A DNA stretch of 20,000 nt from an uncultured virus (IMG/VR IMGVR_UViG_3300042400_001066) (Duplodnaviria; Heunggongvirae; Uroviricota; Caudoviricetes): the IMG/VR virus record IMGVR_UViG_3300042400_001066. One strand, written 5' to 3'. Position 1 is the first letter of the stretch, and each line of letters begins with the position of its first letter. This document shows positions 1 to 20,000 of this stretch, piece by piece. Under the pieces are notes generated by a model, which did no database searches, was not told the DNA's origin, and saw only the letters and a program-made list of their open reading frames with translations. Position numbers and translations under genes: made by a program.

Positions 1-482
1 GTTTTATAAATACCTGTAGCATGGCCAGTTTGGTCGTCAAATTTGGTGAAAGATTTTACAGTGTCGAAATACCTTTGAACAGGATCTGATTTTATCATAG
101 CAATTACTTCTTCCGAAATAGGCTCTATCCTGCTTAATAATTCATCTTGTGTACAATGTTTATTGAAATATTTAGAGATGGCATATTGTAGTATACTAAT
201 ATCAAATTCTTCCTCAGACTCTTCTAATCCAAACCATATACATTTATATTTAAAAGACTTAAACGCAGGGTCATCTAAAATATAATCAGCAACACTAAAT
301 AAATATAAGTACTTGGCTAAAGAAGTTTTGCCTACAGAGGTTTCAGCAGTAACACACACAAGTGCCCCTGGAAATATACCACTAAAGGATTTTCTTGTTC
401 CGTTGAATGGCATAGGAATACTATTAATATGTCCTAGTATTAATGAATCCCTGCTCTCTTCTATTACTTTTAAAATATCCAT
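1..482 (-). CDS. DnaB-like (SF4) replicative helicase, N-terminal part; runs off the left edge
   Basis: Manually translated (absent from the ORF track): MDILKVIEESRDSLILGHINSIPMPFNGTRKSFSGIFPGALVCVTAETSVGKTSLAKYLY...CIWFGLEESEEEF. Contains Walker A AETSVGKT and the H1a-like FGLEE. The ATG at 482-480 overlaps the upstream stop (TAATG). Confidence 0.85.
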   Translation of the reverse strand, partial: MDILKVIEESRDSLILGHINSIPMPFNGTRKSFSGIFPGALVCVTAETSVGKTSLAKYLYLFSVADYILDDPAFKSFKYKCIWFGLEESEEEFDISILQYAISKYFNKHCTQDELLSRIEPISEEVIAMIKSDPVQRYFDTVKSFTKFDDQTGHATGIYK

Positions 483-976
483 TAAAATACGAGTTTATCT
501 TGGTCACTAAATATTCCTTCTTTCATTTCATTAATAGTATCTAACAATAAGCTGCCTCCCTCTTTCTCAATAAAATATTGAGCATCCAATGTATAACGAA
601 TATCGTCAGCATTTTGATGATAATAGTTAACAGCGTATAGGATTTCTTCACTAGAAACTTTATACTTTTTCATAAATGATTCTAACTTAGTTATAACTTT
701 ATTTTTAGGACTAAATGCTTTTTTATTTATTCCTTGTAAATTTTGTTTACTAAATAATATCATATATTCATCTAAGAATTGTTCAGAAACAAGAGGTTGA
801 TATTTTTCTCCATTAAGAATAGCTTTACCAAACTCTGTTATTTCAAAATCTAAAGGATTATTAGTATTTATTTTTGTAAGATGTATATTTCTAATAAACC
901 CTTTCTTTATTAAGTATTGGATAATGTTTAATTGGGGAAGATTAATAGCTAATTTTCCCATTTCTTCGTAACTCAT
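482..976 (-). CDS. Hypothetical replication-associated protein, possible N-terminal winged helix
   Basis: 164-aa ORF translationally coupled to the helicase. IIQYLIKKGFI...FEITEFGKAIL resembles a wHTH recognition helix and wing. Confidence 0.6.
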   Translation of the reverse strand: MSYEEMGKLAINLPQLNIIQYLIKKGFIRNIHLTKINTNNPLDFEITEFGKAILNGEKYQPLVSEQFLDEYMILFSKQNLQGINKKAFSPKNKVITKLESFMKKYKVSSEEILYAVNYYHQNADDIRYTLDAQYFIEKEGGSLLLDTINEMKEGIFSDQDKLVF

Positions 977-1002
977 ATTCCCTTTGTTTTAAAAAACTTC
1001 TG

Positions 1003-1032
1003 CAAAATTAATATATTTTTTTCAAATGTCAA
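1003..1032 (-). promoter_or_regulatory. Bacteroidota sigma70-type promoter (-33 TTG / -7 TAnnTTTG)
   Basis: Minus strand reads TTG-N19-TAATTTTG-CA, just upstream of the 482..976 ORF. Confidence 0.65.
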
Positions 1033-1444
1033 GCGTTATTTTACTTTTTTCTGTAAATTTTTTGTGACAATCTTTACAAAGCACCTCTAGCTTGTTTAGA
1101 TCCTCTACGAATAACCTATCGTGGAATGGTTTTATTTCGGAGTAATCCCTTAAACTACCACAGGGCTCAATGTGATTTACTTCTACATCTTTTTTTAAGA
1201 ACATTTTTTTACAATGATTGCATTGCCATTTTTTTAACAAGGCAGAATAAGCCCTTTTAAGTATCTCTTTTCTAAAAGGACAAGAGTATAACCACCTCTG
1301 TCTTAAAAAAGCTCTAATGGCACCAAAAAAAGCTGATTTGGTCATTGTACCTCCACAATATTCTCTCACTACTCTAGGATTAACTACCTTTTTCTTTTTT
1401 CTAGGAGTTGTGGTGTTGGATTTTTTTACTGTCTTTCTTCTCAT
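1022..1444 (-). CDS. Zn-binding HNH endonuclease
   Basis: CNHC...VEVNHIEP...LEVLCKDCHKKFT: two CxxC pairs flanking a beta-beta-alpha-Me motif, with a basic N-terminus. Confidence 0.85.
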   Translation of the reverse strand: MRRKTVKKSNTTTPRKKKKVVNPRVVREYCGGTMTKSAFFGAIRAFLRQRWLYSCPFRKEILKRAYSALLKKWQCNHCKKMFLKKDVEVNHIEPCGSLRDYSEIKPFHDRLFVEDLNKLEVLCKDCHKKFTEKSKITLDI

Positions 1445-1459
1445 AACTTTAAATTTAAT

Positions 1460-3490
1460 TTATTTGGCTTCATACCATGATTTTCCAATATTACTTTCAG
1501 CACTCATAAATAGTGTAGGGTTGGTGAGAAATATATTACCCCCCTCTATCATACTTTTTTCCAGTATTCTAGCATATTTTTCTGATAGGAGAGTCTCAGT
1601 TTCCAAAACTATCTCATCATGTATTACATTAGCTATTCTCGCTTTCCAATAGTCATTGTTTTTTTCAATTTCATTAAATAACAATACTGTAGCCATTTTA
1701 GTTTGATGGGCAGCAGTGCCTTGTGTAGGAGCATTTAAGCATAGTCTCATATACTGAGATTTTAAACTGAAATAATCCTTCATCATAAGTTTATTTGCAT
1801 TAAAGCAATTGTAAGCCCCCATATCTGATATTACATACGAACTCCCTTTATCTTTAGCTTTCTCAAATTTCAGATTTTCTTGCTTACCCACTCTATATTT
1901 ATTCCAAAAATCTCTATCCATATTTGAAATCTTCTCATCAAGGTCTTTGAAAATATCAAACATTGGTAGCTTTAATTTAAATCCCATTGCATATTGAATA
2001 TACCCAAATTCTAAAGCTTCCTTTAGCTTATTTTCCCCATAAGAGTACACTCCATTATGTAATTCTTTGAATAATTTTTCAATACGTTCTCCTTCCTCTA
2101 TAGATAATCCTTCATTCTCTGCTAAAGTAAATCCAGTGCCTCCAAATTGGAAACAAAACCTAGGTGCTTTAGAAGCATTTCGCTTGGCTTTATGGGTTTT
2201 AATAATTTCTTCGTCAGAAAGATCTAATAATTCAGGGTAGAGAACTCTAGCAAAGGCACAGTGTAAGTCCTTTCCTTCCACTATAGAAGAAATCATGGCT
2301 TGGTCTCCAGTAATATCAGCCCCTACAACTGTTTCTTGCCCTGCGTAGTCAGCTACAATAATGTCAAATCCTTCATTTGCCACGAAACATTCTCTTGTTT
2401 CTTTATTGGAAGGGAAATTCAAAAAGTTTATCTCTCCCTTTCTTGAAGATAGTCTAGCAGTGTCTACTATCGGTTTGAAGTGGGTGTATATTCTTCCATC
2501 CCTTATTTTAGAATAAATACCCTCTCCAAAAGTAGTTACATTATGCTCCACTTCTTTATATTTAAGCCACATTTTTACAAACTCATGATTTGACTTAGCT
2601 ATAACTCCTTTTTCTAAACTTTCTTTTATCTCTCCTTTTTCTTTATAAGTGACATTTATACCTAAATCTTTAAACACTTCTATCATTTGTTTAGGAGAAC
2701 TTAATAGGCAATTTACTTTCCTTTCGTTGCTAAACATATCCATCTGTAAAACTCTATATTTAGGCAGGGTGTCAAAAATATAATCAATTATTTCTCTCTC
2801 ACATTTTTTGTATTGGGAATAATCTTTATCCATTTTTGCTTTCCACCTATCCTTTGATATTGGAAGTCCGCATAACTCCATATATGTAAGTGCCCTGATA
2901 TGTCTACAATGCAATTTATAAGAATCTATGGCTTCATAATCTTTTAATTTAATCACTAAATCATTGTGTAACTCTAATAGTCTATCAACATCATTAAAGC
3001 AATATTGAATTGTGGATGGCTGCGATAACTGAACTCTAGCAATATTAGCTTGTTCTGTTTTGTCGTATATAACCCCTAGCTCTCTTTGCATACAATTCTT
3101 AAAAGAATGTGATACTCCGAATTCTCCATTGTGTAGAATCATAGATGCCAACATCGTATCTCCCACTTTTTTAGGGAAGTAATTCTTGATAAAGAAGAAA
3201 CTCAAATCGAAGGCACTATTATGAAATATCATAACCTTATCCAATATAAAAGGCATAACTTCCTCTAAATTAATTATATTCTCTTTATGTGTCTGCAAAT
3301 CAATTAGATAATTATTTGTCCCTGTTCCTATTTGAATGGCAAAAATTTCTCCTTCAAAAGCAGAGAGGGAAGTAGTCTCTGTATCTACCGCTATTATTTC
3401 AGGAAGCACCATGTCTTCAAGATTACAGTAACTATACTCCCCTATTTTTTGGAAAAAGGATTTGTTTTTTGTGATTATGTGGTTTGTCAT
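1460..3490 (-). CDS. polA: Family A DNA polymerase with 3'-5' exonuclease domain and no 5'-3' exonuclease
   Basis: ExoI VDTETT, ExoII HNSAFD, ExoIII YCFND; TARLSS; motif A DYAGQE; motif B RNASKAPRFCFQFG; NAPTQGTAA; motif C IHDEIV. Confidence 0.96.
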   Translation of the reverse strand: MTNHIITKNKSFFQKIGEYSYCNLEDMVLPEIIAVDTETTSLSAFEGEIFAIQIGTGTNNYLIDLQTHKENIINLEEVMPFILDKVMIFHNSAFDLSFFFIKNYFPKKVGDTMLASMILHNGEFGVSHSFKNCMQRELGVIYDKTEQANIARVQLSQPSTIQYCFNDVDRLLELHNDLVIKLKDYEAIDSYKLHCRHIRALTYMELCGLPISKDRWKAKMDKDYSQYKKCEREIIDYIFDTLPKYRVLQMDMFSNERKVNCLLSSPKQMIEVFKDLGINVTYKEKGEIKESLEKGVIAKSNHEFVKMWLKYKEVEHNVTTFGEGIYSKIRDGRIYTHFKPIVDTARLSSRKGEINFLNFPSNKETRECFVANEGFDIIVADYAGQETVVGADITGDQAMISSIVEGKDLHCAFARVLYPELLDLSDEEIIKTHKAKRNASKAPRFCFQFGGTGFTLAENEGLSIEEGERIEKLFKELHNGVYSYGENKLKEALEFGYIQYAMGFKLKLPMFDIFKDLDEKISNMDRDFWNKYRVGKQENLKFEKAKDKGSSYVISDMGAYNCFNANKLMMKDYFSLKSQYMRLCLNAPTQGTAAHQTKMATVLLFNEIEKNNDYWKARIANVIHDEIVLETETLLSEKYARILEKSMIEGGNIFLTNPTLFMSAESNIGKSWYEAK

Positions 3491-4366
3491 TTAGAAAAAA
3501 GTTAAGGTATCTTCTTCAGGGATTTCTTGCCAATCATTTTCAATGTACTTGTCAATCTTATCCAAAGTTTCTTCTAAAATACGTTTACCTTCCATCTCGT
3601 CTTTATAAGATAGGGGGTATACTAGCACACTATCTACTTTGGTAGAATTGCATACCACCCAATGAAAAGTTTTTAGTACATAATGGTTCAAATCATTTTT
3701 CTCCATCCAGTCTTCCACCCCTTTTGTATACAAAGCCCCCTGTAAGTGATACAAATATTTTTGCACACTATCAGGAAATTTCGGAGGGTAGCTGCTGGAT
3801 TTCAAATCAGTGATAATAATCTCTTGTCTATCATGATCTACTTTTAAATAATCTGTCTTTATAAAAAAGTTATATCCTCTGTATTGAAAACTCCACTCAA
3901 ACTGAGCCTTACCATTACTGAATAAATAGGTGGCTTCTCTATCTTTTAGCACATTATTGGCAATAGAGGTTCCTAATTCAAAATTAGGTTTTAGAAACTT
4001 ACCTTTTGGATTTTTTGCATATTCAATATATTCAGGAAACTCCAGAACGGATTCTTTTATTTTCTCAAAATTCTTAGATTTCACATCTAATATACCGCAA
4101 ACCTTTTCTAAGTTTTCCATAGAAAGATCATAGTTATACTCCTCTGTAAAAATATTTTCAATAATAGCCTTAATTTGAGGCTTTGGAATAGAAATATCTA
4201 TAATAGTTTCAGTGATAGGCTCATCAAAAACTATCTTATCTATAATAGACCCTTTCTCTAAAGCATTATTTCTTTTATATACAGGGTTTAAAAATCCTTG
4301 TACTCCTTCTTTTATAAGTCTAGTGAGAGAACTATAACTTAATCTGTCTTTTTCTTTATTAAACAT
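3491..4366 (-). CDS. PD-(D/E)XK nuclease, RecE/exonuclease VIII (DUF3799)-like
   Basis: LSYSSL, ALEKGSIID, KTDYL, ITDLKSSS, YHLQGALY. The stop abuts the polA start (TAAATG). Confidence 0.8.
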   Translation of the reverse strand: MFNKEKDRLSYSSLTRLIKEGVQGFLNPVYKRNNALEKGSIIDKIVFDEPITETIIDISIPKPQIKAIIENIFTEEYNYDLSMENLEKVCGILDVKSKNFEKIKESVLEFPEYIEYAKNPKGKFLKPNFELGTSIANNVLKDREATYLFSNGKAQFEWSFQYRGYNFFIKTDYLKVDHDRQEIIITDLKSSSYPPKFPDSVQKYLYHLQGALYTKGVEDWMEKNDLNHYVLKTFHWVVCNSTKVDSVLVYPLSYKDEMEGKRILEETLDKIDKYIENDWQEIPEEDTLTFF

Positions 4367-4469
4367 GTTTATTTTTTTTTAAATGGACAATAATTTTTAT
4401 ATTTATTATTTCAGTATTTATTGGCATTTAAGTTTAATTTGTGTTACAAAAATTTCGTAAAGCATCGAG

Positions 4470-4676
4470 TTATGGAACAGATTGCCTTGAGCCACATTTA
4501 TCACAATATCGACTTGCAGGAAATCCGAAATGGTCATACATATCAACAAGCCAATCGTGTTGGCAATCCGATTCCATAACATCAAATAAACGCAATATGA
4601 GTTCGTGCGCTTCTTGAAGTGTTATCTCACCATCATCCATCTGGCATAGTATCAAATATGTTTCTGTTGCTTTCAT
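4470..4676 (-). CDS. Small protein with C-terminal CxH...CxxC Zn-ribbon-like module
   Basis: 68-aa ORF containing CQHDW...YCDKCG. It starts inside the attC-like hairpin. Confidence 0.65.
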   Translation of the reverse strand: MKATETYLILCQMDDGEITLQEAHELILRLFDVMESDCQHDWLVDMYDHFGFPASRYCDKCGSRQSVP

Positions 4677-4703
4677 ACTGCGTTTATTTGCGTTCCGTTA
4701 TAC
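4574..4703 (-). repeat. attC-like imperfect inverted repeat (130 bp)
   Basis: Minus strand: GTATAAC-GGAACG-CAAATAAACGCAGTATGA...TCATATTGCGTTTATTTG-AT-GTTATGG. The 18-nt arms (4673-4690 and 4583-4600) have one mismatch and are bounded by TAAC/GTTA core-like sites. Confidence 0.6.
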
Positions 4704-5030
4704 CACATTTTCCCAATCATCCATATCCTCCATTATTTCAATTTTTCCTTGTCCTTGTTCTATTATTTTATTTAAAATATCTAATCCATAAGAAGTTGCT
4801 GTTCCATATCCCTTCTTATGGCACTTATAACAACTTCCGCTAAAGCCAATAAAATAATAGAAGTCCTCGTCTTGCTCTACTTTATTGATTCCAGAGTTTA
4901 ATTTCCATCTGTCACCGTCAAGATAGCCACCAGACCAAGTTCCAAAAACTTTATAGTAGTTGTTTGGGAGTTTTAATATAACCCATCGTTCAGGTTTTTC
5001 GCTTATATTTCTATTCAAACAGTTATGCAC
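4698..5030 (-). CDS. Conserved phage hypothetical protein (start uncertain)
   Basis: PERWVILK...YKVFGTWSGGYLDGDRWKLNSGI...GFSGSCYKC pattern recalled from widespread phage hypotheticals. The annotated start is GTG. Confidence 0.7.
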   Translation of the reverse strand: MHNCLNRNISEKPERWVILKLPNNYYKVFGTWSGGYLDGDRWKLNSGINKVEQDEDFYYFIGFSGSCYKCHKKGYGTATSYGLDILNKIIEQGQGKIEIMEDMDDWENVV

Positions 5031-5289
5031 TAGCTTTATTCAATGACTTTAAATTGTACTGCTCTGGCATTTTTTTTGCCTTTACTAACTTATAATACCA
5101 TATAGCAACGCCATCTTTGTACCCCTCTAAAATAGTATCTATTTTCCATTCAAATGAACGTCTTAGTGCCATTACCCTTGCTCCTACGTTGTTTGCTTTA
5201 CATTTTTTTTTCATGTCATGAATGTAGCTTTTTTTGTTTTCCTTTAAATACTCTGCTACTAAGTAAGTAGAATTTAATTGCTTTTTCAT
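5023..5289 (-). CDS. Putative winged helix-turn-helix DNA-binding protein (HTH_39-like)
   Basis: Start re-set to MKKQLNSTY (ATG 5289) because the longer ORF overlaps the tRNA-like element. Contains the pattern VGARVMALRRSFEWKIDT...WYYKL. Confidence 0.55.
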   Translation of the reverse strand: MKKQLNSTYLVAEYLKENKKSYIHDMKKKCKANNVGARVMALRRSFEWKIDTILEGYKDGVAIWYYKLVKAKKMPEQYNLKSLNKASA

Positions 5290-5317
5290 TCTTTTATAAT
5301 TTAATGGGTTAAAAATT

Positions 5318-5413
5318 GAGTCAGAACAGGATTCGAACCTGTATTGTGTATGCTTGCACATTACATCATTCACATTCATTAGTGAATAGCGTCTACCATT
5401 CCGCCACCTGACT
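5318..5413 (-). tRNA. tRNA-Leu-like RNA with non-canonical anticodon arm (pseudo-tRNA or tRNA mimic)
   Basis: Acceptor stem AGTCAGG/TCTGACT; D arm GCG-GAATGGTAGA-CGC; T arm ACAGG-TTCGAAT-CCTGT; long variable region. No canonical 5-bp/7-nt anticodon arm and no encoded CCA. Confidence 0.75.
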
Positions 5414-5418
5414 ATTTT

Positions 5419-5538
5419 TTATGTAAACAGGTACAATAGGATTAGTATAAAAGGTATTAGAACGTAAAATCCAACTGGGTCGAACGGATAAAGTACTTCT
5501 TCTATTTTCCTATGTGTATTAATAAACATCTTTTTCAT
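5419..5538 (-). CDS. Small membrane protein (39 aa)
   Basis: Manually translated: MKKMFINTHRKIEEVLYPFDPVGFYVLIPFILILLYLFT. Hydrophobic C-terminus and A-rich leader. Confidence 0.55.
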   Translation of the reverse strand: MKKMFINTHRKIEEVLYPFDPVGFYVLIPFILILLYLFT

Positions 5539-5572
5539 TCTTTTAGTTTTTAGTTGGTTAATTTATTGGAAA

Positions 5573-5854
5573 TTAATTTTTAAATAATTCATTTATATTT
5601 TTTGCAGATTCAAAATCATTCATTGAATTAGCAAATTCCTCAAGAACTCCTTTTGGTGTGAAACATATAGTTACATCGTATACTTTATTATTGCACCCTA
5701 CTTCTGCTAAATATGCAGTTAATCCATTTTCAGGAAGTTCAGTTTCTTTTGCAATATCCATAAAAACATTCATTGTTTTTATTGTCAATACTTTACTCAT
5801 GTCTTCTTGACTATTTATTTTTTTATTACCTGTGAATTTTTCTACTTTACTCAT
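5573..5854 (-). CDS. Hypothetical protein
   Basis: 93-aa ORF tightly packed behind the SF2 helicase. Confidence 0.7.
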   Translation of the reverse strand: MSKVEKFTGNKKINSQEDMSKVLTIKTMNVFMDIAKETELPENGLTAYLAEVGCNNKVYDVTICFTPKGVLEEFANSMNDFESAKNINELFKN

Positions 5855-5855
5855 A

Positions 5856-6917
5856 TTATTTTTTATTTTTACTAAGGTTAACTACTGCAATCTTATCTTT
5901 AAATTTATCCATACCATTCAACACCCACTTTTCTTCTAAAGTTCCTTCAGCTACTAAGAAATATATAAAACTTTTCTCATGTACTGCTATCCTGCAAAAT
6001 CTTCCGATAAGTTGTTCTTTTGATGAAGGAGAGCTATCTATTCCTAGCACAAATCCATACTTTAAATTTGGTATACTAACGGATTCTTTTAGGATTCCTA
6101 CATTTACTAGTCTACCTGATTCAGAGTGATAGAACTCATCATAGTTTTTCTTCTTAGTTTTATTATCCATAGAAGAATTAAACTGAGAAAACCCAAAACT
6201 AGCACCTTGCTCAATACTTCCTGCATATATTAATAACTTTTTATCCGAAAATTTCTCATTAATTAGTCTATTAGCTAGAGCCACTTTGCTAGGTAATGTA
6301 TTTAAGAACTGCTTCAGTTTGCCTAATTCAGGAGGGTAGGATTCATTATATGGAGATGTTAAATAATTTTTGTGATGATAATCATAAACACTTTTTTCTT
6401 CAGGAGTCATCTTATACTTAACCACTACCATTTGAAAATTATTCAATAAATTATTATCAATAGCATTATTGATAAGGTAGGAATAACAAATAGGAAAGTA
6501 TTTGTGAATTTCATGAGTATTGCTTGGAGTACCTGTAAGTCCTAGAATAGATACCGCAGGGTTTATTCTCATAAGTCTCAAACAATTTTCCAATATAAGA
6601 TCTTTTTCCTTGTGCATTTCATCTATAATAATCAAATCGTACTTTTCGTTGTAATTTTTCAAAGATTTATTGCATATAAAGGTAATGTTATTTTCCAAAC
6701 AACCCCATTTAGTTAATTCATCTTTAAAGTTTTTAATATAAATTTGTCTTGCACCACTAAATAAAATTTTACAATAAGGGTTAGTGCTTCTGTAGTGTTT
6801 AATAATATCAATAGCACACTTTGTCTTTCCCATTCCTACTGCTAGAGCAATAGTGGATCTTCTATCTTTAGAGGATAGGAAAGCGTTCACTGCTTTTTCC
6901 TGGACTTCTGCTTTCAT
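5856..6917 (-). CDS. Superfamily 2 (DExH) helicase
   Basis: Motif I AVGMGKT, II DEMH, III TGT, V LKESVSIP, VI QLIGRFCR. Confidence 0.92.
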   Translation of the reverse strand: MKAEVQEKAVNAFLSSKDRRSTIALAVGMGKTKCAIDIIKHYRSTNPYCKILFSGARQIYIKNFKDELTKWGCLENNITFICNKSLKNYNEKYDLIIIDEMHKEKDLILENCLRLMRINPAVSILGLTGTPSNTHEIHKYFPICYSYLINNAIDNNLLNNFQMVVVKYKMTPEEKSVYDYHHKNYLTSPYNESYPPELGKLKQFLNTLPSKVALANRLINEKFSDKKLLIYAGSIEQGASFGFSQFNSSMDNKTKKKNYDEFYHSESGRLVNVGILKESVSIPNLKYGFVLGIDSSPSSKEQLIGRFCRIAVHEKSFIYFLVAEGTLEEKWVLNGMDKFKDKIAVVNLSKNKK

Positions 6918-7153
6918 AGGTAAAATTCACAATCTTCTTTTACTTCTATTTTTTTGTCTTGACTAAAATCAGATGCAAATATAGGCTCTTCACTTTGCCT
7001 ATCATAAAGATAGTTTTGTAGCCTAGCACAATCTCTAGCAGGGCAATCTACAGAAATACATCTTGAATAGTCTTTTGGAAGCAAGTAGGAAGGCTTGGGT
7101 ATAATTACTATGCCGTCTCCGCCCTCTGGGCAATTATCTATTTTTTTTGTCAT
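6914..7153 (-). CDS. Small Cys-rich hypothetical protein
   Basis: C-x4-CP-x3-C-x-R...C pattern; ATGA overlap with the helicase start. Confidence 0.65.
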   Translation of the reverse strand: MTKKIDNCPEGGDGIVIIPKPSYLLPKDYSRCISVDCPARDCARLQNYLYDRQSEEPIFASDFSQDKKIEVKEDCEFYL

Positions 7154-7183
7154 TTTAATTTAATTTTAAGGGTGATAATTTAT

Positions 7184-7822
7184 TTATTTGTAATAAGGTA
7201 GTCTATAATGTATAACTCCGCCTGTGTATTCTTTATGTACTAATTGCCAATCTTTATACTTTTCGAATAAAAAATCTAAATAAATACACATAATTTTTAC
7301 TTGTTTTTCTTCAGAATATCTATTTAAAATATCCATTCCACCTCTTTTACACATAGCAGTCCAGGTACCATCTATAAATTGGAACATACCTTTAGCAGAA
7401 GAACTAGAGTTTTTAGCGTTTAAATTTAACCTAGACTCTTTAAATGCAATATACCATAATAAATTATGAGGACAATGATGCTTATCTATCAAACTTTTGT
7501 GGGTAAAATACAAATAATTCAATCTTTTTTCTTCTTTTAGAGTTAATTTAAGGGGCAAACTTCTTCTGAAATCCGTATATTCAGTGGCACTATCTTGGCT
7601 TTTTACCTCTAAATGCTTAATAGTTTTTTCTTTTTGCTTCAATATGTTTAACATATTTGTATATTTCAAATTTACTGAAACATTATTAGAAAGTAATCCT
7701 GCTATTATTAGCATATTTAAAATTAAAGATAGGTATAGTCCGTTAATCCATTTGCCTTTTTTAAAGGTGAGTGAATCCCTATCATAATAGTACAATTTTG
7801 TTTTATTTAATGATAATTTCAT
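7184..7822 (-). CDS. Membrane-anchored lytic transglycosylase (SLT/lysozyme-like domain)
   Basis: IAFKES (catalytic Glu), AKNSSSSAKGMFQFIDGTW, and an N-terminal TM helix (WINGLYLSLILNMLIIAGLL) followed by a coiled coil. Confidence 0.85.
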   Translation of the reverse strand: MKLSLNKTKLYYYDRDSLTFKKGKWINGLYLSLILNMLIIAGLLSNNVSVNLKYTNMLNILKQKEKTIKHLEVKSQDSATEYTDFRRSLPLKLTLKEEKRLNYLYFTHKSLIDKHHCPHNLLWYIAFKESRLNLNAKNSSSSAKGMFQFIDGTWTAMCKRGGMDILNRYSEEKQVKIMCIYLDFLFEKYKDWQLVHKEYTGGVIHYRLPYYK

Positions 7823-7839
7823 AAATTAGTTTTTGATTG

Positions 7840-7989
7840 TTAATTTATATTATGGGGGTATAGCCCCATAAATGTTGCACTGGGGTATTCTTGTCTCCAC
7901 TTATTAAAGGCTTCACAAACATCGCCTTCGTATGTTTTACCTTTGCTGAATAAATCTTGTTTGTTAAGTTTAAATACTATATGTATCAT
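7840..7989 (-). CDS. Hypothetical protein (49 aa)
   Basis: Manually translated: MIHIVFKLNKQDLFSKGKTYEGDVCEAFNKWRQEYPSATFMGLYPHNIN. It fills the gap on the coding strand. Confidence 0.55.
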   Translation of the reverse strand: MIHIVFKLNKQDLFSKGKTYEGDVCEAFNKWRQEYPSATFMGLYPHNIN

Positions 7990-8022
7990 AATTATAATTT
8001 CTTTATTTCGTTTGGTTCTATA

Positions 8023-8496
8023 TTATTGAGGTCTTTTTATTGTAGATTCGTTTGCATTTTTTACACTAACTTTTTCCGCTTCGTAATAATTCCAATAGGC
8101 TTCCACGCTATTACCTGGAACTTTGTATTTATCGGGCATACATTGTGGCATAGGGGTTAATTCTGTTTTGGTTACATTAACAGGAGGATTCCTAAGCATA
8201 TCACTACATTTTAATATAGTTAAATGTTGTTTACCATAACGTCTTGTATACTCTTCCCCTAGTGCAATCATGTGTTTATACAACCACTTGTAATTAGAGA
8301 TGGACTCCCTTGCCCATACCGCTGATGGGTGATTTTTATGAGTTACTTTGTAAGGTACATTAGCCTTATCTCCATCAGAAATGATATGAGCGGTACATAG
8401 TAATTGTGCAGATTCTAGTATCATCTTTACTACATGTTTGTTATACATGTACTCAGCGGCTTTTTTGGGATCTGTAGACAGATAGAATATATTCAT
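8023..8496 (-). CDS. Pyrimidine-dimer DNA glycosylase / endonuclease V-like protein
   Basis: MNIFYL..DP..AA....KHVVKMILESAQLLCTAH...HKNHPSAVWARES..NY.WL......EYT.RYGK.H...PQCMPD.YK matches the family signature. Confidence 0.8.
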   Translation of the reverse strand: MNIFYLSTDPKKAAEYMYNKHVVKMILESAQLLCTAHIISDGDKANVPYKVTHKNHPSAVWARESISNYKWLYKHMIALGEEYTRRYGKQHLTILKCSDMLRNPPVNVTKTELTPMPQCMPDKYKVPGNSVEAYWNYYEAEKVSVKNANESTIKRPQ

Positions 8497-8520
8497 ATTT
8501 TTTGATTTTATTTGCTAGGT

Positions 8521-8706
8521 TTAATAATTTCTAGTGGTATCTCTGATGGCTCTTTCTCTTTGTTTTTCTTGTTCCCAATAATACCAATTTTTCTGCTCAT
8601 CAGTGAGTACAAGGGTCTTTGCATCTTTCTCTGCCTTTAGATAGCCTTCATCAAAAATTCTAGTGTGAGTTTGTGGAAATACTTTTTTTATTATTCTTTG
8701 TAACAT
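8521..8706 (-). CDS. Hypothetical protein
   Basis: 61-aa ORF directly downstream of a -7 promoter box. Confidence 0.6.
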   Translation of the reverse strand: MLQRIIKKVFPQTHTRIFDEGYLKAEKDAKTLVLTDEQKNWYYWEQEKQRERAIRDTTRNY

Positions 8707-8726
8707 ATATCTATTAAATTTAAGTG

Positions 8727-8734
8727 CAAAATTA
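8727..8734 (-). promoter_or_regulatory. Bacteroidota -7 promoter element
   Basis: Intergenic TAATTTTG followed by CAC. No clear -33 TTG at 19 nt. Confidence 0.45.
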
Positions 8735-8777
8735 ATAATTATTTTTTTAAACGAGTTATTTTTTTTTATGGAAGAAT

Positions 8778-8990
8778 TTATTTTTTTAGTTCAGAAGGGG
8801 TAGTGTAAATTATGCTTTGTGTATCTGATCCACTATCTTTATAAGCATCAACTACCTTCGTCTTATTCTTTGCTTTGGTATATTCAAAAAATATTGGGGG
8901 TAAATACATCAGTAAAACTATCAATGTGGCCGACAATAATACTTTTATACTTAATTTTTCTTCTAACCATTCAATAGTTACTTTTGGCAT
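8778..8990 (-). CDS. Small membrane protein
   Basis: Hydrophobic stretch VLLSATLIVLLMYLPPIFF. Confidence 0.6.
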   Translation of the reverse strand: MPKVTIEWLEEKLSIKVLLSATLIVLLMYLPPIFFEYTKAKNKTKVVDAYKDSGSDTQSIIYTTPSELKK

Positions 8991-9228
8991 ATTTCATTAA
9001 TTGTTTAATATCTCCAATTGTATAAACTCCCTGATGACTATTATCTAAGGCATATACTTTTGTTTGGTCAGGTAAATATTTAGCTAAATCATTTAGCCAC
9101 CTACTATTGTTCATAGTTCTAAAAAATACTTTCTCAAATATATCTGGGTTGATGTAGTAGTATATTCCATCTGCATCTCCTAGCTCTATATCAATAGGTT
9201 CTTTTGGTATTCCAAAGGTTGTACTCAT
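8971..9228 (-). CDS. Hypothetical protein
   Basis: Likely start MSTTFGIP (ATG 9228), immediately after the stop of the upstream gene. Confidence 0.65.
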   Translation of the reverse strand: MSTTFGIPKEPIDIELGDADGIYYYINPDIFEKVFFRTMNNSRWLNDLAKYLPDQTKVYALDNSHQGVYTIGDIKQLMKYAKSNY

Positions 9229-9229
9229 G

Positions 9230-9904
9230 TTATTTCTTTTTAAATTGTTCAAACAAATTATTTATTAAATCACCTTTAAAGAATATATTTTTTTTATTAG
9301 CATACTCACCCATAATCTTATACACTAACTCACCAACTTCTTCCTCACTATACATTCTTTCAGATTGCCATTTAGCACCTGCTATAAAATCATTATAGTA
9401 CCTATTGTTGTTATCTTCTTCTACATACTTTTCAGCAGCCTCTTCAAGTTTTTCTTGTTTAGTTTCTTCTTGTGGAATGATGATTTTGTATTTAAACTTA
9501 TCAAATCCATAACTATTAACTGTAATTTCTGAACCAAACTCATTAACAGGAACTAAATCAGTCTTAACATACTCACAACTTGGATTCTTAACAAACCATT
9601 CTAAAAACTCATCATCAATAGCTTGTACGCTATCTTTTATTAGGTCTTGGTCTGTTGTTAGGATGATTTTTTCACATAAAAGCCCATTATGAAAAGATGT
9701 AGTTTTTTCTACTAAATTTAAAGCTAAATTAAAATGCCAATCTCCTTCTTTAATTTTTTTATCAGAAGTGATGTATATGTATTGAGGATAACAACCTAGT
9801 TCTAAATCTTTAGGTAATGTTTGTATTGTCAATTTTATTTGGTTATTAGTGTTTTTTACTATCCTACTTGGCTTATCTGTTGATATTAAATGTATATTTT
9901 TCAT
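9230..9904 (-). CDS. Modular phage hypothetical protein
   Basis: Contains short modules recalled from Bacteroidota phages: MKNIHLI.TDKPSR, KIILTTDQDLIKD.VQAIDDEFLEWFVKNPSCE, KQEKLEEAAE, FIAGAKWQ.ERMYSEEEV. Confidence 0.75.
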   Translation of the reverse strand: MKNIHLISTDKPSRIVKNTNNQIKLTIQTLPKDLELGCYPQYIYITSDKKIKEGDWHFNLALNLVEKTTSFHNGLLCEKIILTTDQDLIKDSVQAIDDEFLEWFVKNPSCEYVKTDLVPVNEFGSEITVNSYGFDKFKYKIIIPQEETKQEKLEEAAEKYVEEDNNNRYYNDFIAGAKWQSERMYSEEEVGELVYKIMGEYANKKNIFFKGDLINNLFEQFKKK

Positions 9905-9905
9905 A

Positions 9906-10079
9906 TTAATCTTTTTCTATGTGATTATAAATTAATTGCATGACCCAAGCATTTTCAAACTCATACATTCCGCAGGTTTCACGAGCCTCTTTCTCTGTGT
10001 CGTAGAGTATTATATGCCCCCAATAATCTTTCATAAATTCCATGTTTCGTAGGTCTATTATTACATATTGTCCTTTCAT
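9906..10079 (-). CDS. Hypothetical protein (57 aa)
   Basis: Manually translated: MKGQYVIIDLRNMEFMKDYWGHIILYDTEKEARETCGMYEFENAWVMQLIYNHIEKD. It fills the gap between its neighbours almost exactly. Confidence 0.7.
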   Translation of the reverse strand: MKGQYVIIDLRNMEFMKDYWGHIILYDTEKEARETCGMYEFENAWVMQLIYNHIEKD

Positions 10080-10081
10080 GA

Positions 10082-10270
10082 TTATTCTGATTTATAAGTT
10101 TCGTTGTAGTATTGTTCTGAATTAATACTTGGGTGTTCAAGTAAAGCATTTATGATTTGTTGCTTCTCCATTTCTTTGGCTTGTTCAATTATTTCTTGTA
10201 CACCACCTCCCATATTTTCGTTGTAACCTAAAGTATCTAATAACCATTCTACTGCTGTGACTTTTTTCAT
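10082..10270 (-). CDS. TAVEW-family small protein, copy 4
   Basis: MKKVTAVEWL...AKEMEKQQI...YYNETYKSE. Confidence 0.75.
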   Translation of the reverse strand: MKKVTAVEWLLDTLGYNENMGGGVQEIIEQAKEMEKQQIINALLEHPSINSEQYYNETYKSE

Positions 10271-10274
10271 TTTA

Positions 10275-10487
10275 TTATTTTTTAAATGTTTCGTTGAAGT
10301 ATTGTTCTGCGTTTACCCTTTCATCATTGGCAAACGTTCCCTCATTGAATGCTTTGATTATCTGCTCTTTCTCCATTTCTTTGACTTTTTCAAATACCAT
10401 AATCCATTCAGACATTGATTTTGCTTTTATTGTTTGGTCTTCTACAATGTTTTGGATTAATAATCCTACTGCTGTGACTTTTTTCAT
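10275..10487 (-). CDS. TAVEW-family small protein, copy 3
   Basis: Start re-set to MKKVTAVGLL (ATG 10487); continues ...KEMEKEQII.AF...EQYFNETFKK. Confidence 0.75.
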   Translation of the reverse strand: MKKVTAVGLLIQNIVEDQTIKAKSMSEWIMVFEKVKEMEKEQIIKAFNEGTFANDERVNAEQYFNETFKK

Positions 10488-10506
10488 TGTATTCTGATTT
10501 ATAAGT

Positions 10507-10758
10507 TTATTTGTAATATTCTTCAAGTAAATCAATGGTTCTTTCTGCTCCATCGTATTTTGATTTAGCATGTAATATTTGACCATAAACATTTCTATTT
10601 TTATCAGAATATGTTGCCACAAATTCAGCAAATTTGACCATCTGATCTTTCTCCATTTCTTTAGCTAGTTCAAATAGCTTAGCAATGAACACTCTTGCAT
10701 CATTACCTACATTTAACTTGTTAATTTCTTCATTATACCATTCTACTGCTGTTTTCAT
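10507..10758 (-). CDS. TAVEW-family small protein, copy 2
   Basis: Start re-set to MKTAVEWY (ATG 10758); continues ...LFELAKEMEKDQM...EEYYK. Confidence 0.75.
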   Translation of the reverse strand: MKTAVEWYNEEINKLNVGNDARVFIAKLFELAKEMEKDQMVKFAEFVATYSDKNRNVYGQILHAKSKYDGAERTIDLLEEYYK

Positions 10759-10759
10759 T

Positions 10760-10975
10760 TTATTCTGATTTATAAGTTTCATTGTAATAATTTTCAGAAT
10801 TAGAATGTCTGCCCCACGAAGATTCAGTATGTCCTTTTCTATATGCGCTTTCAATCTGTTCCTTCTCAATTTCTTTTGCTAATTCAAATAGCTTATAATT
10901 CTCGCCTTTCAATGTAACTTCATTTTCAGTTATAAGTTGATGAATTAACCATTGTACTGCTGTGACTTCTTTCAT
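10760..10975 (-). CDS. TAVEW-family small protein, copy 1
   Basis: MKEVTAVQWL...LFELAKEIEKEQI...YYNETYKSE. Confidence 0.75.
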   Translation of the reverse strand: MKEVTAVQWLIHQLITENEVTLKGENYKLFELAKEIEKEQIESAYRKGHTESSWGRHSNSENYYNETYKSE

Positions 10976-11026
10976 AATTATCTGTTTTAATATATTTTTA
11001 GATTTGAAATTAATGAAAATGATAGA

Positions 11027-11437
11027 TTAATCTAATAAATAATAAAATTTATTTACATCACAATCTGAGGCATCAATACCTTTTTCTTTATTTAAAGACA
11101 AATTGTAATATCCTTCTTCACTTTCCGCTACTAATATATAATCTGACTGCACATCCTCTAAGATAGTATTAAATTTAGGATCTATCACTGAAATTTCAGC
11201 AACAAAAATAGCAGACCTTACATTTCTATATATACTATTTTTAACCGTAAATCTTTTTACATCAAAATTAGAGTTATTAATTAACTTTTCATAAACCTCA
11301 GTAGCATTCAAGTTTGTAGTGTCTAAAGGAATATTTATTGTTACCCCCTTCATGTTACATACAATGGGAGATTCTTTACCCATACTTTTCATTACACAAG
11401 GATCAATAGCTTCTAATTTTTTACCAATTTTTATCAT
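11027..11437 (-). CDS. Hypothetical protein (N-terminus shared with 13111..13341)
   Basis: Begins KIGKKLEAIDPCVMKSMGKE. Confidence 0.7.
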   Translation of the reverse strand: MIKIGKKLEAIDPCVMKSMGKESPIVCNMKGVTINIPLDTTNLNATEVYEKLINNSNFDVKRFTVKNSIYRNVRSAIFVAEISVIDPKFNTILEDVQSDYILVAESEEGYYNLSLNKEKGIDASDCDVNKFYYLLD

Positions 11438-11466
11438 AACTTTTATTTGTTTAATTTTTTGTTAAG

Positions 11467-11862
11467 TTAATAAGAATATTCTCTAAACCCATTTGGATAA
11501 AATAACCTCATCACTACCTTTTCAGCAAATATAATTTGAAGATATAACCCAGTAAATGTTGTATAATTTAACATTTCATGCACATCATACTTATGTCCTG
11601 CGTCAGTATTTGACGTAAATATTGGCTCAACCTGTGTTAAATGAAGGGTTTCTGTTTGTCCATCTGTGTATATTATCATTAATCCATTATCATTTTCATT
11701 GTATGATAATTTTGATACTCTTGAAAAATATATTGCCTTCTCCCCATATTCTTTAAATGAATATGTTTTGGAATAATAATCCCACCCATGGTTTGTCTTA
11801 ACCATTTGGGAATAAGAGCACAGCGTTATCATCATTAATATTAGTGTTATTATCCGTTTCAT
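11467..11862 (-). CDS. Secreted or periplasmic protein with Sec signal peptide
   Basis: MKRIITLILMMITLCSYS|Q: basic n-region, hydrophobic h-region, S-Y-S cleavage site and Gln at +1. Confidence 0.7.
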   Translation of the reverse strand: MKRIITLILMMITLCSYSQMVKTNHGWDYYSKTYSFKEYGEKAIYFSRVSKLSYNENDNGLMIIYTDGQTETLHLTQVEPIFTSNTDAGHKYDVHEMLNYTTFTGLYLQIIFAEKVVMRLFYPNGFREYSY

Positions 11863-11866
11863 ATTA

Positions 11867-12040
11867 TTATAATTTTAATTTTTGATATTCTGTAATAAAA
11901 TAAATTACATCATCTTTACTAAATTCTTCACATATATTTTCTTCAAAATTAATTATTAAGCTATCTAGGTAATCCGAGTCATTTATCTCTTCTGTAGTTA
12001 AATCATGTCTATCTAACCACTGGAATAATATTTCTTTCAT
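11867..12040 (-). CDS. Acidic hypothetical protein (57 aa)
   Basis: Manually translated: MKEILFQWLDRHDLTTEEINDSDYLDSLIINFEENICEEFSKDDVIYFITEYQKLKL. Confidence 0.6.
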   Translation of the reverse strand: MKEILFQWLDRHDLTTEEINDSDYLDSLIINFEENICEEFSKDDVIYFITEYQKLKL

Positions 12041-12090
12041 CTTGTTTATTTTTAAATTGTTAATACTAACTATTTTTTAAAGGGGAATAA

Positions 12091-12297
12091 TCACCCATTA
12101 TAGTTTCTATCTACTTTTACTATATGAGAATAGTTATTCCCTCTACTTGTAAACGCACTTCTAGTATTGGGAGACAATGTACTCGACCAGAGTTTATTTA
12201 GGTCAACAGGGTTGTTATCTACGCTTTTAGCTTTTTTACGAGCCACTAAAGCAGCTAACTTAATGTCAATTGGATTTGTTAAAATTGGATCTTTCAT
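12091..12297 (-). CDS. Hypothetical protein
   Basis: 68-aa ORF on the coding strand with an A-rich leader. Confidence 0.6.
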   Translation of the reverse strand: MKDPILTNPIDIKLAALVARKKAKSVDNNPVDLNKLWSSTLSPNTRSAFTSRGNNYSHIVKVDRNYNG

Positions 12298-12423
12298 TTT
12301 AAAAATTTTTAATGTTAATAATTTTAATGTTAATAGTTTAAAAACTACACCTAACAGATATTATATATTATTAGATGTAATTCAATTAAAGGGTTTATAG
12401 TTAAGTTTAATGTCTTTATAAAT

Positions 12424-12657
12424 TTATTGTAAATAATCAGTCATTAGACTATCTAATTGTCCTTGCAATTCTACTCTTCCTACAAAGGTATTGTTGTCAA
12501 ATACTTCTACAGAAGAATCTACTACATATATTCTAAAGCTACAATCAGTTGGCTCTGAATGAGAATGAATTGTAGTTTCTAAAATCATAGCTAACATAAT
12601 AGCTAAAATTATAATTAAAAATGCAGCGGTGCTGAGGGAAATATTTGTTACTTTCAT
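12424..12657 (-). CDS. Small protein with N-terminal TM helix
   Basis: Hydrophobic stretch AAFLIIILAIMLAMIL. Confidence 0.65.
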   Translation of the reverse strand: MKVTNISLSTAAFLIIILAIMLAMILETTIHSHSEPTDCSFRIYVVDSSVEVFDNNTFVGRVELQGQLDSLMTDYLQ

Positions 12658-12687
12658 GTTAATAATTTTAATTTTAATAATATAAGT

Positions 12688-12879
12688 TTAATTAAGATAA
12701 TCCATTAACTTTCCATAAACAAAGTCCCCATCATTATTTAATTCGTTAAGTTGATCCTCTGTCATTTCTTCTCCGTTATATTCTGCTCTAACAATATAAG
12801 CATCACAATAATCGGGGTAGTCACCATGGTCGATACCATCAAACTCAATGTCTCTAATCAATTTGTAATCTAATGTCAT
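12688..12879 (-). CDS. Acidic conserved phage hypothetical protein
   Basis: DGID..DYPDYCDAYI..AEY.G.EMTE.QL.ELN pattern, recalled from Bacteroidota phages. Confidence 0.7.
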   Translation of the reverse strand: MTLDYKLIRDIEFDGIDHGDYPDYCDAYIVRAEYNGEEMTEDQLNELNNDGDFVYGKLMDYLN

Positions 12880-12918
12880 TTTTTTAATTTTTAATTTAAT
12901 TAATTATAATAATTTTTT

Positions 12919-13086
12919 TTACTCGTAAGTGGAGGAATTAGGGGAGTCATTATTATCACTTATCCTATGTGTTTTTTCTTCTTCACCATTTTCATCTAAA
13001 AATACCTTAGATGGCTCACCGAGATTACCAAACATACCTCCATTTATTATCTCATCTAAATCTTCAAAAAATTCTTTAAAGTCCAT
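12919..13086 (-). CDS. Acidic hypothetical protein (55 aa)
   Basis: Manually translated: MDFKEFFEDLDEIINGGMFGNLGEPSKVFLDENGEEEKTHRISDNNDSPNSSTYE. Confidence 0.55.
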   Translation of the reverse strand: MDFKEFFEDLDEIINGGMFGNLGEPSKVFLDENGEEEKTHRISDNNDSPNSSTYE

Positions 13087-13110
13087 ATTGTTTATTTTTA
13101 ATTTATAAAA

Positions 13111-13341
13111 CTAATTAGAGGTCTTAAACCATTTAGGTAATTCGTCTACTAGAAACCAATGTTCTTCATTTTGTTCGTCTATTATTACAACTTCATCTTC
13201 ATCATCCTCATCCTCATCTTTAGTGAGATCAATAATTTTGTATTCTTTACCTACAACGAGAGCTTCTTCGCCTGTGGTTCTCATTACACAAGGGTTAATG
13301 GCTACTAATTCTGATCCGATTTGCAATTTACTTTTTTCCAT
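13111..13341 (-). CDS. Hypothetical protein, acidic, small beta-barrel-like
   Basis: LQIGSELVAINPCVMRTTGEEALVVGKEYKI...DEDEDDEDE. Confidence 0.7.
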   Translation of the reverse strand: MEKSKLQIGSELVAINPCVMRTTGEEALVVGKEYKIIDLTKDEDEDDEDEVVIIDEQNEEHWFLVDELPKWFKTSN

Positions 13342-13377
13342 TTTTTTATTTTATTTTATTTGTTATTAATTTTGGTG

Positions 13378-13385
13378 CAAATATA
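13378..13385 (-). promoter_or_regulatory. Bacteroidota -7 promoter element
   Basis: Intergenic TATATTTG followed by CAC, upstream of the 13341 start. The nearest TTG is 25 nt upstream, which is atypical. Confidence 0.45.
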
Positions 13386-13429
13386 TGCTTATTGAAAGGG
13401 TGGGTGTTATCAATTTTGTTGCAATTACT

Positions 13430-13672
13430 TTAATTTTTGTTGCAATTTACGAATAATTCATTATAAATTCCTTCTTCTTGAAATTTCAATAGGTATGCTT
13501 GGCATTTATTGGTGAAACTTTCTGTGTCTAGTCCTTGCACCTCTACGAATCCGTTAAAGTTAAATGTTTTGAGGGGTTCACAATGCACCACTTGTTTTTT
13601 GCTCTGAATAAATACATAGTTACCTAGTTGTATTACATTTGTGTTTCCGTCTGTTAAGATCTTTTTTGTCAT
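13430..13672 (-). CDS. Hypothetical protein
   Basis: 80-aa ORF on the coding strand. Confidence 0.65.
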   Translation of the reverse strand: MTKKILTDGNTNVIQLGNYVFIQSKKQVVHCEPLKTFNFNGFVEVQGLDTESFTNKCQAYLLKFQEEGIYNELFVNCNKN

Positions 13673-13683
13673 TTTTATGGCTT

Positions 13684-13998
13684 TTAATTATTTTTATAAT
13701 TTTTAATAAATTCTACTATTGCTTGATAAATCGCTTCAAACATACTTCCCTCAATAACTTCTACCAATACCTCACTTTTTGTATTGTTCACTATTTTTAC
13801 ACGATTATCATGTATCTGCACCACGTTATTAAGGTCGTTTATTCTTCCCACTACTTCCATAAGCCAGTCCCATCTAGTGTTAAAAGTATCCTCTATTAAT
13901 TTGGTTCCGTGTCCCTGTATGAATAGTTGTTCCTGTCCTTCCTCTAATGGAATTCCCATAAACTCTGCTATTAACTTATTATTTTCTATTGTTGTCAT
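13684..13998 (-). CDS. Phage hypothetical protein, possibly related to the ABA-sandwich domain
   Basis: ENNKLIAEFMG...WDWLMEVV..I...AIYQAIVEFIK pattern. Confidence 0.6.
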   Translation of the reverse strand: MTTIENNKLIAEFMGIPLEEGQEQLFIQGHGTKLIEDTFNTRWDWLMEVVGRINDLNNVVQIHDNRVKIVNNTKSEVLVEVIEGSMFEAIYQAIVEFIKNYKNN

Positions 13999-14001
13999 TT
14001 C

Positions 14002-14223
14002 TTATTTATTTATCTGATTAAGTAATTCTTCTTGATGATGTAGGGGCAAATCGGTACATTTAGTAACGTATTCATTACCATAGCAATCAATTTCTGCTTC
14101 TTCTTTGCTACCAAAGATAACTATATCATCGTTACTACCAAAACGAACTAAATTGTCGTTGGCTTTATCCCATATTACATAGTCTGTTTCAAATAATTGT
14201 TTTTTTCTTTCTATTGTGTTCAT
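14002..14223 (-). CDS. Hypothetical protein
   Basis: 73-aa ORF with the shared AATCATAAAAAATG leader. Confidence 0.65.
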   Translation of the reverse strand: MNTIERKKQLFETDYVIWDKANDNLVRFGSNDDIVIFGSKEEAEIDCYGNEYVTKCTDLPLHHQEELLNQINK

Positions 14224-14330
14224 TTTTTATGATTTTTAATTGTTTAATTGTTTTTAAATTTTTTCTCACTATCTTGATAGCTTTGAGGATATATAGGCTA
14301 TCAAGAATATAATGAATATAATACATAATC

Positions 14331-14909
14331 CTAATAACATACCACATTGTTTATAAGTCCTTTTTTAATTAAAATAAATGTTTTTAAGTCTTTTTTACAT
14401 AGTGCCAACCGATCCTCACTATATTGTAGTTTGCCCCCCATTATAGGATGATCTCCGTGTCCGTTTGTAACTTTTGTACAAATTTCTTCGGCTGTTTCAG
14501 AAGTAAATTGTGTAGGCTCTATAGCCATTCCTAGATATATTTTTTTATCTTTGTCCACTCCTACAGAAATACCTGTTTCTTTATAATACACTATGGTATT
14601 GCATCTTTCCAAAGAAGGGTATTTTTCTACCCCATCAATTATTTTTTCTAATAGTTGTATGTTCTTTTGGTTTGTTTCAATCAAGGAAGAATATTCTCTA
14701 AGATTAGTAGCTACAGGCTCTGCTATATCGTGGATAATAATCCCATTTTCGGTCTGCTGGGCAAACTTGTTTTGCATTTCCAATAGATAATAATATTCTG
14801 ATTTTTCCATTGTATAGCCTCCATTATTGGAGTACCCCATATTTTTGGGTAATTGTCCTACATTTGTTTCTTGTAGGGTATAATCTGCGTTTTTTACTAA
14901 TTTGTGCAT
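14331..14909 (-). CDS. Hypothetical protein whose N-terminal module is paralogous to 18191..18358
   Basis: Contains LPKNMGYSNNGGYTMEKSEYYYLLE...NGIIIH. Confidence 0.7.
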   Translation of the reverse strand: MHKLVKNADYTLQETNVGQLPKNMGYSNNGGYTMEKSEYYYLLEMQNKFAQQTENGIIIHDIAEPVATNLREYSSLIETNQKNIQLLEKIIDGVEKYPSLERCNTIVYYKETGISVGVDKDKKIYLGMAIEPTQFTSETAEEICTKVTNGHGDHPIMGGKLQYSEDRLALCKKDLKTFILIKKGLINNVVCY

Positions 14910-14949
14910 AATTTTTTATTTTTAATTGTTAATTTTTAATTTTTAATTT

Positions 14950-15471
14950 TTAATCACAAAGTTCACTACTAAAGTCTAGTCCAAAAAGGGGATCAATTTC
15001 TTCTGATATTATTCCTAATATTTCCAAAAACGTCTCATCATCTTCTTCCATAATATAATCGGATATAACTCCTATTTCATTTAATCTGTTTATTATTCCC
15101 ACCGCACAATCTGTTGAATCTGTATATGTAATTTTTTTAATACTTTTAAAATTTTTATTGTCAGTAATTGTACTTGAACTAGGGGCAATACTTTCGTCTG
15201 TCTTGGCTCTTGATCCCCCGTATCTTTTCTTTTTAGGAGGGTTAATCATATTTTCGCTTAACTCTATCTCGCAAAGATGGGCGTTTCCGTCTTTTTCTTG
15301 GTTGTCTTTAGTATCTAAGAATACAATATTGATAGGGTTTTCATCCCAATTTTTTCTATCAAAGGTATCTATATCCACTCCGACAATTTCATAGAAATTT
15401 TCGTCAAACATATTCATCCATACCATAGGCTTAGATTTCTTCACTGCTTTTTTAAATTCTATCTTATCCAT
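14950..15471 (-). CDS. Hypothetical protein
   Basis: 173-aa ORF with a basic/Ser-rich linker and an acidic C-terminus. Confidence 0.7.
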   Translation of the reverse strand: MDKIEFKKAVKKSKPMVWMNMFDENFYEIVGVDIDTFDRKNWDENPINIVFLDTKDNQEKDGNAHLCEIELSENMINPPKKKRYGGSRAKTDESIAPSSSTITDNKNFKSIKKITYTDSTDCAVGIINRLNEIGVISDYIMEEDDETFLEILGIISEEIDPLFGLDFSSELCD

Positions 15472-15483
15472 ATATAAGTTATT

Positions 15484-15891
15484 TTAGTTATAATCATTTT
15501 TGTAAGGTAAAAAATACTGCTTATCAAATTCTTGGATAGTGCCTTTGTAATTGTCATTGTATATAAGCACCCCTTTAGGCTCTGAATGTATGAAAGTAAT
15601 AAATACCGCTATGCACTCTTGAAAAGTCTCCTCGCAAAGTATCTTTGTTGTTGTGTACAATACTTCTACAATATCTTCTCTATAGGCTACAAATAACTCC
15701 ACCACCATAGTAGGCTCTTTTTGGGTTATTCCATTGGAGGTATAAACTCCTTCTTGATATTGGCAATAAATCTCTGAATCATCAGCCTGTAGGCTACTAT
15801 ATAATTCTATAATTCTTGCCTTTGTTTTTTCAAAGTCTAGAATACCTAAAGTACCTATTTTTAATCCTACGTTTAATTCTATTTTTGTCAT
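15484..15891 (-). CDS. Putative SAM lyase (T3 SAMase-like)
   Basis: GVY-x8-EPTMVV...LCEETFQECIAVF...GVLIY parallels T3 SAMase GCY...EEKTVRV...ACNEWEQDCVLVY...GLVY as recalled. Size and early-region position fit. Confidence 0.5.
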   Translation of the reverse strand: MTKIELNVGLKIGTLGILDFEKTKARIIELYSSLQADDSEIYCQYQEGVYTSNGITQKEPTMVVELFVAYREDIVEVLYTTTKILCEETFQECIAVFITFIHSEPKGVLIYNDNYKGTIQEFDKQYFLPYKNDYN

Positions 15892-15930
15892 TTTTTATGA
15901 TTTTAATTGTTTAAATTTTTACTTGTTTAA

Positions 15931-16119
15931 TTAAGATTTTTTAAATTTGCTATATATGTACCCTTTTTTTTCTGCTAATAGATCTTTAATCTTCCACTCC
16001 TCCGATATACTACAGAATAGTTTTTTACTCGTATGACTAGAAAATTTACAATACTCCTTTATAATAGCTTTTTTTTCTTGCTCTGTATAGGCAAATGGTT
16101 TGATTTTTCCTACTTTCAT
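15931..16119 (-). CDS. Basic hypothetical protein
   Basis: 62-aa Lys-rich ORF. Confidence 0.55.
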   Translation of the reverse strand: MKVGKIKPFAYTEQEKKAIIKEYCKFSSHTSKKLFCSISEEWKIKDLLAEKKGYIYSKFKKS

Positions 16120-16142
16120 TTAATTATTTATTCTTTTTGTGA

Positions 16143-16328
16143 TTAAATTTTTTCTATTGAAATAACTTGGTCGCTATTTAAGTCGTAATAGTTGCCGTCA
16201 AACTTGGGTCTAGGCAAGTCCGAATCTAAATATTTATCTAAGATTAATTCGACTTGGTTTGGAGTTTGGTTTGCAAAATAGTTTCCTTTTATGTGTGATT
16301 GAATACCTCCGATTGTTACATTGTACAT
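16143..16328 (-). CDS. Hypothetical protein
   Basis: 61-aa ORF on the coding strand. Confidence 0.6.
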   Translation of the reverse strand: MYNVTIGGIQSHIKGNYFANQTPNQVELILDKYLDSDLPRPKFDGNYYDLNSDQVISIEKI

Positions 16329-16334
16329 AATTAT

Positions 16335-16589
16335 TTATTTAGTGGCGTTATTAATTACTTTTTCAATTCTTACTGATAGCCAAAACGGCATATCGTTCCA
16401 GTTATCTTTTCTTTGATAGTATTCTTGTATTTCTTTTAATAGTTCTAATTTTTCATCTTCGGGAGGATTTTTATCTAAATAGTCTCTCAAATCTGCTTTT
16501 AAATTATACAATAATTCATCTTCATCTTTATCATCATAGGTAGATGATTGGTAAATATTAAATAGTTCACTATATTGTGTCTCTGTCAT
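16335..16589 (-). CDS. Acidic hypothetical protein
   Basis: 84-aa ORF with the shared leader motif. Confidence 0.65.
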   Translation of the reverse strand: MTETQYSELFNIYQSSTYDDKDEDELLYNLKADLRDYLDKNPPEDEKLELLKEIQEYYQRKDNWNDMPFWLSVRIEKVINNATK

Positions 16590-16615
16590 TTTTTATGATT
16601 TTAAATTGTTATAAA

Positions 16616-16771
16616 TTAGTTTAATTTGCCAAATATTTTCTTATAGATAGCATTCAAACTTGTTGCGGTATACGTTCTTGAATTCTTCTCGGCTATATAC
16701 GTTCCCTTCATTCCTAGAGTAAGATAATATCCGTGCTTTTTTAGTTTTTTTCTTATTGCTTGAATTCTCAT
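16616..16771 (-). CDS. Basic hypothetical protein (51 aa)
   Basis: Manually translated: MRIQAIRKKLKKHGYYLTLGMKGTYIAEKNSRTYTATSLNAIYKKIFGKLN. Confidence 0.6.
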   Translation of the reverse strand: MRIQAIRKKLKKHGYYLTLGMKGTYIAEKNSRTYTATSLNAIYKKIFGKLN

Positions 16772-16783
16772 TTGTTTAAATTT

Positions 16784-16972
16784 TTATTGGTTAACATTGC
16801 AAAAAAAGTCCTCCTCCACAAAACTTATAGCTTCATAATGAGCAAATATAACCTCGTCAGATATCTCGTGTGGATAGTCATATTGATATTTATGGTCTAT
16901 AACTTCATCATAGAAGTAATTCCATTTTAATTGGTCTAATTCGTTTTTGTTTAATTCTTTGACGTTTTTCAT
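16784..16972 (-). CDS. Conserved phage hypothetical protein
   Basis: VKELN..EL.QLK..Y...ISDE.IF.HY..I.FVEEDFFC pattern. Confidence 0.65.
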   Translation of the reverse strand: MKNVKELNKNELDQLKWNYFYDEVIDHKYQYDYPHEISDEVIFAHYEAISFVEEDFFCNVNQ

Positions 16973-17061
16973 TTTTTATGATTTTTAAAGATATTAATTA
17001 ATTTAAAATAATGGTGTAAAATTAGGGTTTATCTATTTAGTGAATTGTTAATAATTCTTAA

Positions 17062-17262
17062 TTATTTATTAATAAGTGTAAAAAAATCTAGTTCTTTGAA
17101 ATACAGAAATTCTCCGTGTTCGTCTGTCAAAGGAAATGAGCAGTCTATTATTGTACTCTGAACCATCAATCCCTCTTTGCCTTGTTGAATCTCATAGCCT
17201 GTATTCTGCCAATATACTTTAGTTCCTTCTGAAATAGCTTTTTTAATTTGTTCTAATGTCAT
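17062..17262 (-). CDS. Conserved phage hypothetical protein
   Basis: Start re-set to MTLEQIKKAISEGTKVYWQNTGYEI (ATG 17262) to remove the overlap with the upstream gene. Confidence 0.65.
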   Translation of the reverse strand: MTLEQIKKAISEGTKVYWQNTGYEIQQGKEGLMVQSTIIDCSFPLTDEHGEFLYFKELDFFTLINK

Positions 17263-17282
17263 AATTTTATTAATTTTATGGG

Positions 17283-17486
17283 TTAATCTTCCAATTGTTC
17301 GTTGTATGTAAATGTGTTCGGCTTCCCCTGTTCTATCCAATTTAGGATTTCCCCTTTATATGCAACTTCTATACAAGGAATACCCCCCTCTGTATGTAGT
17401 TGATATAAAGGTCTCCCCTCGTTGTCTCCCTGTGGCTCTATAGTTCCTGTCCACAGGTAAAAAAAGAATATTATTTTAGCTATCAT
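17283..17486 (-). CDS. Hypothetical protein
   Basis: 67-aa ORF with a short hydrophobic N-terminus. Confidence 0.6.
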   Translation of the reverse strand: MIAKIIFFFYLWTGTIEPQGDNEGRPLYQLHTEGGIPCIEVAYKGEILNWIEQGKPNTFTYNEQLED

Positions 17487-17504
17487 CTGTTTAATTTTAA
17501 TTGG

Positions 17505-17837
17505 TTAGTATGCTCTTGTTGGTAAATTTTGGTTTTGTTCGTATGAAAGGCTTTCCCATTCTCCCTCTTCGGGATTTGTTAAACTATGAAAATAGCGTTT
17601 CAATTCTTCTGCAATTTTTTCTAGCTTTAATTGCTTTTTTGAGGTAATTTCTTTCCCATATGCGTTTATTGTGTTATTCTCGCTTATAGCCCCCAGCATA
17701 CCCCCTCCTAGATAGTTCTGATAGGCTGACATTTTTTCGCCCTTGAAACCTAACGTAGTGAGGTCAATTTCAATTCCTCCGCCTCTTGACGAAAGTTCTT
17801 GTCTTAATGTAATTTCTTCAAAGTTAATTTTTTTCAT
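17505..17837 (-). CDS. Hypothetical protein
   Basis: 110 aa; contains a Gly-rich SAYQNYLGGGMLG motif. Confidence 0.7.
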   Translation of the reverse strand: MKKINFEEITLRQELSSRGGGIEIDLTTLGFKGEKMSAYQNYLGGGMLGAISENNTINAYGKEITSKKQLKLEKIAEELKRYFHSLTNPEEGEWESLSYEQNQNLPTRAY

Positions 17838-17879
17838 TTGTTTAAATTTTTATTGTTATTTTTTATAAGATATTTAGGT

Positions 17880-18122
17880 TTATTCCTCAATTTCAATCAA
17901 TTCTCCGTTTATCAATTTATACTGATAATCTTCTTTATCTGTCCATTCAGTATAGTATATGAATTCATCCTCGAATGCTTCTTCCATAGAAGAGTATCCC
18001 GCATCAGAGCAAATAGCTATAGCATCCTCTTCCTTTGATACATAATCTATTCCGTCATTGATTACCCATCCTTTATTCATCCCTTGATTAGTTACACTAC
18101 ATTTTCTTGCAAATTTTGTCAT
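17880..18122 (-). CDS. Conserved phage hypothetical protein
   Basis: ARKCSVT.QGMN.GWV..DG..Y...YYTEW pattern. It begins 23 nt after the predicted ribozyme cut. Confidence 0.7.
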   Translation of the reverse strand: MTKFARKCSVTNQGMNKGWVINDGIDYVSKEEDAIAICSDAGYSSMEEAFEDEFIYYTEWTDKEDYQYKLINGELIEIEE

Positions 18123-18139
18123 AATTTTTAATTTTAATT

Positions 18140-18189
18140 GGTTAAGACGCTTTGCAGCGTTTCGACTACTTAAGTCTCTTCAGTTAACC
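18140..18189 (-). ncRNA. Type I hammerhead ribozyme
   Basis: Minus strand: GGTTAA CTGAAGA GACT-TAAGT-AGTC GAAA CGCT-GCAA-AGCG TC TTAACC. The full catalytic core (CUGANGA, GAAA, UH) and three perfect stems are present. Predicted cleavage is after GUC (18146/18145). Confidence 0.92.
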
Positions 18190-18190
18190 T

Positions 18191-18358
18191 CTAGTGAATT
18201 ATCACTCCGTTAGGTGTATATTCAATCGTTTTACCCTGTGCCTCTAGAAGTCTGTAGTATTCTGACTTCTCCATAGTGTAGCCCTCTTTGATTGAATAGC
18301 CTACATTTTGAGGTAATTTTGCAACTTGTGTTTTTTGTGTGCTTCTTTGTGCGTTCAT
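18191..18358 (-). CDS. Small protein (55 aa) paralogous to the N-terminus of 14331..14909
   Basis: Manually translated: MNAQRSTQKTQVAKLPQNVGYSIKEGYTMEKSEYYRLLEAQGKTIEYTPNGVIIH. Confidence 0.75.
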   Translation of the reverse strand: MNAQRSTQKTQVAKLPQNVGYSIKEGYTMEKSEYYRLLEAQGKTIEYTPNGVIIH

Positions 18359-18383
18359 TTTTTGTGTTTTATTGGTTAGTTAA

Positions 18384-18689
18384 TTATTTAGATAAGATTC
18401 TATGTTCTGTAATATTTAGCCGTGTTCCTCCTTGACAAGCAACGTCAAATGAAGCATAACGGCTATCCGCTTCGTTAGATATTTTTATTGCTTTCACTAC
18501 ATTGGCATAGTTATATTTTAGCTCTAAATGAACACCTTTGCCTTCGTTTGCCTTTCTGTCGTATACCTCAATAGTGATAGGTATATAGCCGTCTCCTAGT
18601 TTTTCTATTCCGTTAAACAAGGCTTTTGCGTTTGTGTATACATTAGGTGATAAGCCGTCTTCCGATAATCTAATTGAATAAATTTTCAT
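18384..18689 (-). CDS. Hypothetical early protein
   Basis: 101-aa ORF on the coding strand. Confidence 0.65.
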   Translation of the reverse strand: MKIYSIRLSEDGLSPNVYTNAKALFNGIEKLGDGYIPITIEVYDRKANEGKGVHLELKYNYANVVKAIKISNEADSRYASFDVACQGGTRLNITEHRILSK

Positions 18690-18702
18690 TTTTTTTATGT
18701 TT

Positions 18703-19029
18703 TTATTTTGATGAAATTAAAAAATGTCTGTCAAATCGGTAGCCTAGAGTCTCCGCTATATCGTCACAAGCCTCCAGCCACAAAGACGTGTAATATACGG
18801 CTTTAGGACTATTTTGTACCTTTTTCCCTAAATACCATAGGTCTCTACTACCTCTATCAATTTGTTCTTGATAGCAAAGGTTCTTATACTTTTCCTCGCT
18901 TAGTTGCGCTTTGAGTTCTCTCAGTGTCTCGCAGTCTTGAAGTAGTAAATTGTAGACTACTTGCAAATGAGAATTTGTAGCTTTAATTTGTCCGCTTTTT
19001 AGCATCTGGAATTTTTGTGTCTTTGTCAT
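18703..19029 (-). CDS. Hypothetical protein, first gene after the early promoter
   Basis: 108-aa ORF with an A-rich leader. Confidence 0.65.
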   Translation of the reverse strand: MTKTQKFQMLKSGQIKATNSHLQVVYNLLLQDCETLRELKAQLSEEKYKNLCYQEQIDRGSRDLWYLGKKVQNSPKAVYYTSLWLEACDDIAETLGYRFDRHFLISSK

Positions 19030-19110
19030 TTTTTTACTTTTTTTAAGATTTGTTAATATTTGTTAATTTTATGTGTATTCTATATAATAGCTTCGCTACT
19101 AAATATGATG

Positions 19111-19140
19111 CAAAGATAGTACATATATAGAACTTGTCAA
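19111..19140 (-). promoter_or_regulatory. Consensus Bacteroidota sigma70 promoter (probable major early promoter)
   Basis: Minus strand TTGACAAGTTCTATATATGTACTATCTTTGCA, i.e. TTG-N19-TATCTTTG, pointing into the gene array. Confidence 0.8.
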
Positions 19141-19429
19141 GCCCCCTAGACGTTAAAGACTGTAAAAAGATATTAATAAATGTAAATTAAAAGATCACCC
19201 CTTTCTTAACACAATTTAACGAAACCCCTCATATAACATTCTAAATTAAATACCTCCGATTATCTTGTTAAACTTTGTTAAGAGTTTCAGAGAGACACGA
19301 TAGTTTTGCTATATCTAAGCTACTAGGATATTGATATGTAGATGGGCTTAAATGGGCGGATAGGAGGCTTAGGGTCTATAACCCAGCCTTTACCCTCACC
19401 AGCCAGAAAATAATCGCTTAGAACGCCTC

Positions 19430-20000
19430 TAATGAGATATTGTATAAATATATTCGGACAAATTTGTCTTTTTTTCCTACTGCTAACTGCACCCCTCCCG
19501 TTTTCCCGCCCCTACTTTGTCCCTCCCCCGCCCTTTTGGTCCTATTGGTCCCTACTCTATAAGGTCCTCGAGGTCCGCCCCTCCTTAGGACCTCCCCTGT
19601 TGGTCCCCCGCTACTTAGGTCCCCTATGTTTATGGCCCGCCCTACCCTCCAGCCCCTGTACTCTAGGCCCTATCATACCTCTAGGCCCATAGGCCCGTAG
19701 GCCCTACCCCTCTAGGCCCTGTATTAGTGAGGGGATATGTAGCCACCCCCTATATATATATTATTCTATTAGAACTCCCCTCCCCCCTCCGCCCTATGTA
19801 TATACCCCGCCCTATATATACCCGCCTATGGATATTCTGTATACTAGTAGATAGACAGACAGACGAACTAGACAGACAGACAGGCGAGACAGACTAGACC
19901 TCCCCCGAGCAGAGCAGAGCAGAGCGGGGAGCAGAACTCCCCCTAGCCACAACGCCCACGCCCTAGAGAGTTCCCCCGAAACTATTCTTCGCTAATGGAA
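19430..20000. repeat. GC-rich, C-skewed low-complexity non-coding region (probable genome terminus or terminal repeat)
   Basis: C-runs, 13 GGNCC sites, (TAGGCCC)n, (AGAC)n at about 19853-19899, (GAGCA)n at about 19907-19925, and agaactcccc twice (19771, 19934). No credible ORF. Confidence 0.7.

Follow-up and report, generated by a model that had tools for sequence, protein, structure and literature searches.

A type I hammerhead ribozyme between small genes of an uncultured freshwater phage and its probable role in self-cleavage of the early polycistronic transcript

The window examined here, a 20,000-nucleotide stretch that represents, in reverse-complement orientation, the first 20 kb of a 49,180-base uncultured virus record (IMG/VR IMGVR_UViG_3300042400_001066; CheckV completeness ~45%), contains a complete type I hammerhead ribozyme at 18140..18189 on the minus strand, which is the coding strand. 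The ribozyme is a member of a phage subfamily placed between small co-directional genes, and it most likely self-cleaves the early polycistronic transcript of this uncultured freshwater phage, a reading to which we assign a probability of roughly 0.8 from the sequence and its relatives.

Along the minus strand, stem I of the ribozyme is open, while stems II and III are capped. The 5′ strand of stem I (GGUUAA, 18184..18189) pairs with 18145-18140 over 6 bp and is followed by the core C3 U4 G5 A6 N7 G8 A9, which reads CUGAAGA in the window (18177..18183). Stem II consists of 4 bp (GACU/AGUC; 18176-18173 with 18167-18164), with G10.1-C11.1 as the closing pair, and carries the 5-nt loop UAAGU (18172-18168). 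The core residues G12 A13 A14 (18161..18163) precede a 5-bp stem III (18160-18156 with 18151-18147) that begins with A15.1-U16.1 and is capped by a GCAA tetraloop (18155-18152). C17 of the GUC site lies at 18146, and the cut is predicted at 18146/18145, after C17 and before U1.1 (18145), a position that we take from the established hammerhead consensus; the 3′ strand of stem I (UUAACC, 18140..18145) would form the 5′ end of the downstream RNA. A lone A (18190) separates stem I from the TAG of the preceding ORF (18193-18191), and another A (18139) directly follows stem I and might form a tertiary pair with the U (18168) that ends loop II. The predicted cut is followed by an A/U-rich leader of 23 nt (18123..18145) and then by the ATG of the next ORF (18122-18120). 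The structure put forward in the original prediction, with all core bases, stems I and II of 6 and 4 bp, a GCAA-capped stem III and a GUC triplet, is confirmed base for base, as are its claims that the ribozyme lies on the coding strand one base past a stop codon and that the cut falls 23 nt before the next ATG.

All elements of the hammerhead class as defined in the methods of PMC3088659—core C3-A9, G12-A14, A15.1-U16.1, and an H17 other than G—are present, and the core-adjacent pairs 10.1-11.1, 1.1-2.1, and 15.1-16.1 are G-C, U-A, and A-U, with no mispair. The minimum free energy (MFE) fold of 18193-18123 is the hammerhead three-way junction plus an unpaired leader (−13.2 kcal/mol, z −2.1); in the shuffled control, 6 of 200 sequences folded equally well. 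The downstream start codon is unpaired already in the MFE fold of the uncleaved RNA. The element is probably an active-type, constitutive hammerhead of type I.

Rfam alone provides borderline evidence for this identity. The original prediction had named the Rfam hammerhead models as a check, and the outcome is divided: RF00163 (Hammerhead_1) aligns with the ribozyme end to end (model positions 1-45), with the type I topology, stem I open, and all core positions, but the score of 24.0 bits (E 0.0017 over 501 nt; 0.07 over the 20-kb window) falls short of the gathering score of 34 bits and leaves the element outside RF00163 by that threshold. The RAGATH-1 hammerhead model (RF03152) returned 17.6 bits against a cut-off of 56.3. 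Membership in RAGATH-1 was rejected on this score and on the absence of the upstream RAGATH-1 hairpin, the region of which aligns poorly and falls within the end of the upstream 55-aa ORF; in the model consensus, the ribozyme half of RF03152 does share the CUGAUGAG-ACU and GUC-uaag flavour with this subfamily. The main text of Weinberg 2017 (PMC5737381) contains nothing on RAGATH-1. Family copies at 20 other loci also all scored below the Rfam gathering scores (best RF00163 score, 32.6; best RF03152 locus, 34.9). The subfamily falls under the Rfam cut-offs in every examined case, and would therefore be missed or under-reported by routine annotation.

Querying viral contigs with the exact 25-base core and stem II string of the window returned one other match, in a 23-kb contig (L005). 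When six positions were opened to N, leaving 19 fixed bases within the core and stem II only, at least 125 viral stretches matched; by a rough estimate, 19 fixed bases would give about one chance match or fewer in a collection of such order. Removal of duplicates left 110 unique sites, including the window, among the matches listed. The pattern leaves stems I and III free and fixes stem II, which is hence invariant by construction. Complete type I hammerheads were present at 101 of these 110 sites among the matches listed, judged by the presence of U16.1, an H17 other than G, at least 3 bp of stem III, and complementarity within stem I. Within the 101 copies, stem I is 6 bp long in 100, stem I and stem III take 36 and 61 distinct sequences, respectively, and H17 is C in 89, A in 11, and U in 1. 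The nine incomplete sites include some in which stem I is apparently closed by a loop and which would represent other topologies.

Pairing was evaluated in an alignment of 55 copies (A1), taken from the 74 with a stem III hairpin of at most 24 nt among 99 unique complete, well-flanked copies. The core columns C3-A9 are invariant except for N7, and G12 A13 A14 are invariant throughout. In these rows, which were preselected as complete hammerheads, 100% of 823 pairing cells hold standard pairs, and double changes occur at 9 pairs (6/6 in stem I and 3/5 counted in stem III). The covariation score was 0.613, compared with 0.109 for shuffled alignments (0/500; the shuffles ignore relatedness) and 0.034-0.086 for slid-partner controls. 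Covariation in stem II was observed solely outside the pattern-selected set, in lake contigs and in a copy from a complete phage record (both below). Conservation extends beyond the core: a G-C pair forms the outer end of stem I in 50 of the 55 aligned copies, and among the matches listed an A lies 5′ of stem I in 99/99 unique family copies and 3′ of it in 88/99. Loop II begins with U in 99/99 of the matches listed and is mostly U-N-A-A-U; the UAAGU of the window is a rare variant, found in 2 of 101 copies among the matches listed.

A covariance model (R1) was constructed from 51 aligned phage copies, with the window, both L005 copies, and a further related contig (L114) left out. R1 scores the window at 70.6 bits over 18197-18132 (E ~1e-15, by rough calibration). 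The features by which the subfamily is defined alongside R1—an A, a 6-bp stem I with a G-C end pair, and a second A; a GACU/AGUC stem II; a 5-nt loop II starting with U; and a location between co-directional ORFs—are all found in the window. These comparisons settle the identity of the element as a hammerhead. Across 78 loci, which were not de-replicated, R1 recovered 132 copies, with at least one in 75 loci and at least two in 39; together with the at least 125 stretches matched by one narrow pattern, these counts show that the subfamily is abundant in viral contigs. The copies share one strand per locus, and in 39 of the 78 loci (L016-L095) two to four are spaced a few hundred bases apart. 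The 49-kb record of the window, in contrast, holds a single copy: searches for further ribozymes with Rfam (E ≤ 1) over the other 29 kb, and with RF00163 and R1 over the record, found only this one.

Natural hammerheads need a tertiary contact for cleavage at cellular Mg2+. The last base of loop II and the base after stem I are U/A in 80, A/U in 4, G/A in 7, G/G in 5, and other combinations in 3 of the 99 copies among the matches listed; their mutual information is 0.394, a value that 0 of 300 shuffles reached, with relatedness uncontrolled. These positions form a candidate tertiary pair that would dock loop II on the end of stem I, which we offer as a lead only. For the window itself, the invariant A at −1 and the covariation of loop II hint at such a contact. 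From the window sequence, pairing of loop II with the A/U-rich 3′ leader in a pseudoknot was also considered, but it was dropped, as inspection showed that the complementarity is not kept in other members.

Among the close relatives, L005 shares near-identity with the window over a stretch that runs from the 55-aa ORF (~100 nt upstream) across the ribozyme into the start of the leader, and its ribozyme differs solely at the apex of stem III, where the top U-A pair is replaced by C-G and the tetraloop is changed; on sequence, this apex change is compensatory. Homology between the two breaks ~15 nt past the ribozyme and resumes at the ATG of a 110-aa ORF. In the intervening region, L005 carries a 79-aa ORF that the window lacks and, after it, another hammerhead of this kind, in which stem I is the same as in the first copy and stem III, N7, and loop II bases differ. 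L114, a contig of 105,849 bases, contains a homologue of the 55-aa ORF and a hammerhead, followed by yet another downstream ORF.

Lake-metagenome contigs from four runs were also aligned to the region. An allele shared by runs X12 and X18 combines 18175 T>C with 18165 A>G, which converts A10.2-U11.2 to G-C and is compensatory within stem II. The same allele changes loop II to the family consensus (18169), alters N7 (18179), and carries 18182 A>G, by which U4 of the core becomes C. With depths of 61.5 of 83.9 in X12 and 9.8 of 17 in X18, the U4-to-C allele is the major allele in both runs; such a substitution in the hammerhead core should weaken catalysis. In one contig of a third run (X23), at a depth of 4.3, the 110-aa ORF follows the ribozyme immediately, and stem III resembles that of the second L005 copy. 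The 24 runs listed as containing the sequence are all lake or freshwater DNA metagenomes.

The 80-aa protein encoded downstream of the ribozyme has a homologue (L004; ~50% identity) in a 63-kb phage record rated 100% complete (G002), where it is likewise preceded by a type I hammerhead of the same family (67.9 bits with R1). Compared with the window, this copy has identical stem I and loop II sequences, a U-A rather than A-U pair at 10.2/11.2, and another stem III. A type III hammerhead scoring 40.6 bits (cut-off 48.5) lies one small ORF upstream of the type I copy in G002; it occupies L004 2155-2211 (= L012 14045-14101), with the type I copy at ~2425-2490 (= L012 14315-14380), and the stop codon of the small ORF between them is the UGA of the CUGA box of the type I copy. 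At the two other loci with a homologue of the 80-aa protein (L002 and L003; two of three), the R1 search found no hammerhead before it. At 2400-2500 in L002, ahead of the 80-aa homologue, a terminator-like hairpin occurs instead, together with a TAnnTTTG match resembling a promoter; a transcription start may there do the same job in place of a ribozyme cut.

Placement of the subfamily between co-directional genes is stereotyped. Flanks of 400 nt or more were available for 67 copies among the matches listed. When same-strand ORFs of at least 40 aa are counted, 33 of these copies have the next ORF start 20-39 nt past the cut, and 50 have it within 59 nt; the 23-nt leader of the window is inside this family mode of 20-39 nt. 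An upstream same-strand ORF ends from −10 to +9 of the ribozyme start in 48/67 copies among the matches listed. After de-replication to 62 copies among the matches listed, 42 have a longest upstream frame that stops between −10 and +4 relative to the ribozyme start, and 14 of those 42 use a UAG whose last two letters are the invariant A and the G that opens stem I. In 3 of the 62, the frame ends at the UGA inside the CUGA box (L004 and L005 show such stops); 10 frames run beyond −12, and 6 copies have no long frame.

The genomic setting of the ribozyme is that of a compact, one-strand phage gene array. All plausible genes of the window are on the minus strand. Upstream of the ribozyme are ORFs of 108 and 101 aa (18384..19029; 19029-18703 and 18689-18384, respectively) and the 55-aa ORF (18191..18358), homologues of which precede hammerheads in L005 and L114; downstream are the 80-aa ORF (17880..18122) and the 110-aa ORF, which starts at 17837. 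Searches of these five ORFs against Pfam and PHROGs returned zero families, blastn of window positions 17000-19500 against a phage GenBank collection gave zero matches, and a protein-guided search of viral contigs for the 101-aa ORF gave 15 pattern matches, of which 0 were confirmed. Farther downstream, the same strand encodes a helicase, an exonuclease, a family A DNA polymerase, an HNH endonuclease, and a primase/helicase. The gene order is T7-like, and the small left-end ORFs are plausibly early genes. The HNH ORF (1022-1444, minus strand; PHROG 1985, E 2.7e-17) is located between the DNA polymerase and primase/helicase genes and is possibly a homing endonuclease.

The best promoter-like site by consensus (TTGACA-16 nt-TATCTT; 19111..19140, minus strand) is upstream of the three ORFs and overlaps a TAnnTTTG match. 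A consensus scan found no further minus-strand TAnnTTTG between this site (19118) and the start of the 110-aa ORF (17837), and no terminator-like site on the minus strand near the ribozyme; we infer that the flanking genes are co-transcribed as one unit. TAnnTTTG occurs 47 times in the window against 32.6 expected and is not clearly enriched, with 6 of 200 shuffles reaching 47. This motif, which we take to be a pointer to Bacteroidota, and the A-rich leaders without a Shine-Dalgarno sequence allow a weak guess that the host belongs to that phylum. Upstream of the promoter-like site, the minus strand is G-rich, repeat-like, and ORF-poor over 19430-20000, while the rest of the window is A/T-rich; the same stretch is internal in the L005 contig and therefore need not be a physical genome end. 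A tRNA gene with a long extra arm (5318-5413, minus strand; 96 nt; Rfam tRNA 39.2 bits), which ARAGORN left without a name and with a four-base anticodon, atga, may have an enlarged anticodon loop or a small insertion; this tRNA-like gene is ~12.7 kb from the ribozyme, and the analysis lent no support to the connection that the original prediction drew between the two.

A hammerhead on the coding strand between co-directional genes would, on cleavage, split the first three ORFs from the rest. The early polycistronic RNA would fold as soon as the 3′ strand of stem I had been made and would then be cut after C17. The upstream product would comprise the three small ORFs and, because of the type I topology, nearly the whole ribozyme with stems II and III, ending in a 2′,3′-cyclic phosphate. 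The downstream product would begin with a 5′-OH, the six stem I bases, and the unstructured A/U-rich leader, with 23 nt in all to the ATG of the 80-aa ORF. Bacterial 5′-end-dependent decay prefers a 5′-monophosphate. The two halves of the message would probably gain independent stability and translation, and the downstream gene would receive a standard, context-free leader. As the start codon is unpaired both before and after the cut, an effect on stability or uncoupling is likelier than the unmasking of a ribosome site. Observations that count against this as the best explanation include the scores below both Rfam cut-offs, the candidate status of the tertiary contact, the U4-to-C allele, the single copy in the record, the two of three 80-aa homologue loci without a hammerhead, the start codon that is already accessible before the cut, and the preselection of the rows used for the covariation count.

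Intergenic hammerheads in phages, and the idea that they process transcripts, have been known since 2011. In the excerpted text of Perreault et al. (2011; PMC3088659), hundreds of bacterial hammerheads are described, many of them in prophages and often bordering individual genes or short gene blocks; in vitro cleavage was shown for three tandem arrangements, and long phage transcripts are proposed to be processed into gene-length mRNAs. The same excerpts describe a hammerhead 13 nt before an early gene of the haloviruses HF1/HF2 and a transcript 5′ end that maps no more than 3 nt away from the site (PMC3088659). The processing of polycistronic phage mRNA envisaged in the original prediction holds up insofar as the hammerhead is real, conserved, and situated between co-directional genes, whereas its novelty does not, the proposal having appeared in that paper (PMC3088659, as excerpted). 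Like the phage and prophage hammerheads of those excerpts, the window's ribozyme has the consensus core and an intergenic coding-strand site between small phage genes, and its subfamily, too, often has several copies per region. The subfamily is set apart from that set, as far as the excerpts describe it, by its exact 6-bp stem I, the A on both sides, the GACU/AGUC stem II (fixed by our search), and a 5-nt loop II that is mostly U-N-A-A-U.

Two further systems are similar in function. Nearly all T7 transcripts are polycistronic and are processed at specific sites, according to the portion of PMC6938266 consulted, and the RNase III sites of T7 resemble the present case, in function and not in kinship, as defined cuts between the genes of a one-strand, T7-like array. 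In T7, a host protein enzyme acts on a hairpin; a hammerhead would instead cut itself independently of the host and leave 5′-OH and cyclic-phosphate ends. The synthetic hammerhead insulator RiboJ, engineered from the ribozyme of a plant satellite RNA, retains a hairpin on the RNA downstream of its cut; under the type I layout found here, almost all of the ribozyme would remain with the upstream RNA. RiboJ works alike in that a hammerhead just before a gene strips away upstream context and leaves a fixed, short leader; in the abstract of PMC6206723, this engineered insulator raised transcript abundance about twofold in E. coli and raised protein as well. The role of bacterial and phage hammerheads was still called unresolved in the relevant section of a 2019 review (PMC6765202).

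Several other readings of the junction were weighed. The ribozyme and leader could be a portable junction at the DNA level, a homology patch for the exchange or loss of small early genes to which cleavage is secondary. Four different right-hand neighbours follow the same 55-aa gene and hammerhead—the 80-aa ORF in the window, the 79-aa ORF and second hammerhead in L005, another ORF in L114, and the 110-aa ORF in X23—and the window–L005 homology ends ~15 nt after the ribozyme and returns at the 110-aa ORF ATG. However, the 36 stem I and 61 stem III variants among the matches listed are complementary, which indicates selection on RNA pairing and not on DNA identity; the core is invariant, and the X23 layout comes from one low-depth contig. 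We consider it unlikely that exchange is the primary role, and the two roles are compatible and can coexist; the polymorphism in gene content suggests that the module also marks, or helps, gene swapping. A switch gated by translation, in which folding is blocked while a ribosome terminates at a stop codon abutting stem I and cleavage thereby reports or is timed by upstream translation, would account for the stop 1 nt from stem I in the window, for the frame ends at −10 to +4 in 42/62 copies among the matches listed (14 with a UAG from the invariant A and stem I G), and for the L004 and L005 stops formed by the UGA of the CUGA box. Compact phage genomes, however, put most stops beside whatever follows, and the stop distance varies from −10 to +17; tight packing of phage genes explains the closeness of stop codon and stem I equally well, and we regard gating as an improbable main function.

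The score under the Rfam gathering score (E 0.07 per window) and the frequency of the U4-to-C allele in two lake runs would both suit a chance match or an inactive relic, which is nevertheless very unlikely given the 70.6 bits from an independent family model, the presence of the flanking A residues, the stem I G-C end pair, and the loop II pattern, and the compensatory changes in near-identical relatives. That RNA bounded by a pair of hammerheads with a shared stem I sequence closes on itself, giving circular or religated RNA as in viroid-like RNAs, is a possibility raised in the excerpted text of Perreault et al. (PMC3088659), and L005 has the appropriate arrangement, with two identical-stem I copies around one 79-aa ORF. 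The same excerpts report that no spliced or circular product was detected (PMC3088659); the 49-kb record of the window has a single copy, and both copies have the same stem I in only 3 of 6 two-copy contigs among the matches listed. We consider circularization extremely improbable here, and self-cleavage of the early transcript remains the preferred reading.

What the present analysis adds is modestly new: the scores of the subfamily under the Rfam cut-offs, the placement figures, the candidate tertiary pair, the polymorphism at the junction, and the U4-to-C allele. It provides an RNA annotation for an otherwise unannotated early region and predicts an exact processing site, 18146/18145. The geometry of a stop at stem I and a start at 20-39 nt, the junction polymorphism, and the candidate tertiary pair are handles by which the role of the subfamily can be tested. 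Most tentatively, these features could be combined: the subfamily might be a natural, portable gene insulator and swap joint, composed of the ribozyme and a ~23-nt leader, with folding timed by the terminating ribosome, an extension that we hold as possible but rather doubtful. If it were true, freshwater and other phages would insert, replace, and delete small early genes at ribozyme junctions, where a terminating stop codon is built into, or touches, stem I; each newly placed gene would gain a clean 5′ end of its own, and the message upstream would gain a structured 3′ end capped by a cyclic phosphate.
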